Assembly (NCBI GenBank): GCA_036253495.1
Contig: GCA_036253495.1_4125.1
Length of the DNA: 64,000 nucleotides
From: a phage
Reading direction: 5' to 3' (one strand)
How positions within the stretch are numbered: the stretch's first letter is position 1; every line of letters starts with the position of its first letter. The notes under the pieces are model-generated. The model was not told where the DNA came from and searched no databases. It was given only the letters and a program-made list of their open reading frames with translations. Shown here piece after piece: positions 1 to 64,000 of the stretch. Position numbers and translations under genes: made by a program.

Positions 1-3000
1 TAATGCATAATAACGTCGATTTCTTGGAATCGTCTGTTAGGTGTGATAAAGTCACTTGGTAGTGAACCAATCTTTTCCCAACGTTGGGTTACGTCATTAA
101 ATTGTGCATATTCTAAATCCCAAATGTCTTTTTCAGTCTTAACCCACACACCATCAACTAAAATATAGCCATCTGGGTCAAGGTCATTACTGATACCATT
201 AATCAAATCATCATCAGAAGTTTTCTGTTCTATTTGAGAACGGATTTTGGTTCTGTATGGTTTAACTTCTTCGAAGTACTCAACAATTTGATTAATCAAG
301 TTGTCATTTGAGTAGTTTTGTACGAGAGATTGTTCTAAACCTACAATATAGATATATGAGGTTTTGAATACCCAGTCAACAACACTTTGTTCAGTGTGTA
401 CGTACTTAACCATATCAAAAACAATATTACTTTGATATAAGTTGAATGTATTTTTCAACAACGCTAACGCATTACGAACGTTAACCTCATGAGAATTCAA
501 AGAACCATCATCATTGTAAACATTGTACCCAGAATATAACATTGAATTCAATTCAACTGTACTATTCTCACGTCCAATAGCTTTCCAGTATATATTATTA
601 CGAGATGCAGTCTTGATGTATAATGTCCAAACACCATCACTATCAGTTACACGGATAATATCACCAATTTGGTAATTTTTAGTGTTTGCGTCATCTAAAC
701 TAACTTCTTGTGTATATTCAGTGTTGCTATCGTATCCAGTATCGTACCAATCAGCCAGATTCCAGTACTGGGTCATATCCAAAGATGTACCAAGTGATTC
801 TATGAAGTCAGCTTGTTTAATCATCTTGTGTTGACCTTCACCTCTATTTTCTAGAGTGATTGTAACAGTACTACCAACTGTACTTGGACTGTTCATCAAT
901 TGAATGTATCCATTTGGATCAATGTGAACAAAATATACTGAACTAGAAGATAATGGTGATGGCAGAGTTCCGATGGAACTTACAAATACTGCATCATTCT
1001 CTTTAAAGCGGTTATCTTCTGGTGCAATTACCAATTCATTGTTAAATGATAGAACACGGAATGTAATATCATTTGGGTTCATTTTTAATGTTTTCACATT
1101 AAACACATCATTCATAACAACACTGTTAGTTGTGATGTTCTGTGAACGGTAAAAGTTATTTGCACTCTCAACAAACGCACGACGAGCTTCAATGACATTC
1201 TGGAACCAAGTTTTATTAGAACCTAAACCAGTTTCAACTTTAGGATAAATTATTTCATTTACAACACCAGTTGAAGTAGTTTCTTGACCAATTAGTGAGT
1301 TCCATAGTGAATTCCAAATATCTGGGTTAAAGTCATAACTATCACCTTCTTTACAGAGTTGATATTGATCATGCTTCAGTACTTCGATATTGTCATTTCT
1401 ATATGAAATTGTCAAAATGCTTGTATCATCATTAACTTCAAATTGCATATTACTTAGAATGAAACTATTTTCATTAATAGGTGCAAACCAAGGAACATTC
1501 AATTGTGTTGGATCTTGAATAATACGTGCAATATCAGTACAAGACTTACTACGAGTAGTCATTGGTGGAACATAAATGGTATTACGAACCCAGAAATAAT
1601 AACGAACTACATATGTATCAGTGATTGGATCATATTCCATAGATGAACTGTAGTTCTCATCCATTGCAATCCCACTTGGGAGATACATAGTATTGTTTTT
1701 ATTTTTATTGGCTTGTTCTGCACAATATTTTTCCCAGTTGTATGGTTCTACTGGTGAACTAACCCATTCTAGAACATCAATAACACTGTGTGGTAATAAT
1801 TTACCCCAATTATAACGCTTATATTCATTAGTTGCTTTTACATCAACGTTACCATCCTCATCAAAGATTGGACGGGTATAATCCAGATAGAATGCAGTGC
1901 TAGTGTTCCACCACACTTTACCTACCTTTTCAGCACCCCATGCTTGTAATAGTTCACCGTTACTGCTATACTGTGCTGGGTCCACTGGAGAGATGAAATC
2001 AACATCTTGCATTGCAACCCCAGGAATAACACCGTTAATTGGGTCAAACACATTCAAATACAATGCAGTAATGTTTGTTCTTTCATCATACGTAGTAGGA
2101 CGGTCAAACAAAGTGCTTTCAGGTGCACTGTAACTATATTTTTTAGCAATATATTCATCGCGTTCTTGTTGAGTACTAAATCTACTAACATAACGATACA
2201 AACGTGGTGCTGATTCTACTGTTGAAAAGTCAATAGTAATGGAAGTGTCAAATGGCACTACCATAACTTTTGGATCTAGTCCAGAAGTGTAGTATTGGCA
2301 TTCATCACGTAGGGCATCAGGCATAAAGTTTGTTTCATCAACAAAATAATAATAATCACCATCATTGAGTGGGATATCATCAGACAATAGTACTTTACAA
2401 TATTGCTCAGCATATGGATCTTCACTTTCAATTGGTGTAATAGAAACCATTGTAATACCAGTATCTACTAAATCATACACATTCCATTCGTTATTGATAT
2501 CTTGGAACATCCAAACAGATGTTGGGATTTTACCAGAATTATTCATATAACTAATGCGGTCTTGATTTGCAGTTTCGTAATTTAATGTGGTATAATCAAT
2601 TTCATCTAGGGTTACTGGTCCAATATTAGGTAATTGGATATTCTCACTTCTCCCATTACGCATAGGGAATGAGAATTTACCTTTTGGACGACTAATCCAG
2701 CGTGAATCTTCACCAATTTCACCATAATATACAATTTCATTCTCAGATTCAACCTTATCGGAATAACGGTCAAACGTAATCATTTGTGGTTGTTGTTTAA
2801 ACTCATTATTAATTAGTTTAAATTGAAGATTTTTAACACCATCAATGTTACCATAAGAACCAACACGGAATGCCCATTCTTGTAATGCTTTATACTCATC
2901 AGTATTATATGATTTAGATACACGTAATACTTTTTCTAGTACTTGGTTAGTGCCTTTATCATGAATAAAACCTTTATAGAAATCAATTCGACCAGGCTCA

Positions 3001-6000
3001 TTAGTGATCATACGTTGTAAGTAATCACGAGACTGATAGCCAATTAAGTGGTTTGAAAGTTCATTTAATTGAACATCACTAACTGGGGTTTCATTATCAT
3101 AATAATGTTGGAAATTAGACACCAAAGTTTCAAATGATGGTAATGTCCCAGCTTCTAGGATGATAAATCCAGGAGCTTGTAAACGTCCAGACCATGAACC
3201 AGTGATATATCCATACAATTTAATCAATTCTTGAACTGCACCATAGGTTGGTTCATAGATATAATCACCGAAAATAGTCTGATCATCAAAAATAACAGCA
3301 TGTTCATAAGAACTGATACTTAAACGAATAAGTGCCATGCGTTTATTTGATTCTTCAGTAGTTCTTACCGTGAATATGTTACCAATACGAGATGTTTCAA
3401 TCTCAAATTGACGTATACCTTGGTTTGAATCATCTAATAATGACCAAACACCACCACTATTTTGTGCAATTGACTGAACTGAACCAAAATCTGTACCAAA
3501 TTTAGCATTAATTGCTGATGGGGTACAAGAAATGAATTCACCAGTACTCAATTGTTGTTGACTCCAGATTAAAAAGTCTTTTGCAATTGTATTCCAGTCC
3601 TGTTGGATACCAGATTCATCAACTTCTTCAAAAATCCAACCATGTTGCTTTAGATACTCACCATAACCACAAATAAATGTGTAAACTTCCTGGAAGGTAT
3701 TCATCAAAGTTCCGTAAGGAATGGATGCATCATTTTTCCACTCATTATAATGAACAACATTACGATTATCAACTTTCAAAGATACTTTATGACCGTTTTT
3801 AACAGGCAATTTATAATTGAATGTTGCAGAGACTAAATCATAACCATCAATTTGGTAAGCACTACCAGTCCAAGTAATTTTAATTGCACTCATTTGCTCA
3901 TTTCTAATATTATTAGAACGAACTAAACCGATAGATTGGTTTTCTTGTGAAATTAGACCAGTTGCTTCTGATGTAAATGTTAATTGATCAGCTTTAGTGA
4001 ATCCACCTAGTTTATGACCCACATTAATATGAGAAGAACGAACAATTTCACCGTACTTAGTTGTAATATTTTTGTTTTGATACATCAAATAATCACTAAC
4101 AATCATTTGATAACCAATAACGCGAGTACTATTCTCACCATGTACGATTGTATCACTATTAAAGTTCAAACGTAAACGAGTATCACCATATAAAAACTGT
4201 GGTTCATTACCAGATACAGTTTTTAATGTATTATTTCGGGTATCCCAGAAATAGTTTGTGAACTGTGCAGGTTTAGCTTTGAATAACATCAATAATTCAT
4301 CATATGCAAACATTGCTGTGTTCATATAAGTGAATTCCATATCACCCATATCACCATAAGTCCACGGTTCAGCACGATGATTTAGACTACCATATACAAG
4401 ACCTAAAACTTCAGGAGCAATGTACTCAATGACGCAAATATCAACACCAGATGCTGTCTGCTTGCCTGTTTCAGTGATCTTAAATGGTTGTGTACCAAAA
4501 CGTTTGTACTTGTCATATTGACCTTTACGTGCACCAAACAAGATAGTACCCGTTGAGCTATCACCTTTCTCGTTACCAACGTCCCATAACCCACTAGGAA
4601 CCATGTTACCTTGTTCGTTGATAACTAATGCCTCATATACATAAACAACATCACCATCACGTTCGCCAACTTGAACTGCGGTAGGTTCATATTCCTGGTT
4701 CCACCAAACTGGACGTTGGGAGAAACCAAACATTTCCCACGGATGGGTTGCTGGGCGATATGTACCAAATTGGTCAGTGTAGATTGCTCGCCATGATCCA
4801 CGTGCTTCTATTTGTGTTTGTTGACCATTAACCATATAATGTGTTCCAGTATAGTTCCAAGTCATCCAGTTATTTGGATCATAATCATGTGAACTGTTAC
4901 TGATACCATTGGTTGCGATGAAATTAATATAACCACGTAGTAGTAAGTTCTTTTTCTCTTCGTCATTATACTCTGTATCTCTGAAATACGGAGTTGGGAA
5001 AAGATCAGAAGCATCTAGCTTAGGTTGGTAATCTTCATCTTTGAAAATAACATCAATACTATTGAAAATTCTATTTTCTAACTCATATATAACGTCATCC
5101 ATTTTATCAACACCGTTTATTACACGGTATGCTTTAGTGATTGCACCTGTATGACTGATGTTATAACAGCTTTGCTTACTACCAGCATTCAAAAATGTTG
5201 CTTTTTCTGGAACGTGTGCTTTCAAAATACCCAAAAACTGTGGAGTTGGTGGTACAAACGCACGAATGAAGCCAGAAGTACTTGCTACGTTATCATAATA
5301 GAATGGGAAAGTATTATCATGACCCATATTAATAATTGTTAGAATTTCATCAACAATATTAGAAGCATTATTAGCTAAGAAGTTTGCTGGGTTCTCATTG
5401 TACAAACGGATCATTTGTGTATTGAACTTGTTTACGAAACGGAAATATTCGGATTGCATAAACAATACAGATTCAAATAGGTCAATATCTTCATTTGCAG
5501 AATGTGCCATTAACGGTAGCATTGATGCTTCGTTTTGAATAATCTTAGTACCAACGGAGTTATCCACTAAACCTTTAGACAAACGATCTTCGTAGTCGTT
5601 GAAATCATCAACGGAACCACTGGTGATATTCTTTTGAATGATATCTTTAAAATGTAATGTAAAATTACTTTGGTTGATATAAAGAATATTATCGTTGTAT
5701 GGGTTATTTTGTAAATTGATTGGGATTTCATATGCACCCAACTCTTTATTTGGTACTTCAGTACTGCTGTATGTTCTAATTTGAATCACTGATTCATCTT
5801 TAAGAGCTACATCTTCACCTAAAGTGATGCTTTGAACCTTGTTATTATATACATGACGTGTATAATCGGTTACATCAACTCCATCAACTTGAATTTCAAT
5901 GATTTCGGTACTCTTACCATCAATAATTTTCTGGGCTAATTCAAATGTGCGATTGAAACGTTCACTTTGAATACCTTCACCACTAATTACATGCCAATCC

Positions 6001-7538
6001 ATATAGGTTTGACGTTCTTCTTTGTAATATTGATAGGTACGATCCACTTCAGTAACATATGCATACATACCTTCTAATGGATTTTTAAAGTTTTCCATTT
6101 CGAATACAGTATTGAATACACGATACATATCAGTGTGTTCTATTTGTGGCGTTTGTTTAACGAATTGCTTTGAATCTTCCTTAGAACGAACCCAATCGGT
6201 CTTAAGGTGTAGTTCATTATCTTTACCAACTACATTATAGTAGTACAATCCAGAAATTTCAGTTTCAACACCCAAATGATCATATGTATAACGAACACTT
6301 TGTAGGAAGTTTTCGTACATATAGTAATTATAATTACCTAGTTCGATATTATAACCATATACTTTATCAGTGCCGTAATTATAGTTGATTTTAAAACCAA
6401 ATAGGGATGAACCATCAAAATTACTTGATGGATAAATTGTAGAATCATTTAATTTAAAACCATCACGGTCATATAATTGGAATTGTGGGAATACGTTTAC
6501 ACCAGATTTTGTTTGTGCTCTAATCCAGTTAACACCATTCCAGTACATGGATGTATTTTTATATACATTACCATCACGCACCAAAATAACATCACCATTA
6601 TGTGGCTCACCACTTGGGCGGTCATCAGTTTCTTCATCTGGGTCCAATGCTAGACCATATGTGCGAGAACCATCTTGCATTTTCTTAATAAAAACTTTAT
6701 AAATGCGGTTGTTTTCACCAACGTTACCTATACTAGTGAAAAGAATACGCATACCATCTTGTGGAATAATCCCGTCAATACGAATACCATCATTTACGTC
6801 TTTTTGGACGATATCTTCTGGTTTAATTGTATCAGAGAAAAGATCCACAACACCACGGAAATGTGTCCCGTAGTTAATTAATTCGATATTTTTATTGTAC
6901 TCGATGATTGGTGCTTGTGCACGAATAAAACGAGTATCTTGTGTCATGTCAGCAGTTAGTACTGTTCCATCTTCTAGTGTTTGACCAATAGTATACCAAA
7001 AGTTCTGTAGGGACCATGTGTTTCCGTTATCAGCACCACGTTCCATAACAATAAAGTCAGGAGTTGTGATACCATAACTATTTTTACTATCCCACAAATA
7101 GGAACTGTAGTTGGTCATTTTGTTTGGGTTAATTGGTGGTGTCCAAGAATAGAACTTACCAGAAAATAGACGGCTCTCGTTTGAAGTTAACGTGCCGTAG
7201 TGTTCCATGTAGCCAACCAAATCATCATAAAATTGAAGCGAACGAATGCTTGTGTCATCATTACGAGACACATATGCTGTTGATAATTGATATAGCTGAC
7301 GTTCAACGGTTGCTTCGTCAAGGAAAATCTTAGCAGATGCAGCAGGAGAACCCATATCACCAATATATCCATCAACGATTTCATTATCCGCTGGATTGAA
7401 CCATTGTTGAATTACATCATCACTAACCTTTTGAATGTCTTCTAAGCCTTGCATCCATTCAGGTAATCTTTTAATGAAAAGCTTCTGTTGTACTGCTTCT
7501 GCCGTTTTAGTTGGTAGAAACTTAAAATTATTAGTCAT
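1..7538 (-). CDS. giant virion/tail-associated protein, partial (>2,500 codons; C-terminus lies beyond window start)
   Basis: Minus-strand frame starts at ATG 7536-7538 (GGAG about 9 nt upstream); no long minus ORF with a stop is listed in the track for 1-7538 and the first 120 nt checked by hand carry no in-frame stop, so the frame runs off the window; plus-strand ORFs here are short shadow ORFs; follows baseplate genes on the same strand. Confidence 0.6.
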   Translation of the reverse strand, partial: MTNNFKFLPTKTAEAVQQKLFIKRLPEWMQGLEDIQKVSDDVIQQWFNPADNEIVDGYIGDMGSPAASAKIFLDEATVERQLYQLSTAYVSRNDDTSIRSLQFYDDLVGYMEHYGTLTSNESRLFSGKFYSWTPPINPNKMTNYSSYLWDSKNSYGITTPDFIVMERGADNGNTWSLQNFWYTIGQTLEDGTVLTADMTQDTRFIRAQAPIIEYNKNIELINYGTHFRGVVDLFSDTIKPEDIVQKDVNDGIRIDGIIPQDGMRILFTSIGNVGENNRIYKVFIKKMQDGSRTYGLALDPDEETDDRPSGEPHNGDVILVRDGNVYKNTSMYWNGVNWIRAQTKSGVNVFPQFQLYDRDGFKLNDSTIYPSSNFDGSSLFGFKINYNYGTDKVYGYNIELGNYNYYMYENFLQSVRYTYDHLGVETEISGLYYYNVVGKDNELHLKTDWVRSKEDSKQFVKQTPQIEHTDMYRVFNTVFEMENFKNPLEGMYAYVTEVDRTYQYYKEERQTYMDWHVISGEGIQSERFNRTFELAQKIIDGKSTEIIEIQVDGVDVTDYTRHVYNNKVQSITLGEDVALKDESVIQIRTYSSTEVPNKELGAYEIPINLQNNPYNDNILYINQSNFTLHFKDIIQKNITSGSVDDFNDYEDRLSKGLVDNSVGTKIIQNEASMLPLMAHSANEDIDLFESVLFMQSEYFRFVNKFNTQMIRLYNENPANFLANNASNIVDEILTIINMGHDNTFPFYYDNVASTSGFIRAFVPPTPQFLGILKAHVPEKATFLNAGSKQSCYNISHTGAITKAYRVINGVDKMDDVIYELENRIFNSIDVIFKDEDYQPKLDASDLFPTPYFRDTEYNDEEKKNLLLRGYINFIATNGISNSSHDYDPNNWMTWNYTGTHYMVNGQQTQIEARGSWRAIYTDQFGTYRPATHPWEMFGFSQRPVWWNQEYEPTAVQVGERDGDVVYVYEALVINEQGNMVPSGLWDVGNEKGDSSTGTILFGARKGQYDKYKRFGTQPFKITETGKQTASGVDICVIEYIAPEVLGLVYGSLNHRAEPWTYGDMGDMEFTYMNTAMFAYDELLMLFKAKPAQFTNYFWDTRNNTLKTVSGNEPQFLYGDTRLRLNFNSDTIVHGENSTRVIGYQMIVSDYLMYQNKNITTKYGEIVRSSHINVGHKLGGFTKADQLTFTSEATGLISQENQSIGLVRSNNIRNEQMSAIKITWTGSAYQIDGYDLVSATFNYKLPVKNGHKVSLKVDNRNVVHYNEWKNDASIPYGTLMNTFQEVYTFICGYGEYLKQHGWIFEEVDESGIQQDWNTIAKDFLIWSQQQLSTGEFISCTPSAINAKFGTDFGSVQSIAQNSGGVWSLLDDSNQGIRQFEIETSRIGNIFTVRTTEESNKRMALIRLSISSYEHAVIFDDQTIFGDYIYEPTYGAVQELIKLYGYITGSWSGRLQAPGFIILEAGTLPSFETLVSNFQHYYDNETPVSDVQLNELSNHLIGYQSRDYLQRMITNEPGRIDFYKGFIHDKGTNQVLEKVLRVSKSYNTDEYKALQEWAFRVGSYGNIDGVKNLQFKLINNEFKQQPQMITFDRYSDKVESENEIVYYGEIGEDSRWISRPKGKFSFPMRNGRSENIQLPNIGPVTLDEIDYTTLNYETANQDRISYMNNSGKIPTSVWMFQDINNEWNVYDLVDTGITMVSITPIESEDPYAEQYCKVLLSDDIPLNDGDYYYFVDETNFMPDALRDECQYYTSGLDPKVMVVPFDTSITIDFSTVESAPRLYRYVSRFSTQQERDEYIAKKYSYSAPESTLFDRPTTYDERTNITALYLNVFDPINGVIPGVAMQDVDFISPVDPAQYSSNGELLQAWGAEKVGKVWWNTSTAFYLDYTRPIFDEDGNVDVKATNEYKRYNWGKLLPHSVIDVLEWVSSPVEPYNWEKYCAEQANKNKNNTMYLPSGIAMDENYSSSMEYDPITDTYVVRYYFWVRNTIYVPPMTTRSKSCTDIARIIQDPTQLNVPWFAPINENSFILSNMQFEVNDDTSILTISYRNDNIEVLKHDQYQLCKEGDSYDFNPDIWNSLWNSLIGQETTSTGVVNEIIYPKVETGLGSNKTWFQNVIEARRAFVESANNFYRSQNITTNSVVMNDVFNVKTLKMNPNDITFRVLSFNNELVIAPEDNRFKENDAVFVSSIGTLPSPLSSSSVYFVHIDPNGYIQLMNSPSTVGSTVTITLENRGEGQHKMIKQADFIESLGTSLDMTQYWNLADWYDTGYDSNTEYTQEVSLDDANTKNYQIGDIIRVTDSDGVWTLYIKTASRNNIYWKAIGRENSTVELNSMLYSGYNVYNDDGSLNSHEVNVRNALALLKNTFNLYQSNIVFDMVKYVHTEQSVVDWVFKTSYIYIVGLEQSLVQNYSNDNLINQIVEYFEEVKPYRTKIRSQIEQKTSDDDLINGISNDLDPDGYILVDGVWVKTEKDIWDLEYAQFNDVTQRWEKIGSLPSDFITPNRRFQEIDVIMH

Positions 7539-7574
7539 GTATAGGACTCCATAAATTCGTTCATTCATTTGATT

Positions 7575-7582
7575 TATTTATG
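7575..7582 (-). promoter_or_regulatory. late-promoter-like motif CATAAATA upstream of giant ORF
   Basis: Plus-strand tatttatg = minus CATAAATA, about 36 nt upstream of ATG at 7538; resembles T4 late promoter TATAAATA. Confidence 0.4.
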
Positions 7583-7583
7583 C

Positions 7584-7610
7584 TATAAAAAAGGCGACCC
7601 GAAGGCCGCC
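7584..7610 (-). terminator. rho-independent terminator after baseplate-J-like gene
   Basis: Minus-strand hairpin GGCGGCC-TTCG-GGTCGCC followed by T-run (plus-strand A-run 7585-7590). Confidence 0.55.
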
Positions 7611-7619
7611 ACGATTTTA

Positions 7620-10600
7620 TTAAAAACCAATATTAATATTACTTTTAGCTAGAGAGTTAACGATTTGTACGTTATCAACGGTAGCAGTACTAATGAATAT
7701 TTGGTCAGGTCTAGAAGGTATCTCAAACAATGAACCAAACTTAGAATTAGGGTTTTGAGCTACAATTACAACAGTACTAATGTGTCTACCAAGTTGGGTA
7801 TGAAGGTACGTACACAAATCAGTATAATAGAAACTTTCACCAAAATCCCAGTTCTCAACTGCAAAGTACTGGTTAGTTAATGAAACAATATTTTGACGAA
7901 TTTCATCATCACTCATTGTACTATTAGGTAATTTCACTACTTTGAAATCAGCTTTATAATCCGGTGCTGCACTATTACCAAATAAAGGCAAATATTCAGC
8001 ACTGTGCCATATCAAACTATCACTAATTACAGTTTTCTTCTCAACATCCTTGAAGATATCTTGTAATTCAACCGATGTTGGTGGTTTAGGCATATCACCT
8101 TTAGCACCATTCTTCAACCAAATATCAACTTCTGTCTTATATGAGTTTGTTAAAACATACATATCAATTAAGTTGGTTCTGCTTGGGTCGATTCGATTAT
8201 CATCTGGTGCATAATGCTTCCAGTGGAAGTTAATAGACGTTCTAGCATTAGTTTTTATAGTAAGTTCAGATGTAATATCCTTATAACCATAATAATTAAG
8301 CTTTTTATTAGCGTCAACACTTGTACCCATGTTTTTAATACAACGATAGAAAGCAGTTTCTGGAGTAGCCGCACTTGGGTCTGTAACTTCAGTCATGTTC
8401 TGAATTAGAACACCCAAACGGTCATTGTTATTACCAACTGTTTGTTCGATGAAGTAATATTGCCCTTCGTATTGGAATGCAATAATAAAACCAGTACCTT
8501 TACTATATAGTTCACTTAGTGTAGTTGAGCGAATTTCATTATTACGAATGAATTCTTGTCTCTTGTACGCATTAGTTTCCGCTAATGCCTGATCCATTGT
8601 GTAATTCCATGTTGAATCCATGATAGTGAATGATGAATTTGGTAATGTCAATGAAGAAATAGTAAAATCTTCATTTTGTTGAAATACCAATATACCACCA
8701 TATTTTCTAGAATCTTCACCTGTCCAATCAGGAACAATAGATTGGAATTGGTTAGGATTTAATGGAATACCATTACTATCCATACTTTCTGATGTAATTA
8801 CAACTCTTGAACCATCCAAATAACCATTTTCTTGTTTTATTGTATCCAGAATCTGGAAATCAATGTTATTGGTTAGACCCACGTTACTAGTACTGGTAGA
8901 GTTTGATGAAAGAATCTCAATTTTATCACTTTGCACTGAACCAGAACTAATATCAGTGATTTTCTTAGAGCTTACAAAGTAAAAACGAACTTTTTCTCCA
9001 CCAACAAATACATACTCAACACCATTGGAATCAAATTCCCATGTTTCAGCAGTGTATTGGATGTTAACCATCACCTGTACTAACGAACCATTGTATGTTA
9101 TAGTATCACTAGTGGTTGTCATTTCCAAAGGAACCCATGTAGTGGATACAATATCATAAATTAGAATAAAGTTAGTTTTCTTATCTAACATTGCAGCAAT
9201 ATTTTGTACTTCAACTGTGTTGAAACGAGTTCTATATGGGCTAATGTACTCCTGAATCTGCATAGAGGAAGAAATAGGCGTACTTAGAACATAAAAACCG
9301 TTAGGTAACACGCTAACAATACTAGCCCATACGATATTATTTGAACTACTACCGAATTTAATTAATGTACCAACTTTATAATCACCATAAATTGTACCAG
9401 TTGCCCCAATAATACGACCATATGTATTAGTTGCATAGCTTGAACTATATGATGGAACCCAGTTTTGTTGTAATTCAACACGTACTGTATTCTGCGGATA
9501 TGCTTGATACTTCTGAATAACAGCATTTTCACCAATTAATGGTTGTATATCATCGATAACAATACTAGAATTAGATTTAGTACTTGGTAAATTAACAGAT
9601 TTATTGTATTTGGTGACATTTTTGTACATTGCACCATCATCACTAAACACATCAGTGTTTTGATACTTACCAGTTGGGTCATTTATGTCAATAAATCGTG
9701 ATTGTCCACTGTAAATTCGGTTAATCGCTTTAGATTTCAGTACTGCATTACCTTGACTCAACGGAGCAATGTTATAATCTTCACCATTCACAAAACGGTT
9801 TTGTGTATAATACATTTGTGGTGCACGAGCTTTAATTTGTTCAAGGGTTTCTGCACTTTGTGCACGGTCTGATTCAAATTGTAAACTAAATTTAATATCT
9901 AATGTACTATTCTCATAGTTAGATTGTGATTTAGTTCTGTAAATGTACTTAACACTTTTGTTTTGAATGTCAGCAGTTTTGATGTTGTATGTTTCGCCAT
10001 TACTAACACGATACCAAACGCGATATGTACCACGTGGAACAACACCACTACGTGAATCAGGGAACTTAATACTGATTTGGTCACGATCACGAGTAGTTAC
10101 CGCATAAATTGTTTTAAGTTGGCGTGTTACAGTGTTATATGCGATACTTTCCATCGATGGAACCTTAGTCCATTTAGTACGAACTATACCATCTTCAGTG
10201 ATTTCCTGTACCCATACGTCAGTTTCGTTAATATTGTCTACGTTTATATCCTGAATACGGTTTTCTTGTCTTACATCGTATTGGAAATCTTGATATTGTA
10301 ATGTTCCTTGAATAAAATAAACAAAGAATCCAGTATTAGGTGAACTAAAACCATTACCATCATTCTGATACACAATATATTTCTGTTCTTGTGGCTCAGG
10401 GTGTCTTTCATCAACACCAATAACGTTAATATCTGGGTTTACGACTTCAAATGTCATCGATTCACCATTTACTGTTGCGGTGAATGGTAAATTAGGTGCA
10501 GACATAGGTAAAGTGTTCATTCTATACAAATGACGAGACACACCATTAATATCTAAACGTTTTACTGGATTACCAAACTGGTTAGTACTGACAAATGCAC

Positions 10601-11084
10601 TATTCATCACCAGAATAAAGTTTTCATACCAGTTAGAGTCCATTGGGTCATTCCAACGGATAATTTTATCTTTAAGAGATTCGTTATAGCTGTTGCGAAC
10701 GTCTTGGTTAGTTTTAATTTCAGTTAGTTTTGCTGTTGCTCGCCCTGGATATGCACGACGAGGTGAATATGAGATCATTTTAGCTAATTTAAGTACAGAT
10801 GCACGACGACTAGCAGTATCTAGGAAGTTTTCACGCGTGTTTAAATCCATACGAAATGCTAAGTTTTGTCCAAGCATCGCAATGGTATCTAAAATGAAGA
10901 TAAACTGGTCATTCTCAATCCAGTCATTGAATGAATCAGGATATGTTTGACGCAAATAATCAATCATACTTTGACGTATAGTATCGAAGTCATAAGCCGT
11001 CAGATTTATTTTATAGAAACTTTCATATACCTGGGTCCAGTCTTCCCCCGCGTATAAATTAGATTGTCTTTTTTGTTGTGACAT
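7620..11084 (-). CDS. baseplate wedge protein, baseplate-J (T4 gp6)-like N-terminus with long C-terminal extension
   Basis: 1154-aa ORF; N-terminal region shows the baseplate-J pattern (YDFDTIRQSMIDYL...FLDTASRRASVLKLA); position next to gp25-like gene; AAGGA RBS. Confidence 0.5.
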   Translation of the reverse strand: MSQQKRQSNLYAGEDWTQVYESFYKINLTAYDFDTIRQSMIDYLRQTYPDSFNDWIENDQFIFILDTIAMLGQNLAFRMDLNTRENFLDTASRRASVLKLAKMISYSPRRAYPGRATAKLTEIKTNQDVRNSYNESLKDKIIRWNDPMDSNWYENFILVMNSAFVSTNQFGNPVKRLDINGVSRHLYRMNTLPMSAPNLPFTATVNGESMTFEVVNPDINVIGVDERHPEPQEQKYIVYQNDGNGFSSPNTGFFVYFIQGTLQYQDFQYDVRQENRIQDINVDNINETDVWVQEITEDGIVRTKWTKVPSMESIAYNTVTRQLKTIYAVTTRDRDQISIKFPDSRSGVVPRGTYRVWYRVSNGETYNIKTADIQNKSVKYIYRTKSQSNYENSTLDIKFSLQFESDRAQSAETLEQIKARAPQMYYTQNRFVNGEDYNIAPLSQGNAVLKSKAINRIYSGQSRFIDINDPTGKYQNTDVFSDDGAMYKNVTKYNKSVNLPSTKSNSSIVIDDIQPLIGENAVIQKYQAYPQNTVRVELQQNWVPSYSSSYATNTYGRIIGATGTIYGDYKVGTLIKFGSSSNNIVWASIVSVLPNGFYVLSTPISSSMQIQEYISPYRTRFNTVEVQNIAAMLDKKTNFILIYDIVSTTWVPLEMTTTSDTITYNGSLVQVMVNIQYTAETWEFDSNGVEYVFVGGEKVRFYFVSSKKITDISSGSVQSDKIEILSSNSTSTSNVGLTNNIDFQILDTIKQENGYLDGSRVVITSESMDSNGIPLNPNQFQSIVPDWTGEDSRKYGGILVFQQNEDFTISSLTLPNSSFTIMDSTWNYTMDQALAETNAYKRQEFIRNNEIRSTTLSELYSKGTGFIIAFQYEGQYYFIEQTVGNNNDRLGVLIQNMTEVTDPSAATPETAFYRCIKNMGTSVDANKKLNYYGYKDITSELTIKTNARTSINFHWKHYAPDDNRIDPSRTNLIDMYVLTNSYKTEVDIWLKNGAKGDMPKPPTSVELQDIFKDVEKKTVISDSLIWHSAEYLPLFGNSAAPDYKADFKVVKLPNSTMSDDEIRQNIVSLTNQYFAVENWDFGESFYYTDLCTYLHTQLGRHISTVVIVAQNPNSKFGSLFEIPSRPDQIFISTATVDNVQIVNSLAKSNINIGF

Positions 11085-11150
11085 TTATTAATCCTTTAAG
11101 CCAATAAAGTACTGGGTCAGTACTGAAATTTTATATAGAAATATTTATCC

Positions 11151-11176
11151 AAAAGAAAAGCACTCCGAAGAGTGCT
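11151..11176 (-). terminator. rho-independent terminator after gp25-like gene
   Basis: Hairpin AAGCACTC-TTCG-GAGTGCTT followed by T-rich tract on minus strand. Confidence 0.5.
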
Positions 11177-11183
11177 TAGTAAA

Positions 11184-11579
11184 TTATAATTTAGATGTTG
11201 TGAATGTCGCCATTCTATTATTACTTCTGGCATCAAACACTATAGTTAGTTGTTCTAATTTATCAAGCATTACATACTCTAAAATTATATCCAAACGATA
11301 ACCATATTCAACATTACTAACTGTTAGATTTTTTAAATTCAAACGTGGGTCTAATGAAATAATTCTACGAGCGTCAGCTTCTAAAAGATTTTTTGTATTA
11401 TAACCATCAAGTTCAAAAATCAAATCCCAAGCAATGAAACCATAATCAGCATCAAATGCTCTTTCACCTTTCTTTGTATTGAAGTGGTTCATCAAATCCT
11501 GTCTCACCAACTCAGCATCATACAGAGTTTGTGTTTTACCCACAACAGGAGTAGAGAAACCTTTAAAAACTATTGCCAT
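11184..11579 (-). CDS. baseplate wedge subunit, gp25/GPW family
   Basis: 131 aa; size and motif pattern (FDADYGFIAWDLIFE...LDPRLNL...GYRLDIILEYV) match the gp25/GPW lysozyme-fold baseplate family. Confidence 0.7.
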   Translation of the reverse strand: MAIVFKGFSTPVVGKTQTLYDAELVRQDLMNHFNTKKGERAFDADYGFIAWDLIFELDGYNTKNLLEADARRIISLDPRLNLKNLTVSNVEYGYRLDIILEYVMLDKLEQLTIVFDARSNNRMATFTTSKL

Positions 11580-11592
11580 AGACTTTCCTCAT

Positions 11593-12081
11593 TTATACGG
11601 ATTCAACAATCCTTGCCATTTTTTCAGCACGAGAAGTTGTTTGACGATACCAAGCGGAATCACGCATTTCTTTGCCAGCGGTTTTATAATCACCACGACC
11701 CAATGCTGCCATTGCTTTCTTAAAGTTCAATACACGAGATTTACCCATTTGGAATACCATCATCCAAAGTACACGTTGTACTTGAATAGGTGCAGTCATT
11801 CCGAATTGATCGTAAATCTCTTTTGCTTCTCTGTATGCATTTAGGGAATCTTTTTGAAGTAATGCTTCAGCTTCAGCTTCCGTTAGCCCTGCACTGAAAT
11901 TTTCACCTTTTAGTACTAAGTGACCATATCCAATGGTATCTAGTCCTAGGCTATCTTTATAAACTCTGAATTTACCATTCTTGAAATAACCTAATTTAGT
12001 TTGGAAAGCAATAGTACCTTCAAACTCTTTAATTTCTTTCAAATACTGTGCATCATCAGGTTTAATTTCCCATTTACTCAT
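11593..12081 (-). CDS. e: T4-type lysozyme (endolysin, GH24)
   Basis: 162 aa; YKDSLGLDTIGYGHL, VFQMGKSRV and SAWYRQTTSRAEKMARIV align to T4 lysozyme motifs (YKDTEGYYTIGIGHL, VFQMGETGV, SRWYNQTPNRAKRVI). Confidence 0.85.
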   Translation of the reverse strand: MSKWEIKPDDAQYLKEIKEFEGTIAFQTKLGYFKNGKFRVYKDSLGLDTIGYGHLVLKGENFSAGLTEAEAEALLQKDSLNAYREAKEIYDQFGMTAPIQVQRVLWMMVFQMGKSRVLNFKKAMAALGRGDYKTAGKEMRDSAWYRQTTSRAEKMARIVESV

Positions 12082-12115
12082 ATACTTCTCCTATAATATT
12101 TATTGGATAAAATAT

Positions 12116-14779
12116 TTATTGACATGCCTCAATTCTACGTGCCATTAACTCTGCACGACGAGTTGTTTGACGATACCAAGCGGAACTACGTATATGAGCA
12201 GCAGCACCACGATAATCACCTTTAGCTAAACATCCAAGCATACCCTTGAATTTTTGAACTTTGTATTTGCCCATTTGGAATACCATTTGACATAGTACTT
12301 GTTGAGCAATAACAGGTGTTTTTAAATCCCAGGCCGCATATATTGATTTGGCATCATTAATTGCTTGCGTACTGTCTCGTACTAATATTGCTTCAGCTTC
12401 TGCTTCAGTTATACCACCAGAAAAATCTTCACCTCCGACAATAAGGTGTCCATATCCAATTGTAGGGAATCCACGGCTATCAATATAACGCCAGAATTTT
12501 CCATTTCTGAAATATCCAAGTGCTGTTTGATATTGGATAGTACCTTCGTGTTCTTTAAGTTCGGATATAAATTGGGAATCACCCGGAGCAACTTTCCATC
12601 CAACGGCAGTTTTATCAACATTACCTACATTATAATTTTGTTCAACTTTTGGAGCGGTTCCTGCATTTCGAGGCTTACGTTCTCTACGACGAGGAACATG
12701 ACGAGAACCACGTTGTGAATAACCAGTTCCAATAGTTCGTATGCGAGTTGATATTACCAATTCATCACTATCAGCAGATGGTCTGACCACATCTTTAGGG
12801 TTATTTTGTGTTGATGGTTGACCACCAATTAATGTTTTATTCGCCGCAGCAGAACCCTGACCAGTTACAGTTGTGTAGAATAATCCAGGATCAACTGAAC
12901 CACTAAAACCATAGATATTAGATGAGCGAACTCTTATTTCAAATCGTAATATACCATTAGCAGTTCCTATTACTTGTCCTTTTTCAACAACATCTTTATT
13001 GAATAGGTCAGAAGTTAAACCATAGAAAACAGATTTATAACCAGATTTATGCTCAACAATAAGAGCATCACCACTGATACCAACAATCCCACCATCTGGT
13101 GCAACCACACTTCCACGGGCTTGAATTTCCCATCCACTACTATCACGCTTGGTTCCATTCTCGGTCGTTACACCCTTACCCCAATAACCATTCTGGCGAA
13201 TAGTACCGCTACATGGCATAAGCATATGCAAACCTTCAAACGTCTGCGAATAACCAGTCATTCCTGGTTCAGCCGCCATTAAATCTTGTGTTTGAACTTC
13301 ACTTGTCTCTGGGGCATAATTTACAAATTGAATTGCTTCTGTTTCTTGTTGCTCTGCAAGTGTAGGTTGAACATCATTTGCTGGTTGTGGCTCAACTGGA
13401 GATGTTGTACTACCTTGACCACCACCACTTATACCAGGATCAACCCTATCACCGTGGTTTTCTGCATCTTTCCAGTTAGCAATCATATGAATGTGGTCAT
13501 TAAGACCCACTGATGGAGTTTTGAAGTCAGGAGCCATGAATGCAGCACTACCACTATTACCTGCACTATCAACCGTTAGGTTTTGACCACCACCACTAAT
13601 GTTAACGGATGAACCACCAATAACGTTTGCTGAGGATGAACCTTTAATAGATGCAGTTGACCCAGCCGTAATATCAGTACTGCTACCACTTTGAAGACGT
13701 AATGAAGCACCAGTAACCAAACGAAGATCAGCACCAGAATTAATTACAACCTGACCATTGACCTTAGCATCCAAATTACCGACCAATTCCAGTTTGGTAT
13801 TTCCACCAACACGAGTATTGAAGTCTTGCCCACTTTCAATATTATAAGAACGACCTGCAACCATGTTAATATCTTGACCTGCACGAATGTTTATGTTTTT
13901 ATCACAGTGCATTTCAATATCACCATCGCCAGTGAATTTAATACGAGCCGTACCATCACGGTTAATTAATAAAACATTACCAGTGGCTTCAGAAATAAGA
14001 AGTTGTGCACCACTACGTGTTTTAATAACAATACCTTCATTCTTTCTGGAACCAACACGAGTGTCATTAACTGGGTTGTTAAATTGTGTGTCTTGGTATC
14101 CATCAGGGTCTTGATCCCATGTTGGCTTGGTCAATTCTTCTTCTGTATATCCATCATCAAGAATAAAACTATTACCACGAGGTGTACTCATACCATATAC
14201 AGTACTGGTTGTTTGACGAGTACTGCTGCGGTTTGCAACACCTGCTTCATCATCGTATAATAAGTTTTGTTTTTTCAATCCTTCAACAGCAGGAACGTTA
14301 ATATATTTGTCTTGCATGTCAGTTGTGATTGTGTTACGATCATAATCAGTTACTGGTAATGGCATATCAGTACCATTGTAATTGGTATCCGCAGTTGCCA
14401 TTCCAGGAACCATTGTATTCATACGTTGGTCATAAACACATCCAATCCAGTAAGCTTGGAATGTACGTGCTTGTGCAAAAATAACAACAACAGTACATCC
14501 CACATCTGGTGGAACGGCCCAAAAACCATAACCCTTTGGATATTGTCCATAACTATCTGCACTCGGTATTCCTGGAGTTTTGCCAGCAAACGGAGCCATA
14601 TAAGAAGCTTCAATCCATGAATCTTTAGAGTTTTTATCACTTTGTGAACCTTGTATCCATACTTTTAGCTTACCAGATTTCGTAGGATCACGGTTATCCA
14701 TAACGGTTGCTAATTGTGGATAAGATGGGTCAAAACGACCCAACTGTTCCTTTGCATACTTTTTACTTGTATCTGCCAT
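12116..14779 (-). CDS. baseplate hub/spike protein (gp5-like) with internal M23-peptidase-like region and C-terminal T4-type lysozyme domain
   Basis: 887 aa; Gly/Ser-rich repetitive central region (beta-helix-like); segment GYWGKGV...HKSGYKSVFYGL...GQVIGTANGILRFEI resembles LytM/M23; C-terminal 150 aa paralogous to the adjacent lysozyme. Confidence 0.7.
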   Translation of the reverse strand: MADTSKKYAKEQLGRFDPSYPQLATVMDNRDPTKSGKLKVWIQGSQSDKNSKDSWIEASYMAPFAGKTPGIPSADSYGQYPKGYGFWAVPPDVGCTVVVIFAQARTFQAYWIGCVYDQRMNTMVPGMATADTNYNGTDMPLPVTDYDRNTITTDMQDKYINVPAVEGLKKQNLLYDDEAGVANRSSTRQTTSTVYGMSTPRGNSFILDDGYTEEELTKPTWDQDPDGYQDTQFNNPVNDTRVGSRKNEGIVIKTRSGAQLLISEATGNVLLINRDGTARIKFTGDGDIEMHCDKNINIRAGQDINMVAGRSYNIESGQDFNTRVGGNTKLELVGNLDAKVNGQVVINSGADLRLVTGASLRLQSGSSTDITAGSTASIKGSSSANVIGGSSVNISGGGQNLTVDSAGNSGSAAFMAPDFKTPSVGLNDHIHMIANWKDAENHGDRVDPGISGGGQGSTTSPVEPQPANDVQPTLAEQQETEAIQFVNYAPETSEVQTQDLMAAEPGMTGYSQTFEGLHMLMPCSGTIRQNGYWGKGVTTENGTKRDSSGWEIQARGSVVAPDGGIVGISGDALIVEHKSGYKSVFYGLTSDLFNKDVVEKGQVIGTANGILRFEIRVRSSNIYGFSGSVDPGLFYTTVTGQGSAAANKTLIGGQPSTQNNPKDVVRPSADSDELVISTRIRTIGTGYSQRGSRHVPRRRERKPRNAGTAPKVEQNYNVGNVDKTAVGWKVAPGDSQFISELKEHEGTIQYQTALGYFRNGKFWRYIDSRGFPTIGYGHLIVGGEDFSGGITEAEAEAILVRDSTQAINDAKSIYAAWDLKTPVIAQQVLCQMVFQMGKYKVQKFKGMLGCLAKGDYRGAAAHIRSSAWYRQTTRRAELMARRIEACQ

Positions 14780-16929
14780 TACTCACCACCTGGGTTTATT
14801 ATACTATCTTTACGTTTAAGTGCACGAGCGACAATAGCACCTTGAATTTGTTGCGTGAAAGTACCGTTTGTACCAAAATCATGAATTATTTTGTTTACGC
14901 GATAGATTGTTTCGTTGAATGTGGTTGGCGTGGTTATGTCCAAAATACCAGTATTATCATTAATAGAAACAACTGGTTGTAATTTCAATAACAAATATGC
15001 TTCAGTTGAAATATAATTTGCATATTTGAAATCCTCTGGATTTATATATAATGCTTCACCATTTACCAACATATCCAAATATTGAAGATATGCATGATCA
15101 CCCCACCCCAACCAATATGGGTCACCAATTACACGCATATCCAACTTACACATAAATGGACGGTTATAATAGTTGTCGCGTATTTTACGTCTGTCCATTT
15201 CATACGTACTACTATTATCGTTATCAGATGCCGATAAAGTTGTATGGTTGTTTGTAGCTTCAGTTGGTATAGTGAATATTTCACCCCTACGATCACCAAT
15301 TCCATCAGCACCCATGTCATTTTCTTCATATACACTACGATAATCTTCAATGTATTCAGGAAGGACATGAACTTTGTAATTCATATAAGCATCTTGTTCT
15401 TCTTGATTACCCACACCCATCGCATTTTTTAATTGCTCATCTACTTCATTTAGTAATGCAGTTTGAGCTTGTGTTATAATTTCCCCTTTACTTCGTGCTT
15501 TTCTTATATCACTAGTCTTATTCCACGCATCTAATGGGTTACTATATTGAACCCCTTGTATGGTTAATTCCTGTGATGCATGTGTACCACTTCTGTTACC
15601 TTGGTCTTGTATTGGACCTGGGTTACGTGTTGTAGCTACATAAAATTGCTGATCGAAATTCATATCCAAATCTAATATTTCATTATTCAATCCACTGAAT
15701 TGATAATTGTATATTTTCATTCTTAACTTTTCTTCATTATCTCTAGGGTCAAGATAACGTTCAGAGTTTTCTAGGAACGTTTCGAAGTTAAAGTTTTCTG
15801 GTTGTAAATCCGATTCATGAACAACATCACCAATTCGAAAACGAACAATATTAAAAATAACTTTATATACTGATGTATTACGTAAATTATCAAAACCAAC
15901 ATATTGTTTAAGTGGGATTATATTAACAAATTGGCGAACGCTAGTACTATCACCTTCACGAACAGTACATGCATCAATAACATCATCAATTATTCTTGAT
16001 ATTGGTGTACTTGGATTCCATGAAAAGTTTTTAGAACCCTGTGAACCATTTTTTGTTGAAGTTACTTCAGTCATTTGTTTAGAATCATAGTTTATGAACA
16101 TATCAGCAAGTTCAGGTGCAACTTTAAATTCAAAAAATTTACCTTCTGCCAGTTCTGGAAATTTCATACACAAATAACCATACTGTTGTTCTGACATTTC
16201 ATTTAACTTATCTTCCAAATCATAACAAAATGCTCCAAATTGTGCAGCAGTACATGAGAATGTTTCTTTTAATGTCCATTCTACGTTATCAACCAATGCA
16301 GCACGATTGTGTACTAAGTTAATGGTATATAACATTGTACTACCAGTTGCACTGGCACTTGCTTTAACGTTGTTAATCTTCACTGACCAACGTTTTGTAG
16401 TGTTTGGTATGACTTGAGGAACACCATCTTCATTATAACCAATGAACTTTAGTTCAAGGATTAATGGTAAATCCATAAATTTATGATAACGAAGTTTATT
16501 ACTTAATGATATCAACTCATCGTAAAAACTCATACTATTGTTTTCTGACATACTTATTGAAGCAGTATTAAATGTATAGTTTGTTGTCATACCAGGAGTT
16601 GAGGGACCAGCTTGCGTCATCTGAACATTTGTGATATTATACTTACCAGTAACGCCACTTTCAGTGATTACATAACGTTGGACTTCAGCATCTGGATTTT
16701 CCCAGAACATCTTAAAGTCATCTTTATCTAAGGCAAACAAGGTAAAGTGCCACGTTGCTGAATTGTATTTTAATAAAACATTTTCATTGTCAATAATAAA
16801 ATCAGAAATCTTTTTATCGTCATAAATTCTATCAGTATGTGTGCTTTGAATTGGTTTTGATTGTACGTTACTTACTTTAGCACCATATTTGTTACTCTGA
16901 CTAGGGTCTAGTCCAATTTTAGTATCCAT
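14779..16929 (-). CDS. baseplate hub-associated protein (possibly gp27-like), function uncertain
   Basis: 716-aa ORF immediately upstream of and overlapping the spike gene start; assignment by synteny only. Confidence 0.3.
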   Translation of the reverse strand: MDTKIGLDPSQSNKYGAKVSNVQSKPIQSTHTDRIYDDKKISDFIIDNENVLLKYNSATWHFTLFALDKDDFKMFWENPDAEVQRYVITESGVTGKYNITNVQMTQAGPSTPGMTTNYTFNTASISMSENNSMSFYDELISLSNKLRYHKFMDLPLILELKFIGYNEDGVPQVIPNTTKRWSVKINNVKASASATGSTMLYTINLVHNRAALVDNVEWTLKETFSCTAAQFGAFCYDLEDKLNEMSEQQYGYLCMKFPELAEGKFFEFKVAPELADMFINYDSKQMTEVTSTKNGSQGSKNFSWNPSTPISRIIDDVIDACTVREGDSTSVRQFVNIIPLKQYVGFDNLRNTSVYKVIFNIVRFRIGDVVHESDLQPENFNFETFLENSERYLDPRDNEEKLRMKIYNYQFSGLNNEILDLDMNFDQQFYVATTRNPGPIQDQGNRSGTHASQELTIQGVQYSNPLDAWNKTSDIRKARSKGEIITQAQTALLNEVDEQLKNAMGVGNQEEQDAYMNYKVHVLPEYIEDYRSVYEENDMGADGIGDRRGEIFTIPTEATNNHTTLSASDNDNSSTYEMDRRKIRDNYYNRPFMCKLDMRVIGDPYWLGWGDHAYLQYLDMLVNGEALYINPEDFKYANYISTEAYLLLKLQPVVSINDNTGILDITTPTTFNETIYRVNKIIHDFGTNGTFTQQIQGAIVARALKRKDSIINPGGE

Positions 16930-16940
16930 GTGTTACTCCA

Positions 16941-17255
16941 TTAACCTACACTGCGTGTACCATTAAGGTATGATTGAATGCGTTGACTTGACGGTACTCT
17001 AATAGTTATTCCAGTTTGAAAGTTGTAAATCGGGTCTTCACCCAATAAATCAGGATTAAGTAAGGCGAATACATAATATAAACGCTCATTACCATACATT
17101 TCATACGCTAAACGCCACGGTTGGTGGTTGTACTTTGCAGGTATTTCATAAAAATCATCAGTATCTGCTGGAATTATGTCACGAGGTAAGGTATAATCCA
17201 AATACCACGTCTGTTTAACTTTTGCATAAGGTGAATATTGACTATAGTTTGACAT
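16941..17255 (-). CDS. small baseplate protein with LysM-like motif
   Basis: 104 aa; YEIPAKY...YGNERLYYVFALLNPDL...GITIRVP resembles a LysM fold signature; located in baseplate operon. Confidence 0.35.
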   Translation of the reverse strand: MSNYSQYSPYAKVKQTWYLDYTLPRDIIPADTDDFYEIPAKYNHQPWRLAYEMYGNERLYYVFALLNPDLLGEDPIYNFQTGITIRVPSSQRIQSYLNGTRSVG

Positions 17256-17986
17256 TAAATGAATCCTCCATTGCGAAGCATATCACCACGCTTAAATGCG
17301 TTAAGATTAAACTTCTTAGTCATAAATTCTGATGTTGGTTGCTCTTCTAATTGAATAGTTACCGATATCTTTTGTGGAACCCACACTTCATCTTGTGGAT
17401 TCATGTACCCAGAACTTCTTAATTGTTCAAAAAATTGTCTACTATCCATATCGGACAAATTAAAAGTACTGTTACTACTATCCAATGGTACTTGAATATA
17501 AGAAACATCATTTGGATAGGTAAAATTATATGATTTCATTACTACAGGAATATCATTATATGTATAACGACCATACCCACTTAGTAATAGGATTGGTGGT
17601 GGTGCACCAGGAACAGCTAAATCGGGGTTATTAGCTGATGCAGCTTTTCTACCAAAATCCATCAATGATACAGAGCGAATAAAATGCATACATGCTAAAG
17701 TGTATAGAGCTTCAGCAGCAGTATTTGCATAAAATTCACCTTGTATCGTGAAAATAGTATTACTTGTATTTTTATAGTTGTTATAGTTACTATTTGAATG
17801 CACAGGAGACTGTGTTTCATACTGAATACTTCTTTGTTCAGTGATTGTTGGCGTTACGGTCCATACCAAACCATTGGTTGGACGCAAAAACGATAGTAGT
17901 GTTGGGTTGGCTCCGTCACCAAAATCCCCATACACATAGTTAGCACCAGCGGCTTTAGGTCTTAGTCGGATTCGACGATCAATCAT
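17255..17986 (-). CDS. baseplate/tail structural protein, unknown
   Basis: Track ORF 17255..18013; start moved to the second ATG (17986), which has GGAG 9 nt upstream, because the first ATG sits only 6 nt from the TATAAATA motif. Confidence 0.4.
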   Translation of the reverse strand: MIDRRIRLRPKAAGANYVYGDFGDGANPTLLSFLRPTNGLVWTVTPTITEQRSIQYETQSPVHSNSNYNNYKNTSNTIFTIQGEFYANTAAEALYTLACMHFIRSVSLMDFGRKAASANNPDLAVPGAPPPILLLSGYGRYTYNDIPVVMKSYNFTYPNDVSYIQVPLDSSNSTFNLSDMDSRQFFEQLRSSGYMNPQDEVWVPQKISVTIQLEEQPTSEFMTKKFNLNAFKRGDMLRNGGFI

Positions 17987-18019
17987 TTGTGTTACTCCAT
18001 TACAAGGAAACATTTGAAG

Positions 18020-18027
18020 TATTTATA
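18020..18027 (-). promoter_or_regulatory. late promoter TATAAATA for minus-strand baseplate operon
   Basis: Exact T4 late-promoter consensus on minus strand about 33 nt upstream of ATG 17986. Confidence 0.5.
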
Positions 18028-18049
18028 GGTGGGACAAAGCTGATTTTAG

Positions 18050-18058
18050 TGCTATAAT
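18050..18058 (+). promoter_or_regulatory. extended -10 promoter (TGcTATAAT) upstream of gp55-like gene
   Basis: TGCTATAAT motif; the same motif recurs upstream of other plus-strand genes in the window. Confidence 0.5.
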
Positions 18059-18110
18059 ATTAGCGATGGCACACGGATTGTGCCTATTGGTCATTACATG
18101 GAGAGTTACA

Positions 18111-18950
18111 ATGATAAACAAGCCGAAGCGTAAGAAGTATCTGAATAACGCAGACTTATTACGTGAAATACATAAAAGTAAGATATCATACTGCTGGCTT
18201 TTGGATAAAAGTTATGGTATGTATGATTATATTGTGTTTCATGAGTCTGAAATCACAGAAGAATTACTTGAAAAGGCAAAAGCAGCACGAATCAAACGTT
18301 TGAATAATGAAATGCTTGATAGTGTTCGCGAAAAAGAGAATATGAGTGCTAAGAAAGCAAAGGAATATGCTGATGAGCACGGTCTATTCGTAAATGATGT
18401 ACCACTGGATGAAGTGGTGATTAGAGTTATCACTGATGAGCACATTCCACCAGATACACGAGTGAATTTTGAACCATTTAAACATTATATCGTTGATAAT
18501 GAAGGTATTCTGTATGAAGTTGTTCGTTCACATTGGAAAGGCGACTTGGAAGATGGCGATTTCTGCTTAACACATGGTAAAATCACAAATGAACTCGGTA
18601 AAATGTTCATTAAACTAGCCGAAGAGATCTCTCACAAATCTAACTACAGAAATTATACGTATTTGGATGAAATGATGGGTGATGCTAGAATACAATTAGT
18701 TAAAAATGCACTTCTCTTTAAAGAGAGTATCTTGTATAAGAAAGATAAACCCGCTGTCCAACTAAATCCTTTCTCATACTATACGTCATTCGTTAACAAT
18801 AGCTTCCGTTCTATTTTGAACAGTGAGAAGAATGTACGTAACATTCGCGACGACCTTCTTGAGATGCATGGTTTTACACCATCACATACAAGACAGATTG
18901 AAATCGAAATGAATATGATTGAAAGGAAAAATGACGATGGCACTATTTGA
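18111..18950 (+). CDS. 55: late sigma factor (T4 gp55-like) with internal extension
   Basis: N-terminus KPKRKKYLNNADLLREI resembles T4 gp55 (KPKYNYVNNKELLQAI) and C-terminal NPFSYYTSFVNNSFRSIL resembles NPHAYITQACFNAFVQRI; start placed at ATG with GGAGAG RBS. Confidence 0.65.
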   Translation: MINKPKRKKYLNNADLLREIHKSKISYCWLLDKSYGMYDYIVFHESEITEELLEKAKAARIKRLNNEMLDSVREKENMSAKKAKEYADEHGLFVNDVPLDEVVIRVITDEHIPPDTRVNFEPFKHYIVDNEGILYEVVRSHWKGDLEDGDFCLTHGKITNELGKMFIKLAEEISHKSNYRNYTYLDEMMGDARIQLVKNALLFKESILYKKDKPAVQLNPFSYYTSFVNNSFRSILNSEKNVRNIRDDLLEMHGFTPSHTRQIEIEMNMIERKNDDGTI

Positions 18951-19968
18951 TAAAGCAATTACATTCACTGATATTCATTTAGGATTAAAGAATAACAGTA
19001 AGCAGCACAACGAAGATTGTTTGAACTTCATTAAATTTATGATTGATGAAGCCAAAAAGAAAGGTATTAAAGTATGTGTGTTTATGGGAGATTACTTCCA
19101 TAACCGCAGCAACATTAATATTCAAACATTAAACTATGGTTTACAAATTCTCCAATTACTAAATGACAACTTTGATAAAGTTTACTTCTTAGTTGGGAAC
19201 CATGACATGTATCATAAAAACAAACGCGATATTACAAGTATTAATATGGCACAAGTTTATGAAAACATCGAGTTCATTAATGAAATTACTACAATCGACG
19301 ATTGTACTTTCATTCCATTTATGATTGAAGATGAATACAAAATGCTACCTAAATTACAAAGCAAATATGTATTTGGTCATCTTGAATTACCTGGATATTT
19401 GCTTAACAAAATGGTAGAAATGCCAGATCATGGCAAAGAGACTGAAGGTTCTTTTGGTGGTTGTGAGTATGTTTTTAGTGGGCATTTCCATAAACGACAA
19501 TCAAAACTCACATCCAAAGGAACTCGTGTCATTTATACTGGTAACTGTTTCCCTCATAACTTCTCAGACACATGGGATGATGCTAGAGGTGTTATGATTC
19601 TTGAACACGGTTCAGAACCAACATTCAAATCATGGGATGCTGCACCGAAATACAGAACATTTACTTTGTCAGAGCTACTAACTGATCCAAGTTATTACTT
19701 ACAAGATAACTCTATCTCGAAAGTTCAGGTTGATATTCCAATCACAACTGATGAGATTAGTTTTATTCGTGATACTTTTACTAAACTTTATAATATTCGT
19801 GAGTTTAACGTTGTTACAAGTAAACAAAGTATCAAAGAACTTTTGGAAGAAGGTGAACACTTTGAAAGTACTGAATCAGTTGATGAGATAGTTTTACAAC
19901 AAATCATGGAAATTGATTCTCCAATGTTCGACAAGAATCTACTAATACAAATCTATAGATCATTATAA
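18937..19968 (+). CDS. 47: Mre11/SbcD-like recombination nuclease (T4 gp47-like)
   Basis: Metallophosphoesterase motifs (DIHLG, GDYFH, GNHDM, GHFH); adjacent to Rad50-like gene; track start 18919 is a TTG, so ATG 18931 or 18937 is the more likely start. Confidence 0.85.
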   Translation: MALFDKAITFTDIHLGLKNNSKQHNEDCLNFIKFMIDEAKKKGIKVCVFMGDYFHNRSNINIQTLNYGLQILQLLNDNFDKVYFLVGNHDMYHKNKRDITSINMAQVYENIEFINEITTIDDCTFIPFMIEDEYKMLPKLQSKYVFGHLELPGYLLNKMVEMPDHGKETEGSFGGCEYVFSGHFHKRQSKLTSKGTRVIYTGNCFPHNFSDTWDDARGVMILEHGSEPTFKSWDAAPKYRTFTLSELLTDPSYYLQDNSISKVQVDIPITTDEISFIRDTFTKLYNIREFNVVTSKQSIKELLEEGEHFESTESVDEIVLQQIMEIDSPMFDKNLLIQIYRSL

Positions 19969-19977
19969 GGGACACGG

Positions 19978-22125
19978 ATGTTAAACATTACACGTATAAC
20001 AATGAGGAATTTCTTTTCCTTTGGTAATGCACCACAAGTTATTGATTTAAATGGTGCTGACATATCTTTAGTACTCGGTCAAAACAATGATGCTGTCATT
20101 GAAGGTGGTGATAGTTCTGGTCGTCGTAACGGTGTAGGTAAAAGTGCAATTATTCAAGGTCTTGTTTTTGGACTATTTGGAAAAAGTATTGGTAACGATA
20201 TTAAAATTCCAAACTTAGTTAATAAAACAAATGCTAAAAATTGTGAAGTTACCGTTGAGTTCGAGAAAGACGGTATACAATACCTTGTTGAGCGTGGGCG
20301 TAGTCCCACATATTTCAATTTCATCACTCTAGGTCAGGACAATAAAGTTCTCGATGAATCAAGAGGTGAAAAGAAAGATACACAAGAAGATCTAAATGAA
20401 ATTCTAGGAATCTCTCAATTACTTTTTGAGCACATTGTAGTACTGAATGCTAACGTTGAACCTTTCCTTGCTCTTTCTTCACAGAAACAACGTGATATGA
20501 TTGAAGAGCTATTAGGTATTACCCAATTAACAGAGAAAGCTGAACTGTTAAAGGATATGAACAAAGAGTCAAAACGTTTAGCTGACCAAGAGAAGTTTAA
20601 AATTGAAACAGTTGCAGCAAGTAATGAACGCATTCAACGCAGCATTGAAACCTTACAGGAACAGGCTAATAAGTTTGAAATTGATAAGGCTAATAGAGTG
20701 CAAAAACTAAAAAGTGAATTGGAAGTATACAGTACTTTTGTATTTTCTGATTTATATGCTGCTGCTGAAGAGAAAGAAGAAGCACTTCTACACATCTCTA
20801 AACGTTTACAACTCGAACGTAGAGTTCAAGAACTTGCAGTGAAATATGATCAGTACGATAGAGAACTAGCCACTAATAAAAATATTATTCAGCATAGTAT
20901 CGATAAATTAAAAACTATTGATATTGAATCTGAATTAAAAAACCATGAAGAAATGGAACTGTGGAAACAACTAGAATCTATCTTAAAAGATAATCAGTTG
21001 CAAAAGAATTTCAAAACACAGAAACTAAATTCACTAAATCTTTCGTTGAATGCTCATATTAAATCTCTTACAGCAGAAGAAGAGAAATTAAAATCAGTTG
21101 AGGATAGTAAATGTCCACTTTGTTTATCAGAGTTGGAGCATAATGAGCATGGTAATGGTATAAAAGATAAGATTAATGATACTATTCGTCTAATCAGAGA
21201 AAATATAAGTAAGGTTGAGTTGGAAATTGCAACACTATCAGATGAAATCAATGCAATTGAGATATTTGATATGCCCCCTAAACCTGTAACTTTCTATAAT
21301 ACCCTTACCGAAGCCCAAATGCATGACCATAAGCTACAAGAACTTATTAAAAAGAGTGAGGAAGAACAAATTAACATCTACCGTGATGAACTAATGTCTT
21401 CTTATGAGGCTCTTGATGCATTAGAAGTAAAGGAAGTTCCAGATGCGTTGAATAAATCAGAAGTTAAAGAGTTAGAAATGACTTTTAACTCACTTACTCA
21501 ACAACTTGAACGCGAAATGAACACAACTAATACGTTTATTAGTCAGATTAATACTTTAACAACCGATTCGTTGGTTCCTATTGATTATACTGACTTCAAT
21601 AACCTTGAAAAATTGGCTAATCACCAAGATTTCTTAGTTAAACTATTGCTCAATAAGGATAGTTATGTTCGTAAACGTATCATTGAACAAAATATCTCAT
21701 ATTTGAACTCCAGATTGCAGTACTATATTGATATGTGTGGTTCAGAACACAATGTGGTCTTCTTGAATGACCTTAGTGTTGAGATTGAGAAGAGTGGACA
21801 GTACTTTGACTATAAACAATTGAGTCGTGGAGAACGAACACGTGTTAATATTGCATTATCATGTGCTTTCCGCGATACTTATGAATCATTATATCAAAGT
21901 ATTAATATTCTTATCATAGATGAGATGATAGATCAGGGTCTTGATTCAAGTGGTGTTCTAAGAGTATGGTCAATCTTCCAGGATATGGCTGCTGTACGTG
22001 GTAAAAACGTATATGCAATATCTCACAGAGAAGAATTACTATCTAAAACAGAAAAAATCCTTAAAGTGGTAAAAGAAGACGGTTTCAGTACTGTTGAATA
22101 TGCTACTCTTGATGATATTTTCTAA
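19978..22125 (+). CDS. 46: Rad50/SbcC-like ATPase (T4 gp46-like)
   Basis: N-terminal Walker A (GRRNGVGKS), long coiled-coil middle, C-terminal signature/Walker B region (LSRGERTRVNIAL...LIIDE). Confidence 0.85.
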   Translation: MLNITRITMRNFFSFGNAPQVIDLNGADISLVLGQNNDAVIEGGDSSGRRNGVGKSAIIQGLVFGLFGKSIGNDIKIPNLVNKTNAKNCEVTVEFEKDGIQYLVERGRSPTYFNFITLGQDNKVLDESRGEKKDTQEDLNEILGISQLLFEHIVVLNANVEPFLALSSQKQRDMIEELLGITQLTEKAELLKDMNKESKRLADQEKFKIETVAASNERIQRSIETLQEQANKFEIDKANRVQKLKSELEVYSTFVFSDLYAAAEEKEEALLHISKRLQLERRVQELAVKYDQYDRELATNKNIIQHSIDKLKTIDIESELKNHEEMELWKQLESILKDNQLQKNFKTQKLNSLNLSLNAHIKSLTAEEEKLKSVEDSKCPLCLSELEHNEHGNGIKDKINDTIRLIRENISKVELEIATLSDEINAIEIFDMPPKPVTFYNTLTEAQMHDHKLQELIKKSEEEQINIYRDELMSSYEALDALEVKEVPDALNKSEVKELEMTFNSLTQQLEREMNTTNTFISQINTLTTDSLVPIDYTDFNNLEKLANHQDFLVKLLLNKDSYVRKRIIEQNISYLNSRLQYYIDMCGSEHNVVFLNDLSVEIEKSGQYFDYKQLSRGERTRVNIALSCAFRDTYESLYQSINILIIDEMIDQGLDSSGVLRVWSIFQDMAAVRGKNVYAISHREELLSKTEKILKVVKEDGFSTVEYATLDDIF

Positions 22126-22137
22126 TATAATGAATAA

Positions 22138-22161
22138 AGGGAGCCTTAGCTCCCTTTTTTT
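22138..22161 (+). terminator. rho-independent terminator after gp46-like gene
   Basis: AGGGAGC-CTTA-GCTCCCT hairpin followed by TTTTTTT. Confidence 0.6.
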
Positions 22162-22637
22162 ATATCTAACATGTTTAATTTGCCGTCCTTAATAAGCTTC
22201 CTAGCCTGTTTTACACGAGCAGTAGTGTTGCTACAAGGGACAACTCCTAACCCTTCCAGAATCGCGTTTTGCTGCGTTGCTGGGAGCCTTTTAAACTTAT
22301 TAACATCCACAGTTAATGCCGTGTGATGAATCACTTGCTCTTCTGGTGGAATATTATTGTTCTTTTCAAGATAATCTGCCAGATTTCTTAGTACTTCATG
22401 AAGAGGTTTATCAGTTAAATGACGCAAGTATCGATTGAAAGAGTTCTGCACCTTACCTTCCCATGCGTTAACCTCATTTTGTAGAACTTCTCTACAATGC
22501 TGGTTTTCGAAGTGATAGTGGTCGAGTACTGGTTTCTTAATCGGTTCCTTGATTATAGGATCAATACCTTTTTGCTTTTTTAATAATTCATTTCTGTACG
22601 TAGCAGCTTCCTTACTATCTTTAAGTCTTCGTTTCAT
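22146..22637 (-). CDS. Endonuclease VII-like (His-Me finger) protein lacking the canonical Zn-ligand cysteines
   Basis: 163 aa; LDHYHFEN and NAWEGKVQNSFNR align with T4 Endo VII LDHDHELN and NAAEGQMKHKFNR; only one Cys present. Confidence 0.45.
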   Translation of the reverse strand: MKRRLKDSKEAATYRNELLKKQKGIDPIIKEPIKKPVLDHYHFENQHCREVLQNEVNAWEGKVQNSFNRYLRHLTDKPLHEVLRNLADYLEKNNNIPPEEQVIHHTALTVDVNKFKRLPATQQNAILEGLGVVPCSNTTARVKQARKLIKDGKLNMLDIKKGS

Positions 22638-22731
22638 AATGTGCCTTAGATCTAAGTTAGTTTATGAAATATTTATGAAATACATTCCTAAGAAATTTTT
22701 AAGTACTTTTTTATAAAAAAGATTAGATATT

Positions 22732-22761
22732 TTGAGACACTTTTAAATTGCGTGCTATAAT
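22732..22761 (+). promoter_or_regulatory. strong sigma70-type promoter (TTGAGA-18 nt-TGcTATAAT) firing into ORF-free region
   Basis: -35 TTGAGA at 22732-22737, extended -10 TGCTATAAT at 22753-22761. Confidence 0.6.
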
Positions 22762-22766
22762 GTTTC

Positions 22767-23246
22767 ATGTAGTACTGACAATCCTGTTGAATGCAGAAAT
22801 GCATATAAATTAGAACCTAATCCACTCGAAAATGTAGAGGGTAGATGAGCAGTTCAACAGTGCGATGAGCAAAAGAAACCCGTTAGATGTGGGCATATTA
22901 TGAACCCCTCACGGCGACACGGCTCAATAAAGAACTCCGATAAGCATACAGAGAGTTCCTCGATAGATGTATAAGGATCGCACCTTACCAGATATGCTAA
23001 GGGAGTTTGATGATTCATTTCATTAAACAGCCTGAAGTTTGATTGTATAGACTTTCAGGTGAGTGTCAGGATGTTTAAGACTGACGACCGTTGCACATGA
23101 CTGCGATAGAGAGAAACAGAGCAACCCGCTTTCGTTCTTAATATTTTTTACAATATAATTACGTTTAAATTTTAAGAAATTCGCAATACAATAATACCGA
23201 TGCCATCAGCGTCAAGAAACAGAGACTTAATTGTCTCTTTTTTATT
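22767..23246 (+). ncRNA. candidate non-coding RNA (about 480 nt) between promoter and terminator; identity unknown
   Basis: No ORF longer than about 25 codons with an RBS on either strand; several stem-loops (e.g. CCTGAAGT...ACTTTCAGG, GTCAG...CTGAC); ends at hairpin AGAGAC-TTAATT-GTCTCT plus T-run at 23220-23246. Confidence 0.3.
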
Positions 23247-23473
23247 ATCTTCATTCCCCTGCGGGGGGATGAAATATCCTCAACAAATCCCGTCAAGTAT
23301 TAAATCATTTAAAGTTCTTTATAATTATATTAAAATGAATATGAGTTAACGTAGTTAACGAATATTCTTCAGCTAACGAATGAAATGAGTTAGATGAGTT
23401 CAATATAAATCAAATGAATTCCTTCAAGAATAAATCTTTTAAGATCATAATTTCTTTCATCTACTTTGTAAGT

Positions 23474-23519
23474 AAAAACCCAAAAAAACAAAAACAAAAA
23501 ACCAGCAACAATGTGCTGG
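23474..23519 (-). terminator. rho-independent terminator (minus strand)
   Basis: Minus-strand hairpin CCAGCA-CATTGT-TGCTGG followed by a long T-run (plus-strand A-rich tract 23474-23501). Confidence 0.6.
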
Positions 23520-23532
23520 CTTCTTATGAGTA

Positions 23533-23694
23533 TTAGTGCTTCTCGTTCATCTTCTTTACTTTCTTATTGTATGCCTTAATAAGCATATCTCTGTCATTTA
23601 CTGGCATATTAAGTAGAGTTGCATAATCGACATTATCTACATAAACAGCAGCATCCATAAGGGCATTTTTAATATCTGATTTATTCAACTCCAT
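23533..23694 (-). CDS. small ORF (53 aa) or -1 frameshift extension of the upstream 295-aa protein
   Basis: Frame open from the slippery T TTT TTC site inside the upstream gene to a TAA 14 nt before the terminator; internal ATG at 23694 with weak RBS. Confidence 0.3.
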   Translation of the reverse strand: MELNKSDIKNALMDAAVYVDNVDYATLLNMPVNDRDMLIKAYNKKVKKMNEKH

Positions 23695-23711
23695 ATCATC
23701 CAGAAGTTCTT

Positions 23712-24599
23712 TTATTTCTTCTGGGTTTGAGAAGAGAAGCTGAGATCGAAAAAATGAGTAGGGTCATACTTTAATCCAGTAAGTTCCCATTGATGCTGAC
23801 ATTCAATACATTCAACTTCCATTGTATGCGATACACCAATCTCTAGTACTTCATCCATTTTCTCTCTGATTTGCTTGATCACTTCTTTTGATTGAGTACC
23901 TAACCATTCACTTATGAATTTCTTATCTGATACTTCATCACCATCAGGAGTAATTACCTTATCAATAACTCCAGCAATCATATCAAAGTTTAGTTGTGCC
24001 ATGTTTTCAAATACTTCAGAAAACATTTTAATTTTATCATCTTCAGAAATATCAATAGTACTTTCAAGATACTTAGTTTTTTGCTGTTCAGCTAACATAC
24101 GTTGAGAAAACTCTGAATATTCTTTCCAAGTAAGTGGTCTGAACTGAAGAGACAAACCATTATTAAGATCAATACTAGGAATTTCAGTAAAAGATTCTGC
24201 CGTTTCCAATAGATAAGAAAGATCACGTTCAAAACGGCCTTCTTTGGAACATGATGGACATACGACATTGACATCATAACTGGTTTCTTTGGATGCTAAC
24301 TTGATAGCAATAAGAATTTGCTCAACATCATTGACAAAAAGCTCATCTGCGTTTAGAATGTTTGGTACACAGTTTTCGATAACAGATGACACTGCACTAC
24401 CATTGAGTAACATATCAGGTGTATTGAGCATCATTTCGTCACGAGCACTACGAGCACAGACACCACATTTAATGCCTTTGCTCCCCAATACACCATCTTT
24501 GTACTGGAAAATGTTGTTAGTGACGAGTTTAGTACTAATTTCTTCGATTTTTGTGTATTTTGCTAACGGGTTCATTGACATAATACTTTCTCCATGCAA
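23712..24599 (-). CDS. hypothetical protein with three CxxC pairs (possible Zn-binding)
   Basis: 295-aa ORF; CGVC, CPSC and CIEC motifs; no recognisable NTPase motif. Confidence 0.6.
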   Translation of the reverse strand: MHGESIMSMNPLAKYTKIEEISTKLVTNNIFQYKDGVLGSKGIKCGVCARSARDEMMLNTPDMLLNGSAVSSVIENCVPNILNADELFVNDVEQILIAIKLASKETSYDVNVVCPSCSKEGRFERDLSYLLETAESFTEIPSIDLNNGLSLQFRPLTWKEYSEFSQRMLAEQQKTKYLESTIDISEDDKIKMFSEVFENMAQLNFDMIAGVIDKVITPDGDEVSDKKFISEWLGTQSKEVIKQIREKMDEVLEIGVSHTMEVECIECQHQWELTGLKYDPTHFFDLSFSSQTQKK

Positions 24600-24658
24600 T
24601 AATTATGAAAGTATTTATGTATGTTCAAAACTTCAAAATCACCCAAGAGGAATATTTT

Positions 24659-25147
24659 ATGATAAAGACAACAATCAAACGTTTGTTCCAAGCCTTTGGT
24701 ATCTTTATGGTTGTTATGTTAGTAATCGGTATGATTGTTCCGAAAAGCGAAACATCCACAACTAAAGAATCAGAGTACAAAGAGCAGTTAACTAAACGTG
24801 AATTACCAACACAAATTGTTAGCTACAAAGGTAAACTGTATAACGAAGATCCTAATGAGGAACATTTAAAATGGACATTCATCCAATTCACTGTTAACGG
24901 TGATGAAGTACTGATGGGTCAGACATATGAATCATGGAGTTATATTGGAAGTACTGCATCTGGATATGATGTTTATTACAACATTAACGACTTCACTTAT
25001 ACTGTCGGCGGTGTTCAAAAGACAGTAAAACTTGAAGGTACATTGTATGTTAATAGAGAAACAAACTCTATCATATTCAGTAATAAAAATGTTAGTGACG
25101 GTTCACCAAAACGAACCTATAGTGCAGTACTGGAACCACGATACTAA
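24659..25147 (+). CDS. small membrane-anchored protein (N-terminal TM helix), unknown function
   Basis: Start moved to ATG with AAGAGGAA RBS (MIKTTIKRLFQAFGIFMVVMLVIGMIVP...); hydrophobic N-terminus then soluble domain. Confidence 0.5.
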   Translation: MIKTTIKRLFQAFGIFMVVMLVIGMIVPKSETSTTKESEYKEQLTKRELPTQIVSYKGKLYNEDPNEEHLKWTFIQFTVNGDEVLMGQTYESWSYIGSTASGYDVYYNINDFTYTVGGVQKTVKLEGTLYVNRETNSIIFSNKNVSDGSPKRTYSAVLEPRY

Positions 25148-25165
25148 AATAATTAAATAAAATCA

Positions 25166-25204
25166 AAGCCCATATGGTTAATATCCATGTGGGCTTTTTT
25201 TTTA
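25166..25204 (+). terminator. rho-independent terminator
   Basis: 11-bp stem AGCCCATATGG/CCATGTGGGCT (one G-U) followed by T9. Confidence 0.7.
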
Positions 25205-25256
25205 TGCATTGCATTTCATAAATATTCCTATATAAACTTAATGTAGGAATTATTAT

Positions 25257-27428
25257 ATGGCTGTAAACAACAGTGATTACTTACTACAACAGATAGTGAA
25301 TAAATCTAATGATACCGTAGATGGTCTTTCAGCTATACGTGAATTGTTAGCAGAAAGTTTAAAGAATGATAAAAAGAAAAATAATGGTGGTGGTAACCCA
25401 TCACCTGGCGATTCATCTGGACCAAGTGGTGGTGGACGCGGTTCTCGTGGTAATTCATCCTCTATGGGTAAAATGTTCAGAGCAATGTCCAGCGAAATGA
25501 CAAACGTTGGTAAAACAATGATGAGTACTTCAGCGAATGTCAGTACTGTCATTAACTCAATGGGTATGAGTGCATCATCCGTAGCTGGCTCTCTTTCTAT
25601 GATCCCTGGTCCTGTAGGAATGGCAGCATCAGCATTTAAAATGGTTGCTGATGTAGGGATGGCAGTATATAACGTAATGAACGCCCAGCTTGAAATGTAC
25701 AACAGAGTCAACAGTGCGGGTGTTTCTCTTGCTGAAGGTTATGGCTCTTTGCTAAAAGGTTCAGGTTCAGCGTTAATGTCTATGGATCTATTCAGTGAAG
25801 TAATATCAACTCATAGTGATGTTATTGCACAATTGGATGGTTCGTATGGAGATGGCGTTAAGGAATTTGGTAAATTGTTAGGTGTAGTTCAAAATGCCCA
25901 AGATAAACTTGGCCTATTTGGTATGTCACAAAAAACTTTATCAGATTTAGCAGCACGTAACATCAAAATTCAAAAACAATTTGGTGGTGCAGAACTAGTA
26001 AGGAATATAAACCAAGCACAAAGTACCCAAGAGTTAATTAAAACTATGTCTACTTTTAGTAAGACAATGGGTATGTCAATTGATGAATTACTTAAAAAGA
26101 CACAATCACTTGATAAATCATTTGATGCAAGAATACTAAAAACTACACTAAACAACTGGGTGGGACTATCAGAAGAAACCGCAACATTAACCACTAAAGC
26201 ACTTACCGAAGCGGCAGGTGGTATGGGGGATATGGGTACTGATTTCCTAAGATTGATTAGCCACAGAATATCAATTGGTGGTGTTCCTGATGATTTATTA
26301 TCTCCAATGATTAGCGAATTCGCTGACCTTGGTGAGAACATGGTTAAGTCTGGTGTAACCGATGCAAAAGCTATACGTGAAGCACAATATCAGTGGGTGA
26401 AGAAAAACAGAAAACGCGTTGAAAAAGATATGGAAGATATGCAACGAAGTCAAAACTTCACCGCTGCCGCATTTGCTAAGCAAATGTTAGATATGGAAGC
26501 TGCAATTAATGCTGACAAAAATCGACCAGCAGATAAAATCGCAGAATTTACTGATAGATTGAACAGATGGGTCAGTACTGAATTTGTTGCTCCATTCAAT
26601 AAAATGTATGCTGATGTTCAAAATAATGTTGTTGATTATTTGACAGCAATTGCAGATCGTACCGATAGTGCATGGGGATTTATTTGGGAATTGGCTAAAG
26701 ATGGATTTGGGTTAGTTCCAATATTCAAGGATGCAGTTGCTTATGTTGATCGTGTCGGTAATGAATTTGTATTGTGGCTTGAAGGATTAGGTGCAGATAT
26801 ATTTGGTGATACATACACTCAAGTTTCAAAAGCATTCGATGACTTCATGAAGAATCTCATGGATTTACCTGGAAAGTTATGGGATAAAGTAAAAGGATGG
26901 TTTGGTTCAGATGATAAATCTGAAAAACAAGAAGAACCTAAAAAGAAAATAGAAGAGAAAGCTACATCTTTCTGGGATTCTATTGGTAATTCAGTAGACG
27001 ATTTCACAAAATTTGTAGAAGAAAAAACACTTGACTTCCAAAAATGGAAATCTTCTAAATTATATACACCACCTAGACCATTTAACGTAGATAATGCATA
27101 TCGAGTCTTGGGCTATGAACCACCTAAAAACGTCCAGACTACAGTAATGCCAAATACACCACCTATGATGGAATTAACTCGTAAACATTATGATAAATCC
27201 GCATGGAAACCTGGTGAAGCACCATTCCCACCAGAACCAGATCGTGATATAAAATCTCTGGTAACGCCACAAAACGGAACTATAAATAATGACATGAGTT
27301 CAGAAGAGATCAAAGAAATTTTTAAACGTCTAGCAGAAATGAGTGAACAATCACTCGCAGCAACAAATCAGACAAATAATTACTTAAGAACAATTTCTGA
27401 AAATACACAAGGTGAACGCAATAGTTAA
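25257..27428 (+). CDS. large virion-associated protein (Gly/Ser-rich N-terminus, Met-rich segments); tape-measure-like or internal/ejection protein, unresolved
   Basis: 723-aa ORF preceded by CATAAATA late-type motif (25217-25224); immediately upstream of portal gene. Confidence 0.4.
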   Translation: MAVNNSDYLLQQIVNKSNDTVDGLSAIRELLAESLKNDKKKNNGGGNPSPGDSSGPSGGGRGSRGNSSSMGKMFRAMSSEMTNVGKTMMSTSANVSTVINSMGMSASSVAGSLSMIPGPVGMAASAFKMVADVGMAVYNVMNAQLEMYNRVNSAGVSLAEGYGSLLKGSGSALMSMDLFSEVISTHSDVIAQLDGSYGDGVKEFGKLLGVVQNAQDKLGLFGMSQKTLSDLAARNIKIQKQFGGAELVRNINQAQSTQELIKTMSTFSKTMGMSIDELLKKTQSLDKSFDARILKTTLNNWVGLSEETATLTTKALTEAAGGMGDMGTDFLRLISHRISIGGVPDDLLSPMISEFADLGENMVKSGVTDAKAIREAQYQWVKKNRKRVEKDMEDMQRSQNFTAAAFAKQMLDMEAAINADKNRPADKIAEFTDRLNRWVSTEFVAPFNKMYADVQNNVVDYLTAIADRTDSAWGFIWELAKDGFGLVPIFKDAVAYVDRVGNEFVLWLEGLGADIFGDTYTQVSKAFDDFMKNLMDLPGKLWDKVKGWFGSDDKSEKQEEPKKKIEEKATSFWDSIGNSVDDFTKFVEEKTLDFQKWKSSKLYTPPRPFNVDNAYRVLGYEPPKNVQTTVMPNTPPMMELTRKHYDKSAWKPGEAPFPPEPDRDIKSLVTPQNGTINNDMSSEEIKEIFKRLAEMSEQSLAATNQTNNYLRTISENTQGERNS

Positions 27429-27443
27429 AGGATTAATAATATA

Positions 27444-29171
27444 ATGAGTTGGAAACGTCACATGACTATGGGAAGATCAAAATTATCGATCGTACCCCAG
27501 CAATCCAATAGTAATAAATCCACTGGGAGCAAAACTAATTTTGCTTCCTACCTTCCGGTGGTTTATAACGGATTGGCAAACCGTACTGACCGTTACAGTC
27601 AATACGACCAGATGGATCAAGACCCAGAAATCAGAACGGCACTAAACATTATTGCTGACTTTTGTACACAGAGTACTGAAGATTTTGGTCTACCATATAA
27701 AATTAAATATAAAGATAATATTGGTGATACGGAAGTAACCACTATTGAAGACCGCTTAGATGCATGGACTGAACAGAATGATTTCAAAACAAGAATGTAT
27801 GAAATTGTTCGCGGACTACTTAAGTACGGTGACCAGTTCTTTATTCGTGACCCAGAAACATTCGACTGGTATTGGGTTAACCCAAAAAATGTCGAACAGG
27901 TTTTTGTTAACGAAGCAACCGGAAAAACACCAGTAATATACTATATAAGAGATGTATCTCTTAACCTTAAAGATAAAGTTTTTAGTAACCTTCAAATTGG
28001 TTTTGATAAAGCTTCATATCCAGGGGCAATACCGAACACACTAGGTGGTGGTGGTCAAGTTGCCGCAGGTGGTGCATCTGGTTTTACCAACCAAGGTAAT
28101 AGTTCCGATCCATTTAATACAAATGGTCGTATGGATATTATACCAGTTGGTGCAGAACACGTAATTCATCTGTCACTAAATACAGGACAAGATGGAGTTT
28201 GGCCTTTCGGTACAAGTATACTAGAAGATGTCTTTAAAGTCTACAAACAAAAAGAACTTCTTGAAGATAGTATTATTATCTATCGTGTACAACGTGCACC
28301 AGAACGCCGTGTATTCAAAATTGATGTTGGTGATATGCAAACTCACCAAGCAATGGCATATGTTGAACGCTTTAAAAATGAAATCCATCAAAGACGTATA
28401 CCTTCTAATAAAGGTGGCAGTACTTCATTGATGGATGCAGCATACAACCCACTAAGTATATTGGAAGACTATTTCTTCCCACAAACTTCCGAAGGTCGTG
28501 GTTCAGATGTTCAAACACTACCTGGTGGTGATAACTTAGGTCAGATTGATGACTTGAGATATTTTAATAATAAACTAATTCGTGGCTTACAAATCCCAGC
28601 ATCTTACCTTCCACAAGGTCCAGATGACGGCGGCGTATCACTATTTGGTGATGGGGCAACTCAAGCAATGGCAAGTGAATTACGTTTTAATAACCAATGT
28701 ATGCGTTATCAGCGTCTAGTTGCAAAAATTTTCGATGCCGAATTTAAGCGTTTTATGGTAAAAAATGGATATAACATTAGTACTTCTTCTTTTGAAGTTA
28801 TTATGAATCCACCAATTAACTTGGCTTCTTATCGTAAAGCAGAATTGGATGCGAAACTCATTAATACATATATGCCACTTAATGAATTACCATATATGGC
28901 GAAACAAACTATCCTTGAAAAAATGGGCTTCTCCCAGAAAGATATTGTTAAAAATGAACAGCTATGGTTACAAGAGAATCCACAAGATTCTAATGCACCA
29001 CAACAAGAAGATGTTGCTGGATTACAGTCAGTTGGTATCGACTCTCCTAATGACCCAGGTATGGACCTAGGATTAGATGCAGAAGGTAATCTGGAAAGTG
29101 CTGACGCTGAATACCAAAATCAGCAAGGAAATGGCTCTTTTGACCCTAATAATTTAGGTGAATCTTTTTAA
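27444..29171 (+). CDS. 20: portal vertex protein (T4 gp20-like)
   Basis: IIIYRVQRAPERRVFKIDVGDM and LPGGDNLGQIDDLRYF align with T4 gp20 [22 protein letters not shown] and LPGADNTGNMEDIRWF; head-module synteny. Confidence 0.85.
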   Translation: MSWKRHMTMGRSKLSIVPQQSNSNKSTGSKTNFASYLPVVYNGLANRTDRYSQYDQMDQDPEIRTALNIIADFCTQSTEDFGLPYKIKYKDNIGDTEVTTIEDRLDAWTEQNDFKTRMYEIVRGLLKYGDQFFIRDPETFDWYWVNPKNVEQVFVNEATGKTPVIYYIRDVSLNLKDKVFSNLQIGFDKASYPGAIPNTLGGGGQVAAGGASGFTNQGNSSDPFNTNGRMDIIPVGAEHVIHLSLNTGQDGVWPFGTSILEDVFKVYKQKELLEDSIIIYRVQRAPERRVFKIDVGDMQTHQAMAYVERFKNEIHQRRIPSNKGGSTSLMDAAYNPLSILEDYFFPQTSEGRGSDVQTLPGGDNLGQIDDLRYFNNKLIRGLQIPASYLPQGPDDGGVSLFGDGATQAMASELRFNNQCMRYQRLVAKIFDAEFKRFMVKNGYNISTSSFEVIMNPPINLASYRKAELDAKLINTYMPLNELPYMAKQTILEKMGFSQKDIVKNEQLWLQENPQDSNAPQQEDVAGLQSVGIDSPNDPGMDLGLDAEGNLESADAEYQNQQGNGSFDPNNLGESF

Positions 29172-29241
29172 TAATAAATAACAATGTATATAAATGAAGG
29201 GAACGTAAAAAATTCCCTTCATATTAATGCAAGGAGATAGC

Positions 29242-29472
29242 ATGTTAAAGGATATCTTTGAATCGAATTCTGATTCTATGTACGACCCTGAAGATGATCA
29301 GACCGTATATAAAATTACGGATTCCAGAAAACCCAAACTCACATTGCAAGTACTTAACAATCTGCGTAAGTACAGAGAATTTAAAGCAAATGAAGAACAG
29401 CGTAGAAATAATGTAGTCGCTGTTGTTTATGCTCCAGCACCAGCACCTGATGCTAATGCCGGAATGATGTAA
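29242..29472 (+). CDS. small prohead-core-like protein (gp67-sized), tentative
   Basis: About 76 aa with AGGAGA RBS; position between portal and protease genes as in T4. Confidence 0.35.
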   Translation: MLKDIFESNSDSMYDPEDDQTVYKITDSRKPKLTLQVLNNLRKYREFKANEEQRRNNVVAVVYAPAPAPDANAGMM

Positions 29473-29576
29473 TACCTTAAAAATCGCTCTTTTTAAAGCT
29501 TTTAAAAATGACGAATTTTTTCAGTACTAAATAATATCATACTTTATAGGAATTAAATATATCTTTGGAGGATATA

Positions 29577-30419
29577 ATGGCTAATTTAAAACTACTACAA
29601 GAAGCAATCGAAGCTTTTGCTAACGGCGAGCAAGATGTAGCTGATAAAAAAATGCGTAAGTACTTTGTTGAACAAGCACAAGAAATTAACAAAGAACTAG
29701 AAGAAAGCATGGACGACGAAGAATGCTGCGATGAAGACGACAAAGAAGAGAAACTAGAAGAAGACTTCGACGTTTCCCCAGATGCTGGTCTTAATAGTCA
29801 AATCGAATATTCTCTTGGTGAAGAAGACAAGAGTGCTGAAGATGATATCGAATTCCAAGCTGGTGAAGAAGATTCTGAAGGTGAAGTTGGTGCAGAAGGT
29901 GAAGAAGTCCCTTCCGAAGACCAATGGGCTTCCATTCAAGATGCTTTCCGTGGCCTACAACAAATGTTTGATGAAATCTCCGGCGAAGGTGAAGTTGACC
30001 TAGACGCTGAAGAACCAGTAGGTGGCGAAGAAGAAGTTGATCTAGAAGTTGGTTCCGAAGACGGCGGTGATGATTTCGCTGATGTTCAATTCGGTGATGA
30101 AAAAGTTGGTGAGTCTTTCAAACTAAAAGCAGTTGCTGATGTTGATAAGAAAGAAAAAGCTGGTGCAAATACTAAATCCCCAGTTGCTTCCCAAGCTAAA
30201 TCTCCAGTACAAGGCGTAGCTCCAGTAAAAATCGCTAAAAACTCAACTCCAGTAGTTGATGACAAATTTGATGGCGTAGATACTGAATCTCACACCGTAC
30301 CAGAAGATATGAATAATGTTATGGATAGCGGCAAAGGCGTAATGAAAGACGTTAAGAAAGTAACCACTGGTTCTTCTAAGTCTCGTTCCCCACTACCAAA
30401 ATCACAACCAAAATTCTAA
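29577..30419 (+). CDS. highly acidic prohead core/internal protein, tentative
   Basis: Start at ATG with GGAGGA RBS; Glu/Asp-rich; codon usage like other highly expressed late genes. Confidence 0.45.
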   Translation: MANLKLLQEAIEAFANGEQDVADKKMRKYFVEQAQEINKELEESMDDEECCDEDDKEEKLEEDFDVSPDAGLNSQIEYSLGEEDKSAEDDIEFQAGEEDSEGEVGAEGEEVPSEDQWASIQDAFRGLQQMFDEISGEGEVDLDAEEPVGGEEEVDLEVGSEDGGDDFADVQFGDEKVGESFKLKAVADVDKKEKAGANTKSPVASQAKSPVQGVAPVKIAKNSTPVVDDKFDGVDTESHTVPEDMNNVMDSGKGVMKDVKKVTTGSSKSRSPLPKSQPKF

Positions 30420-30449
30420 TAATAAATAAAACAAAGAAAGGAGATCATT

Positions 30450-31070
30450 ATGAGTATGATTCGTGAATGGTCTTCATTCAATGATTCACAAATTGTTATG
30501 GAACATCGTGATAATGGGCTGGGAGGTCGCGATTGCTATCTTCGTGGTATCGCAATTCAAGCTGACCAGCGTAATTTGAACGAAAGAATTTACCCTTTAG
30601 CCGAAATTGCTAAAGCTGTTAATAATATGGCTCAACGTTTGGCTAAAGGCGAAAGCATTCTAGTAGAATGTGACCACCCTGAAACTTTGACTATTAACCT
30701 TGACCGTGTAGCAGCAATGATTACTAAAGTCTGGATGGAAGGTTCTAATGGGATGGCAGAAATCAAATTACTTGATACTGCACATGGTCAAAATATTCGT
30801 AAAATGCTCGAAGCAGGTGTAAAACTTGGTGTAAGTTCTCGTGGTTCCGGTAACGTTGATTATAATGGAATAGTTTCTGATTTCGAAATTATCACAATTG
30901 ATATTGTTGCTCAACCTAGTGCTCCCGAAGCGTACCCAACAGCGGTATTTGAGTCTTTGATGAGTAAGTACGGCTCACCTTGCAATGGACCTAAAAAAAT
31001 CACAGAATCTAAATCAGTAAATAAACTAGATTCTGAAATTTATGATTTTTTCAAGAAATTAAAAGGTTAA
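30450..31070 (+). CDS. 21: prohead core protease (T4 gp21-like)
   Basis: 206 aa; position between portal and scaffold; LDTAHG and GVSSRGSG motifs typical of prohead protease family. Confidence 0.65.
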   Translation: MSMIREWSSFNDSQIVMEHRDNGLGGRDCYLRGIAIQADQRNLNERIYPLAEIAKAVNNMAQRLAKGESILVECDHPETLTINLDRVAAMITKVWMEGSNGMAEIKLLDTAHGQNIRKMLEAGVKLGVSSRGSGNVDYNGIVSDFEIITIDIVAQPSAPEAYPTAVFESLMSKYGSPCNGPKKITESKSVNKLDSEIYDFFKKLKG

Positions 31071-31138
31071 CATTTTAAAATTATAAATATTTGTATATTT
31101 GAAGTACAGATATTTCAGTACTTAAAGGAGAGAACAGA

Positions 31139-32257
31139 ATGTCTAAATTAGAAAAGCTTCTAAAAGAATCATCTCTTTCTGATGAAGCAAAACAGCTAAT
31201 TCAGGAAGCATGGAATGAAGAAAAGAACACACTAGCCGCTGAAATGCGTGAAGAAATGAAAGGCCGTTATAAACAAGACCTAGCTGAACTAACAGAAGGT
31301 CTTAACACTATGGTTACTCAAGTTATCGCTGAAGAAATGGGTGCAGTATATGACGAGAAAAAACGTCTCGTTGAAGACCGCGTTACCCTCCGTAAAACTC
31401 TTGGTAACTTCTCTGAATTCGCTAATTCAGTACTAGCTGAAGAAGTTAAACAAATGCGTAACGAACGTAAACTAGTTCAAGAAAGCCTCGGTAAATTCGT
31501 TAATTTCTCTAACGGTATCCTAGCTGAAGAACTAAAAGAATTCCACAGCGAAAAACGTCAACTAGTAGAAGCTCGTGTAAAACTACTTGCTGAAGGTTCT
31601 CGTCAAATTGCAGAAGCACGTAATAACTTTATCAAACGTACCTCTGAAAGTGCTGCTAAATATATTGCAGAAACCACTCAGAAAAATCTTTACGCTTTGA
31701 AACAAGATCTTGCTGAAGCTAAACAAAATATGTTCGGTCGTAAAATCTTTGAAGCATTTGCTCAAGAATTTAATACCAAACAATTTAATGAGAATTCACT
31801 ACTTCGTTCTTTGACTGAATCAATCAAATCTAAAGAAGATGAGATTGCTCAAGTTAAACAAGAACTAAATGAATCTGTTAACGCAGTTAAAGAAGTTCAA
31901 TCAAAACTACGTATCATGGAAGATACACAGGCACGCAATGCAATTATGTCTGAATTGGTTAAGCCTTTGACTAGTCAACAAAAACAAATTATGGAATCCC
32001 TTCTAGCTGCTTCTCCAACAGAAAAGCTTAAAGAAGATTTCAGCAAGTACCATAAGTCTGTACTTAACGGTACTAAAGTAAATGAATCTGCTACCACTCG
32101 TCAAGCAGTTCAACCTTCAGCGAAGAAAACAACCCTAGCAGAAGGTAAAGTAATCACTGGCAACCGTCAGGCTATTGTTGAAAGCGAAGAAATGACCGCT
32201 GACGATATGGCATTCCTAAAAGAACTCGACGTTCTTTCTGGTATCAATAAAAAATAA
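31139..32257 (+). CDS. 22: prohead scaffold protein (T4 gp22-like), coiled-coil with internal repeats
   Basis: Charged, helical sequence with a repeating unit of about 37 aa (LAEE.K...R.LVE...LG.F..F.N); TATAAATA late promoter at 31082-31089; position before capsid gene. Confidence 0.6.
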   Translation: MSKLEKLLKESSLSDEAKQLIQEAWNEEKNTLAAEMREEMKGRYKQDLAELTEGLNTMVTQVIAEEMGAVYDEKKRLVEDRVTLRKTLGNFSEFANSVLAEEVKQMRNERKLVQESLGKFVNFSNGILAEELKEFHSEKRQLVEARVKLLAEGSRQIAEARNNFIKRTSESAAKYIAETTQKNLYALKQDLAEAKQNMFGRKIFEAFAQEFNTKQFNENSLLRSLTESIKSKEDEIAQVKQELNESVNAVKEVQSKLRIMEDTQARNAIMSELVKPLTSQQKQIMESLLAASPTEKLKEDFSKYHKSVLNGTKVNESATTRQAVQPSAKKTTLAEGKVITGNRQAIVESEEMTADDMAFLKELDVLSGINKK

Positions 32258-32349
32258 ACATTTTAAAGCATTTTAATAATCAATTTTTTCAGTACCATAA
32301 ATAATAACATACTGAAAAACGAATATAACATCTTTAAGGAGATAATATA

Positions 32350-33525
32350 ATGTCACAACTACTAAATGAATCCAAATGGGTAGCAGTTAAAGAGAAACTA
32401 GTTGAAGGTCTTCAAGGTACTCGTAAATCCGTAATGGAAACCGTTCTTGATAACCATCGTAAAGTTATGCTACAAGAATCTGCAACCGCTGGTGCAACTT
32501 CTGCTGGTAACATCGCTACTCTAAACAAAGTGATTCTACCAATTATGCGTCGTGTAATGCCAACCGTTATCGCTAACGAAATCATCGGTGTTCAACCAAT
32601 GACTGGCCCAGTTGGTCAAATCCACACTCTACGTGTTCAATACGCTGACAACGCACCAGGTGTTGTAGCTGGCGAAGAAATGCTATCTCCATTCAAGATT
32701 GCTAAATCTTACACTGGTGAGCTAAACTCTGACAACAGCAACCCACAAGCTGCTCCTACTAGCCAACTAGAAGGTACTATGGGTCGTCGCGTTAACATCC
32801 GTATCCTACGTGAAACTGTTGAAGCGAAATCTCGTCGTCTATCTGCACGCTGGACTGTTGAATCTGCACAAGATGCACAATCTCAACATGGTATCGACGT
32901 TGAAGCTGAACTAATGGCTGCTATTGCACAAGAAGTTACCGTTGAAATCGACCAAGAACTACTAAGCCGTCTACGTGCACTACCTGGTGCTGCTGCTGTA
33001 ACTTATGACCAATCTAAAGTTACTGGCGTTGCAACCTTCGTAGGTGATGAGCACGCTGCTCTAGCTACCCTAATCAACCGTCAAGCGAACGAAGTTGCTC
33101 GTCGTACCAAACGTGGTGCTGCGAACTGGGCTGTTGTTTCCCCAACCGCTCTAACTATTCTACAATCTGCAACTACTTCTAGCTTTGCACGTACTACTGA
33201 AGGTACTTTTGAAGCACCAACTAACGTTAAATTCGTTGGTACTCTAAACAGCACCATGCGTATCTTCGTTGATACCTATGCTTCAGATGTTGAAGATATC
33301 CTAATCGGTTACAAAGGTAATGCAGAAACTGACGCTGGTGTTTTCTACTGCCCATACATCCCATTGATGGCATCTGGTACTGTTATGGACCCTAACACTG
33401 GAGAACTCGTTACAACCTTCTTGACACGCTATGGCTACGTCCAGCTAACAGATTCTACTAGTTCACTAGGTAATGCAGCAGATTATTATTCTAAAATTGC
33501 TATCAAAAACGTTACTTTCATGTAA
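32350..33525 (+). CDS. 23: major capsid protein (gp23-like, compact 391-aa form)
   Basis: IANEIIGVQPMTGPVGQIHTLR, IEAKSRRLSA and YKGNAETDAGVFYCPYIPL align with T4 gp23 IAFDICGVQPMNSPTGQVFALR, IEAKSRQLKA, YKGPNEMDAGIYYAPYVAL. Confidence 0.9.
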   Translation: MSQLLNESKWVAVKEKLVEGLQGTRKSVMETVLDNHRKVMLQESATAGATSAGNIATLNKVILPIMRRVMPTVIANEIIGVQPMTGPVGQIHTLRVQYADNAPGVVAGEEMLSPFKIAKSYTGELNSDNSNPQAAPTSQLEGTMGRRVNIRILRETVEAKSRRLSARWTVESAQDAQSQHGIDVEAELMAAIAQEVTVEIDQELLSRLRALPGAAAVTYDQSKVTGVATFVGDEHAALATLINRQANEVARRTKRGAANWAVVSPTALTILQSATTSSFARTTEGTFEAPTNVKFVGTLNSTMRIFVDTYASDVEDILIGYKGNAETDAGVFYCPYIPLMASGTVMDPNTGELVTTFLTRYGYVQLTDSTSSLGNAADYYSKIAIKNVTFM

Positions 33526-33580
33526 TTTACAAAAAAGTAGAAAAAAGCAAAAACACAGAATTAAATTCTTTTCAAAAAAA

Positions 33581-33612
33581 GGGACTCTTCGGAGTCCCTT
33601 TTCTTTTTTTTC
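33581..33612 (+). terminator. rho-independent terminator after capsid gene
   Basis: GGGACTC-TTCG-GAGTCCC hairpin followed by a T-rich run; A-run upstream. Confidence 0.7.
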
Positions 33613-33621
33613 AAAAAAGTG

Positions 33622-33650
33622 TTGACATAGATCCTAGAAATAGATATAAT
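33622..33650 (+). promoter_or_regulatory. consensus sigma70 promoter (TTGACA-17 nt-TATAAT)
   Basis: Exact -35 and -10 hexamers with 17-nt spacer, about 35 nt upstream of ATG 33686. Confidence 0.7.
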
Positions 33651-33685
33651 ACGCGTATAGTAATTAATGTATAGGATATGAAGAA

Positions 33686-34825
33686 ATGAACAAAGAGCGG
33701 TTTGTTGAAAGTATGAATGAAAAGTATTCGTCATTGGGAATTAACGGTGACTTTGATTTCTCAAATTTAGTTTTTAAGACAAGTAAGATGACCGTAAAAT
33801 GTAACCACTGTGGTAAAGAAAACACAAAAAGTGCATTACGCCATTTGGAATGTACCTGCAAATGTTATTCAAATCTTTCACAGAAAATATCAAAAGACGA
33901 ATTTATTGATAGAATGAATGAAAAATTTGGTGTTGGTGTTTATAAATTTGATAAACTTTTCTTTTTGAATGTTAGGGATGTTATTGAAGTATACTGTTCC
34001 AAACACGAAGGATACTTTAAAACAACCCCATACAATATGAGTCGTAGTGTGAATGGGTGTAACATTTGCATTCCAAATAAAAAAATGAATCATGATGAAT
34101 TTGTTTATAGATGTAACGCGTTATATCCGTATTTGGATTTTAACCGAGTTGATGAAAATGGTGATAAAATAACAAAATTTGTAGGAACAACAAAGTATAT
34201 AAAAGTATGGTGTAATAGACATAATGGAATTTGGGATGTTTATGCAAATACTTTGTTGAAAGGTAAAAATCATTGTGGTATATGTACCGGACGCAAACTT
34301 AGAACCAAAGAACAATTTGTAGAATTAGCATCTAAGATTCATGATAACAAATATGATTATTCAGAAGTTGAATATAAAAATAGTGAACATAAGGTGAAAA
34401 TTATTTGTACAGAATGTAATGAATCATTTTCACAACAGCCAAAAGCTCACTTATCTGGTAGAGGGTGTCCGGTATGTGGGAAGTATGGATATCAACAAAA
34501 TAAGCCAGGTTATTTTTATATACAAAAATTAACTCCAAAAAATATAAATGAAGTAGCAATTTATAAAATTGGAATTACTGGAGATTTATTCAGAAGAATG
34601 TATGAACAATCTCTACATTCAGAATATTTTCATGAGTTTATCAGAACTGAATTCTTTAGTGATGGTATAAAACCACTGGAGTTAGAAACACTTATAAAAA
34701 AAACTATTACATGTGGAATAATAACAGAAAATGAATTACAAGATGGATTTAGTGAAACGATTTCATCAAATGATGTTTATGAAGTTCACAAAATCGTAAA
34801 TAAATTTATAGAGAGTGAAAAATGA
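33686..34825 (+). CDS. GIY-YIG-like (T5orf172-type) protein with three N-terminal zinc-ribbon-like repeats; probable freestanding homing-endonuclease-like gene
   Basis: Three modules of about 75 aa ending in C..H...G.GC..C; C-terminal GYFYIQKL...IYKIGITGDLFRR fits the GIY-YIG/T5orf172 pattern. Confidence 0.5.
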   Translation: MNKERFVESMNEKYSSLGINGDFDFSNLVFKTSKMTVKCNHCGKENTKSALRHLECTCKCYSNLSQKISKDEFIDRMNEKFGVGVYKFDKLFFLNVRDVIEVYCSKHEGYFKTTPYNMSRSVNGCNICIPNKKMNHDEFVYRCNALYPYLDFNRVDENGDKITKFVGTTKYIKVWCNRHNGIWDVYANTLLKGKNHCGICTGRKLRTKEQFVELASKIHDNKYDYSEVEYKNSEHKVKIICTECNESFSQQPKAHLSGRGCPVCGKYGYQQNKPGYFYIQKLTPKNINEVAIYKIGITGDLFRRMYEQSLHSEYFHEFIRTEFFSDGIKPLELETLIKKTITCGIITENELQDGFSETISSNDVYEVHKIVNKFIESEK

Positions 34826-35319
34826 AATATAAAAATTTACAAAAAATGAAATATTATGCTGTTCTTCATGGCGAAGAAGGGGATGACTGGGCTTTTTATA
34901 ATTATGATAAATTAGTTGAAGGATATGCTTATAATTTTGATGATGATTATTATCAATTAAGAATTCAATATGATGAATATATAATATTTTCTGACAATTT
35001 CTGCACTAACTCAACTTCCATTGGTATTGGATCTATCAAAAATGAACTTACAAATCAAATAGTAAAGTGTAGAAATAAATCAAATGAAGTTATTGTGTAT
35101 ACGGAAGGTGCAAACTATTCATCTGGTATGAAACTGATCGGACGACCTAATTTCGATAGTACTGACGAACTATTTCAAATATCAACAGTATGTAATATTG
35201 ATTGGGATAAAGTCAAAGAAGCATTTCGTATATTGGATGAATTGAATGAGATAATCAATTTTAAATATTATCTAACTAAACCATCTGAATCTCTAGAATT
35301 AACTAATTTACCGAAATAA
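34822..35319 (+). CDS. hypothetical protein
   Basis: 165-aa ORF, start overlaps preceding stop. Confidence 0.4.
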   Translation: MKYKNLQKMKYYAVLHGEEGDDWAFYNYDKLVEGYAYNFDDDYYQLRIQYDEYIIFSDNFCTNSTSIGIGSIKNELTNQIVKCRNKSNEVIVYTEGANYSSGMKLIGRPNFDSTDELFQISTVCNIDWDKVKEAFRILDELNEIINFKYYLTKPSESLELTNLPK

Positions 35320-35339
35320 CAATAAGGAGGTTAACACGG

Positions 35340-35690
35340 ATGTTAACTGTATACATTTTTAAAAAAGAAGAGTACTTAAAGAGTCAGTACTCAAAAATTG
35401 AGATCAATGTTCCTTATGGAACGTTGGTGGGTTATGATGAGGCTACGGAGACGTTGTATTACAATGATGATCGTCTGGATTACAGTACTGATCATTTTAT
35501 AGAAGATATATTGAGTACTGATTCAGAAGACATGTTGTATGAAGAATATATTGACAAATACAAAGAACGCATGTCGAAGTTACATGCTGATGCTCCAGTA
35601 CTGAACACTCCTAAAACCCCATCCGAGTTTGATCCTCAAAATCCATTTCAACGCCTGATAGATGCGGGTGTAAACTTCAGAATTAGTTAA
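35340..35690 (+). CDS. hypothetical acidic protein
   Basis: 116-aa ORF with GGAGG RBS. Confidence 0.45.
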   Translation: MLTVYIFKKEEYLKSQYSKIEINVPYGTLVGYDEATETLYYNDDRLDYSTDHFIEDILSTDSEDMLYEEYIDKYKERMSKLHADAPVLNTPKTPSEFDPQNPFQRLIDAGVNFRIS

Positions 35691-35720
35691 TAATAAATAT
35701 CTCCATACTAGGAGATATCT

Positions 35721-36029
35721 ATGTCACAAATATGTTATGTAATCACTAATAGTGCATGGCCTGAATATGTAAAGATAGGCTTCACTACAAAATCAGAGAT
35801 GAAAGAGCGTTTAGGTGTTTACCAGACTGCTTCACCATTCAGGGATTTTGAGGTATACCATCAGGTTATGTTTGACGATGCACGAACAGCAGAAAAGGAA
35901 GTGCATAAGAGATTAAAGCAAATGAATGCAACAAGGCAACCTAACTCTGAATGGTTCAAGATGCCTAAAAAGTTAGCTGCAAATATTATTGATTCCGTAT
36001 TGGATGATATGGAAAATGATTTACTATAG
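35721..36029 (+). CDS. small T5orf172/GIY-YIG-like domain protein
   Basis: 102 aa; CYVITN...YVKIGFTT...R...E..VH..L...SEWF pattern. Confidence 0.5.
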   Translation: MSQICYVITNSAWPEYVKIGFTTKSEMKERLGVYQTASPFRDFEVYHQVMFDDARTAEKEVHKRLKQMNATRQPNSEWFKMPKKLAANIIDSVLDDMENDLL

Positions 36030-36069
36030 ATATAAATATGATATATATTAAACAAAAAAGGATTTTTAC

Positions 36070-37680
36070 ATGAGCATAAGTTTTAATCATCCACAGAATA
36101 CTGTAACCAGTACTGCGGAAAATGGTTCATTGAATCTAATAGTACTAGGTGGTACACCAACTAATCCTCGACCAATTAGAATGAATTCTTCATCGGTAAT
36201 ACTACCTGTTCAGGATTTGCCTGTTGGTGAAGCAGGGGCGATAGTATTTGACAAAAACACTCTTACTTTGAAGTATCATGATGGTACTAACTGGATTGAA
36301 ATGTTAAGTGCTGCCGATGTAGTTGCACCAATTGAACAACAGATTCAGGATATCAATTCTATACTTGGAACTAAGGTTGATAGAGTAACCTATTCAATGT
36401 CATCAATTCCAACTGCTTCTATTAGCGGAACTACATTGAATATTATATTCCCAACACCTTCATCAATTCAAGGTGCTAATGGTTTGTACACGAGTGCTAA
36501 ACCTGGATGTATTATGCATTATAGCTTGACATCTGGACAAACCGTTGCTAGTATACGTGAACAAATGTCGGGTAGTACTGGTGGACAGAGTGGTCGTGAC
36601 GGCTCCCAAGCTAAACCGTGGAAAACATCCGATGGTTGGTGTTTTGCTGATGGTATGTGGTGGCAGTGGCAAGGTGCTAATGGTACAATAACCAAACAAG
36701 TACCAAACTTGAACCGTGATGGATATTTAAGAAGTATCACCACTAGTGGTATAACCAAAACTGACGCAATGATAGCAGGTGGTGGTTCATTAACACCGAG
36801 TACTTTCACTATTCCAGACCACATTCATGGGACTGGTAAAATGTTAGGTACTAACGGTAGTGATGCGGATGATGCTGTTTTCATTAGTGGTAGAGCATGG
36901 AATGATGGCAGAGGCTATCGTGGTCCTGCAATCTTTGGTGATAAGAATGCCCGTATGGAGTTTAGTGTAGATGGTAACAATGCAGCAACTGCATTATCAA
37001 CTTCACAACCAATTTATGATGATGCGAATGCACGCACAATAACCCATAACCATACAGTAACAGGTATTGACGTACCACACTTTAACACTGCAATTTTGTA
37101 TAACATTTCCGAACCATCAGTTGCGATGAGCGAAAATACTGCAAATGGTCGTTTTGTTCGTAAAACTGGTGATACAATGTCTGGTGAATTATACATTGCT
37201 AACCGTGCTGGTATTCGTGGTGGTGGTGATTTGTACTTATTCTTCCAGAACGCTAGTGGTGGTGAACGTGCCGCAGTATACTTCCAAGGTAATGAACTAA
37301 GACTTCGTGCTGGTGGTGGTGCTGTAACAGTTAACAGTGGTGGTTCTTTGTATATACCAGGTTCATTAACAGTTAACGCAGCATCAGCAACTGTCGGAAC
37401 GAAACATATAGTACGTTCTGTTAACGGCTCAACTGCTGGTTCTGATGGTAATGTAAATATATCTGTCGGATCAGTACAAGATGTACGTTTTTTCAATCAA
37501 GATTATTATTGGCCGGGTGGTAATGAGTTATCATGGCACTTTGTGTGTCCATCAGGTGCAGTACTAAGTGGTATAAATGTACAAGATGTTGGTAAAAACT
37601 CTGCTGATAACATTGGTGGTGTGAATTATAAATTTATACAAATTTTGGTTGATGGTAGCTGGAGAAATATAAACGGATAA
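36070..37680 (+). CDS. tail-fiber-like protein (putative receptor-binding protein)
   Basis: 536 aa, Gly-rich; RKTGDTMSGELYI motif of the kind seen in phage tail fibres; TATAAATA at 36031-36038 upstream. Confidence 0.55.
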   Translation: MSISFNHPQNTVTSTAENGSLNLIVLGGTPTNPRPIRMNSSSVILPVQDLPVGEAGAIVFDKNTLTLKYHDGTNWIEMLSAADVVAPIEQQIQDINSILGTKVDRVTYSMSSIPTASISGTTLNIIFPTPSSIQGANGLYTSAKPGCIMHYSLTSGQTVASIREQMSGSTGGQSGRDGSQAKPWKTSDGWCFADGMWWQWQGANGTITKQVPNLNRDGYLRSITTSGITKTDAMIAGGGSLTPSTFTIPDHIHGTGKMLGTNGSDADDAVFISGRAWNDGRGYRGPAIFGDKNARMEFSVDGNNAATALSTSQPIYDDANARTITHNHTVTGIDVPHFNTAILYNISEPSVAMSENTANGRFVRKTGDTMSGELYIANRAGIRGGGDLYLFFQNASGGERAAVYFQGNELRLRAGGGAVTVNSGGSLYIPGSLTVNAASATVGTKHIVRSVNGSTAGSDGNVNISVGSVQDVRFFNQDYYWPGGNELSWHFVCPSGAVLSGINVQDVGKNSADNIGGVNYKFIQILVDGSWRNING

Positions 37681-37683
37681 TTT

Positions 37684-38139
37684 ATGATAACTTTAAAAAA
37701 TTTTAAATCATATGAAGGTAATGACCCTAAATTAAAAAAATTAAATGTTGCTTTTTTAATTTCAGAATGTGGAATGGATTGGTATGATTCTCAAAAATTA
37801 TTTTCCGAAAATACAATGAAAATTGTGGTTGATAAAAATAATATAGTTTGCAATGCAACACGTGATATTACTATGATGTATCCAGTGGATGCTAGTGTAT
37901 ATGAAATTGAATATGATGGTGATGGACATGAACTAAGAGGAAAAATATATCATGAAGAAGATGGCACTTTTTCTGAAAGACCACCTCGTAAACCTACCCC
38001 ACAACAAATATTCAATGATTTGAGTGAACGTAAAAAAGTACTGGACATGAAGAAAGAATTCGATATGTTGAGCACTGAAGAAGCTGCTGAGTACGAGAAG
38101 CTAATCTCTGATCTTAAAGAAGTTTTAAACCTTCTTTAA
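37684..38139 (+). CDS. hypothetical protein, possible tail-fiber assembly/chaperone partner
   Basis: 151-aa ORF starting 4 nt after the fibre gene stop. Confidence 0.3.
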   Translation: MITLKNFKSYEGNDPKLKKLNVAFLISECGMDWYDSQKLFSENTMKIVVDKNNIVCNATRDITMMYPVDASVYEIEYDGDGHELRGKIYHEEDGTFSERPPRKPTPQQIFNDLSERKKVLDMKKEFDMLSTEEAAEYEKLISDLKEVLNLL

Positions 38140-38237
38140 AAATTTGGGACACATTGAGAAGTACTGATATAATAGAGACATTCCACGAGGAACATTGTGG
38201 AGTGTCTATTTTTTCATTAACACATGGAGATACAACA

Positions 38238-38540
38238 ATGGCTAAGTCTAAAAAAGAAGCAAAAGTAGAAATTCGTGACCTAAACGACGAACAACGTAAA
38301 CGTCTAAGTGATGGTCTAAACAATGCAGTGGTACAGCTAACCTTTATTGATGATACCAAAGCTTCCTATACTGATTTCATCAACTCTCTTTCTGATGAGC
38401 TAGGTATTGATGCATCCGATATCAAACAAGCTGCACAACGCATTTACAAAGGCGATTACTTTGATAAGCAAAACAAACTAGACAACATCGAAACTATCCT
38501 AAGCGTAACTAATAATCTACCACAAGCTGATGATTATTAA
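38238..38540 (+). CDS. hypothetical small protein
   Basis: Start moved from track 38154 to ATG with GGAGA RBS, because the TGATATAAT promoter at 38165-38173 lies inside the longer ORF. Confidence 0.45.
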   Translation: MAKSKKEAKVEIRDLNDEQRKRLSDGLNNAVVQLTFIDDTKASYTDFINSLSDELGIDASDIKQAAQRIYKGDYFDKQNKLDNIETILSVTNNLPQADDY

Positions 38541-38566
38541 TCAGTACTGAATACTTAAAAATTTAT

Positions 38567-38598
38567 GAGCCTCCAATGTTGGGGGCTTTTATTTTAAC
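38567..38598 (+). terminator. rho-independent terminator
   Basis: AGCCTCC-AATGTT-GGGGGCT hairpin followed by TTTTATTTT. Confidence 0.55.
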
Positions 38599-38625
38599 TT
38601 AATACAATGTAAAGGAATACAATAG

Positions 38626-41600
38626 ATGTATATCGATGCTTATATGGAACGTAAACGTACTGGTGATATTCTTCACGTAGTTGAACGTAAAAACGGGAAG
38701 CGTATTCTCCGTGAACTGGAGCCAGTATTTGAGTATTATGTAGAATCACCATTAGGTACACACAAAACTGTATATGGTACAATGGCACAACATCTTGAGT
38801 TTTCTTCACAGGCTCAAATGAATAAAAGCGTAGAGCAGCACAAAAGTGAAGGTCTACGAATTTTTGAAAGTGATTGTAACATTACGTTTAAAACGTTAGC
38901 GAAAGAGTACATGGGTAAGGGTTCTCCTGACCTTAACATTGCATTCTTCGATATCGAAACAGACTTCCATAAGAAGTTTGGGTATGCACCACCATCAGAC
39001 CCGTTCAACCGTGTAACTGCAATTTCTTTGTATCAATCATGGACTGGTAAGGATTATGTTTTAACACTTCCTCCAGTTGACATGGAAATTTACGAAGCAC
39101 AAGACATTGTTCGACGTTTGAACGAAGAGACAAATGATCCTAACAGTACTGTCATCCTTTATACGGATGAAAAAGAAATGTTTATGGAATTCTTTAGTCT
39201 TATTGATGATTCTGATGTATTATCAGGGTGGAATAGTGAGTTCTTTGATATTCCATACATGATTAACCGCACAAAGAAAATCTTCAATGAAGCAACCACT
39301 GCTCGTTGGTGCTTGTGGAATAAGAAACCTAGTGCTCGTGAAGCAGATAACTTTGGTAAAACTGTAGTAACCTATGATTTAGTTGGTCGTGTTCACTTAG
39401 ATTATCTTGCTCTTTATAAGAAACATGCTGGTCAAGTTGAACAATCATATAAACTAGATTACATTGCAGAGAAAGTAACTAAAGAGAATAAAGTATCTTA
39501 TGAAGGTTCTTTGGATAAACTATATCGTGAAGATTACATTACCTTCTTGCGTTATTCTAAGCAGGATAGTATTCTTCTGAAGAAAATTGATGCTGTATGT
39601 GACTTTATCAACCTACACAACCGTCTTGCTCATAAAGAGTGTGTACTAATTAGTACTACAATGGGTTCGGTAGCTCTGATTGATACTGCAATTATTAACC
39701 TTGCACATAGTCGTGGTGAAGTGGTATTCAACAAAGCACCTAAAGATGATTTTGAAGTTGATTATGAAACAGAATCATATGAAGATGAAGATGATGAAGC
39801 AGATGAGAAAATTAGTGCTAAAGCTGCTGGTGCATGGGTACAAGATCCAGTACTAGGTTTGGTGAGTGATTTGGGATGTACTGACTTTAACTCACTGTAT
39901 CCAACTGTACTTCGTACATTAGGTATGAGTACTGAATGCATTCTTGGGCAACTTCGTCAGGATTACACTGATGCGTATCTTGCTGCTAAAATTCAAGAGC
40001 AAAAGGCCAAATCCAAATCGAAATCATTCGAACCAGACTGGACTGCTGCATGGCATGGTTTGTTTGCTGCTGTTGAGTTTACAATGGTTCATGAGAAATC
40101 AGATCAAACAATCATTGTTGATTTGGAAGATGGAAGTTCTTTCCATGCGACTGGCAAAGAGTTGTATGATATAATCTTTGCCGAGGACAGTACTATTGTT
40201 CTAAGTGCTAACGGAACACTATTTGACAAGTCTAAGTATGGTGTAATTCCAGACATTCTAACTCAATGGTATTCTGAACGTAAAGCACAACAAAAGATGG
40301 TAATTGATTACAAACACATGTATAGTGATGGTTGGGAATTTAATGGTCATGAGAAAGTTGAACCACTTCTATCCAACTATATTCCTGGTACAATGTTCCG
40401 CACCAACTTACATGAAAATGATCCTGTTTATCTATTGCGTATTGCAATTGGTAAAGGTCAATGGGAAGATGTAGCTAAACTAATTGTTGAAAATGGTTTA
40501 GAACTAAAAGACGGAAGAATTTTCTGTTCTAAAGAAGATAAAGCATATTTCAAACAACAAAGTGCATTCTGGAAACAGAACCAGCAGATTCGTAAGATTC
40601 TTCTAAACAGTCTATATGGTGCACTATTGAACAAAGGTTCACGTTTCTTTGATAAGCGTTTGGGTCAGTCTGTTACCTTAACTGGTCGTTCTATGACTAA
40701 ACACATGGCGAGTCGTATCAATGAAATTACAACTGGTGTTTACAATCACCAGGGTGGTTCTGTAATTTATGGTGATACTGACTCCGTATACTTCAGTGTA
40801 ACCCATTACTTGAAAGAACAAGGTATTCCGTACAATCTATCTAAAGAAGAAATTGTTGATATGTACATTAAAATTGGTGATGAAGTTGGTGAGTCCTTCC
40901 CATCTTTTATGCATCAGATGTTCAACACTGGAATTGAGAAAGGTAAGATTGTAGGTGCTGACCTTGAGATGGTAGGTTCTCGTGGATTGTTCCTGAAGAA
41001 GAAACGTTATGCAATTCTGAAGTACTGGGAAGATGGATTCCGTAAAGATGTTGATGGTAAACCTGGTGAAATCAAGGCAATGGGTCTTGAGATTAAACGT
41101 TCAGATACGCCAAAATACATCCAGAACTTCCTAGAAGAGACTCTAATCGCTCTACTGGTAGGGGAGTCAGAGGCTGAACTAAAACAGCGTGTACGTGACT
41201 TTAAAGCGGTATTTAAAGACATTCCTGTACACGAGAAAGGTTCTCCGCGTACCGTTAAGAACTACACTAATCTGGAAGCTGAATATAACACTACTGGTAA
41301 GTGTAAAGTTGGACACGTATTGGCAGGTATTCAATGGAACCGTCTACGTGAAGTGTATGATGACAAGTCAGTACCAGAAGTTACTGATGGTACAAAAGTT
41401 ATCGTGTGTAATCTAAAAGATAACCCAATGGGAATTAAAGCTGTAGGATATCCAATTGACTGTGTAGAGTATCTACCTGAATGGTTCTTAGAATTACCGT
41501 TTGATAGTGAGAAAATGGAAGAGATAGTTTTAACTAAGAAATTAGAAAACATCTTTGGTATTCTCGATATGGATATTGGTATTCATGAGAAAAGTACAGC

Positions 41601-41631
41601 AGCAGTTAACAATGGTTTCTTCTCTTGGTAA
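38626..41631 (+). CDS. 43: family B DNA polymerase (T4 gp43-like)
   Basis: 1001 aa; exonuclease motif FFDIETD, polymerase motif C YGDTDSVYF, LYPTVLR region. Confidence 0.9.
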   Translation: MYIDAYMERKRTGDILHVVERKNGKRILRELEPVFEYYVESPLGTHKTVYGTMAQHLEFSSQAQMNKSVEQHKSEGLRIFESDCNITFKTLAKEYMGKGSPDLNIAFFDIETDFHKKFGYAPPSDPFNRVTAISLYQSWTGKDYVLTLPPVDMEIYEAQDIVRRLNEETNDPNSTVILYTDEKEMFMEFFSLIDDSDVLSGWNSEFFDIPYMINRTKKIFNEATTARWCLWNKKPSAREADNFGKTVVTYDLVGRVHLDYLALYKKHAGQVEQSYKLDYIAEKVTKENKVSYEGSLDKLYREDYITFLRYSKQDSILLKKIDAVCDFINLHNRLAHKECVLISTTMGSVALIDTAIINLAHSRGEVVFNKAPKDDFEVDYETESYEDEDDEADEKISAKAAGAWVQDPVLGLVSDLGCTDFNSLYPTVLRTLGMSTECILGQLRQDYTDAYLAAKIQEQKAKSKSKSFEPDWTAAWHGLFAAVEFTMVHEKSDQTIIVDLEDGSSFHATGKELYDIIFAEDSTIVLSANGTLFDKSKYGVIPDILTQWYSERKAQQKMVIDYKHMYSDGWEFNGHEKVEPLLSNYIPGTMFRTNLHENDPVYLLRIAIGKGQWEDVAKLIVENGLELKDGRIFCSKEDKAYFKQQSAFWKQNQQIRKILLNSLYGALLNKGSRFFDKRLGQSVTLTGRSMTKHMASRINEITTGVYNHQGGSVIYGDTDSVYFSVTHYLKEQGIPYNLSKEEIVDMYIKIGDEVGESFPSFMHQMFNTGIEKGKIVGADLEMVGSRGLFLKKKRYAILKYWEDGFRKDVDGKPGEIKAMGLEIKRSDTPKYIQNFLEETLIALLVGESEAELKQRVRDFKAVFKDIPVHEKGSPRTVKNYTNLEAEYNTTGKCKVGHVLAGIQWNRLREVYDDKSVPEVTDGTKVIVCNLKDNPMGIKAVGYPIDCVEYLPEWFLELPFDSEKMEEIVLTKKLENIFGILDMDIGIHEKSTAAVNNGFFSW

Positions 41632-41789
41632 GGATAATATTATGACTAAATTAGTAAATGATGAAGTAGAACTAAGCTACAATGAAGTATATGATGTATA
41701 TTCAAACGCAGAACTTGAAATTACTGAAGATGATTTGAATTCAGCATGGGAAGTATATGTGAAGTGGGCCGCTACTCAAGGGGATAAAC

Positions 41790-42101
41790 ATGAGTAATGT
41801 TTACAAACGTATTGGTGAAGTACTGGAAGATAGCACAATTATCAATTCAGTACTTGCGTATGATAATGATGAAGAAGAAGTACTAAAAGGTGCGGGTTTT
41901 ACCCGTACTGGTTCGGTTGTTATTGATGGTGATATTGTGGATGTATACTCACTAGCCAAAAAACGTAAGGTTGTCGTGATAGATGAGTCTTGGACACAAC
42001 AAGACTTGGATAATTTACACAAAACAAAAACCATCAACCGCATTGGTATGAGTTCAAACATCGATAAACCATATCTAAAAAAATGGAATACAAAATTCTG
42101 A
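41790..42101 (+). CDS. hypothetical protein
   Basis: 103-aa ORF with AAGGGGA RBS. Confidence 0.45.
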   Translation: MSNVYKRIGEVLEDSTIINSVLAYDNDEEEVLKGAGFTRTGSVVIDGDIVDVYSLAKKRKVVVIDESWTQQDLDNLHKTKTINRIGMSSNIDKPYLKKWNTKF

Positions 42102-42109
42102 TAAAATAA

Positions 42110-42139
42110 TTGAGACAAGCACTGTTAACGAGATATAAT
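42110..42139 (+). promoter_or_regulatory. sigma70-type promoter (TTGAGA-18 nt-TATAAT)
   Basis: Hexamers at 42110-42115 and 42134-42139, upstream of ATG 42195. Confidence 0.5.
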
Positions 42140-42194
42140 GGTGCTTGTCATAGACTTGACATTAACGAACAAAACAATAAACGGAGAATATATA

Positions 42195-42926
42195 ATGGAT
42201 CTACGCAATGTACTACGTGACCTAGTTAACACCACTAGCGGTATTGATTTTTCTTGTATCGCAATCAGCAGTGAAGACCGTGGTGAAGGTCAACGCGTTT
42301 ACATGGAAGCATATACCGATGACCGCACTTTGGTTATGCGTGCATACACTAAAGAAGACGTTCCAGAAGTTCAAGGTCGTTTTGGTCTAGGTAACTTGGG
42401 TCTTCTACAAGGTCTAATGTCCCTAAAGACTTACAGTACTGAAGGTACTACTATCACTTCTAATTTGAAAGATGGTGTTGTTAAAAGCCTAGCATTCAAA
42501 TCTGAAGAAGCAAGCACTACCTTTATGGTACAAGCTGAAAAACTAATTCCACCACAACCACGTTTCACTGAACAACCATATGACGTACAGGTTACACCTA
42601 GTGCAGCTAAAGTTCAGGAACTAAAGAGTTTCTCTGGTGTGTTTAAATCTTTCAGTTCACTAGTTACCCCATACACTGAAGGTGACACCCTTTACTTCCA
42701 CGTTGGTGAGAAGAACAAGAGTAACCACGTTGGTGCTCTAGCTTTCTCTAAAACTGAAGGTGAATTAGGTTTGGGCTTTGGTTATAACATTGACCGTGTT
42801 CTTCAAGCATTAGCTCGTGTATCTAATGCAGAATCAGTAACACTTGGTTTAACCAAGACTGGTATGATGAACGTTACATTAGATACTGGTATCGCAGTAT
42901 ACAAAATCTATGTAACTGGTTGTTAA
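42195..42926 (+). CDS. putative sliding clamp (gp45-like) or abundant structural protein; uncertain
   Basis: 244 aa; size and weak pattern resemblance to gp45; highly-expressed-type codon usage. Confidence 0.3.
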   Translation: MDLRNVLRDLVNTTSGIDFSCIAISSEDRGEGQRVYMEAYTDDRTLVMRAYTKEDVPEVQGRFGLGNLGLLQGLMSLKTYSTEGTTITSNLKDGVVKSLAFKSEEASTTFMVQAEKLIPPQPRFTEQPYDVQVTPSAAKVQELKSFSGVFKSFSSLVTPYTEGDTLYFHVGEKNKSNHVGALAFSKTEGELGLGFGYNIDRVLQALARVSNAESVTLGLTKTGMMNVTLDTGIAVYKIYVTGC

Positions 42927-42936
42927 TAAAAGTACA

Positions 42937-42966
42937 GGGGAACTGGAGTTCCCCTTTTGGTTTTAA
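42937..42966 (+). terminator. rho-independent terminator
   Basis: GGGGAAC-TGGA-GTTCCCC hairpin followed by TTTTGGTTTT. Confidence 0.65.
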
Positions 42967-42985
42967 AAGTAAAGGAAGATATAAA

Positions 42986-43192
42986 ATGCCACTATATACA
43001 TATCGTTGTGAAAAAGAAGACTGTAAACACAGTATGGATAAAATTGTAAAAATCGCAAATCGTGAAGAACCACACGATTGTCCTATTTGTAATGGTGAAA
43101 AAACCATGAAATTGGAATTGTTCACTCCAGGTGATAAAGGGGCTAATCTTTATTTCCGTGGTAAATGGTTTGCAAACACTGGAGGTTACTAA
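42986..43192 (+). CDS. FmdB-type zinc-ribbon protein
   Basis: 68 aa; MPLYTYRCEKEDCKH...HDCPICNGEK: two CxxC pairs with the typical N-terminal MP.Y.Y.C signature. Confidence 0.55.
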   Translation: MPLYTYRCEKEDCKHSMDKIVKIANREEPHDCPICNGEKTMKLELFTPGDKGANLYFRGKWFANTGGY

Positions 43193-43194
43193 TA

Positions 43195-43493
43195 TGAAAC
43201 TAAAAATGATTAACGATTATGTTCTTGTTCGTCAGATTGAAGCACAAAACAAAAGTACTGGTGGTATTATCCTCGGTAATGTAGAGCCTCCATGTGTTGG
43301 TATGGTTATTTCTGTTGGTGAAGGTAAAGTACTACCAAATGGTCAAATCGCTGAACATAACATTCGTGAGGGTGATATGGTTGTTTTTGGTCGTTCTTCT
43401 CTGAACACCCCCCTGACTGAAGATCTTGGTGGTGGTGAAGATACATACTATGTAATGAAAATTGAAGAAATCTTTGGAAAGAAAAATGGCTAA
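43195..43493 (+). CDS. GroES-like co-chaperonin (Hsp10; functional analogue of T4 gp31)
   Basis: MKLKMINDYVLVRQIEAQNKSTGGIILG...GMVISVGEGKVLPNGQ...GDMVVFG aligns along its length with GroES ([27 protein letters not shown]...GEVLAVGNGRILENGE...GDIVIF). Confidence 0.7.
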
Positions 43494-44211
43494 GAAAAGG
43501 TTATTACCTTTCTGGATGGTCCCCGCTCATTGGGGACTTTCTGGTAAAGCGAAAGAGATTGCTAAAGCATACTATTACAATGACGATTATGAAGCAGATT
43601 TGAAAGTTGCAGAACTAACATATCTTACTGAATATGAAGTTGATGTTGCACAATTGGACATTAAAAAGAAATATGGTGTTATTGATACACTAAAATATCT
43701 AATTGAACAGGCGGCTGTCGAATTAAAGTACTCTAAGATTACACGTGAAGAGTACGATTTAAAAGTACTTGACGCAAAGTTAAGTACTGATACTATTACT
43801 CAAAAAGAGTATGATATGGAAGTAATCGAGCTAATGCCTGAAGGTGATGATAAACGATTGAAAGCCATTGAGTATGCGTATAAGTATGATGAAATTACAC
43901 AACAAGAGTATTCAAAGGAAATCTATACATTACGTAAAGAGCCTTGGATTGATTTGGATGTAATTTTGAATCCTGATACAAACGAAGTAGAATTTGTATT
44001 TGATTACAATGAATACTTTTGGAAGAAATTAAAAGCCGAAGGTCACCCAGGAACGGATGAAGAAGAGATTATTGATAACTTTGTTCGTGATTTGGGTCGC
44101 AAATTAGCTACTGACGATTATAGTGATAACGAAGATGCAAAGCTAGTGAGTGCGAACGCAGGGTTAGAGAATCTACCTGGTTTACCTGAAGGTTTCAAAT
44201 CATACAAATAA
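43486..44211 (+). CDS. hypothetical protein with internal short repeats
   Basis: About 241 aa; repeated units KITREEYDLKVLDAKLS / TITQKEYDMEVIELMPE / EITQQEYSKEIYTLRKE. Confidence 0.45.
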   Translation: MAKKRLLPFWMVPAHWGLSGKAKEIAKAYYYNDDYEADLKVAELTYLTEYEVDVAQLDIKKKYGVIDTLKYLIEQAAVELKYSKITREEYDLKVLDAKLSTDTITQKEYDMEVIELMPEGDDKRLKAIEYAYKYDEITQQEYSKEIYTLRKEPWIDLDVILNPDTNEVEFVFDYNEYFWKKLKAEGHPGTDEEEIIDNFVRDLGRKLATDDYSDNEDAKLVSANAGLENLPGLPEGFKSYK

Positions 44212-44216
44212 AAAAA

Positions 44217-44240
44217 AGGAGAACAATATGTTCTCCTTTT
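44217..44240. terminator. bidirectional rho-independent terminator between convergent genes
   Basis: AAGGAGAAC-AATAT-GTTCTCCTT hairpin flanked by A-run upstream and T-run downstream. Confidence 0.65.
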
Positions 44241-44254
44241 CTTGTATTAATTTA

Positions 44255-44947
44255 TTAAACCATTGCTGGGATAGATTTGAACATCTTGATACCGAAATCA
44301 CCAGCAGCATCAGCAGCTTGGGATTTTAGGAAGACTTCAGTAACGCCATCTTTTGCAAGCATTGGGATACCAGTTAGATCGTCGATAAGTAGGCGACCTT
44401 CTTCGATTTCAGTACTTGGAACGCCTTGGAAAGATACTAGGTCTTTGTCAAATACGTTCGCACGCTCAACTAGGAAAGTAACAACAGAAGCACTTGCAAT
44501 ATCAACAGTACCAACACTTAGTACACCATCAACTGCGTTAGTGAAACCTTCAACTGCTAGTGGAGCGGAAGCATCATTACCACCGATTTCAGAAGTACTT
44601 AGAACAACTGCACGTTGTTGAACAACATCAACTAGACGTTTAACGTTAGTTTGAGCAGCGTAGGAAGCATTGTAATCAGCTTCAACAGTTGCAACTTCGA
44701 ATGGAGTACCGTCGATACGGATGATACCTTTGTCATTTAGATATTCGGTAATAACTTCAGGAATATCAGTGTTTAGAAAACGTTGTAGACCAGCAAAAGA
44801 ACCAACTGCACCAGTAACACGCACGTTAACGTCACCTAGTTTACTAACAGCGATAGAAGCTAGGGCGTTAGTACCACAGAAATAACCTAGAATTTTGTCA
44901 AAAGAATAACCGTTAATTCGTTCAAAAGAAGTATTAATATTAGACAT
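44255..44947 (-). CDS. abundant-protein-like paralog A (unknown; putative virion component)
   Basis: 230 aa; shares VVQQRAVVLSTSE with the next gene (LLQQRAVLVTTSV); codon usage matches the capsid and scaffold genes. Confidence 0.55.
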   Translation of the reverse strand: MSNINTSFERINGYSFDKILGYFCGTNALASIAVSKLGDVNVRVTGAVGSFAGLQRFLNTDIPEVITEYLNDKGIIRIDGTPFEVATVEADYNASYAAQTNVKRLVDVVQQRAVVLSTSEIGGNDASAPLAVEGFTNAVDGVLSVGTVDIASASVVTFLVERANVFDKDLVSFQGVPSTEIEEGRLLIDDLTGIPMLAKDGVTEVFLKSQAADAAGDFGIKMFKSIPAMV

Positions 44948-44962
44948 GTTAATCTCCTTATA

Positions 44963-45562
44963 TTATAGTTGAACTGGTAGAGCAGCACGAACTTTAATAG
45001 CTACAGCTTTAGCAGCTTCAGCATCACCAACACCATCAGTAGTAACATCTACGAAAGATTTAGTACGGAAGAATTTAGCTTGAGCGATTACTTTAGCTAG
45101 TTCAACAGTTGGATCAACTGGAACAGAGTAAGCAGCACCTGGACGAACATCTTGTTTAGCGAAAACGTCTTGACGTTCGCAGATGAAGGTTAGTGCAACA
45201 GAACCAGCACCGCCAGCAACATCAGCACCAGAAGTACCGAAAGCAACTACGTTACCGCCAACAGTTTTGAAATCCGCTGGGATTACTACGTCAGTGTCAA
45301 GAGCTAGTACAGAAGTAGTAACTAGAACAGCACGTTGTTGTAGTAGTTGGGTTAGCATGAATTGGTTGTATTGTGCGTTAGTGATCGCAGTTTGTAGTGC
45401 TTCATCTTGTAGTTCAGAACCATCGGAAGTTACTTTGGTAGTACCAACTTCAACATCTGCTGGTAGATCAACAACGATAGTTACAAAACCATTATCACCA
45501 CCCCAGTACTCACGGGAGTTAGCAGACATACCATAGTTACGGTTAAAAGAATTAAGACTCAT
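44963..45562 (-). CDS. abundant-protein-like paralog B (unknown; putative virion component)
   Basis: 199 aa; paralogous to 44255-44947; same codon-usage signature. Confidence 0.55.
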   Translation of the reverse strand: MSLNSFNRNYGMSANSREYWGGDNGFVTIVVDLPADVEVGTTKVTSDGSELQDEALQTAITNAQYNQFMLTQLLQQRAVLVTTSVLALDTDVVIPADFKTVGGNVVAFGTSGADVAGGAGSVALTFICERQDVFAKQDVRPGAAYSVPVDPTVELAKVIAQAKFFRTKSFVDVTTDGVGDAEAAKAVAIKVRAALPVQL

Positions 45563-45605
45563 AAAAATCTCCTTGTCAATTTTGTGCAGGACTCTCCTGC
45601 TTAAG

Positions 45606-45685
45606 ATTATTTATCAATTATTTAAAAGCACCCACATAATAAGTGATTTTCTTTCCTTGATTATATGCTATTATTTATCAATTAT
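45606..45685 (-). promoter_or_regulatory. two copies of a 16-nt direct repeat (ATTATTTATCAATTAT) upstream of the paralog operon; on the minus strand each contains GATAAATA
   Basis: Exact copies at 45606-45621 and 45670-45685. Confidence 0.4.
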
Positions 45686-45704
45686 GGGAAGAGACATTTA
45701 TATG

Positions 45705-45713
45705 TGCTATAAT
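45705..45713 (+). promoter_or_regulatory. extended -10 promoter (TGcTATAAT) upstream of RNase H gene
   Basis: TGTGCTATAAT motif about 80 nt upstream of ATG 45792. Confidence 0.45.
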
Positions 45714-45779
45714 TATTAACGAAAAACACGAAAAATGGATTTTCATGGCATCCAGAATGGTAACATCCATCACCGATAA

Positions 45780-47265
<1,486 letters not shown>

Positions 47266-47297
47266 CTGGAGAGGGATGCCGTATGGTGTCCCTATAG

Positions 47298-52199
<4,902 letters not shown>

Positions 52200-52222
52200 T
52201 TAGTATTAGATAAATGTACGTA

Positions 52223-52250
52223 GGGCAACGGAGTTTGCCCTATTTTATTT
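52223..52250 (+). terminator. rho-independent terminator
   Basis: GGGCAA-CGGAGT-TTGCCC hairpin followed by TATTTTATTT. Confidence 0.6.
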
Positions 52251-52272
52251 CATAAAATTCAAGGAGTGAATT

Positions 52273-53391
52273 ATGAAAATGACAAGTGGTTTTGCAAACA
52301 TTCTAAAAAATAGTACTGGTAGTGTTAAAAAGAATACAGGTGTAAGTGTTGGTTTTCACGATCCAGACACATGGATTAGTACTGGTAACTACGCTCTGAA
52401 CTACCGTATTAGTGGTTATTTTGACCGTGGTATTCCACTAGGTAAAGTAACTATGTTTGCTGGCGAATCTGGTTCTGGTAAATCATTTATCGTATCTGGT
52501 AACATCGCACGTGAAGCACAACAGCAAGGTATCTTCGTTGTCATGATTGACTCTGAAAACGCCCTTGATTCTGATTGGCTACATGCACTCGGAGTAGATA
52601 CTTCCGAAGAAAAATTATTGAAAGTAAACATGGGTATGATTGGCGACGTTGCTAAATTCACCTATGAGTTCATTGAAGGGTATCGTAAAGAATACGAAAA
52701 TACCCCTAAAGAAGAACGTCAAAAAGTGTTGTTCATTATCGATTCTATTGGTATGCTTAACACTGAAGTTGCAAATGACCAAATGAAAGCTGGTAACCTA
52801 AAAGGTGATATGGGTCACAAACCTAAACAGCTTAAAGCATATATCACGAACTGTGTAAACAGTATCGGGGCATTGAACATTGGTATGGTTTGTGTTAACC
52901 ATAGTTATGAGTCACAGGACATGTTCAACCCTGATCCTAAAGTTTCCGGTGGTAGCGGATTGATTTATGCATCATCTATGGTAATTGCAATGGGTAAACT
53001 AAAACTTAAAGAAGATGAAGACGGTAATAAAACATCTGATGTAAGTGGTATTCGTTCAAAATGTAAAGTAATGAAAACACGTTATAATAAACCGTTTGAA
53101 GATGTAGAAATCAAGATTCCTTGGGATAAAGGAATGGACCCACGTAGTGGTCTACTAGATATGTTCGAGAAATACGGCCTGATTGTTAAATCTGGTAACC
53201 GACTAATGTATGTAGACATTGACACTGGTGAACAAATCCTCAAGTATCGCAAAGACTGGATGCGTAATGAAGATTCATGTTTAGATTTGGTTATGCATCA
53301 ATTTAAACGTCACCCACTGATTGAAGAAGTCAAGGAAGAAGAAAAAGGTGATGAATCTTTTGGTACTGACATTGAACTCGGTGAGGAATAA
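52273..53391 (+). CDS. uvsX: UvsX recombinase (RecA-like)
   Basis: Walker A GESGSGKSF, IDSIGML, NHSYESQ, SGLLDMF match T4 UvsX (GPSKSFKS, IDSLGNL, NHTYETQ, SGLLDMA). Confidence 0.9.
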   Translation: MKMTSGFANILKNSTGSVKKNTGVSVGFHDPDTWISTGNYALNYRISGYFDRGIPLGKVTMFAGESGSGKSFIVSGNIAREAQQQGIFVVMIDSENALDSDWLHALGVDTSEEKLLKVNMGMIGDVAKFTYEFIEGYRKEYENTPKEERQKVLFIIDSIGMLNTEVANDQMKAGNLKGDMGHKPKQLKAYITNCVNSIGALNIGMVCVNHSYESQDMFNPDPKVSGGSGLIYASSMVIAMGKLKLKEDEDGNKTSDVSGIRSKCKVMKTRYNKPFEDVEIKIPWDKGMDPRSGLLDMFEKYGLIVKSGNRLMYVDIDTGEQILKYRKDWMRNEDSCLDLVMHQFKRHPLIEEVKEEEKGDESFGTDIELGEE

Positions 53392-53852
53392 TGAAACCTT
53401 GGCATTGGATCATTAAAGATGATAAAAGCAAACTTATTGATATGATTACATTCTTCGATGAAGAAATCGAAGAAGCACGTAAGGAAGTCAAGAAGATTGG
53501 TATCATTGAAAAGATTGCTCAAGAAATCCCTGGCTGGCATGAGACACGTCTTAGTCAGCTTCAAGAACTTGAAGCAGTACTGGAAATGTTAGAAATTGAA
53601 ATGAAGCAGATACAAGCTGAAAAGTTCAAATACTATCTTGAGGCATACCGTAGAGCATTATCATCATCTGATTGTAAAAAGTATGTTGATGGTGATAAAG
53701 AAGTATGTGAATTATATGAACTAATTAATGAAGTATCATATATTCGAAATCAATATAGTAGCATTGTTAAATCGTTGGAGATGAAAGCATTTCAACTTAA
53801 CAATATAGTAAAACTAAGAACAGCAGGTATCGAAGATGCTCGTTTAGAATAA
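53391..53852 (+). CDS. hypothetical coiled-coil protein
   Basis: 153-aa ORF, start overlapping uvsX stop. Confidence 0.45.
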   Translation: MKPWHWIIKDDKSKLIDMITFFDEEIEEARKEVKKIGIIEKIAQEIPGWHETRLSQLQELEAVLEMLEIEMKQIQAEKFKYYLEAYRRALSSSDCKKYVDGDKEVCELYELINEVSYIRNQYSSIVKSLEMKAFQLNNIVKLRTAGIEDARLE

Positions 53853-53862
53853 ACTAATCATA

Positions 53863-53890
53863 AGGACGCAATCATGCGTCCTTTTTATTT
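53863..53890 (+). terminator. rho-independent terminator
   Basis: AGGACGC-AATCAT-GCGTCCT hairpin followed by TTTTTATTT. Confidence 0.65.
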
Positions 53891-53901
53891 GAGAAAAAAA
53901 C

Positions 53902-54720
53902 ATGTCTAAAATAGATGATTTTCTAAAACAAGTCTCAGTACTCGACACTGAAACCACTGGTGTTGAGAGTGATGATGATATTATTGAATTTAGTATTTCT
54001 TATCCTCAAAATGCACATGAAAATATTGACACAGTTGATAACTATACATTGCGATATAAACCATTGAAAGACATTCCACCTGAAGCGTCGGCAGTGCATT
54101 TTATCAGTACTGAAGATGTTGCAAATTGTATTGGGTATAAAGATGATCTTGAAAATATTGACGCACTAATGGGGTGTAGAGAATATTATGTTGGTCATAA
54201 TGTGCAATTTGACCGTAGAATGATGGTTGATAATGAATATAAATATCGTAACTCAATTTCACAGTATCTTCTTGATGAGGATAAATGGATTTGTACCCTT
54301 CGTTTTGCTAAGAAAATGTTTGCTGAAGATGTAGAATTCAAAAATCTAACACTAAGTTATTTGTGGTATAAATTTGGATGTTATCGTGATGTACATCGTC
54401 CTGTTAATGCTCATGCTGCAAAAGATGATGTATTCATGTGCTATCAGGTTCTAATTAAACTTATTGAAGTTGCTATTGAACGTGGTCATATTGATCCAGA
54501 ACAGGATATTGGTGAACAAATTGTCACATTCTGCAATACACCAATGCGTTATCAATTTATGCCATTTGGTAAGCATAAAGGCGAACCAATGAGTACTGTA
54601 CCATTGAATTACATTGAATGGATGATTACTAATAGTGATATCCTAGACACGAGTAATCCAAACTGTGATAAAGATTTAGTATATACATTTGAGTACGAGT
54701 ATAGTAGTCGTACTAACTAA
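53902..54720 (+). CDS. DEDDh 3'-5' exonuclease (DnaQ-like; DexA/ExoX-like) with C-terminal KHKGEP-type domain
   Basis: Exo I VLDTETTG, Exo II YVGHNVQFD, Exo III HRPVNAHAAKDD; C-terminal FGKHKGEPMSTVPLNYIEWM. Confidence 0.75.
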   Translation: MSKIDDFLKQVSVLDTETTGVESDDDIIEFSISYPQNAHENIDTVDNYTLRYKPLKDIPPEASAVHFISTEDVANCIGYKDDLENIDALMGCREYYVGHNVQFDRRMMVDNEYKYRNSISQYLLDEDKWICTLRFAKKMFAEDVEFKNLTLSYLWYKFGCYRDVHRPVNAHAAKDDVFMCYQVLIKLIEVAIERGHIDPEQDIGEQIVTFCNTPMRYQFMPFGKHKGEPMSTVPLNYIEWMITNSDILDTSNPNCDKDLVYTFEYEYSSRTN

Positions 54721-54734
54721 AAGGATATTCATGG

Positions 54735-56219
54735 ATGAATACTTGTAAGCTAACCTTATTGGATGAGGTTAATTGTAAATTTGAAGGACTTTCTCCTTCA
54801 ATTCGTCAAAAGATGATTAGGGCAACTGAATATGTGTTGCCTTATGCTAAATTCACCCCAGCAGGTAGAATCGGGCGTTGGGATGGAAAAGTTCAATTTA
54901 TGAATTTAGGTGGAAGCACTTACTTTCATATGCTTGACAAACTTTTACCTATTCTTGAAGAAGCTAACATTGACATTGAACTTGAAGACCATAGACCAAA
55001 TTATGGATTCAATTTTGAACCTATTGATGAAAATATCTTTAGTGATGTGGTTTTTGGTGCTGGACACCACATGGAAGGTAAGTCAATCAAGCTCAGGGAG
55101 CACCAGGTTAATGCAGTTAATGCTTGCCTTGCTAACCCACATGGTTTATTATTAGCTGCTACTGGTGCGGGTAAGACGCTAATCACAGCAGCATTATCCA
55201 AGAAGGTCCAAGAGTATGGACGTTCTGTTATTATTGTACCTAGTACTGATCTAGTTCAACAGACATATGATGATTATGTCATGTGTGGACTAGACACTGG
55301 TGTTTTTTATGGTGCACAAAAGGATTTTGGTCACCAACACACAATCACAACATGGCAATCATTCAACTCTTTATGGAAAAAGACGAAGAAGGGTGAAATT
55401 GAACTAACTGAACAAGACGTTCATGATTTCATCGATGGTGTTGTGTGTGTTATCGTTGATGAATGTCAAGGTGCTGGTGGTGATGCATTAGTGCAGGTTC
55501 TATCAAAGGTAATGAACAATGTCCCGTTGCGTTGGGGACTAACTGGTACAATACCAAAAGATCCAGTAGTTGCAGCAAAGATAAAATGTAATGTTGGTGA
55601 TGTGATTTTCAAAATCACTGCAAAAGAATTACAAGATAAACAAATTCTAAGTACCTGTAACGTAAACTGTATCAAATTAAAAAGTAATTTAAAATTTGCA
55701 TCATATGCAGAAGAATTAAAATACTTAGTAACTGACCGTGACCGAATGGCATATGTGGCATCTTTGATAAGTGCACTGTCTGAATCTGGTAACACGTTGG
55801 TTCTTGTTGACCGTTTGGAAGCTGGTGAATTGTTATGTGAATTTTTGGGAATCCCCAAAACTGAATTTGTTCGTGGTGAAACGAAGAAGAAAGACCGTGA
55901 ATCATCATATGGTGAAATTCGCTGGGCTGACAACAAAATACTCATTGCAACATATGGTGTAGCTAGTACTGGTATTAGTATTTCACGTTTATATAACGTA
56001 GTACTGATAGAGCCAGGTAAAAGCTTTGTGCGAACTATACAGTCCATTGGACGTGGGTTGCGTAGAGCAGAAGATAAAGACCACGTAGAAATTTATGATA
56101 TAAGTGGATCTAATAAGTACAGTGCAAAACACTTACGTGAAAGAATTGCATATTATAAAGAAGCACAATATCCACATAGTGTAATCGACGTGAAAGATTG
56201 GGAAAATACAGCGGGATAA
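54735..56219 (+). CDS. SF2 DNA helicase (UvsW-like)
   Basis: Motif I AATGAGKT, motif II VIVDECQ, motif VI SIGRGLRR. Confidence 0.75.
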   Translation: MNTCKLTLLDEVNCKFEGLSPSIRQKMIRATEYVLPYAKFTPAGRIGRWDGKVQFMNLGGSTYFHMLDKLLPILEEANIDIELEDHRPNYGFNFEPIDENIFSDVVFGAGHHMEGKSIKLREHQVNAVNACLANPHGLLLAATGAGKTLITAALSKKVQEYGRSVIIVPSTDLVQQTYDDYVMCGLDTGVFYGAQKDFGHQHTITTWQSFNSLWKKTKKGEIELTEQDVHDFIDGVVCVIVDECQGAGGDALVQVLSKVMNNVPLRWGLTGTIPKDPVVAAKIKCNVGDVIFKITAKELQDKQILSTCNVNCIKLKSNLKFASYAEELKYLVTDRDRMAYVASLISALSESGNTLVLVDRLEAGELLCEFLGIPKTEFVRGETKKKDRESSYGEIRWADNKILIATYGVASTGISISRLYNVVLIEPGKSFVRTIQSIGRGLRRAEDKDHVEIYDISGSNKYSAKHLRERIAYYKEAQYPHSVIDVKDWENTAG

Positions 56220-56273
56220 TCCCGCTGTTAATGATATAATGGACTGTATAATAAATCAAGGATGTTAACAAAT

Positions 56274-56699
56274 ATGGAACTTAAATCGAGTATCGCATTT
56301 ATCTGCGACCAAGAAACTTTAGACATTATGGATGTGTTATTGAATGATGATAATATCATGGATGACATGGTATCTTCATTGGATTATATTTCCGAATTAG
56401 AAACAGATGACACAAATGTATGGCGTTGTAACACAGATGGTGATTCATGGGTTAATATCTATGAATTACAGCAACGCATTGATTCTAAATTTGAATCACT
56501 AAAATATGATATCATTTATGCAAGTACTGATTCTAAAACATTCGTTGATATTGTTAGTCTAAGTGGAAACTTTGATTCATATCTTGATACTGATACTGAT
56601 AAGATTCAAGAACTTTGTGATACCTATGGATTAGAATTTTATGGGTGTGATGAAGAAGAAGATTATTATGATGAAGAAGACGAAGATTCATTATACTAA
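56274..56699 (+). CDS. hypothetical acidic protein
   Basis: ORF with AGGA RBS; very acidic C-terminus (EEEDYYDEEDED). Confidence 0.45.
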   Translation: MELKSSIAFICDQETLDIMDVLLNDDNIMDDMVSSLDYISELETDDTNVWRCNTDGDSWVNIYELQQRIDSKFESLKYDIIYASTDSKTFVDIVSLSGNFDSYLDTDTDKIQELCDTYGLEFYGCDEEEDYYDEEDEDSLY

Positions 56700-56708
56700 G
56701 GAGACAAT

Positions 56709-57206
56709 ATGAACGTATTAACCCCAGAAAATAATTCATTTGATATGGATTTGGTTACTGAACACATTCCAGAAGAAATGTATTGTGTGTTGGATTTGAG
56801 TGCAAATGGTGATTCAGATTTTTATTTCCGACATATTCTAAACACTGTATCTTTTAATAGTATCAGTGCAGATCTTCAAATTGGTGATAAGGTTATTCAA
56901 GTACCATTGGGATGGCAAATTATGCTAGGTGATGAAGAATCAGGTATGGTTGAGATGTGTACTATTGAAAACATCTTAAACATGAAAGAGCCTAAAGCAT
57001 TTGTATACAACCCGATTCGTTCGATGTATCCAAAATTCGAGCCAGTAAAAGTACTAAGAGTATTTGCACTTACAACTAAGTGGCAGATTCCTATGTTACC
57101 TAAAAAGAATTTACTATGTGTTCCATTGAGTAGTGGTGATAATCCACCATGTGTTTACTTCGCCGATGAGAACGAAAAGATTCAAGACTTATACTTAGGA
57201 GTATAA
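56709..57206 (+). CDS. hypothetical protein
   Basis: 165-aa ORF with GGAGA RBS. Confidence 0.5.
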   Translation: MNVLTPENNSFDMDLVTEHIPEEMYCVLDLSANGDSDFYFRHILNTVSFNSISADLQIGDKVIQVPLGWQIMLGDEESGMVEMCTIENILNMKEPKAFVYNPIRSMYPKFEPVKVLRVFALTTKWQIPMLPKKNLLCVPLSSGDNPPCVYFADENEKIQDLYLGV

Positions 57207-57210
57207 AATA

Positions 57211-58053
57211 GTGTTAGATTTCAGTAATGTTAAAAGTAAATCGTCTGATGAAGTTATTAAACAAGAAAGTCATTCATTTTCTATTAATGATTTTCTTAAA
57301 CATATTGACAGGGCTGATTACAAATATTACTCTGAAATGACCGAAGAAGAACGTAAAGATTTCACACCTTATACTGTTCTTCGTTGGGTAAGTTCGTTGG
57401 ATGATTCTTTGCAAGTAACTTACCCAAGTAGTAAAGTTGAAAGCGTTTTTGGTAAATGGAAAGCTGGTGGCAAAGATGCACTTACTGAATTAATCAATGA
57501 ATTAAATTCAAGTGGTGTAAATGTGTCATCAGTGACAAAGTACTGTCATGCTGATTATGATTGGAGAATCAAGTTTGCAGTACAGGGTCAGTCCGATGCA
57601 AATAAATTGATTGCAGCCATGAATGATTTTAGCATTTCAGGGTCGGAAGTGATTTCATTGGTTGATAGCACAACAGTAAAATACCAATTGATTATGTTAA
57701 ATGATATGGTCAATGATGGTTTCTGGGATATGAAAGAACACCCTGAACTAGTTTATCAATTGATGTGTACTGTTCAGGATATGGTTGGTGGTAAAGAATT
57801 ACCACGTAGTTGGCTTAACTTTTCAAAGAGTTTAAAACATGTAAACAATGCATTATTTGACTTGATTAAAAGTACACAACCAAGTTCAGTTGCCAATCAA
57901 ATGAACGAGGATGAGTATAAAATCATCTTATTACAATACACTAAGAAATCATTCGAAACTTTACTTGACAACATGGGTTATCAAGATAAAGATTCAAAAG
58001 CAATGATGAAACTATTCAAAGAAGAATGTAAGAAATATGGCAAAGATATCTAA
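57211..58053 (+). CDS. hypothetical protein (GTG start)
   Basis: 280-aa ORF; AGGAG about 10 nt upstream of GTG. Confidence 0.45.
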   Translation: MLDFSNVKSKSSDEVIKQESHSFSINDFLKHIDRADYKYYSEMTEEERKDFTPYTVLRWVSSLDDSLQVTYPSSKVESVFGKWKAGGKDALTELINELNSSGVNVSSVTKYCHADYDWRIKFAVQGQSDANKLIAAMNDFSISGSEVISLVDSTTVKYQLIMLNDMVNDGFWDMKEHPELVYQLMCTVQDMVGGKELPRSWLNFSKSLKHVNNALFDLIKSTQPSSVANQMNEDEYKIILLQYTKKSFETLLDNMGYQDKDSKAMMKLFKEECKKYGKDI

Positions 58054-58744
58054 ACCTGTATATCAATGTAAATTTTGTGATCGTGAATTTAAACGTGAAG
58101 ACACAGTACATTCTCACAAATGTGAAAAGCGTGATAGATATGAAAATCGAGACAGCCGCACCATGCGTGAGGCTTTTCGTTTATATATGCAATTCATGGA
58201 AACTAACAATTTCAAAATTAAAAAAGATGTAGAACCATATATTAGTTTTATCAAGTCAAGATACTTTAAAGATTTCTATGATTTTGCAGAATACTATCTG
58301 AATAATAGGGATATATTGCATATAGATGATTTCACTTTACATCTTATGAGAACTAATGTTCCTATTATGCAATGGAGCACCTACAAAGCTAAGGATGAAT
58401 GGATACTTTCATGTATACGAAATGAGCACCCAAACGATGCCGTTGCAAGAAGCGTAAATGCTTTAGTAGAATGGGAACAAATGACAAATAATCCGTGGAA
58501 TACATTCTTTAAGAATGTTAGTTCTGCACGTTTGATTTCTTGGATTGAAAGTGGTAAAATATCACCTTGGTTGATATGGACTGCCCCAGTGAGTTCATCC
58601 AATGAATTGTTCTCACGACTATCAGATTCTGAATTTGAATATATACTTAAATACATCGATCCTAGCTTTTTTGAAATTAAAAAGTTGAAATATAAGAAAG
58701 AGTTTGAGGATATAAGAAGTATGTTAACTCAGGTGGGTTTATGA
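58037..58744 (+). CDS. hypothetical protein with N-terminal C2H2-like zinc-finger motif
   Basis: CKFCDREFKREDTVHSHKC near N-terminus. Confidence 0.45.
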   Translation: MAKISKPVYQCKFCDREFKREDTVHSHKCEKRDRYENRDSRTMREAFRLYMQFMETNNFKIKKDVEPYISFIKSRYFKDFYDFAEYYLNNRDILHIDDFTLHLMRTNVPIMQWSTYKAKDEWILSCIRNEHPNDAVARSVNALVEWEQMTNNPWNTFFKNVSSARLISWIESGKISPWLIWTAPVSSSNELFSRLSDSEFEYILKYIDPSFFEIKKLKYKKEFEDIRSMLTQVGL

Positions 58745-59070
58745 ATAATAAAAGTATATACAATAAAATACCAGAAGGGTACGTTCCTGTACCTAAATCG
58801 GACAAAAGTAAAGAATTACAATTACTTCGTCAAGGAAGCATAACTGAAATAACATTGGGTGACAAAACGTTCCAAGTTCATGATCCAGTAAAAATAGAAC
58901 AATTGATTAAGCTAGTCGAGAGGCATGAAGAACGTTTACATTCTGTGTCTAATGAGTCAGCACAGTTGAAAAGAAAGATTCAGTACATGGAAAACGAAAT
59001 ACGAACCTTAAGAAATTCTATTAATAAATTACAGGATCAAATAAAGAATGCAGGATTCAACCAATTCTAA
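58741..59070 (+). CDS. hypothetical coiled-coil protein
   Basis: 109-aa ORF overlapping neighbours. Confidence 0.45.
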   Translation: MNNKSIYNKIPEGYVPVPKSDKSKELQLLRQGSITEITLGDKTFQVHDPVKIEQLIKLVERHEERLHSVSNESAQLKRKIQYMENEIRTLRNSINKLQDQIKNAGFNQF

Positions 59071-59686
59071 TCATTACAGAAAAGCTAGAACAGATATTGA
59101 TATTGATTTTAAAGATAGTAAATCTGTCATAGCTCAATTGCCATGTGTAAGAAGTACTGAAAAGATTACAGAAGATGGATTGATTGCACATAATAGTGGT
59201 GTACACTTTGATAATATTCCAATCGATCCAATAACTGGTTTGGCGAGTATACAATATAAAGAAGCCGAAAGATTGGGGTATCAGAAGGTTGATATCCTTT
59301 CACAATCGGCTTACATGTATGTTCGTGACAGAGAACATCTAAAGGAACTTATGAACAGAGAGCCTAATTGGGATCTGTTGTTAGAACCAGAAATTGTTGA
59401 TCATTTATCACAAATTAAAAAGCATATAACTTTACTTAATGTTTGGAAACCCCGTTCTATAGACGAGTTGGCTATGTTTATTGCTATGATTCGCCCAGGG
59501 AAACGAAATTGTCAAAGTATGAACTCTTGGTCTGAAGTAGAATCGGTTATTTGGGATTATAGTAGTATTGGGCTAGATAGTGAGGGCAAAAAATTGCGTT
59601 ATTTTAAAAAACCACATGCTTATGCTTATAGCTTAATGATTGTGGTACAATTAAACGCATTGGTTGAACATCTTACTTCTTCTTAA
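59048..59686 (+). CDS. mini DnaE-like protein (carries Pol III alpha core-like motifs); function unknown
   Basis: 212 aa; DIDIDF (cf. DnaE PDFDVDF), AHNSGV (cf. KHAGGV), AMIRPGK (cf. ALFRPGP), KPHAYAYSL (cf. KSHSAAYAL); recalled from memory. Confidence 0.4.
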   Translation: MQDSTNSNHYRKARTDIDIDFKDSKSVIAQLPCVRSTEKITEDGLIAHNSGVHFDNIPIDPITGLASIQYKEAERLGYQKVDILSQSAYMYVRDREHLKELMNREPNWDLLLEPEIVDHLSQIKKHITLLNVWKPRSIDELAMFIAMIRPGKRNCQSMNSWSEVESVIWDYSSIGLDSEGKKLRYFKKPHAYAYSLMIVVQLNALVEHLTSS

Positions 59687-60026
59687 GTGCCACATTACGT
59701 CTTTTAATACGTTTTTGTGGCAAATCACTTAACGAAATTACCGGACCACAAACGAAATTCACCATAGGCGTATCGAAGCGTTGTGTGAAAGGTTCAAATT
59801 TCTCCATTTCTTCTTGAAAGAAAAGACACACTGGGATTGACCTGTTACTTTGCCACCACCAATCGTGTGCTATTCCTAACAATTCATCTTGCATAGATTC
59901 ATCCATAAGATCAAAACAATACAAAGTAGTATATTGCTTACTTTTAATCTTGATGATACCAATGTAAGTTTTACCATTATATTGCAGTACTGTAATAAAT
60001 GGTGGAATAGTATTATATTGATTCAT
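59673..60026 (-). CDS. hypothetical protein (lone minus-strand gene in a plus-strand block)
   Basis: 117-aa ORF; CATAAATA late-type motif on minus strand at 60063-60070. Confidence 0.45.
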   Translation of the reverse strand: MNQYNTIPPFITVLQYNGKTYIGIIKIKSKQYTTLYCFDLMDESMQDELLGIAHDWWWQSNRSIPVCLFFQEEMEKFEPFTQRFDTPMVNFVCGPVISLSDLPQKRIKRRNVALKKK

Positions 60027-60033
60027 ATGAGTT

Positions 60034-60071
60034 CCATAAATATTAGTATAAATTTATACCTATTATTTATG
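60034..60071. promoter_or_regulatory. palindromic divergent late-promoter pair (CCATAAATA ... TATTTATGG)
   Basis: Perfect 9-bp inverted repeat flanking a 20-nt AT-rich spacer, between divergent genes starting at 60026 and 60084. Confidence 0.45.
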
Positions 60072-60083
60072 GAAGGAATAATC

Positions 60084-61061
60084 ATGTCCCATCACGGTGT
60101 GTATATGTACCCTTATAATCAGGAAGTATCATTGGGCAATTTTAATATGCCATTTAACAATGATAAGTTAACGATTTATCGTGGTGCTAACAATAACGTA
60201 ACTTTCACAGTACACAATGCTGATGGAAAGTACACTCAATTAAAAACTAATGAATATTTAACATTTATGATTTTCGATGCACGTAACAACACGATTTTGT
60301 TTGATACTGTATTGGAAAAGATTTTACCAAGTTGGTTAAACGATAGTGGTCAGGCTAAACCTACTTTGGGTAATAGTAAAAAAGTATATTATGGTTGTAT
60401 AATCCCTGCTGGTATTATACAAGATACTAGCCCTGGTTCCAAATACAGATGGAGTATTACTAAAGTAACTATGGACGGTTCGTTGATTGAACCAACACAG
60501 TACTTATATACTGGTTTAAATTATGAAGCATCATCTGAACTAATTATCTCCGACAAAGCAGCACCTGTTTTCGTACCAAGCATTGAAGTTTCTGCTGATC
60601 AGAATCCATCTTGGAAATCTATCAAGTCTGCGTTCAGAGAACCTATTAGTGATGGTTTTAAAGGTGAATTTGATGTTATGTGTACATCGCCTTTGAGAGC
60701 ACAAATGCAATATGGTTTAGTTGATGGTTTAAGTACTATTGCAATTTACTGTAATGGTTTTATTGGTAGGATACAGTTACAAGGATGCTTGAGTAATGAT
60801 GTACCAAGTGATAGTGATAACTATAAGTGGTTTATTATCAAGTTGGATGGAAAAGAGTACATCGAGAATGGCATAGATGAGAATGGCGTACCTGTTCCGT
60901 TGGAAGGTATACAGGCATTTAATTTTAAAGGTAATTACATGTGGCTTCGTGTGGTTGTTAGTATTCGTCCAATCTCCAAACCAATCCCATATGATTATGC
61001 TGCAATCCGTAAAATCTATAACCCACTCTTAACTGTTCCTAAAATTTTGATTCGTCGATGA
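60084..61061 (+). CDS. hypothetical protein (possibly structural)
   Basis: Start moved to ATG 60084 with GGAAGGA RBS; the longer track ORF from 59889 runs through the promoter region. Confidence 0.5.
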   Translation: MSHHGVYMYPYNQEVSLGNFNMPFNNDKLTIYRGANNNVTFTVHNADGKYTQLKTNEYLTFMIFDARNNTILFDTVLEKILPSWLNDSGQAKPTLGNSKKVYYGCIIPAGIIQDTSPGSKYRWSITKVTMDGSLIEPTQYLYTGLNYEASSELIISDKAAPVFVPSIEVSADQNPSWKSIKSAFREPISDGFKGEFDVMCTSPLRAQMQYGLVDGLSTIAIYCNGFIGRIQLQGCLSNDVPSDSDNYKWFIIKLDGKEYIENGIDENGVPVPLEGIQAFNFKGNYMWLRVVVSIRPISKPIPYDYAAIRKIYNPLLTVPKILIRR

Positions 61062-61078
61062 GACATACTCATAAGCTG

Positions 61079-61087
61079 TGATATAAT
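61079..61087 (+). promoter_or_regulatory. extended -10 promoter (TGaTATAAT) upstream of primase gene
   Basis: TGTGATATAAT motif about 30 nt upstream of ATG 61115. Confidence 0.45.
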
Positions 61088-61114
61088 CATCGAAGACAAG
61101 AAAAGGAATTACAT

Positions 61115-62164
61115 ATGAACTCAGTACAAGACATTATGGCACAAATCATGAATGACCCTGTACCTGGTATTGGTATATGGGCACACCACAACTGTCCTAT
61201 GTGTGTGTTTCGTGGACATTCAAGACCTGATGTAAAGGGTCGTGGTAATCATATGTTTAATTCTGATGGTTCAGTATCTTATAACTGTTTTAACTGTAGT
61301 TTAAAGACAGGTTGGCAACCTGGAAAATATATGAGCAAAGATATGGAGTCTTTGCTCATTTCTTTTGGTGCACAACAAAAAGATATAGAATTATTAAAAT
61401 TTTACATAAAAGAAATGGTAGAGAGTGGTGATTATGCTGAACAAGAGTCTACCACATCGAAGTTATATCAAAGGGTAACAGCACGCGATTTACCACCTAA
61501 TTCAAAGACATTTTTTGAATGGGCTTCAGATGATAATGCACCCAATGAATTTTTTAGTGTACTGAATGCAGTAAATGACCGAAATCCATATCTATTGGAT
61601 TTGGAATTATATTGGAGTCCATCTAAAGAACATAAAATGTATGATAGATTTATTATACCTTACTATATGAATGGTAAAATAATTGGGTATACTGCAAGAC
61701 ATAAATTAAAAGACCCAGGAAGTACGTATCGTTTTATTAATCAGGTAAGTACTAATATTTTGTACAATTATGATTTGTTGAATGATGAACGTATAAAAAC
61801 TTTATTGGTATGTGAAGGACCAATGGATGCCGCATTGATGGGTGGTGTATCAGCAAATAACTTTAAGTTATCTACACCACAGATTGAAATACTTAAACAG
61901 GCACAGAGTAAAGGTAAAAAAGTAGTAATTGTACCAGACAGGGATAAAGATGGATTAGTGACAATTGACCAAGCATTAGAGCATGGTTTTAGTGTTGCCT
62001 TTCCAAACTTTGGAGCCGTAAAAGAAGGTAGTGGTATTCGTCACATAAAAGATTTTGACGAAGCCTGTGCCAAATATGGTCGTTTATTTTGTCTACAACT
62101 AATACATGAAAGTATAGTTGACGAACCTTTCTATATCAAAGCACAAACCGATAAATGGATGTAA
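61115..62164 (+). CDS. 61: DNA primase (T4 gp61-like; zinc ribbon + TOPRIM)
   Basis: Zn-binding CPMCVF...CFNC; TOPRIM LLVCEGPMDAA and VVIVPDRDKDG. Confidence 0.8.
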   Translation: MNSVQDIMAQIMNDPVPGIGIWAHHNCPMCVFRGHSRPDVKGRGNHMFNSDGSVSYNCFNCSLKTGWQPGKYMSKDMESLLISFGAQQKDIELLKFYIKEMVESGDYAEQESTTSKLYQRVTARDLPPNSKTFFEWASDDNAPNEFFSVLNAVNDRNPYLLDLELYWSPSKEHKMYDRFIIPYYMNGKIIGYTARHKLKDPGSTYRFINQVSTNILYNYDLLNDERIKTLLVCEGPMDAALMGGVSANNFKLSTPQIEILKQAQSKGKKVVIVPDRDKDGLVTIDQALEHGFSVAFPNFGAVKEGSGIRHIKDFDEACAKYGRLFCLQLIHESIVDEPFYIKAQTDKWM

Positions 62165-62182
62165 AAGAAATAAGGGAATATA

Positions 62183-63709
62183 ATGATTCAAAGCACAGTG
62201 GACGTCAAACAATATGGGATTAATGCCCAACAATATCTATTATCACAAATTTTCAGTAACCCAGATTTATATGTACGCTGTAAAAATATTCTTAAACCTG
62301 AATATTTCGATAGCACTTTTCATGAAAGTATTAAATTCGTTCATGATTACAGTGCAAAATATAGTGCATCACCAACTTTAAAAGATATTGAAGTTAAGGG
62401 TGGTTTTGCATACGATAGTACTGAAGTAAGTGAGCTACACAAGCAATCAGTACTTGATACATGCAGTGAGTTCTGCCGACACAAAGCACTAGCTTTGGCT
62501 GTTGAGAAAGGTATGGAGTTAGTACATCAGAAAAAATATGGTGGAATCGAAGAACTAATTCGTGAAGCTATGCTTGTTTCTGTACAAAACGAACTAGGTC
62601 TGGATATCTTTGAAAATCCAGAAGATACAATTCGCTCACTAAGTACGATGCAAGGTTCATTCAAGAGTGGTTGGGAAACACTGGACTTTAAACTATTTGG
62701 TGGTTTCGGTCGCCGTGAACTTGAGATCTTCGCAGCAGCATCCGGTGGTGGTAAATCAGTTGTTCTGCAAAACTTAGCAGTAAACTTTGCTAAAGCTGGA
62801 CTGAACGGTGCTTACATTTCACTAGAACTTGCTGAAGAGTTGGTTGCAGTCCGTATCTATGGTATGATGACTGAATCCAAATTGAGTAATGTTAAACATG
62901 AAGCAGACCGAATTGGTTTACAAGTACAAATGGAAGGTAAAAACAGTGGTGTAATGCGTATCAAGCGTTTGCCTGAATCTGTGACAACCACAGATGATAT
63001 TGAAAGTTACCTTCGTGAATTACAAATCAAATTGGAAATTAAACTTGATTATGTTTGTGTGGACTACTTAGATCTATTAACATCTAATCGTCTTGGTCCA
63101 AATGATAAATCGAATACATTTACCAAAGATAAGTTTGTTTCTGAAGAATTGCGTGCTCTAGCAACTAAGATGGATTTAACTGTATTCACTGCATCCCAGT
63201 TTAACCGTAGTGGTATGGGTGAAGATAAGAAAAGCCAAAGTCAGATTGCTGGTGGTATTTCAAAGATCTATACCGCAGATAACGTAATTTACATTGAAGC
63301 ACGAAAAGAAACTGGTGAGATGTGGTTCGACTTCCAGAAAACACGTAACAGTAGTGCAGTTGGTTCTCGTTTGCGTATGTCTTATGACATTGATTCATTA
63401 CGTGTGTTGGACCATGCAACAACCATTCAGCAATTCGAAACCGATGGTTCTGGGTTCAAGCATAGCGGACTAACAAAGGTCGGTGGTGGTAACATGGCAC
63501 TCCCCCCAACCACTATGCAAACATTGCGTCACACGCTTTCTGGTGCACAAAAACCAGTACAAACACAAAGTACTGTTGAAGCTGATGACGTAACACTAAA
63601 TACAGAAAATGCTACACTTTCTAGCACTACAGAGGAAACCCAACAACCTGTTAATATTGGCACTAATCGTGCGAATATGATGAAACAATGGTTGAATCAA
63701 AGGAAATAA
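62183..63709 (+). CDS. 41: replicative DnaB-like helicase (T4 gp41-like)
   Basis: Walker A AASGGGKSV, Walker B YVCVDYLD; size and adjacency to primase. Confidence 0.85.
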   Translation: MIQSTVDVKQYGINAQQYLLSQIFSNPDLYVRCKNILKPEYFDSTFHESIKFVHDYSAKYSASPTLKDIEVKGGFAYDSTEVSELHKQSVLDTCSEFCRHKALALAVEKGMELVHQKKYGGIEELIREAMLVSVQNELGLDIFENPEDTIRSLSTMQGSFKSGWETLDFKLFGGFGRRELEIFAAASGGGKSVVLQNLAVNFAKAGLNGAYISLELAEELVAVRIYGMMTESKLSNVKHEADRIGLQVQMEGKNSGVMRIKRLPESVTTTDDIESYLRELQIKLEIKLDYVCVDYLDLLTSNRLGPNDKSNTFTKDKFVSEELRALATKMDLTVFTASQFNRSGMGEDKKSQSQIAGGISKIYTADNVIYIEARKETGEMWFDFQKTRNSSAVGSRLRMSYDIDSLRVLDHATTIQQFETDGSGFKHSGLTKVGGGNMALPPTTMQTLRHTLSGAQKPVQTQSTVEADDVTLNTENATLSSTTEETQQPVNIGTNRANMMKQWLNQRK

Positions 63710-63712
63710 CGA

Positions 63713-63985
63713 ATGGCTAATGAATCCAGTAAAAAGAATCTACTTGATAGTATAGTAAATTATACTCCAGAGAAGGATACATTGCAGAGTTTTGGTAATA
63801 GGGCCGACCATGCCATAAATTCTGTAATTCATTTATTGGAGAGTATAGATAATGAGTTTAATAGTATTGATGCTGAAGATTTAAAGAAACGATTATTTTT
63901 GAGTATCAAGAACCGAGATTACAAAAAGTTTCAGAAGGGGTTGGAAAATATAGCACTGGATGAAAAACGTAATAAAGGTAATTGA
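63713..63985 (+). CDS. hypothetical small protein
   Basis: 90-aa ORF immediately after helicase gene. Confidence 0.4.
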   Translation: MANESSKKNLLDSIVNYTPEKDTLQSFGNRADHAINSVIHLLESIDNEFNSIDAEDLKKRLFLSIKNRDYKKFQKGLENIALDEKRNKGN

Positions 63986-64000
63986 TATGAAAAAGAAATT

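Follow-up and report, generated by a model that had tools for sequence, protein, structure and literature searches.

A giant virion protein encoded beside the baseplate wedge genes of jumbo phages, with a proposed role in the outer baseplate

One edge of the phage DNA analysed here (a stretch of 64,000 nucleotides, called the window below) is taken up by a minus-strand frame that stays open through the first 7.5 kb and runs off the end, next to baseplate genes. An initial annotation read this frame as one protein of more than 2,500 aa, either a fusion of several fibre or wedge modules or a novel giant virion protein. Is the frame one gene, and what could so large a protein do beside the baseplate?

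On the minus strand of bases 1-8200, the frame contains just three stops, at 7622, 7619 and 7580, compared with 136 and 445 in the other two frames. From 7579 it thus runs without a stop to the left edge of the window, confirming the initial reading. With about 0.067 stops expected per random codon from the base composition (the window has 35.7% G+C), the chance of 2,512 stop-free codons is estimated as roughly 1e-75.

3..7538, minus strand: giant gene, first 2,512 of 3,325 codons (open frame, A4 match, PHROG 10938, dN/dS).

Over bases 1-7600, identity to Escherichia phage A4 (ON286972.1) is 99.7%; A4 is a 355,528-bp Asteriusvirus isolated on E. coli LF82 and related to RaK2 and 121Q. The same region is ~77% identical to 121Q, PBECO4, phAPEC6 and other RaK2-like jumbo coliphages. 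The A4 version of the gene, A4_580, is annotated as "structural protein" (9,978 nt, 3,325 aa) and is flanked by A4_581, "baseplate wedge". Measured against the 3,325 aa of the full A4 frame, the window covers residues 1-2512 and leaves 813 codons beyond its left edge, so that a protein of more than 2,500 aa does run off the window. The window and A4 differ at 22 nucleotides and 8 amino acids within the frame. The full-length protein is 382 kDa with a pI of 4.6, and its orthologues include A4_580, 121Q gp582 and phAPEC6 gp245. Residues 1-2512 match PHROG 10938, "virion structural protein", collinearly over profile positions 1-2513 of 3324 with 4355 bits.

In the comparison with 121Q, nine of the ten full 250-codon segments give dN/dS values of 0.06-0.22; for residues 2253-2502 the synonymous sites are saturated and dN/dS is not computable. 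The frame is coding and under purifying selection wherever dN/dS is measurable, and the giant gene is real and single. Of the matching GenBank records listed, most place one annotated feature across the match, and in 45 of 55 a single site accounts for at least 80% of the query. The orthologous region is split into 3-18 CDS in the records of K64-1 (NC_027399), CMSTMSU (MH494197) and the Salmonella phages SD-1_S14 and SD-6_S16 (OR699183, OR699182). The tblastn match is broken into 3-7 pieces in CMSTMSU and both Salmonella SD records, but not in K64-1. Sequencing or assembly frameshifts, rather than true gene splits, are likely to lie behind the multi-CDS records.

The start region was read from the sequence, and the elements that the initial annotation had claimed there, an ATG with a GGAG ribosome-binding site and a motif of its own, are all in place (7538; 7550-7547; CATAAATA at 7582-7575).

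7538-7536, minus strand: start ATG of the giant gene (sequence read; the family consensus starts at 7538).
7547..7550, minus strand: GGAG ribosome-binding site, 8 nt 5′ of ATG 7538 (sequence read).
7566..7568, minus strand: alternative in-frame ATG, 30 nt 5′ of ATG 7538, used by some gene callers and adding the 10-aa extension MNERIYGVLY.
7575..7582, minus strand: CATAAATA, which resembles the T4-type late promoter (TATAAATA) by motif match; its late-promoter role is predicted.
7587..7610, minus strand: intrinsic terminator between the gp6-like and giant genes, GGCGGCC-TTCG-GGTCGCC plus a T run (hairpin 7610-7593 with 7 pairs, 6 of them G-C, then TTTTTT).
18066..18950, plus strand: gp55-like late sigma factor gene, beside the baseplate block (PHROG 12791 and 234).

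Among the 57 in-frame ATGs screened, only ATG 7538 is preceded by a Shine-Dalgarno-like motif. Internal starts that could divide the frame into several genes were looked for, and no internal ATG carries a Shine-Dalgarno sequence. The ATG at 7566..7568 is located roughly at the predicted 5′ end of the transcript. A metagenome gene call (P0001) of 3,335 aa includes the MNERIYGVLY extension, but this ATG is probably not the true start, as it has no ribosome-binding site and the family consensus begins at 7538.

Reading along the minus strand toward the giant gene, the order is the stops TAATAA, the hairpin, TTTTTT, CATAAATA, GGAG and ATG 7538, with 24 nt separating CATAAATA from GGAG. The 8-mer [C/T]ATAAATA also occurs shortly 5′ of several other late-gene starts in the window; its sites include 7582, 18027, 22677 and 24619 on the minus strand and 25217, 31082, 32296 and 36031 on the plus strand. 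This late-type 8-mer shows no overall enrichment relative to shuffles. By motif likeness, CATAAATA at 7575..7582 would function as a late promoter. With a strong terminator between the two wedge genes and a late-type motif of its own for the giant gene, the expression levels of the two might differ, which is speculation.

Upstream of the giant gene, the same-strand genes are gp53-like (104 aa), a 716-aa structural gene, gp5-like, a lysozyme paralogue, gp25-like and gp6-like.

7620..11084, minus strand: gp6-like wedge protein of 1,154 aa, next gene upstream of the giant gene (PHROG 10646 and 219 'baseplate wedge subunit'; T4 gp6 N-terminus matched by BLASTP and hhalign).
11184..11579, minus strand: gp25-like wedge and sheath-initiator protein (Pfam GPW_gp25, E 3.9e-9; PHROG 43).
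11593-12081, minus strand: lysozyme ORF, 162 aa, 55% identical to residues 728-885 of the gp5-like hub protein.
12116..14779, minus strand: gp5-like protein of 887 aa combining hub, spike and lysozyme (Phage_base_V and Phage_lysozyme above the Pfam cut-offs, a weaker Peptidase_M23 match below threshold; PHROG 13211).

The giant gene had been placed directly downstream of a baseplate-J-like gene. The position holds; the neighbour at 7620-11084 is gp6-like, with no Pfam Baseplate_J match. Its hhalign match to the T4 gp6 N-terminus has an E value of 5.5e-4, obtained from three sequences only. This gp6-like protein is greatly expanded (1,154 aa vs 660 aa in T4) and recognisably gp6-like in its first ~100 residues only. 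Judged by its sequence, the 162-aa lysozyme is a free-standing paralogue, a tandem duplication, as a separate gene, of the C-terminal lysozyme domain of the hub protein. Elsewhere, ~1 kb at 22637-23712 has no ORF of at least 80 aa on either strand, and no tRNA genes were found within the 64-kb window.

The order gp25-like, gp6-like, giant is found in five lineages: the window, 121Q, PA5oct, Atu_ph07 and a metagenome contig whose giant homologue is 5,069 aa and 25% identical. The genes that follow the giant gene are fibre-type in PA5oct and Atu_ph07, and one with a Collar domain follows in the metagenome contig. Thus, the giant gene lies directly after a gp6/J/TssF homologue and before peripheral or fibre genes, which is the gp7/gpI/TssG-type position. 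The fibre-type proteins after the giant gene in PA5oct (L004 20254-23438) and Atu_ph07 (L003 26845-28668) have in common a short N-terminal segment matching phrog_14394. Such N-termini may be a common anchor for baseplate docking.

The giant gene is already known from GenBank annotation, a PHROG family and orthologues in virion proteomes. The phAPEC6 orthologue, gp245, is recorded as hypothetical, with a mass of 381.88 kDa and 17 unique peptides in purified virions, and it adjoins gp244, "baseplate wedge" (PMC7247149). The GenBank record of the PA5oct homologue (3,857 aa) includes an ESI-MS/MS note. Incorporation into virions is thereby shown for these two orthologues. Therefore, of the proposed "novel giant virion protein", the giant size and the virion part stand, whereas novelty does not: A4_580 is annotated, PHROG 10938 exists, and the phAPEC6 and PA5oct orthologues have been found in virions by mass spectrometry. 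In PA5oct, gp128, the neighbour of the giant gene, is named among its two largest proteins (PMC7318152). RsoM2USA has a 2,541-aa homologue beside its wedge gene (PMC8504454), in the order ORF362 then ORF361. The function of the giant protein is undiscussed in the phAPEC6, PA5oct and RsoM2USA papers, and likewise in the phiKp24 structure paper, the RaK2 adsorption-complex paper and a 2026 jumbo-phage review.

How widespread such proteins are was addressed by homologue searches. The first search gave 174 clusters at 90% identity (E <= 0.001), and the best 120 of these are all 3,100-5,200 aa. A profile of the N-terminal 460 residues (residues 1-460), run against 1.84 billion representatives, gave 1,671 clusters at 50% identity, 827 of them with E <= 1e-30. 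Among the best 150 of the 1,671 clusters, the match starts at or near the protein N-terminus, and nearly all members are 3,000-6,281 aa; the shorter sequences look like contig-truncated fragments. Apart from these presumed fragments, no shorter, ordinary relatives of the N-terminal module are among the best 150. The family is present in RaK2-like phages of Escherichia, Klebsiella, Salmonella, Erwinia, Pectobacterium, Cronobacter, Serratia, Yersinia and Xanthomonas, and also in PA5oct-like Pseudomonas phages, Atu_ph07, Sinorhizobium phage Phosso, XacN1 and RAS14.

Alignments of these homologues divide the protein into a conserved, collinear core of ~2,450 aa and three variable regions, located after residue ~150, at ~1670-1800 and in the C-terminal ~870 residues.

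6159..7538, minus strand: signature module at the N-terminus (residues 1-460), one of the best-conserved parts (its profile finds the 1,671 clusters; identity table).
2139..2531, minus strand: variable hot spot, residues ~1670-1800, where distant homologues insert up to ~540 aa, including FG-GAP repeats (homologue alignments).
189..788, minus strand: last conserved core block, residues 2251-2450, with the motifs VDWVFKTSYI and EVKPYRTKIR (alignments, identity table).
3..188, minus strand: beginning of the C-terminal region that evolves fast, residues 2451-3325, most of which the window does not include (BLAST coverage, identity drop).

Of the members listed by the first search, the 49 most distant (P0072-P0120) are collinear with residues 1 to ~2450, and BLAST coverage beyond is essentially nil. 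One of them, P0081, has a ~540-aa insertion in the 1700 region with FG-GAP repeats, and a CBM_5_12 module in its C-terminal region. Some other family members contain a TIG domain. Among RaK2-like phages, the C-terminal part evolves fastest, with 54-61% identity to 121Q-type proteins vs ~80% for the core. This pattern is suggestive of a conserved scaffold with variable modules that would face outward.

The same distant homologues (P0072-P0120) have an extra insert of <100 to >300 aa after residue ~150. The insert motif G[ML]R[IV]xF...N..[FL]IVEGVG.SI.L resembles 'DGMRILFTS..NNRIYKV' of the window protein (residues ~260-283, window ~6690-6760, minus strand), a likeness that suggests an ancient duplication of a small beta domain.

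Structures were predicted with AF2. The model of residues 1-1141, from a 22-row alignment, has a mean pLDDT of 84.6 and a pTM of 0.78, and shows helical, alpha/beta and beta-rich domains packed compactly together. Residues 1-60 are predicted as helices of low confidence, with helices at residues 10-47, as would be expected if this N-terminal segment of ~60 residues folds only on a partner. The model of residues 1100-2299 is of lower quality (pLDDT 72.5, pTM 0.48), with low-confidence stretches at 1100-1170 and in a conserved helical segment at ~1443-1551. A Foldseek search of the PDB with the model of residues 1-1141 returned nothing at E <= 0.001, and the predicted models have no fold similarity to solved gp7-like wedge proteins. 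Whole-chain fold searches are insensitive for multidomain models, so small shared domains may have been missed. Sequence searches of the PDB with the single protein and with a 14-sequence profile gave zero matches at E up to 10.

We conceived that the giant protein, not homologous to gp7, works in the gp7 slot, builds the baseplate periphery and anchors fibres, and we give this reading a probability of about 0.55. The proposal follows from the gene order, which resembles P2 W-J-I-H and T4 6-7-8-9-10, together with the finding that the gp7-like wedge part is a hot spot for re-engineering and fibre attachment in contractile systems (PMC8894135). In these systems, the wedge core consists of two gp6-like domains and one gp7-like chain. 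In RaK2, the fibre anchor gp528 binds with its N-terminus a baseplate partner left unnamed (PMC10253068).

The mechanism could proceed as follows. First, the giant protein would take the slot of gp7 in T4, of gpI in P2, or of TssG or the gp7-like part of Afp12/Alg12 in other systems. Second, its N-terminus would join the gp6-like wedge dimer, perhaps in a heterotrimer of the (gp6)2-gp7 kind with core bundle and trifurcation unit, for which the low-confidence helices at residues 10-47 are the one hint. Third, the conserved body of ~2,450 residues, in which numerous small beta-rich and alpha/beta domains follow one another without repetition, would build an enlarged outer baseplate. Fourth, the variable insertions and the fast-evolving C-terminal 870 residues would face outward, and dock the fibre system and/or touch the cell surface. 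We infer the baseplate location, the gp7-like role, the fibre docking and the copy number alike. Six copies would amount to ~2.3 MDa, which is close to T4 gp7, gp8 and gp10 together.

A bolder form of the gp7-slot reading, which we regard as tentative and rather doubtful, is that a single polypeptide of 3,000-6,300 residues, made of folds without solved relatives, takes over from the whole multi-protein T4-type peripheral baseplate (the functions of gp7-gp11) across a jumbo-myophage clade that is very large and for the most part uncultured, and serves as a docking hub for branched fibres.

Homology to known wedge proteins was examined by hhalign. The family profiles scored <1% probability against T4 gp7 alone, against a 7-member gp7 profile (T4 to KVP40-like), against T4 gp6 and the gp6-like neighbour family, and against P2 gpI and ~100 gpI homologues. 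The ~100-homologue gpI set added little, since its members are at least 70% identical to the query and make a poor template profile. As a positive control, the same method recovered the gp6 link of the neighbour gene. Because all homology tests failed, the claim is that the giant protein works in place of gp7, not that it is a gp7. An N-terminal likeness to gpI, 'LLP..E....WNP', is visual only and was rejected for want of statistical support.

The giant protein could alternatively be sited elsewhere in the virion: it might make up the unusual hairs or the decorations on sheath, collar or capsid in phages of the 121Q/phAPEC6 type, or be carried inside the particle or ejected from it. phAPEC6 carries hairy fibres, on its capsid and at three levels of its tail, that are unassigned, along with decoration proteins likewise unassigned (PMC7247149). 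Mass spectrometry shows only that the protein is in the virion, and the fold and homology searches gave no link to the baseplate. On the other hand, adjacency to the gp25-like and gp6-like genes is kept as far as PA5oct, Atu_ph07 and the metagenomic phage, the late-type motif of the giant gene sits inside the baseplate gene block, and a compact, non-repetitive multidomain structure is predicted, which does not resemble thin hairs. A site elsewhere is thus unlikely.

It is improbable that the giant protein is itself a tail fibre or the primary receptor-binding protein. Its very large size, its fastest-evolving C-terminus, the carbohydrate-binding or adhesion-type domains of distant homologues (CBM_5_12, FG-GAP, TIG) and weak fold resemblances to the N-terminal parts of tailspikes would all suit such a role. 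However, fibrous architecture, whether repetitive or trimeric, was not found in it (no beta-helix, coiled coil, collar or fibre domain), self-BLAST detected no internal sequence repeats, and the AF2 model is a compact multidomain fold, not an extended fibre. The 2,450-aa core is kept across phages of E. coli, Klebsiella, Erwinia, Xanthomonas, Pseudomonas and Agrobacterium. In addition, RaK2 fibres are already explained by gp526-534 and gp098 (PMC10253068), and separate fibre genes follow the giant gene in three lineages.

A fusion of recognisable T4-type wedge or fibre modules (gp7-gp12), the other idea of the initial annotation, is very improbable. The profile comparisons detected no similarity to T4 gp7, T4 gp6 or P2 gpI and leave the fusion unsupported. 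The domain and repeat analysis that had been suggested for it adds only the repeat-free self-BLAST and a Pfam search (E up to 10) of the window protein, 14 full-length members and 14 N-terminal modules, which gave nothing relevant, with no Tail_P2_I, TssG or Baseplate_J.

Finally, the possibility that the long frame is artefactual, or that it merges several genes, is effectively refuted in spite of the split records, by the single features in most other records, the lengths of nearly all of the top 150 representatives (3,000-6,300 aa), the dN/dS of 0.06-0.22 wherever computable, the internal starts all lacking a ribosome-binding site, and the 381.9-kDa product identified by mass spectrometry in phAPEC6.

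The giant protein is among the largest proteins of these phages, and its family, of at least 1,671 clusters at 50% identity, is nearly always giant. Its gene occupies the gp7/TssG-type wedge slot of every other contractile system, yet without detectable homology. If a single polypeptide does replace the peripheral baseplate, it would be a non-homologous solution to an otherwise universal slot. If it is the outer baseplate and fibre-docking hub, it would be the missing link from the well-studied branched fibres of the RaK2/phiKp24 type to the contraction trigger. It makes a clear target for cryo-EM of the baseplate in therapeutic jumbo coliphages and Klebsiella phages.

Among known systems, the closest are the RaK2-like orthologues (A4_580, 121Q gp582, phAPEC6 gp245, and those of RaK2, K64-1, CBB and GAP32; PHROG 10938). 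They are the same gene, of ~3,320-3,345 aa, in the same place after the gp6-like gene; those other than A4 have 64-78% amino-acid identity over residues 1-2512, A4 has 99.7% nucleotide identity, and nothing substantive differs. Distant members, namely PA5oct (3,857 aa), Atu_ph07 (4,449 aa), Phosso, XacN1, RAS14, RsoM2USA (2,541 aa) and >1,600 metagenomic clusters, share the core (residues 1 to ~2450), the N-terminal signature module and synteny with gp25-like and gp6-like genes. They differ in having 23-30% identity, large lineage-specific insertions after ~150 and at ~1700-1800, and unrelated C-terminal regions, some with FG-GAP, CBM_5_12 or TIG domains. The N-terminal region of CBA120 TSP4, with T4 gp10-like XD domains (PDB 7rfv), is also counted among the closest known systems.

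P2 gpI, T6SS TssG and the gp7-like part of Afp12/Pvc12/Alg12 are positional equivalents, each encoded by the second wedge gene after a J/TssF/gp6 homologue and followed by fibre genes. They have 176 to ~1,000 aa, unlike the giant protein, and hhalign to gpI was negative. The giant protein is three times larger than T4 gp7 (1,032 aa) and has no sequence, profile or fold similarity to it; the two N-termini, too, share nothing detectable by sequence or profile comparison. Still, the T4 gp7 gene lies directly after gene 6, as the giant gene lies after its gp6-like neighbour, and the role proposed as common to both is to link the gp6 ring to the peripheral baseplate and fibres. The T4 order 6-7-8-9-10 and the P2 order W-J-I-H are both mirrored by the order gp25-like, gp6-like, giant and fibre genes.

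Follow-up and report, generated by a model that had tools for sequence, protein, structure and literature searches.

Genomic Context of the Spike Locus

The window analyzed here is a stretch of 64,000 nucleotides originating from an Escherichia phage A4-like genome (Asteriusvirus), with 99.6% identity to ON286972. An apparent cluster of 938 differences from GenBank A4 at 22-24 kb was dismissed as a shift of register caused by indels in the ungapped comparison. The central baseplate spike gene (12116-14779, minus strand) encodes a product of 887 aa and is the orthologue of A4_584, RaK2 gp078, CBB_240 and phAPEC6 gp241. Downstream lie a gene for a stand-alone GH24 lysozyme of 162 aa (A4_583; 11593-12081, minus strand) and, after a gap of 13 nt containing an RBS, a gp25-like baseplate wedge gene (11184-11579, minus strand; Pfam GPW_gp25, 36.6 bits), the final gene of the transcription unit, which ends at a terminator-like hairpin (11158-11177, minus strand). 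The two reading frames for the spike and the lysozyme, and an exact 25-nt repeat that they share, lie where an earlier sequence-only reading of the window had placed them.

Directly upstream of the spike is a gene for a 716-aa virion structural protein (14779-16929, minus strand), the stop codon of which overlaps the spike ATG (TAATG). Orthologues of this protein, phAPEC6 gp240 and CBB_241, were found by mass spectrometry (MS) (PMC5259590 for CBB); sequence searches of Pfam, NCBIfam and the PDB returned no match to it, and it is possibly the hub partner of the spike. The spike gene sits within a baseplate gene module, with gp25-like and baseplate wedge genes on its flanks, and a single transcript would cover the spike, lysozyme and gp25-like genes. 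A sigma-70 promoter scan gave matches at background level only, and the window shows no enrichment of the T4 late-promoter motif TATAAATA, with 5 copies observed versus 8.9 expected. A single copy of this motif at 18020-18027 is found a short distance ahead of the gene that opens the minus-strand block, a placement that constitutes weak evidence.

Domain Architecture of the Central Spike

The N-terminal half of the 887-aa protein begins with an OB-fold of the gp5/gpV/VgrG type (aa ~20-116; 14432-14722, minus strand), identified by Pfam, phmmer and AF2. Phage_base_V (PF04717) matches aa 23-116 with 29.4 bits against a cut-off of 23.8, phmmer aligns the spike to the OB region and helix of VgrG proteins with E values of 1e-5 to 2e-4, and the AF2 monomer model places beta strands in this region with pLDDT 70-83. 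A Gly/Ser-rich repetitive beta-helix follows (aa ~250-415; 13535-14032, minus strand), supported by DUF2345 repeats at aa 280-321 in Pfam, by phmmer matches to the VgrG beta-helices 9jg8 and 4uhv, and by pLDDT values of 80-88. [quoted passage not shown]

Just past the helix is the motif H429-I-H431 (13487-13495, minus strand), a putative Fe-binding spike apex in which both histidines are conserved in 88/88 homologues. The association of HxH motifs with iron binding and a pointed apex is taken from PMC12407873, which also describes such motifs within phage fibres. The position directly after the helix is that seen in P2 gpV, but the motif is not a terminal apex, as 456 residues follow it. A short relative, P0090, stops about 100 aa past the same GLNDHIH motif, and the apex region is modelled weakly in the AF2 monomer (pLDDT 55-62). 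We infer that HxH marks the spike apex; because this invariant motif lies mid-protein, the enzymes would be post-apex cargo.

The region beyond the apex consists of two domains separated by linkers. Linker 1 (aa 446-512; 13244-13444, minus strand) is Pro/Gln/Glu-rich, poorly conserved and partly disordered, with a mean identity of 0.37 versus 0.55-0.70 for the domains in the family alignment of 88 homologues, and with pLDDT <50 at aa 451-455 and 495-510. Linker 2 (aa 651-725; 12605-12829, minus strand) carries a conserved ELVxxT...SIGSGYxQRGSxxxP motif, in which V675, G691 and P696 are invariant, and a basic disordered RRRERKPR segment, with pLDDT <50 at 698-715.

The C-terminal domain (aa 726-887; 12119-12604, minus strand) is a GH24 (T4-type) lysozyme with putative catalytic residues Glu745, Asp767 and Thr773, conserved in 87/88, 87/88 and 55/88 homologues, respectively; the catalytic Glu was assigned by family alignment and by its location where the first helix ends. 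The Pfam Phage_lysozyme family matches aa 765-882 of the spike and also the 162-aa protein, both proteins scoring above threshold for PF00959 and adopting the T4L fold. Equivalents of Glu11, Asp20 and Thr26 are present in both, and the 162-aa lysozyme aligns to T4L including D20, T26 and the SRWYNQTP motif. The C-terminal domain of the spike is accordingly predicted from its sequence to be an intact muramidase. In distant relatives this C-terminal cargo differs, being GH24, GH19 or M15. The earlier description of a gp5-like protein with a Gly/Ser-rich repetitive middle, followed by an LytM/M23-like segment and, at the C-terminus, a lysozyme of T4 type, is borne out, the spike being of the gp5/gpV type.

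A Degenerate LytM Domain in the Spike

The segment between the linkers (aa 513-650; 12830-13243, minus strand) has a LytM/M23 beta-sandwich fold in the AF2 model (pLDDT 93), with DipM, SpoIIQ and EnvC as its best structural matches. The Pfam match to Peptidase_M23 (PF01551) at aa 555-608 is sub-threshold, scoring 20.1 bits where the cut-off is 28.7. The middle 311 aa alone gave no match in a word-indexed homology search, a full-length query being needed. The LytM residues H210, D214, H260, H291 and H293 correspond to S547, E551, G587, I610 and R612 of the spike; MAFFT misplaced the LytM HxxxD against the family N-terminus, and both of its positions were set by the G-x-D register and the fold. 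None of these five catalytic and Zn-binding positions is kept as His or Asp in any of the 88 family members, and the loop that bears the M23 HxH is deleted. The residues of an active M23 enzyme, namely Zn ligands and catalytic His, are thus lacking, and the combination of a LytM fold with absent metal ligands is that of the EnvC/NlpD/DipM class. A non-canonical active site was considered and rejected, since the sole invariant polar residues (H577, E614, R616 and D630) occupy structural positions that are likewise conserved in active M23 enzymes.

The central domain appears from these substitutions to be a degenerate, non-enzymatic LytM domain, leaving the spike with one hydrolase (GH24) rather than two. 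The sequence-only reading had proposed that the virion delivers two peptidoglycan hydrolase activities; the fold it anticipated is present, but the catalytic His/Asp ligands are absent in 88/88 homologues, an outcome which that reading had itself named as counting against the proposal.

Because the LytM-like domain equals the lysozyme domain in conservation (mean identity 0.57 and 0.56, with 0.37-0.40 for the linkers), it is most likely a binding or regulatory module acting on peptidoglycan or a protein partner. Searching the literature turned up no LytM domain in a central spike. By analogy with cellular LytM regulators, the domain could be a delivered regulator rather than filler, activating host autolysins (AmiA/B/C, lytic transglycosylases) at the entry site or gating the lysozyme of the spike in cis; we regard this as a long shot, but if true, the phage would co-opt host control of cell-wall remodelling to open the wall.

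Age of the Lysozyme Duplication

The neighbouring gene had been recognized as a second copy of the spike lysozyme, and the two are indeed paralogous, with 55% protein identity over 158 aa and 60% DNA identity. Third-position identity is 50% and dS is 1.18, so that nucleotide identity beyond the 25-mer has reached saturation, and omega is 0.12-0.26 in both lineages. Both dS and nucleotide identity within the A4-like genome are the same as for cross-genome paralogue pairs, and nucleotide identity among within-genome paralogues is 0.53-0.65 versus 0.70-0.76 for cross-genus orthologues. Orthologues of the 162-aa lysozyme are syntenic in seven other phages, the pair is syntenic in at least four phage lineages, and the copies cluster by gene and not by genome in a tree covering Asteriusvirus, Alcyoneusvirus, Mimasvirus and Munch. 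After recent duplication or under concerted evolution, dS would be low and paralogues would resemble one another more than they resemble orthologues; neither is seen. The duplication is, judging by the synteny, the by-gene tree, the 60% nucleotide identity and a dS of about 1.2, ancient.

Origin of the 25-nt Repeat

The 25-mer AGTTGTTTGACGATACCAAGCGGAA occurs exactly twice in the window, in the stand-alone lysozyme gene (11635-11659, plus strand) and in the spike gene (12161-12185, plus strand), with 0 occurrences expected in shuffles, and it encodes the residues S-A-W-Y-R-Q-T-T (SAWYRQTT) in both copies. The run is a mild outlier, with P(run>=25)=0.0008 in a codon-usage simulation; in 56 cross-genome paralogue pairs, no run exceeds 21 nt, the maximum reached, and the second-longest run shared by the two copies here is 17 nt. 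The repeat overlies the most conserved motif of GH24 (T4L SRWYNQTP). At window position 12182, GenBank A4 has the Ser codon TCA in the spike copy where the strain of the window has TCC, so that the shared run in GenBank A4 is 21 nt. The TCC codon is rare (5% of Ser codons), and is found in both copies here and in no orthologue.

These observations suggest that three factors account for the identity: purifying selection acting on the SxWYxQT motif, a bias in codon usage, and a single recent synonymous mutation, TCA to TCC. A competing explanation is that a micro-conversion of at most 25 nt from the stand-alone gene to the spike gene made this change, and that such events may recur sporadically in the phage group. 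The rare TCC common to both copies, together with a GENECONV-style permutation P=0.005 for A4, is compatible with conversion over a very short tract; the same test gave P=0.0004 for K64-1 at another site, and at two of the three strain differences in the lysozyme domain the window has the base of the paralogue. Against this, the third difference runs the opposite way, many paralogue differences lie between the two matching changes, which do not form one tract, and there is a single informative base, at which a point mutation would match the paralogue by a roughly 1-in-3 chance. The permutation null also ignores the clustering of constrained sites, and small P values in several genomes suggest that it is too liberal. 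Micro-conversion is therefore improbable, and selection with a point mutation is the preferred explanation; more generally, motif conservation and codon bias suffice to produce short exact repeats between old paralogues, making such repeats an unreliable sign of gene conversion.

The sequence-only reading had taken the repeat as indicating recent duplication or ongoing gene conversion, a view at odds with the 60% nucleotide identity, the dS of 1.18, the separate orthologous clades and the next-longest run of 17 nt. Its full model, a spike with an M23 endopeptidase and a lysozyme beside a recently duplicated or homogenised copy, has in its favour the weak Pfam M23 match, the true LytM fold and a 25-mer that exceeds simple chance. 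It is nonetheless barely credible: the M23 residues are missing throughout the family with the HxH loop deleted, the nearest structural neighbours are inactive LytM regulators, the copies are as divergent as cross-genome pairs and group by gene, and the 25-mer is only 21 nt in the sister strain.

Role of the Stand-Alone Lysozyme

The 162-aa lysozyme would be enzymatically active by analogy with its orthologue LysUE1, which is reported to be muralytic in vitro and to lyse cells. Spike orthologues have been detected in virions by MS (phAPEC6; CBB, PMC5259590), whereas orthologues of the 162-aa protein were undetected in the virion proteomes of phAPEC6 and of Rak2-like phages as summarised in PMC5259590. 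Non-detection by MS of a small, low-copy protein is no proof of its absence from virions. The gene had earlier been called the endolysin, an unproven name: it lies inside the baseplate operon, and for this phage group the authors of the CBB paper predicted that another lysozyme, of SAR type, is the endolysin (PMC5259590).

The 162-aa protein is most likely a soluble lysin. That it is instead a low-copy baseplate component or assembly factor is unlikely but merits consideration, given its tight spacing from the spike gene on one side and the gp25-like gene on the other with no terminator in between, the retention of this position across genera, and the separate SAR-type endolysin. This alternative sits poorly with the virion proteomes, with the four small ORFs that lie between spike and lysozyme in K64-1, and with LysUE1, which, expressed by itself, behaves as an active and soluble muramidase.

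Proposed Model

Most likely, the 887-aa protein is the trimeric central baseplate spike of a jumbo myophage that is A4-like and of the RaK2 type, comprising a needle and post-apex cargo with one GH24 muramidase and a dead LytM domain, accompanied by an ancient lysozyme paralogue and a 25-mer produced by selection and mutation. The N-terminal half would form a gpV/VgrG-type needle, with a hub-docking OB-fold, a triple beta-helix and an iron-binding pointed HxH apex, and the ~450 residues past the apex would be tethered cargo, arranged as flexible linker, dead LytM-fold domain, second linker and GH24 muramidase. Sheath contraction would drive the spike through the outer membrane, bringing three muramidase copies to the peptidoglycan, where, by analogy with T4 gp5, they may make a local opening for the tail tube. 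Enzymes located beyond a conserved HxH apex motif raise the structural question of where about 150 kDa of cargo fits in the baseplate. The relevance of these results is mainly one of annotation hygiene, as the label 'M23 peptidase' should be replaced by degenerate LytM domain, and a virion endopeptidase should not be assumed.

Comparison with Known Systems

The spikes RaK2 gp078, CBB_240 and phAPEC6 gp241 belong to the same family as the A4-like spike (57-80% identity), with the same length and domain order, and RaK2 ORF073 and CBB_239 are the same neighbouring 162-aa lysozyme in Rak2-like jumbo phages. Papers on RaK2 gp078 and CBB_240 have described the odd architecture, the weak M23 match in the central region and the existence of three lysozyme paralogues, leaving the flanks of the beta-helix unassigned or suggesting a possible M23 peptidase (PMC3622015, PMC5259590). 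The spike architecture and lysozyme paralogues are thus already known, having been in print for orthologues since 2013. Beyond those papers, we describe the degenerate LytM fold and, as modest additions, the invariant mid-protein HxH apex motif and the swappable C-terminal cargo of distant relatives.

Phage T4 likewise has an OB-fold/beta-helix spike with a GH24 lysozyme (gp5) and a soluble T4-type paralogue, gene e, elsewhere in its genome. T4 gp5 has no LytM domain, carries its lysozyme after the OB-fold and before the beta-helix, and is tipped by another protein, the PAAR-like gp5.4. The A4-like spike does not share this domain order, as the sequence-only reading had noted; it runs OB - beta-helix - HxH - LytM-like - lysozyme, placing the enzyme after the helix and HxH, and the gene for the soluble paralogue is its neighbour within one operon. 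The iron-loaded spikes P2 gpV and phi92 gp138 likewise combine an OB-fold and beta-helix with HxH directly after the helix, but in P2 gpV the motif is near the C-terminus, whereas in the A4-like spike it precedes the long cargo region and Fe binding is putative. 'Evolved' VgrG proteins of T6SS, such as V. cholerae VgrG-3 with its C-terminal peptidoglycan-degrading domain, also join a beta-helix spike to a C-terminal cell-wall hydrolase, and the A4-like helix resembles VgrG in sequence; the A4-like protein differs in being a phage structural protein that lacks a fused gp27-like module. EnvC, NlpD, DipM and SpoIIQ share the fold and the loss of Zn ligands with the LytM domain of the spike, but these are cellular regulators that bind and activate amidases or other partners, whereas the phage domain forms part of one polypeptide with a spike and a lysozyme.

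Genomic Context of the Spike and Lysozyme Genes

Megablast assigns the region to Escherichia phage A4 (ON286972, genus Asteriusvirus, 355 kb), of which the window represents a 99.6%-identical strain and not the deposited genome; some 48 other jumbo phages infecting E. coli, Klebsiella or Salmonella are matched at ~77%. ORF calling places the 887-aa spike gene at 12116-14779 on the minus strand, preceded by a 716-aa virion structural gene (14779-16929) whose stop codon overlaps the spike ATG. The 162-aa stand-alone lysozyme gene (11593-12081, minus strand) lies 34 nt after the spike gene, with an AGGAG ribosome-binding site, and is followed after 13 nt by a gp25-like gene (11184-11579, minus strand) and then by a baseplate wedge gene (1154 aa). 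The first terminator-like hairpin after the spike gene is located 3′ of gp25 (11177-11158); given this and the tight spacing, the stand-alone lysozyme is co-expressed with the baseplate genes. A T4-type late-promoter motif, TATAAATA, at 18020-18027 (minus strand) closely precedes the opening gene of the minus-strand baseplate block, which runs to the terminator at 11158-11177; the motif shows no enrichment across the window overall. The spike-lysozyme module is not rigid: four small ORFs are inserted between the two genes in phage K64-1 (comparison locus L003, 2891-4384), and an ORF annotated as group I intron-associated lies between the gp25-like and baseplate wedge genes in phage 121Q (locus L008, 5470-6234).

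Over 15000-17999, within the 716-aa gene and upstream of it, differences from GenBank A4 reach 41, 15 and 13 per kb, compared to 1-8 elsewhere in the block; the 716-aa virion protein may have recombined or be undergoing faster evolution. An apparent block of 938 mismatches at ~22000-24000 proved to be a register shift from small indels, with gapped alignment giving 17 gap positions and 99.3% identity.

Domain Architecture of the Spike Protein

Pfam domains in the spike include an above-threshold Phage_base_V OB-fold (aa 23-116), DUF2345/VgrG-type repeats (aa 280-321) and a Phage_lysozyme domain (aa 765-882), and residues 1-470 are similar to T6SS VgrG proteins in the OB region and beta-helix alike. 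The full-length AlphaFold2 model (mean pLDDT 72.8) is confident for the OB strands (aa 20-115), the beta-helix (aa ~250-410) and two globular domains (aa 513-650 and 726-887), weak at aa 411-460, and disordered at 451-455, 495-510 and 698-715. Two histidines, H429 and H431 (LNDHIH), are invariant in an alignment of the 88-member spike family. An HxH motif following the helix forms the iron-binding apex where a spike has no separate tip protein, and is found inside fibres too (PMC12407873); a 534-aa relative ends ~100 residues past the same GLNDHIH motif. Together, these observations suggest that residues 1-445 form a gpV/VgrG-type needle and residues 446-887 an extension past the apex.

Within the extension, the Peptidase_M23 match (aa 555-608) is sub-threshold, scoring 20.1 vs. 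28.7 bits. The equivalents of LytM H210, D214, H260, H291 and H293 are S547, E551, G587, I610 and R612, the first two assigned by eye; MAFFT misplaced that motif. Over the 88 homologues examined these five positions are mostly R, I, D/G, V and any residue, respectively, never a conserved His/Asp at the M23 catalytic and zinc positions, and in the spike the HxH-bearing loop of LytM and lysostaphin is deleted. These substitutions and the deletion contradict the sequence-only reading, in which the virion may deliver two hydrolase activities. The domain nevertheless matches the lysozyme domain in conservation (mean identities to A4 of 0.57 and 0.56, respectively, with linkers at 0.37-0.40), which points to a functional but non-catalytic LytM domain from which M23 chemistry is absent. 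LytM/M23 folds are common among phage tape-measure, internal and lysin proteins.

The variable, partly disordered linker at aa 651-725 (12605-12829) contains a conserved motif, ELVxxTxVxSIGSGYxQRGSxxxP, in which V675, G691 and P696 do not vary, and after it the strongly basic segment RRRERKPR; together these may serve in processing or docking.

Age of the Lysozyme Duplication and Origin of the 25-mer

The spike and 162-aa lysozyme are paired in the same baseplate module of PBECO4, 121Q, Turkey3, K64-1, Munch, CBB and GAP32. The two lysozyme copies within a genome share 53-65% DNA identity (60.5% in A4, 50% at third codon positions), with cross-genera orthologues 70-76% identical. In a neighbour-joining tree, the stand-alone clade is apart from the spike copies, and sequences group by gene, not genome. 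The A4 paralogues have a dS of 1.18 and dN of 0.45, as do cross-genome paralogue pairs, and each lineage is under purifying selection (omega 0.12-0.26). Synteny, identities, tree and dS indicate that the duplication predates the split of these genera and that there is no concerted evolution; the proposal of recent duplication or ongoing gene conversion is at odds with the 60.5% identity, the dS and the gene-wise tree. By tblastn, A4 and most Asteriusvirus/Alcyoneusvirus genomes have three lysozyme-like places, but Mimasvirus and Munch have two; the RaK2 ORF029-like third copy falls outside the window, in another part of the genome.

The 25-mer shared by the two genes was correctly located, occurring exactly twice (11635-11659 and 12161-12185) with none expected in shuffled sequence. 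It encodes SAWYRQTT, a motif conserved even in T4 lysozyme. Three tests make it a mild outlier: a codon-usage simulation (P(run ≥ 25) = 0.0008), 56 cross-genome spike vs. stand-alone comparisons (longest run 21 nt) and a GENECONV-style permutation (P = 0.005 in A4), the null of which is too liberal, as P is 0.0004 in K64-1, at another site, and 0.02-0.07 in several genomes. Decisively, the GenBank A4 record has just one copy of the 25-mer; its spike codon is TCA vs. TCC in the window (12182), and its shared run is 21 nt, the same as the cross-genome maximum. The 25-mer is thus owed to one very recent synonymous change, at a single base. The spike lysozyme domain differs between the strains at 12182, 12140 and 12332, each time by a synonymous change at a third codon position, and the stand-alone gene is the same in both strains. 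At two of these sites it is the window that agrees with the paralogue, and at the other the GenBank strain; many paralogue differences lie between the two sites matching in the window. Because both copies carry the rare codon TCC (5% usage), a conversion tract of ≤25 nt is conceivable, although unlikely, and nothing requires one.

Role of the Stand-Alone Lysozyme

Virion proteomics detected the spike orthologues phAPEC6 gp241 and CBB_240, and the 162-aa lysozyme orthologue is not among the proteins detected in either phage. In the CBB paper the endolysin is predicted to be a different protein, the SAR-type lysozyme CBB_187, which has a 121Q homologue (PMC5259590). Given these results and co-expression with baseplate genes, designation of the 162-aa gene as the endolysin is unproven. 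We favour a soluble lysin; that the protein is a baseplate component, present at low copy, seems unlikely.

Comparison with Known Spikes

The spike architecture and paralogues are real but already known: the RaK2 paper of 2013 counted gp078 among the largest lysozymes of baseplates, remarked on its "very unusual domain composition" and reported three paralogous lysozymes (PMC3622015), and the CBB paper of 2017 described a domain order unlike gp5 and a weak central M23 hit (PMC5259590). The evidence contradicts the two bolder inferences, namely that there are two enzymatic activities and that a duplication or conversion was recent, and the additions made here are small: the LytM domain is degenerate, the invariant HxH motif would put the enzymes beyond the putative apex, and the 25-mer has a single-base explanation. 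In more distant relatives the OB-fold and helix are retained, and the protein ends in GH24, GH19 or M15 without the LytM block; C-terminal cell-wall hydrolases are therefore a modular cargo of this spike type, which in this respect resembles evolved VgrG proteins.

Follow-up and report, generated by a model that had tools for sequence, protein, structure and literature searches.

The stretch of phage DNA analysed here, called the window, comprises 64,000 nucleotides (GenBank assembly GCA_036253495.1, contig GCA_036253495.1_4125.1) and carries on its minus strand the complete coding sequence of an endonuclease VII (Endo VII) homologue of 163 amino acids plus stop codon (22146..22637), delimited from the ORF list and assigned by PHROG 423, AlphaFold2 (AF2) and Foldseek. 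The 4.6 kb around this ORF are 99.4% identical to Escherichia phage A4 (ON286972.1), a 355.5-kb Asteriusvirus belonging to the Rak2/121Q-like jumbo myoviruses, and about 79–80% identical to 121Q, PBECO4 and related phages. The A4 counterpart of the ORF, A4_591 (99.4% identity), is annotated as 'DNA endonuclease VII', and its GenBank relatives carry the endonuclease VII annotation as well. The convergent neighbour is a gp46-like gene for an SbcC/Rad50-type ATPase (19978–22125, plus strand), beyond which lie genes for a gp47-like phosphoesterase and a gp55-like late sigma factor; the other neighbour is a T4-type baseplate hub gene (23712–24599, minus strand), and portal, scaffold and protease genes are found on that side. 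The order portal, structural genes, baseplate hub, small ORF, Endo VII, gp46, gp47 and gp55 is common to Asteriusvirus, Eneladusvirus and Alcyoneusvirus, and this conservation in three genera speaks against a mobile homing endonuclease. The genomic company is of the same kind as that of the T4 Endo VII gene, consisting of T4-type gp46 and gp47, the late sigma factor gp55, and genes for head and baseplate. Klebsiella phage K64-1 has an extra hypothetical gene of 1032 nt between the Endo VII and gp46-like genes (L006 4992–6023), which is absent from A4, PBECO4 and an Erwinia phage. An HMM search of all six-frame ORFs of the window matched the Endo VII gene alone, so that a second, canonical Endo VII was ruled out for the 64 kb.

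Two short elements flank the gene. Between the convergent gp46-like and Endo VII genes, and overlapping the stop codon, a consensus scan detected the GC-rich hairpin AAAGGGAGC-CTTA-GCTCCCTTT (22136..22157, no strand assigned). It has a clear T run on the plus strand and a weak tail, ATTCATTATA alone, on the minus strand, and it is thus terminator-like for the gp46-like gene. On the minus strand, 40 nt upstream of the Endo VII ATG, the octamer CATAAATA (22670..22677) shares seven of eight bases with the T4 late-promoter consensus TATAAATA, and PBECO4 has exactly TATAAATA at the aligned place. This octamer is a possible, weak candidate for a late promoter.

The 0.9-kb gap between the Endo VII start and the next ORF (22638–23532) carries no annotation in A4, PBECO4 or the Erwinia phage, and its conservation across genera is higher than that of the surrounding coding DNA. 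Conservation and covariation point to a structured-RNA gene on the plus strand (22732–23300), with a body of about 470 nt and long invariant blocks. A predicted extended −10 promoter of the sigma-70 type (TTGAGA-18-TATAAT with an upstream TG; 22732–22761, plus strand) lies at its start. The alignment of copies places an intrinsic terminator, a covarying stem followed by a T run, at 23221–23238 (plus strand), and a further conserved hairpin extends to about 23300 on the same strand. Most of 70 Rak2-like phage records have copies at four to five blastn places per genome, and the RaK2/K64-1 group gave a single short blastn match. Using 15 distinct copies, RNAalifold predicted 89 pairs, 38 of which show compensatory double changes. 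In this alignment 95.3% of the cells were paired, against 37–45% when the partners were slid by 1–3 columns, and the covariation score was 0.343 against about 0.05 in the controls; none of 500 shuffles reached the observed value. Invariant G-U pairs fix the RNA strand as plus. The element contains no conserved ORF, no tRNA or tmRNA and no meaningful match to Rfam 15, either at the gathering score or at E ≤ 10. A resemblance of the block ACAGAGCAACCCGCUUU to the RNase P CR-IV/V region was dropped, as it had no Rfam match.

A second A4 copy of the RNA element was located after the sigma-70-family gene A4_181 (L018 24932–25458, plus strand; about 320.9–321.5 kb of ON286972.1). A divergent copy in K64-1 (L025 1031–578, minus strand; about 191.5–191.9 kb) lies beside gp304, an 'RNA polymerase sigma factor' gene, and underlies very small annotated ORFs of doubtful status. 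The Endo VII gene of K64-1 has no such copy upstream, and the adjacency of the two features therefore appears incidental. The element has the appearance of an undescribed structured RNA that Rak2-like jumbo phages have in several copies and that the host polymerase transcribes; it might act early as a regulatory or decoy RNA, or supply primer transcripts at origins, as T4 oriF/oriG do.

To place the protein itself in relation to T4 Endo VII (gp49), we relied on profiles, since single-sequence searches were too weak for this link: phmmer of the window protein against the PDB returned only a chance sulfotransferase match, and phmmer of T4 gp49 against the window ORFs returned none. PHROG 423, 'endonuclease VII', matched the protein end to end (E 3.9e-34). 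A profile of 22 Rak2-like homologues matched the T4 Endo VII chains in the PDB (E 3.6e-6; residues 32–125 against T4 33–131), and hhalign against T4 gave a probability of 95% and E 3.4e-8 over 111 columns (T4 16–134). The Endo VII of Vibrio phage Vp_R1, which has all four cysteines (Cys4), bridges the two proteins, being 30% identical to the window protein over 138 aa in BLASTP (E 2e-16) and matching T4 at E 1.9e-23. The Pfam model PF02945 (Endonuclease_7) scored the window protein at 18.3 bits (E 0.0022), below its 23.6-bit cut-off, as compared with 73.6 bits for the canonical Vp_R1 protein and 31.7 bits for an rV5-like one; the model was evidently trained on Cys4 members. PF09124, the Pfam C-terminal dimerisation domain, gave no match in the window protein even at E ≤ 10, and the profile and fold alignments run through T4 residues 96–134 and beyond. 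The resemblance to Endo VII goes far beyond what chance would give, and the homology is full-length, apparently taking in the helical dimerisation arm and the C-terminal domain as well as the His-Me core. The original prediction, made from the sequence, of an Endo VII-like His-Me finger protein was thus borne out by PHROG 423, the family profile, hhalign and the PDB fold matches.

The catalytic residues of T4 could all be located in the window protein. The MAFFT, BLASTP and hhalign alignments all place T4 D40, H41, H43, N62 and E65 at D39, H40, H42, N57 and E60, and T4 R54 at R49, and these six residues are invariant in the 22 Rak2-like sequences (57–90% identity). They lie within the beta-beta-alpha-Me (His-Me finger) core, residues 36–70 (22428..22532, minus strand), which was delimited from the alignments and the AF2 model; the core motif quoted earlier, LDHYHFEN...NAWEGKVQNSFNR, occurs in the ORF as quoted. 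The four zinc ligands of T4 are all replaced. C23, C26, C58 and C61 correspond to D26, I29, Q53 and V56, and this mapping is identical in three independent alignments (MAFFT with n = 156, BLASTP against Vp_R1 and hhalign against T4), in agreement with the earlier claim that the structural-zinc cysteines are absent. The codons were read directly from the window DNA on the minus strand: D26 at 22560–22562, I29 at 22551–22553, Q53 at 22479–22481 and V56 at 22470–22472. The alignments and codons define the former zinc knuckle as residues 22–35 (QKGIDPIIKEPIKK; 22533..22574, minus strand), in which D26-P27-I28 is invariant throughout the Rak2-like clade. Residues 71–163 (22149..22427, minus strand) form a helical arm (helix 79–93, with the motif LRNLADYLE), a conserved IHH motif (104–105) and a C-terminal helical domain; they align with T4 residues of about 76–134, and the fold comparison extends the match to the whole T4 chain.

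The protein contains two cysteines, C48 and C135, and not one as had been counted before. Position 48 varies between Val, Cys and Ile across the family, being a core position on strand 2, and position 135 is Gly or Glu in close relatives. We also inspected all columns in which 5% or more of the aligned family sequences have Cys: position 37, like position 48, alternates with Val, Ile and Thr, as core positions do. A shifted zinc site was rejected on these grounds, and because rV5-like proteins do not conserve their four-Cys pattern. The profile alignment proposed with the original prediction as a check thus found the Endo VII relationship to be real and no cysteines at shifted positions.

Structure prediction, also proposed at that stage, was carried out with AF2 on a 149-sequence alignment, as a monomer and with metals not modelled. 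The model has a mean pLDDT of 96 and consists of a helix (8–21), the knuckle loop, two strands (36–40 and 48–53), helices 54–70 and 79–93 and three C-terminal helices. It has the layout of a His-Me finger, a beta-hairpin followed by a helix, which bear H40 and N57. In Foldseek, three T4 Endo VII chains were the only significant PDB fold matches (TM 0.54–0.68, 157–162 columns, 20–23% identity); against 1e7l_A the TM values were 0.66/0.68 over 157 columns (E 1.2e-6). Among the predicted viral structures of BFVD, the significant named matches (E ≤ 0.001) were all Endo VII-type proteins. The model thus matches T4 Endo VII along the whole chain, which makes the window protein a structural counterpart of T4 gp49 over its full length and more than a carrier of an HNH motif. 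Because AlphaFold omits metals, the model is no proof that the fold is stable without zinc.

To determine how widely the zinc ligands have been lost, we searched 1.84 billion cluster representatives exhaustively with a profile and obtained 581 relatives at E ≤ 0.001. The best 150 of these 581 were aligned together with the window protein, T4, Vp_R1, an rV5-like protein, Marinomonas phage CB5A and Curvibacter phage P26059A (n = 156). An intact tetrad was found in 11 of the 156 aligned sequences, as Cys4 in eight and as Cys3His in three. The remaining 145 lack it: 59 have no Cys or His at the four sites, 63 have one, 23 have two and none has three. On a neighbour-joining tree rooted on T4, which is a rough tree, all Cys4 and Cys3His sequences fall beside T4 and the ligand-less sequences make up the remainder, consistent with the tetrad having been lost once or a few times, anciently. 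Zinc position 1 is always Asp (79) or Cys (74) in the family alignment, commonly followed by Pro-Ile; at position 2 Thr and Leu predominate, position 3 is usually occupied by His, Asp, Ser or Gln, and position 4 by Val, Ala, Ser or Thr.

The catalytic D, H, H, N and R are nearly invariant in the zinc-ligand-less representatives, and the equivalent of T4 E65 is Leu, Ile, Met or Val in 86 of the 145 (about 60%). This suggests that E65 may be dispensable, or the chemistry different, in part of the clade; the window subclade keeps Glu at this position (E60). One member of the family, protein P0187 (446 aa), has an insertion of about 290 aa directly after the LDH of the catalytic motif, which starts with Cys, ends in ...VVGN and is followed by CHQNGH, a layout that would be expected of an intein in the active site.

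The homologues of Vequintavirinae (rV5-like), Colwellvirinae (Marinomonas phage CB5A) and Curvibacter phage P26059A are all annotated as endonuclease VII and are 35–43% identical to the window protein. Like it, they have no complete tetrad and show the knuckle G-[ILV]-[DC]-P-I; unlike it, many have a relic Cys at position 1, in several the E65 equivalent is replaced, and the rV5 type has extra cysteines at other positions. In the rV5-like Endo VII of Shigella phage CM1 (L002 3914–4519), for instance, the four zinc sites are D, L, S and T, and cysteines occur in DPILC...KPCLDH...RCRGVLSQCTN, that is, at window positions 30, 37, 48 and 55. The nearest representative to it, P0161, keeps three of those four, and the CM1 pattern is probably not a relocated zinc site.

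The comparison with T4 Endo VII (gp49; PDB 1EN7, 1E7L, 2QNC, 2QNF) shows a protein of similar length (157 aa in T4 against 163 aa) whose chain runs, as in T4, from an N-terminal helix through the knuckle, the beta-beta-alpha-Me core and a long helical arm to a C-terminal helical domain. Both have the same catalytic D/H/H/N/E and Arg, and the LxNLxxYL and IH motifs are conserved. The window protein differs from gp49 in the exchange of C23/C26/C58/C61 for D/I/Q/V, in lacking 4 residues between the knuckle and strand 1, in a further deletion in the beta-hairpin loop, in an identity of only about 21–28%, and in Pfam models that score below threshold. The Vp_R1 Endo VII (L005 1393–1848), unlike the window protein, keeps CxxC...CxxC and reaches 73.6 bits with PF02945 and 36.4 bits with PF09124. 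This canonical Cys4 gene, of 151 aa, is unannotated in RefSeq NC_070978.1 (about 99.8–100.3 kb).

The window gene is under strong purifying selection, with a dN/dS of 0.06 against PBECO4 (dN 0.079, dS 1.31), synonymous sites being saturated in more distant pairs. Its product is probably a functional, zinc-independent junction resolvase of the Endo VII type (X-solvase): the zinc-free state would follow from the absence of the ligands, and junction cleavage from homology. Of the two readings offered by the original prediction, a zinc-independent variant of the junction-resolving enzyme or a derived nuclease, the former is favoured by the full-length homology, the retained catalytic residues, the dN/dS, the lack of another homologue in the window and the synteny.

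By homology with T4 gp49, two chains would form an intertwined dimer, in which each beta-beta-alpha-Me site (D39, H40, H42, N57, E60 and R49) would hold one catalytic Mg2+ and nick one strand close to the branch point. Replicated, recombining DNA would in this way be cleared of Holliday junctions and other branches so that the genome of about 355 kb can be packaged. In T4, a Zn(Cys)4 site ties the N-terminal knuckle to the beginning of the catalytic helix, and the window protein has no metal ligands there. Its fold may instead be held by side-chain packing, with a polar contact between D26 and Q53, a hydrophobic one between I29 and V56 and the invariant P27-I28 in the knuckle. Across the clade, the metal would correspondingly be replaced by polar contacts between positions 1 and 3, hydrophobic ones between positions 2 and 4 and a proline-stiffened knuckle. 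The T4 mutants C23S and C61S are reported in PMC6083498, which cites Giraud-Panis et al. 1995, to be inactive and to fail to bind DNA. Loss of the zinc site is thus not trivially tolerated and the clade must have compensated for it; its size and conservation indicate that it did. We found no biochemistry for Rak2-like or rV5-like enzymes in a literature search, nor, in the same search, which had most subscription journals outside its scope, any report of a zinc-ligand-less Endo VII clade.

Several other readings of the gene have to be weighed. One is that the His-Me nuclease is active but no longer resolves junctions, serving instead, for example, in nicking, in homing or against the host. This would agree with the Pfam score below threshold, and the Endo VII catalytic motif has indeed been recruited by other enzymes, among them F-CphI, a homing endonuclease (PMC6083498), and Hpy99I, a restriction enzyme (PMC5714182). 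Those enzymes, however, share the catalytic module only and carry extra DNA-binding domains, whereas the 163-aa window protein is T4-like along its whole chain, including the dimerisation helices. A homing role would moreover sit poorly with a locus that, unlike a mobile gene, is syntenic across genera beside recombination genes, and we regard a change of role as quite unlikely. Even less can be said for a catalytically dead or weakened DNA-binding remnant kept for a structural or regulatory role. It would accommodate the abolition of DNA binding that follows destruction of the zinc site in T4, as reported in PMC6083498, and the changed E65 equivalent in about 60% of the zinc-ligand-less representatives, by which parts of the wider clade may differ in chemistry. 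The whole Rak2-like subclade nevertheless keeps the five catalytic residues and R49 without exception, and this, like the dN/dS of 0.06, is unexpected in a pseudo-enzyme; we consider such a remnant very improbable.

The reading to which we give the least credence is that the protein keeps a structural metal by means of alternative or shifted ligands, the ligands having been swapped and the metal not lost. Position 1 is always Asp or Cys and position 3 usually His, Asp, Ser or Gln, and the Asp/Asp and Asp/His pairs that result in many relatives could bind a cation; the rV5-like homologues, in addition, have four differently spaced cysteines. Against this, the Asp, Ile, Gln and Val of the window protein provide at most one good ligand, and its two cysteines are no substitute, C48 alternating with Val/Ile and C135 not being conserved. 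No zinc-ligand-less sequence in the alignment has more than two Cys/His at the four sites, and the rV5-type cysteine pattern is not kept even in the nearest representative. The zinc-independent junction resolvase remains the reading that we prefer for the window gene. For the family, we think it rather likely that a large Endo VII clade, comprising all Rak2-like jumbo phages, the rV5-like phages, some Autographiviridae and many metagenomic lineages, works without the structural metal, the zinc knuckle having been replaced once by an Asp/Cys-Pro-Ile knuckle packed on polar and hydrophobic residues at the start of the helix.

Precedents for such a state exist in the superfamily. The HNH domain of Cas9 and the colicin DNases are examples of HNH nucleases without a zinc knuckle. 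Many His-Me fingers lack one, their core being stabilised without the treble-clef zinc knuckle, and Endo VII has been described as a zinc-knuckle member (PMC5714182). The knuckle-less nucleases differ from the window protein in having an unrelated architecture and function, and none of them is junction-resolving, whereas the described members of His-Me group 13 (Endonuclease_7), T4 Endo VII and Hpy99I, both contain a structural zinc. The literature on Rak2-like phages lists the gene simply as a T4 Endo VII homologue (PMC5259590; PMC7824862), and Iyer et al. found T4 endo VII-like resolvases and RuvC to be nearly complementary across jumbo phage groups (PMC7824862).

The significance of these findings is modest, since zinc loss is familiar in the superfamily and neither the predicted function nor the view of junction resolution is changed. 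The loss of the ligands with the active site kept explains the under-detection of these proteins by the Pfam Endonuclease_7 model. A compact, cysteine-poor and possibly oxidation- or chelator-resistant resolvase may also be of use for structural study or as a mismatch- or junction-cleavage reagent. If the zinc-independent reading is true, these would be the first zinc-free junction-resolving His-Me enzymes and a natural experiment in the loss of a structural zinc, and zinc limitation or thiol oxidation in the infected cell might leave them unaffected. Among phage junction-resolving enzymes T4 Endo VII is the textbook case, with a zinc site that is treated as integral to the fold. If most of its jumbo and rV5-like relatives dispense with the ligands yet keep the active site, the zinc would be a lineage-specific stabiliser and not a requirement of the family.

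Follow-up and report, generated by a model that had tools for sequence, protein, structure and literature searches.

Does the gap without coding sequence at positions 22638–23532 of this phage genome hold a gene, and if so, what kind? The 64-kb stretch of DNA analysed here (the window) stems from an Asteriusvirus jumbo phage with 98.6% identity to Escherichia phage A4, in which the corresponding gap carries no annotation. An endonuclease VII-like ORF (22146–22637) lies to its left and a 53-aa ORF (23533–23694) to its right, both on the minus strand. For this gap, the original prediction proposed a structured, non-tRNA ncRNA of about 480 nt, transcribed from a promoter to a terminator in a T4-like phage. 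As a RaK2-like jumbo phage, it falls outside the T4-like phages in their narrow sense. Likewise, the GC content, described as locally raised, is so only with respect to the flanking spacers (22–29%) and not with respect to the window (38.4% for the RNA versus a mean of 35.7%); 21% of equal-sized windows equal or exceed the value of the RNA. Neither blastn (word size 7) nor nhmmer detected a second copy of the element inside the window.

Beyond the window, blastn found the element at 280 places in 72 RaK2-like jumbo-phage records, with four to five copies each that are mostly unannotated. About 60 further copies were recovered from IMG/VR contigs, 70 metagenome loci carry the element, and in a few Enterobacterales full-length copies reside in islands or prophages. 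Plasmids gave no match, and among GenBank phages only jumbo phages did, while temperate phages did not. Phage A4 encodes four paralogues, each located between substantive annotated genes, one of them overlapping an annotated hypothetical CDS, which is small and lies on the other strand. The paralogues are diverged and ancient, co-oriented, conserved in position and syntenic across genera. Each has its own host-type promoter with an extended -10 element, and most have their own intrinsic terminator.

For the window copy, a near-consensus promoter pointing into the region had been predicted. Our pattern scan located it at 22732–22761 on the plus strand (11/12 match plus TG), with a -35-like TTGAGA (22732–37), an 18-nt spacer and the extended -10 element TGcTATAAT (22753–61; TG at 22753–54, TATAAT at 22756–61), which gives a predicted transcription start at about 22767–22769. 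As a class, promoter-like sites are about as frequent in the region as expected (14 versus 13.1), and it is the conservation in homologues that makes this site credible: all 67 of the 69 non-redundant copies for which upstream sequence was available have a promoter of the same class, with a TGnTATAAT/TATACT-type -10 element, and most have a -35 element of the TGGGACA/TGAAACG/TGGAAC type. This promoter class lies a short distance from the strand that forms the 5′ pseudoknot. That is, the predicted promoter has the features of the sigma-70 extended -10 type, conservation included.

The canonical terminator said to close the region was found at 23221–23246 (plus strand), where a hairpin is directly followed by a U-run, as expected of an intrinsic terminator: the putative stem (23221–26/23233–38) with its UUAAUU loop reads AGAGAC-UUAAUU-GUCUCU, then UUUUUUAUU (U-run 23239–46). 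Terminator-like sites are more frequent here than expected (6 versus 1.3). A hairpin with U-tail occupies the same site in 40 of the 69 homologues, with about 20 distinct stem sequences; it is absent in the other 29, in which the RNA would continue into the 3′ block described below. Both the conserved promoter class near the 5′ pseudoknot strand and a terminator that is kept with different stems count for a discrete product. The short form of the primary transcript would begin at the predicted start, include the whole terminator U-run and span 22768–23246 (plus strand, about 480 nt). The conserved core extends from about 22780 to 23216, and the nhmmer profile match from 22779 to 23316.

Could the locus be a small protein gene that was missed, or a spacer with stem-loops that arose by chance? 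Single copies do allow ORFs of 31–108 aa to be drawn that start with ATG, GTG or TTG, and in some database entries the element is covered by short annotated 'hypothetical proteins'. But these ORFs vary in strand, frame, start and end from copy to copy, indels are not multiples of three, and the only ORF of at least 45 aa in the window copy (54 aa, minus strand) is unshared. Across the 69 homologues, no ORF is shared in position or frame, and none is conserved in frame, start and stop. The original prediction had named a conserved small protein with ribosome-profiling support as one finding that would overturn it; its observation that 22640–23250 has no credible ORF is confirmed on both strands (longest ORF at most 54 aa). 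A conserved peptide starting at GGGGGGAUG was considered and rejected, since the reading frame differs between copies. Chance, in turn, cannot yield 72 genomes with four to five conserved copies each, and it is at odds with the compensatory changes given next. We regard the small-protein and chance reading as effectively refuted.

We evaluated a structure of 92 base pairs with four pseudoknots on 48 non-redundant copies. In this model, 89.0% of the cells were paired, compared to 38.6–40.9% when the partners were slid, 677 cells showed double changes (versus 78–116 with slid partners), and the covariation score was 0.437 (versus 0.06–0.10). Compensatory double changes across related phages, a check that had been suggested beforehand, were observed at 63 of the 92 pairs, and covariation confirmed the several stem-loops initially noticed. 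RNAalifold predicted 66 pairs, 39 of them compensatory, and mutual information recovered all four pseudoknots. Pairs are kept by compensatory substitutions beyond what relatedness explains, which is what generally characterizes a structured RNA. The plus strand alone has G-U pairs and one-sided changes from G-C to G-U, in agreement with the direction of the promoter. Together with the maintained pseudoknots, this one-strand tolerance points to a single-stranded molecule of plus sense.

All elements of the fold lie on the plus strand and form three domains. In the 5′ domain (22784–22863), which emerged from mutual-information covariation, the P1 hairpin with its GAAA loop (22791–22804) is followed by the P2 hairpin (22818–22843; conserved loop GAAAAUGUA, 92.8% paired, 7/7 pairs covarying), a conserved AGAUGAG and the P3 hairpin (22849–22863, 100% paired). 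The P3 loop CAACAG (22855–60) pairs with the 5′ strand CUGUUG (22784–89) to form PK1. Complementary changes in PK1 are seen in the alignments; just 66% pairing is scored in MAFFT columns because loop lengths vary. The central domain (22866–22987, covariation test) starts with P4 (22866–70/22922–26; 99.1% paired, three covarying pairs), which encloses P5 (22880–83/22911–14, 97.9% paired), and continues with the hairpins P6 (22932–37/22953–58; 94% paired, 5/5 covarying) and P7 (22972–76/22983–87, 83.8% paired). PK2 joins ACA (22917–19) with UGU (22968–70; 97.8% paired, two covarying). A conserved CUAAGGGAG (22997–23005) is located 3′ of this domain.

The 3′ domain (23031–23192, covariation test) begins with the P9 hairpin (23031–40/23049–59), whose loop AUUGUA (23042–47) enters PK3 with UACAAU (23187–92; 99.6% paired, 6/6 covarying). 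The P10 hairpin follows (23064–69/23081–86; 91.7% paired, five covarying). P11 (23102–06/23181–85; 100% paired, four covarying) encloses P12 (23109–13/23129–33; 100% paired, four covarying) and P13 (23136–38/23175–77; 98.6% paired, 3/3 covarying). PK4 is formed between GUUGC (23090–94) and GCAAC (23121–25) in the 15-nt loop of P12 (100% paired, three covarying). An optional peripheral module of the UACAAUAUAGAUCCGUCCAAAAUUU type is, according to the alignments, inserted in P13 of the window copy (23144–23176), while other copies have it in the P8 region near 23005–23030, in both places or in neither.

The covariance-model scan that had also been suggested was run against Rfam 15, whose families include RNase P, tmRNA, group I/II introns, 6S, GOLLD, ROOL, OLE, HEARO and riboswitches. 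At gathering thresholds no family matched anywhere in the window, and at E ≤ 10, 22500–23600 gave nothing but terminator-like chance matches that scored far below threshold. ARAGORN found no tRNA or tmRNA gene in the whole window, as anticipated for the region. A resemblance to RNase P was rejected, since similar blocks occur in the wrong order and the Rfam model does not match. In the literature we found neither a paper describing the RNA nor transcript data for phages carrying the element. Based on the conserved signals, the covariation and the lack of both a family match and a conserved ORF, the initial reading is supported: 22768–23246 (plus strand) is the gene for a discrete ncRNA of about 480 nt with a compact fold of four pseudoknots, belonging to a previously undescribed RNA family. 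We put the probability that the locus is a functional structured RNA gene at roughly 95%.

The conserved unit outreaches the terminator, however, up to about 23297, with further hairpins to about 23393. A conserved 3′ block (23250–23297, plus strand) is present in every full-length copy. It contains a CCCC/GGGG hairpin (23256–59/23264–67) that is 99% paired with one-sided changes only, the C-side varying solely from C to U against an invariant G-run, and a near-invariant GGGGGG (23263–68) followed by AUGAAA. The block ends with R2, AUCCCGUCAAG (23287–97), the second copy of an 11–12-nt direct repeat; the first copy, R1, AUCAGCGUCAAG, is located at 23205–23216. R1 and R2 change in concert across copies, and R1 always has one extra A, which argues that the repeat was inherited and not re-created by independent insertions. 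A co-varying direct repeat is an uncommon evolutionary constraint and demands a mechanism. An internal guide complementary to R1/R2 was not found: there is no exact complement, and with G-U allowed at most 7 of the 69 copies match at any one position. Two hairpins were rejected as explanations of the repeat. S1:R1 is register-ambiguous (35% paired in MAFFT columns), and S2:R2 is invariant in the main family but not kept in a divergent subfamily, where R becomes CGAAG while S2 remains GAUG. We do not claim a four-segment switch involving S1, R1, S2 and R2.

Further downstream, the plus-strand hairpins GAAUAU..GUUAAC-GUA-GUUAAC..AUAUUC (23337–67) and CUAAC-GAAUGAAAUGA-GUUAG (23373–93) are members of a conserved group of hairpins with C(GNA)G caps. 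Among 67 copies, 55 such hairpins occur within 200 nt after R2, versus 1.5 in shuffled sequences (about 35-fold). As DNA, hairpins of this type are far more stable than as RNA, and they have been documented for the origin of phage G4, for RSF1010 ssiA and for N4 promoters (PMC13037366).

Should the locus then be seen chiefly as a DNA-level element, that is, a recombination or mobility site or the remnant of a mobile element, and not as an RNA? The element is multi-copy, its bacterial copies lie beside serine or tyrosine recombinases at the edges of islands and prophages, HNH endonuclease genes are found near two of the A4 copies, and R1/R2 resemble a short target duplication. Yet the paralogues are ancient and syntenic and not recently mobile, a promoter points into every copy, and the A that distinguishes R1 from R2 is constant. 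Since, in addition, G-U pairs are tolerated on one strand only and the pseudoknots are kept, we consider a DNA-level element very improbable.

What the RNA does is a separate question. Our preferred answer, held tentatively and at somewhat under even odds, is that the folded RNA acts in trans and is itself the product that functions. It would be transcribed by host RNA polymerase from the onset of infection; PK1 would lock its 5′ end into the fold, and the terminator would set its 3′ end. The conserved unpaired junction nucleotides could then form a binding or catalytic core that binds, sequesters or acts on a host or phage macromolecule, with the diverged paralogues as specialised versions. 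Several observations count against this reading. The terminator that would set the 3′ end is missing in 29 of the 69 copies. A trans-acting RNA that simply stops at the terminator does not explain the conserved block, the co-varying repeat and the conserved hairpins past the terminator. Diverged, position-conserved paralogues fit a locus-bound role in cis at least as well as one in dosage or trans. The thermodynamic stability is unremarkable, with modest MFE z-scores that are alike on both strands (-2.2 on the plus and -2.5 on the minus strand). Finally, no conserved partner protein adjoins the RNA in both the islands and phage A4; all they have in common is an unlinked DUF4326 protein.

The sequences past the terminator are accommodated by a second, possible but doubtful reading, in which each copy is one of several replication origins of a 350-kb T4-superfamily genome and the RNA is a pre-primer. 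Downstream, the structured RNA would remain hybridised to DNA in a persistent R-loop, with the invariant G-run as its nucleation site. A primer whose 3′ end is made at R1 would be able to re-anneal at the identical R2, and the displaced strand would present C(GNA)G mini-hairpins as signals for single-strand initiation or helicase-primase loading. In T4, several origins (oriF, oriG) fire from R-loops that promoters generate, and in ColE1 RNA II a G-run starts the hybrid. Four to five dispersed, co-oriented and position-conserved copies per genome, each with a constitutive host-type promoter, fit such a model. So do the near-invariant GGGGGG 3′ of the core, the concerted change of R1/R2 without an internal complement, which is the pattern expected of template/primer re-alignment sites, and the enrichment of capped hairpins just downstream. 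In Serratia fonticola, the RNA adjoins a serine recombinase and two ParB/RepB-like genes, and no recognisable Rep gene is present within the 8 kb seen. Against an origin stand the terminator, which separates the core from the supposed hybrid zone in 58% of the copies (40/69; absent in 29/69), and a four-pseudoknot fold, conserved across genera, that is far more elaborate than known primer RNAs need. Cumulative GC skew merely tracks gene orientation and is thus uninformative as an origin test; the sole local minimum in A4, at about 199 kb near copy 3, coincides with a strand switch. In its full form, to which we give the same limited credence, this model would make the loci origins of RaK2-like jumbo phages and also protein-independent origins for small integrative elements, with an R-loop pre-primer, primer translocation between R1 and R2, and hairpins that recruit primase-helicase. 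The translocation step has a formal likeness to hepadnavirus DR1/DR2. Alternatively, the core may represent a new class of large ribozyme.

Gene arrangement bears on a third reading, in which the RNA heads long transcription units as a cis-acting element, either a processive antiterminator RNA or a ligand- or factor-sensing leader, and decides whether polymerase reads through the following terminator into downstream genes. A4 copies 1, 2 and 4 lie upstream of long plus-strand gene runs and the E. coli island copy lies upstream of co-directional genes, but the window, Serratia and Silvania copies face convergent genes, where read-through would make antisense RNA only. In islands, prophages and the window, the next genes are often convergent and leave nothing downstream to regulate. 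After the window copy, the pattern scan also detected a second, bidirectional terminator (23494–23527). The terminator directly 3′ of the core in 40/69 copies would suit a switch, as would the terminator-like hairpin with U-run between promoter and RNA body in some paralogues. In one subfamily, the 5′ arm of the terminator is R1 itself (GUCAG...CUGAC U8), a classic switch layout. Considering that size and complexity exceed those of any known antiterminator RNA or riboswitch, and that no Rfam antiterminator or leader family matched, we think a cis-acting transcription element unlikely.

Few bacterial or phage RNAs are this large and structurally complex, and the earlier classes of this kind (RNase P, group I and II introns, tmRNA, OLE, GOLLD, ROOL) were each instructive biologically or structurally. 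All RaK2-like jumbo phages have the element; this clade of therapeutic candidates has E. coli, Klebsiella, Salmonella and Erwinia among its hosts. The element has also passed between bacterial islands and lytic phages. Its genes are routinely left blank or mis-annotated as 'hypothetical proteins'. They offer a testable handle on a new host-takeover or anti-defence RNA, or on how replication of 350-kb phage genomes starts.

How does the RNA compare to known systems? CAGAUGAG, a hairpin beginning with G-C and a subsequent CGA resemble the CUGAUGA core, stem II and GAA of hammerhead ribozymes, and R1/R2 contain a hammerhead-like GUC followed by A. A hammerhead was rejected, as the equivalents of U4, A6, A13 and A14 are not conserved (variants AGUUGAG; CGAU, CGCA, CGUU) and Rfam gave no match. 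Four ncRNAs of 236–619 nt, all on the plus strand, were defined by RNA-seq in the RaK2-related jumbo phage PA5oct, in regions that are unannotated, ORF-free and highly transcribed (PMC7318152). As homologues we rejected ncRNA001 and ncRNA002, the two that the comparison covered, since the profile HMM found nothing there at E=10 with filters off.

The ColE1 RNA II and T4 oriF/oriG transcripts are, like the element RNA, promoter-driven and several hundred nucleotides long; RNA II needs to fold and has a G-run implicated in hybrid formation, and the element has a G-run as well. Genomes of the T4 superfamily have several origins each. However, primer RNAs are not known to have deeply conserved multi-pseudoknot folds or an intrinsic terminator before the origin, whereas the element has such a fold and, in 40/69 copies, a terminator before the supposed origin zone. 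HK022 put (about 70 nt) and EAR (about 120 nt) are cis-acting folded RNAs of about two hairpins each that lie between promoter and terminators, with more than one per phage genome (putL, putR). In contrast, the element RNA comprises about 450 nt and four pseudoknots, and several of its copies face convergent genes.

The closest parallels in kind are GOLLD and ROOL, large (roughly 500–800 nt), pseudoknotted 'ornate' ncRNAs of phages and prophages (PMC12286853). They share with the element RNA an intricate fold recognised by covariation, a phage or prophage location, their own transcription signals and a function still to be found. There is no homology in sequence or structure (no match to the Rfam 15 models), and GOLLD and ROOL are usually single-copy and next to tRNA genes, whereas the element RNA occurs as four to five diverged paralogues that are not tRNA-linked. 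Unlike GOLLD and ROOL, it is accompanied by a conserved block past its terminator with a co-varying direct repeat.

The RNA lies in a gap between annotated genes. Over 22100–23560, identity is 98.6% to Escherichia phage A4 (ON286972, 355.5 kb, genus Asteriusvirus) and 83–84% to 121Q, PBECO4, phAPEC6 and other RaK2-like jumbo phages. Upstream are a gp46/SbcC-like ORF (19978–22125, + strand) and a DNA endonuclease VII ORF, named from the A4 annotation (22146–22637, − strand); downstream are a 53-aa ORF (23533–23694) and a baseplate-hub gene (23712–24599), both on the − strand. A bidirectional terminator (23494–23527; 14-bp stem, U-runs on both strands) ends the convergent units; its Rfam matches (STnc30, Thr_leader) were weak and at chance level. 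The A4 annotation is blank across the stretch matching 22638–23532. Since the A4 locus tags start anew (A4_591 to A4_1) exactly within this gap, annotators set the conventional genome start here. In several other records, two to four short 'hypothetical proteins' are annotated over the RNA and are almost certainly spurious.

Pattern scans recovered both signals of the original prediction at their predicted positions, namely the promoter (TTGAGA, 18-nt spacer, TGcTATAAT, 22732–22761) and the terminator (stem 23221–23238, followed by UUUUUUAUU). The interval proved as ORF-free as claimed (longest ORF at most 54 aa), and no tRNA or tmRNA was found anywhere in the window, in keeping with the reported lack of a tRNA-like T-arm. 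The raised GC content was real but mild (38.4% for the RNA versus 35.7% for the window; flanking spacers 22–29%). A covariance-model scan, one of the proposed checks, detected no Rfam 15 family at threshold in the whole window, and a permissive scan of 22500–23600 gave chance matches only. Predicted folding energy was just about 2 sd better than that of shuffles, on either strand; thermodynamics by itself would not have settled whether the RNA is structured.

Using sensitive blastn with 22762–23250, we matched 72 phage records, all of RaK2-like jumbo phages (hosts Escherichia, Salmonella, Klebsiella, Erwinia, Serratia, Yersinia, Pectobacterium, Cronobacter and 'Xanthomonas'), at 280 places in total, usually four to five per genome and mostly unannotated. 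Non-jumbo phage records yielded no copies. In A4, most of whose genome was searched, four copies (about 65.2, 125.8, 205.6 and 321.0 kb, the third being the window copy) lie on the + strand between substantive annotated genes, with pairwise identities of 70–82%; the 125.8-kb copy and a small CDS annotated as hypothetical on the − strand overlap. Scanning IMG/VR and metagenomes with patterns and then searching with profiles yielded more than 100 copies, of which 69 were kept at below 95% mutual identity. ORFs that can be drawn in single copies disagree among homologues in strand, frame and ends. Across phages, copies of one paralogue type group together and keep their genomic position: Salmonella phage 7t3 has the window-type copy between endonuclease VII and baseplate hub, and in A4 and RaK2 alike another type comes after a sigma-factor gene. 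It follows that the paralogues are old and have not moved recently. Immediately 3' of hairpin P6, A4 copy 3 has 11 nt duplicated in tandem (GTTCCTCGATA; L001:3330–3360 versus window 22950–22966); the duplication is absent from the window phage and is either a real junction polymorphism or an assembly artefact. A divergent subfamily, found in eight related, jumbo-phage-like metagenome contigs, retains the 3' domain and the G-run, has a much altered 5' half and reads ACC(A)ACGAAG in the repeats R1 and R2 that flank the terminator.

Comparison across related phages, likewise proposed as a check, revealed compensatory changes in 39 of the 66 pairs that RNAalifold predicted from 48 copies. Mutual information over 69 copies gave the same pairs again, together with four further, long-range helices on the + strand, the pseudoknots PK1 (22784–22789 with the P3 loop, 22855–22860), PK2 (22917–22919 with 22968–22970), PK3 (P9 loop, 23042–23047, with 23187–23192) and PK4 (23090–23094 with 23121–23125, within the 15-nt P12 loop). 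In the named structure (92 pairs in 19 helices, counted on alignment A3), 89.0% of cells were paired, versus 38.6–40.9% with partners slid by 1–3 columns and 73.0% under column shuffles, none of 500 of which reached the observed value. Double-change cells numbered 677 versus 78–116 in controls, and the covariation score was 0.437 versus 0.06–0.10; 63 pairs had changed on both sides. PK3 (99.6% paired) and PK4 (100%) covaried at most pairs. PK1 (66%) and S1:R1, a proposed hairpin using R1 (35%), scored low because of length variation in the MAFFT columns; inspection by eye revealed complementary PK1 changes (CUGUUG/CAACAG, CUGAUUG/CAAUCAG, CUGCUUG/CAAGCAG, GUGUGG/CCACAC), whereas we regard S1:R1 as putative. 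Wobble G-U pairs, and replacements of G-C by G-U, fall on the + strand, in agreement with the promoter direction. We have very little doubt that the locus is a gene for a functional, structured RNA, and we essentially exclude explanations by DNA alone, by coding or by chance. A module of about 30 nt (UACAAUAUAGAUCCGUCCAAAAUUU type; window 23144–23176) occurs at either of two sites, the other being the P8 region, at both or at neither, in the manner of an exchangeable tertiary element at the periphery.

All 67 copies with upstream sequence have a TGnTATAAT/TATACT-type −10, and most a −35-like TGGGACA, TGAAACG or TGGAAC; this is the second promoter class described for phage CBB (PMC5259590). One group places the −10 10–20 nt ahead of the conserved 5' strand. 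In other paralogue types a terminator-like hairpin with a U-run of 6–10 separates the −10 box from the conserved RNA start, which suggests an attenuated or 5'-protected transcript; examples are A4 copy 1 (L004:15070–15128), L034, L037, L052 and many other loci. A hairpin with U-tail stands exactly at the window's terminator site in 40 of the 69 copies, with about 20 distinct stem sequences.

The conserved unit extends past the terminator, beyond the segment originally delimited. In all full-length copies there follow a pyrimidine/G hairpin, an invariant GGGGGG-AUGAAA and the motif CAAAUCYCGUCAR (window 23250–23297). The last 11–12 nt of this motif, R2 (23287–23297), repeat R1 (23205–23216) just before the terminator, so that the two bracket the terminator and the G-run hairpin. 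Positions 23206/23288 agree in every copy (43 have U/U, 26 have C/C), and a neighbour-joining tree puts the independent switches between the two states at about six. Likewise, UGUCA, CGACA and CUUCA, all of them rare variants, occur in R1 and R2 of one copy together, as does CGAAG in the divergent subfamily. A search inside the RNA found no complementary partner of R1/R2. Such parallel-register, same-base covariation is not the product of base pairing; it is expected of two sites that have to be read alike, such as re-alignment/translocation sites or twin recognition sites. Further downstream are conserved hairpins with C(GNA)G triloops or GAAYGNARUGA loops (window 23337–23367 and 23373–23393); the 200 nt after R2 hold 55 capped hairpins in 67 copies versus 1.5 in shuffles (about 35-fold). 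In many copies one of them coincides in part with a TTGACA motif, and some of these copies thereby gain a full sigma-70 promoter whose spacer is palindromic. As DNA, C(GNA)G mini-hairpins are far more stable than as RNA, and they are known from the phage G4 origin, RSF1010 ssiA and N4 virion-polymerase promoters (PMC13037366). N4 promoters and initiation signals on single-stranded DNA typically have hairpins of this type. The G-run, the identical repeats and the DNA-type mini-hairpins, together with dispersed copies at conserved positions and occurrence in integrative elements, would be explained by an RNA serving as origin primer. This model accounts for more of the odd features than a trans-acting role, but a terminator intervenes and the fold would be extravagant for a primer, and we hold it to be somewhat less likely than that role.

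Bacterial full-length copies have promoter, terminator and 3' block as in phages. On the Serratia fonticola chromosome (L139:61–4191) the RNA accompanies a large serine recombinase and two ParB/RepB-like genes, adjoining host tilS and a duplicated host rof; this cluster could be a tiny integrative element, whose left boundary would lie outside the 8-kb locus. The RNA follows a recombinase in Silvania hatchlandensis and Serratia sp. 2723, in Silvania with a convergent CI-like repressor behind it, and in an Enterobacteriaceae MAG it stands between host thiM and a convergent CI-like repressor. Two of 5,426 complete E. coli genomes carry it. In LR-29-1, the one examined, a full-length copy (L141:8999–9596, chromosome 3479–3480 kb, 419 bits) occupies a 1.4-kb gap without annotation in an island flanked by ffs and ybaA. 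The island also holds an integrase disrupted by IS3, a resolvase and a DUF4326-DUF488-DuOB gene trio; a triple TATCGATCG repeat follows about 700 nt downstream of the RNA. The plasmids searched contained no copies, and comparison of neighbours found no protein consistently adjacent. The convergent contexts do not fit cis antitermination or a leader role, for which the terminator is suitably placed; we consider such a role improbable. Whatever the reading, the role is one that we infer. We favour, at roughly 40%, a folded RNA that would act in trans, because its 5' end is part of the fold and its junctions are highly conserved, because the terminator sets a discrete product in most copies, and because several copies lack any gene in the same direction that they could regulate.

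PA5oct ncRNA001 and ncRNA002 were tested and are not homologous. Since our literature search found no publication describing the RNA, we rate it as a new RNA class. Closest in kind are GOLLD and ROOL, large ornate phage-borne RNAs; the present RNA is unrelated to them and differs in forming a multi-paralogue family with a post-terminator module.

Follow-up and report, generated by a model that had tools for sequence, protein, structure and literature searches.

A minus-strand gene of the PF12322 family in this phage DNA stops shortly after a run of six T residues, and the overlapping -1 frame stays open from that run almost to a terminator-like hairpin. The question raised by this locus is whether the two frames encode one protein, joined by ribosomes that slip backward at UUUUUUC, or two. 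The window, meaning the whole stretch of 64,000 nucleotides that was analysed (contig GCA_036253495.1_4125.1), shares ~99% identity with Escherichia jumbo phage A4. Sequence comparisons make it highly probable that UUUUUUC in the PF12322 gene of this Rak2-like jumbo phage is a programmed -1 ribosomal frameshift site. The signal is very probably real but of a familiar kind, and it was missed by genome annotations. The features of the locus are as follows.

23712-24581, minus strand: zero-frame gene, short product of 289 aa, PF12322 'T4_baseplate' (Pfam, phrog, AF2 model).
24590-24593, minus strand: Shine-Dalgarno-like GGAG, 8 nt 5' of ATG 24581 (sequence, A4 annotation, homologue N-termini).
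23748-23754, minus strand: slippery heptamer T_TTT_TTC (U_UUU_UUC), codons CAT TTT TTC for H276, F277 and F278, in phase with the zero frame.
23735-23747, minus strand: conserved post-heptamer block of putative role, with G at 23747 and GCTTCT at 23735-23740 (junction alignments).
23712-23747, minus strand: zero-frame tail DLSFSSQTQKK and TAA, read by non-shifting ribosomes (variable length, low pLDDT).
23533-23754, minus strand: -1 frame ORF, FF plus 71 codons and TAA, predicted C-terminal extension of a 349-aa long product (phrog_18291, tblastn, hhalign).
23533-23694, minus strand: database-annotated 53-aa ORF with ATG 23694 (A4_1 'hypothetical protein').
23685-23743, minus strand: window-specific predicted RNA fold, outer stem 23736-23743 / 23685-23692 around 23718-23724 / 23700-23706 (MFE; not conserved).
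23494-23527, minus strand: intrinsic-terminator-like hairpin and T-run, ending the transcription unit just past the -1-frame stop.
25257-27428, plus strand: tape-measure-like virion protein of 723 aa, divergent, counterpart of T4 gp29 (phrog_14121, E=2e-245).

The minus-strand gene ends AAG TAT GAC CCT ACT CAT TTT TTC GAT CTC AGC TTC TCT TCT CAA ACC CAG AAG AAA TAA. Because its codons read CAT TTT TTC, the heptamer T_TTT_TTC lies in phase as X_XXY_YYZ, as the original prediction had claimed. The early zero-frame stop and the open -1 frame of 73 codons described there are also found: the zero frame reads 11 codons past the heptamer to TAA at 23712-23714, ~190 nt short of the terminator, and the -1 frame runs through FF and 71 codons to TAA at 23533-23535. 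The distance from this second stop to the terminator, given earlier as 14 nt, holds for the G+C core of the hairpin (~14 nt), and the extended stem begins after 6 nt. The region has two terminator-like sites, where 0.4 would be expected. An equivalent hairpin, CCAGCA...TGCTGG with a T-run, is present in 121Q and in an Erwinia phage, and in the UE-S1 record the equivalent hairpin is labelled a terminator. Searches of the region against Rfam and NCBIfam gave no match.

The zero-frame protein is identified by its profile as a homologue of T4 gp26, a hub assembly chaperone. It matches PF12322 with 86.6 bits (cut-off 24.5, E=2.5e-24) and the 'baseplate hub' family phrog_150 (E=3.9e-34), and the A4 record calls it 'baseplate hub subunit'. 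The AF2 model has a pLDDT of 86, falling below 50 in the tail, and the zinc-ribbon-like cysteines CPxC...CxxC are kept. The window holds a single PF12322 gene, and each phage record has one place for it. The probable start is ATG 24581, supported by GGAG 8 nt upstream, by the start in the A4 record and by the aligned homologue N-termini. Since this is the likely start, the predicted products have 289 and 349 aa; the 295 and ~355 aa proposed before rest on an unlikely TTG start and are replaced. Protein identity among the compared lineages falls to 23-30%, and F277 and F278 are two of only 13 invariant columns in the homologue alignment.

The heptamer is conserved far beyond chance. Each of the 17 cultured lineages inspected has it in phase at the same position; together they represent at least five genera and infect Escherichia, Klebsiella, Salmonella, Erwinia, Yersinia, Pectobacterium, Cronobacter, Xanthomonas, Vibrio, Agrobacterium, Sinorhizobium, Pseudomonas and Ralstonia. 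Fifteen of them carry T_TTT_TTC and the remaining two T_TTT_TTT; the run is longer in Xoo-sp13 (T7) and RsoM2USA (about T9). The heptamer is likewise in phase in all 80 environmental relatives, which were detected through protein similarity with peptide patterns that excluded the heptamer site itself. A query with the Vibrio phage against IMG/VR found no relatives. A scan for the pattern TTTTTTCGN6GCTTCT returned mostly chance hits, with 22 of the 80 listed loci genuine, and was left out of the unbiased statistics.

Codon statistics come from 69 junctions, free of redundancy and collected through protein similarity. Of these, 67 use TTC as the second Phe codon, compared with 25% TTC among the other Phe codons of the same genes. 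The wobble base 5' of the run is T in 69/69, contributed by nine different codons, against 37% T elsewhere, and exactly six T residues followed by C occur in 67/69. The heptamer has zero entropy in the alignments, and the coding phase read from wobble entropy switches exactly there, already within +1 to +30. Among lineages the zero-frame stop comes 1-11 codons past the heptamer, so that the length of the tail wanders, and the -1 frame stays open over 70-82 codons. The zero-frame tail is unconstrained read-out sequence.

The sequence following the heptamer also carries signals, which differ between clades. Distant clades have a covarying stem of 10-16 bp, separated from the heptamer by a spacer of 6 nt, and hairpins at the same spacing. 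In the covarying stem 88% of cells are paired, seven pairs show double changes, and covariation is 0.204 versus 0.098 (0/500). The stem was resolved using an equal-length sequence set of the main clade, and RNAalifold independently recovers its 10-bp core with the 6-nt spacer. On mixed clades ViennaRNA alifold returned no structure, since the subclades are not in the same register.

For the window itself, the predicted fold has an outer stem that starts 4 nt after the heptamer and a minimum free energy of -18.3 kcal/mol (z=-2.3). Seven of 200 shuffles fold as well, and the codon-shuffle z is -1.0. Over 12 Rak2-like sequences 51% of cells in this fold are paired versus 49% in shuffles, and RNAalifold finds no consensus structure in the Rak2-like clade. 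The CCAGAAG/CTTCTGG stem noted in the original prediction is present at 23718-23724 / 23700-23706 but is not conserved, with 36% of cells paired. None of the three candidates, namely the window fold, this stem and a local CTTCT/AGAAG hairpin, is supported by the 12 Rak2-like sequences. The window fold, not being conserved, counts only as a candidate stimulator, and since no conserved structure was found in the window's clade, the efficiency of frameshifting could be very low.

Primary sequence next to the heptamer is better kept. G at 23747 is retained in 66/69 junctions, and the Leu-Leu after the heptamer is encoded by CTT/CTC followed by CTN/TTG in 65/69, where CTT plus CTC make up 22% of Leu codons elsewhere. 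The block that matches GCTTCT forms the 5' arm of the putative stimulatory stem in the distant clades. Slippage in the window's clade may depend on the heptamer alone, possibly helped by the conserved G/GCUUCU context. No upstream SD-like stimulator was seen when the sequences were inspected by eye.

The same run of T residues could be imagined to act on RNA polymerase, which would add one U at T6, so that ordinary translation would yield the 349-aa protein. In favour of this, the site is a homopolymer, two lineages have longer runs, and trans-frame products derived from such slippage are known (PMC5009743). However, the run is fixed at six T residues followed by C in nearly every junction, and it is longer in only the two lineages. 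Bacterial RNA polymerase usually requires longer runs, of about 8-9, to slip productively, and selection for such slippage should lengthen the run instead of fixing an in-phase X_XXY_YYZ. The covarying stem 6 nt downstream in the distant clades has the geometry that is classical for ribosomal -1 stimulators. The motif itself points to the ribosome as well: in E. coli, H_HH.U_UU.Y ranks with the most efficient -1 motifs and U_UU.U_UU.C is experimentally efficient, and U_UU.U_UU.Y is used by IS elements (PMC4066793). Polymerase slippage is therefore quite improbable as the source of the long product, and a ribosomal shift is the preferred reading.

The -1-frame extension is a recognizable protein domain. 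It matches phrog_18291 (E=2e-28), and tblastn matches begin at its residue 1 in 74/74 phage records. An exhaustive search among 1.84 billion representatives gave 10 matches, all of 51-73 aa and none fused; a word-indexed protein search with the 73-aa extension gave two matches. An in-frame fused version was not found in the jumbo-phage and environmental branch.

These results bear on a second alternative, a separate gene of 53 aa with its own start or reached by termination-reinitiation, in which the heptamer would simply follow from a conserved Phe-Phe. Database annotations, where present, all show the small ORF as separate, a PHROG family exists for it, stop-start overlaps (ATGA/TAATG) in ~11/91 junctions permit reinitiation, and the absence of in-frame fusions in the jumbo and environmental branch is equally expected. 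Yet the start is not conserved. ATG 23694, offered before as a possible start, does exist but has no SD-like motif upstream. Among lineages the first ATG in the -1 frame falls at codon 4, 5, 8, 11, 15, 17, 21, 22, 33, 35 or 39, which is 11 positions, or is absent from the 39 codons examined in some junctions. Only 9/86 have an SD-like motif before it. The called N-termini differ between gene callers, and the RaK2 and PA5oct records annotate no small ORF. The conserved peptide FFR.+LL and the wobble periodicity of the -1 frame both begin at the heptamer, 5' of the candidate ATGs, and starting at an ATG would cost at least 32 codons of a conserved domain of ~75 codons in 33/91 junctions. A need for Phe-Phe also leaves the choice of TTT-TTC and the invariant T wobble without explanation, and T4 gp51 joins both parts in one chain. 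Very little likelihood is left for an independent gene; the annotated 53-aa ORF is most probably an artefact of annotation, covering the 3' portion of the extension in the -1 frame.

A sequencing or assembly indel in T6, concealing a continuous ORF of ~350 aa, gains something from the error-prone nature of homopolymers and from a -1 frame that is clearly coding onward, but its probability is negligible given an identical T6 in the independent A4 assembly, the same frame break in all ~170 loci examined across laboratories, technologies and metagenomes, homologue clusters that all (53/53) measure 276-297 aa with none fused, and no fused form in the exhaustive search.

The comparison of orthologues for fused or separate ORFs, which the original prediction had proposed, thus ran against both of its alternatives. 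Because the heptamer is conserved, the coding phase switches there, the zero-frame stop and the first ATG wander and no fusion is seen, sequencing error is excluded and a separate gene is disfavoured. The C-terminally extended isoform that the prediction ascribed to a -1 shift is supported by this comparative evidence. The predicted tryptic junction peptide YDPTHFFR, followed by SQLLFSNPEEIK, would be unique to the -1 product, and the predicted marker peptide of the zero-frame product is YDPTHFFDLSFSSQTQK; a free small protein would be expected to yield MELNK... at its N-terminus. No joined CDS was present among the ~20 annotated jumbo-phage records inspected, and the literature searched yielded no proteomic evidence for a trans-frame protein.

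Under programmed -1 ribosomal frameshifting, most ribosomes would read CAU UUU UUC GAU and stop 11 codons later, releasing the 289-aa equivalent of gp26. UUU and UUC are both read by a single tRNA-Phe. A minority of ribosomes, with tRNA-Phe on UUU in the P site and on UUC in the A site, would slip back by one base; both tRNAs would re-pair with UUU, and reading would go on through CGA UCU CAG for 71 codons. The 349-aa long product would combine the PF12322 domain with a C-terminal helical extension, the architecture of gp51. Because the long form has this architecture, the two products can be viewed as a short and long tail-assembly-chaperone (TAC) pair, as with lambda gpG/gpGT. At a fixed ratio to each other, both forms would presumably help to assemble the baseplate hub and the tape-measure complex encoded nearby. 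We infer that the shift is ribosomal and of low efficiency, and that its products chaperone the tape measure or hub.

The presumed client of the chaperone is the 723-aa tape-measure-like protein, whose gene lies 676 nt from the PF12322 gene on the opposite strand. Its homologues are labelled 'putative tape measure protein' or noted as similar to tail tape measure protein. The virion proteome of CBB contains 29 peptides from the homologue of this protein. In the MS list for the same virion, CBB_250 is absent and the neighbouring CBB_251 is present, which hints at a chaperone that would be missing from the virion.

The locus would add a well-supported, family-wide case to the rule for long-tailed phages, whose tail chaperone comes in a short and a long form through -1 frameshifting. 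It would extend the rule to the jumbo phages related to the T4 type, in which the pair seemed missing or differently encoded, and would explain why T4 needs paralogous genes 26 and 51, namely for two products that its relatives make from one gene. It would also correct the annotation of a 'hypothetical protein' in ~20 jumbo-phage records and many metagenomic contigs. U_UUU_UUC sites with and without a covarying stem form a natural series for studying the efficiency of bacterial frameshifting.

A further reading is speculative and rather unlikely: that the jumbo-phage frameshift is an unreported, possibly ancestral state of gp26/gp51, and that the Rak2-like clade, whose invariant G/GCUUCU context lacks a conserved RNA partner, is stimulated by something else than a downstream helix, for instance by contact of the mRNA with rRNA or by an effect of the nascent peptide. 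If the frameshift were ancestral, the two essential 'hub assembly' genes of T4 would be an 'unfolded' frameshift gene, and T4-type phages would join the universal tail-chaperone frameshift rule.

T4 offers the closest comparison. The window protein, gp26 and gp51 share the PF12322 family: gp26 consists of PF12322 only, and gp51 of PF12322 (residues 1-201) and ~48 aa more. Profile alignment with the gp51 family is colinear through the junction. In hhalign the extension matches the C-terminal region of gp51 with P=2.5e-5 and a score of 29.2, compared with 10.7 +/- 2.1 for scrambled sequences, of which 0/200 reach it. A sequence-profile search of the T4 ORFs with an HMM of the extension gave no match, and the homology is seen only by profile-profile comparison. 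Since the domain encoded in the -1 frame and the C-terminal extension of gp51 are homologous, the short product would be the analogue of gp26 and the long product that of gp51.

The two systems agree in other respects. The window gene is divergent from the tape-measure cluster, as gene 26 is divergent from 51-27-28-29 in T4; an FF motif occupies the same place (gp26 ends ...KEFFELL); and T4 likewise pairs the domain alone (gp26) with the domain plus a homologous C-terminal extension (gp51). They differ in that T4 has two separate paralogous genes and the window one gene with a predicted frameshift. Gene 26 lacks a slippery heptamer, reading GAG TTC TTT GAG, and T4 has in addition a 26' product that is initiated internally. 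The extension of the window protein has 71 aa instead of ~48, and its domain carries an extra ~80 residues.

Vladimirov, Gautam and Davidson reportedly described gp26/gp51 as T4-like tail assembly chaperones in Virology in 2022. The -1 frameshift of lambda gpG/gpGT is said to be a conserved property of such chaperones, according to Levin in 1993 and to Xu, Hendrix and Duda in 2004, and Christie reportedly described P2 E/E+E' in myoviruses in 2002. In published lists, gp26 and gp51 appear as 'hub assembly chaperones' (PMC3004832), and a later paper, citing Vladimirov 2022, describes T4-like TACs as encoded by one short gene and by a longer one that is a fusion (PMC10885494). [quoted passage not shown]

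Like lambda gpG/gpGT, the window has an in-phase heptamer close to where a gene neighbouring the tape-measure gene ends. It differs in that this gene is divergent from the tape-measure gene instead of immediately upstream on the same strand, in the much larger short form (289 aa) with its zinc-ribbon-like Cys motif, and in the heptamer itself, U_UUU_UUC versus G_GGA_AAG. Sequence searches, and fold searches with the PF12322 model, revealed no detectable similarity to lambda-type TACs. Insertion sequences of the IS1 and IS3 families are alike in their U_UU.U_UU.C heptamers, close downstream hairpin or pseudoknot stimulators and E. coli-type hosts (PMC4066793), but there the product is a transposase and here a virion-assembly factor, and the proteins and their biology are unrelated. 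Seen beside these systems, the predicted pair has the architecture of a tail assembly chaperone, with an N-terminal domain in both forms and an extra C-terminal domain in the long one.

At ~99% identity, the window matches Escherichia phage A4, an Asteriusvirus and Rak2-like jumbo myovirus of 355 kb. The gene read in the zero frame probably starts at ATG 24581, which has GGAG upstream and is annotated as the start in phage A4 too, and its 3' end reads CAT TTT TTC GAT ... TAA. The elements of the locus are the following.

23712-24581, minus: zero-frame gene, 289-aa protein; Pfam PF12322 'T4_baseplate' (E=2.5e-24), phrog_150 'baseplate hub'
23748-23754, minus: slippery heptamer T_TTT_TTC, in phase as X_XXY_YYZ
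Ending with TAA 23533-23535, minus: -1 frame, 73 codons, reading FFRSQLLFSNPEEIK...
23494-23527: terminator-like hairpin, 3' of the -1-frame stop

The zero-frame TAA (23712-23714) lies 11 codons past the heptamer. The heptamer, open -1 frame, early zero-frame stop and terminator hairpin of the original prediction are thus all present in the sequence, and its product sizes are corrected to 289 aa (no shift) and 349 aa (-1 shift).

A 723-aa tape-measure-like gene adjoins the hub gene divergently, as in T4. Between the two is an ORF of 180 aa (24605-25147, plus). It has a hydrophobic segment at its N-terminus, is hypothetical in A4, is missing at the equivalent position in phages 121Q and UE-S1, and has no match in Pfam, PHROG or NCBIfam. 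From the terminator to the endonuclease VII gene (22638-23493, ~850 nt) the longest ORF is at most 54 aa; the equivalent stretch of the UE-S1 record is annotated as a repeat_region, and Rfam gives only sub-threshold matches, which overlap the terminator. CxxC pairs in hub homologues have produced misleading automatic names (locus L008; proteins P0028 and P0032; records H6 and H11). The homologue of Yersinia phage fHe-Yen9-04 is named 'Lead, cadmium, zinc and mercury transporting ATPase' and a JGI name is 'ribosomal protein S27E', with 'Portal protein' and 'prohead core scaffolding protein and protease' as further database names over the hub locus.

The heptamer is conserved to an unusual degree. 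The junction was read in 17 cultured lineages (A4, 121Q, UE-S1; RaK2; Munch; pEa_SNUABM_47, fHe-Yen9-04; CBB, GAP32, XbC2; Kaldavass, XaC1; Vibrio 2.275.O; Atu_ph07, Phosso; PA5oct; RsoM2USA, Xoo-sp13), among which hub-protein identity falls as low as 23-30%. In-phase T_TTT_TTC is present in 15 and T_TTT_TTT in two, where longer T-runs replace T6C: ~T9 in RsoM2USA (locus L021, about 1984-1993) and T7 in Xoo-sp13 (locus L022, 2237-2243). When IMG/VR was scanned at the protein level with peptide patterns that leave out the heptamer site, 80 loci emerged with 37-100% identity to a distant branch, and all 80 carry in-phase TTTTTTC followed by G. The two phenylalanines of the site are among only 13 invariant columns of the family alignment. 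Of 69 non-redundant junctions collected through protein similarity, all have TTT as the first Phe codon and 67 have TTC as the second; TTC accounts for 25% of Phe codons in the rest of these genes. Immediately before the run, the wobble base is T in 69/69, compared with 37% at third positions elsewhere, and is supplied by nine different T-ending codons (His, Arg, Asn, Ser, Tyr, Val, Ala, Thr, Asp). U_UU.U_UU.Y falls in the H_HH.U_UU.Y class, among the most efficient -1 heptamers measured in E. coli by Sharma et al.; IS elements use it, and it is under-represented in E. coli genes (PMC4066793).

Coding constraint changes frame at the site. Lineages differ in where the zero frame stops, from 1 to 11 codons 3' of the heptamer. 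In all of them the -1 frame stays open over 70-82 codons and is closed no more than a few codons before the heptamer; its peptide begins with FFR.(R/K/Q)LL in nearly all lineages. By positional entropy, the most variable position upstream of the heptamer is the zero-frame wobble position, and from +1 to +30 it is the -1-frame wobble position, in the window's clade and others. This phase-switched region lies upstream of ATG 23694, at which the original prediction had alternatively placed the start of a separate 53-aa gene. Across 91 non-redundant junctions, the first -1-frame ATG wanders among codons 4, 5, 8, 11, 15, 17, 21, 22, 33, 35 and 39, or is lacking within the 39 codons examined, and an SD-like tetramer precedes it in only 9/86. 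Gene callers start the small ORF at differing residues, and the RaK2 and PA5oct records leave it unannotated. Reinitiation is conceivable at the roughly 11 junctions with ATGA/TAATG overlaps, an unconserved feature. A separate gene is therefore unlikely.

RNA structure downstream of the heptamer differs among clades. Alignment A2 (ungapped, 40 sequences) of a large environmental clade shows a long-range stem joining columns 11-26 with 69-84; 88% of cells are paired, versus 30-59% with the 3' partners slid, seven pairs have compensatory double changes, and covariation is 0.204 versus 0.098 in shuffles (0/500). RNAalifold independently recovers a 10-bp core of this stem, beginning 6 nt past the heptamer. 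Compact hairpins (RGCUUCU.../...AGAAGCY), again with a 6-nt spacer, occur in a second environmental clade, and the structures of Atu_ph07 and Phosso are very stable (-33 to -35 kcal/mol). A subclade of IMG/VR contigs (L099, L104-L107; about +57 to +66 after the heptamer) has other sequences in place of both stem arms (CGCCUCCU / AGGAGGCR); the AGGAGG of the 3' arm is perfectly Shine-Dalgarno-like and might also contact 16S rRNA.

No comparable structure is conserved in the window's own Rak2-like clade, for which RNAalifold found no consensus. The window fold, at -18.3 kcal/mol, scores z=-2.3 relative to dinucleotide shuffles and z=-1.0 relative to codon shuffles, with 51% of cells paired across 12 relatives versus 49% in shuffles. 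The CCAGAAG/CTTCTGG stem originally pointed to is not conserved (36% of cells paired across relatives). The only invariant downstream context in this clade is G + N6 + GCTTCT. The Leu-Leu codons 8-13 nt past the heptamer (window 23735-23740, minus, and equivalents) are CTT/CTC + CTN/TTG in 65/69 junctions, CTT and CTC making up 22% of Leu codons elsewhere; the RGCTYY block is constrained at the nucleotide level in the Rak2-like clade too, despite the lack there of a conserved pairing partner. Since no conserved structure was found there, the window's shift may occur at a low basal level, fitting a 'catalytic' gp51-like product.

Transcriptional insertion of one U at the T-run would give the same protein, and RsoM2USA and Xoo-sp13, with their longer runs, are the best candidates for such a contribution. 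Strict in-phase conservation of T6-C and stem spacing of the ribosome type favor the ribosomal route, leaving transcriptional slippage improbable. Sequencing error in T6, raised earlier as a homopolymer indel, is ruled out: the run is identical in the independent A4 assembly, all 53 homologue clusters retrieved with the conceptual fused protein are of 276-297 aa with split ORFs and no single continuous ORF, the 73-aa extension, searched exhaustively with HMMER against 1.84 billion representatives, matched only stand-alone calls (51-73 aa), and every locus inspected has the frame break.

The proposed -1 frameshift site thus has solid comparative support in the conserved heptamer, the phase switch and the gp51 architecture described below, which bear out the original reading. 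No joined CDS of the two ORFs occurs in the annotated records inspected (about 20 phage genomes), the word 'frameshift' is absent from genome papers on the Rak2-like clade, and gp26, baseplate and jumbo phages all go unmentioned in a 2016 review of recoding. As a type of signal, -1 frameshifting in a tail assembly chaperone (TAC) gene is classical, and part of the jumbo-phage finding may already be described in a 2022 paper on the TACs of T4-like phages. A passage in PMC10885494, citing Vladimirov, Gautam & Davidson 2022, describes the TAC of T4-like phages as one short gene and one longer fusion gene; another, in PMC12846349 and citing the same work, describes poly-T slippery sequences in their TAC-N (short form) genes.

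In T4, the cluster has further overlapping decoding: gene 28, just upstream of tape-measure gene 29, is annotated as overlapping the last 56 nt of gene 27 (locus L023, 8349-8404), and an internally initiated product, 26', is annotated for gene 26. Gene 26 (208 aa) is PF12322 end to end and stops just past the FF motif (...KEFFELL*) common to the window family, without a slippery heptamer. Gene 51 (249 aa), adjacent to gene 26 and divergent from it, consists of PF12322 (residues 1-201, E=4e-52) followed by a C-terminal extension of ~48 aa. The gp51 family has a second precomputed Pfam domain, PF28602, which sits on this extension (proteins P0066-P0157) and is unreported for the jumbo-phage small ORFs; the family's description may already give the extension a name. 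Profiles of 89 conceptual trans-frame products and 92 gp51 homologues align colinearly through the frameshift junction, and the profile of the extension by itself matches the C-terminal region of gp51 (P=2.5e-5; score 29.2, versus 10.7 +/- 2.1, maximum 18.6, in 200 column-scrambled controls). The trans-frame architecture thus exists as an ordinary T4 protein. The window has one PF12322 gene, and each phage record one matching place. Given this single gene and the two T4 architectures, the short product would be the analogue of gp26 and the long product that of gp51, the 'hub assembly chaperones' of the T4 tail review (PMC3004832).
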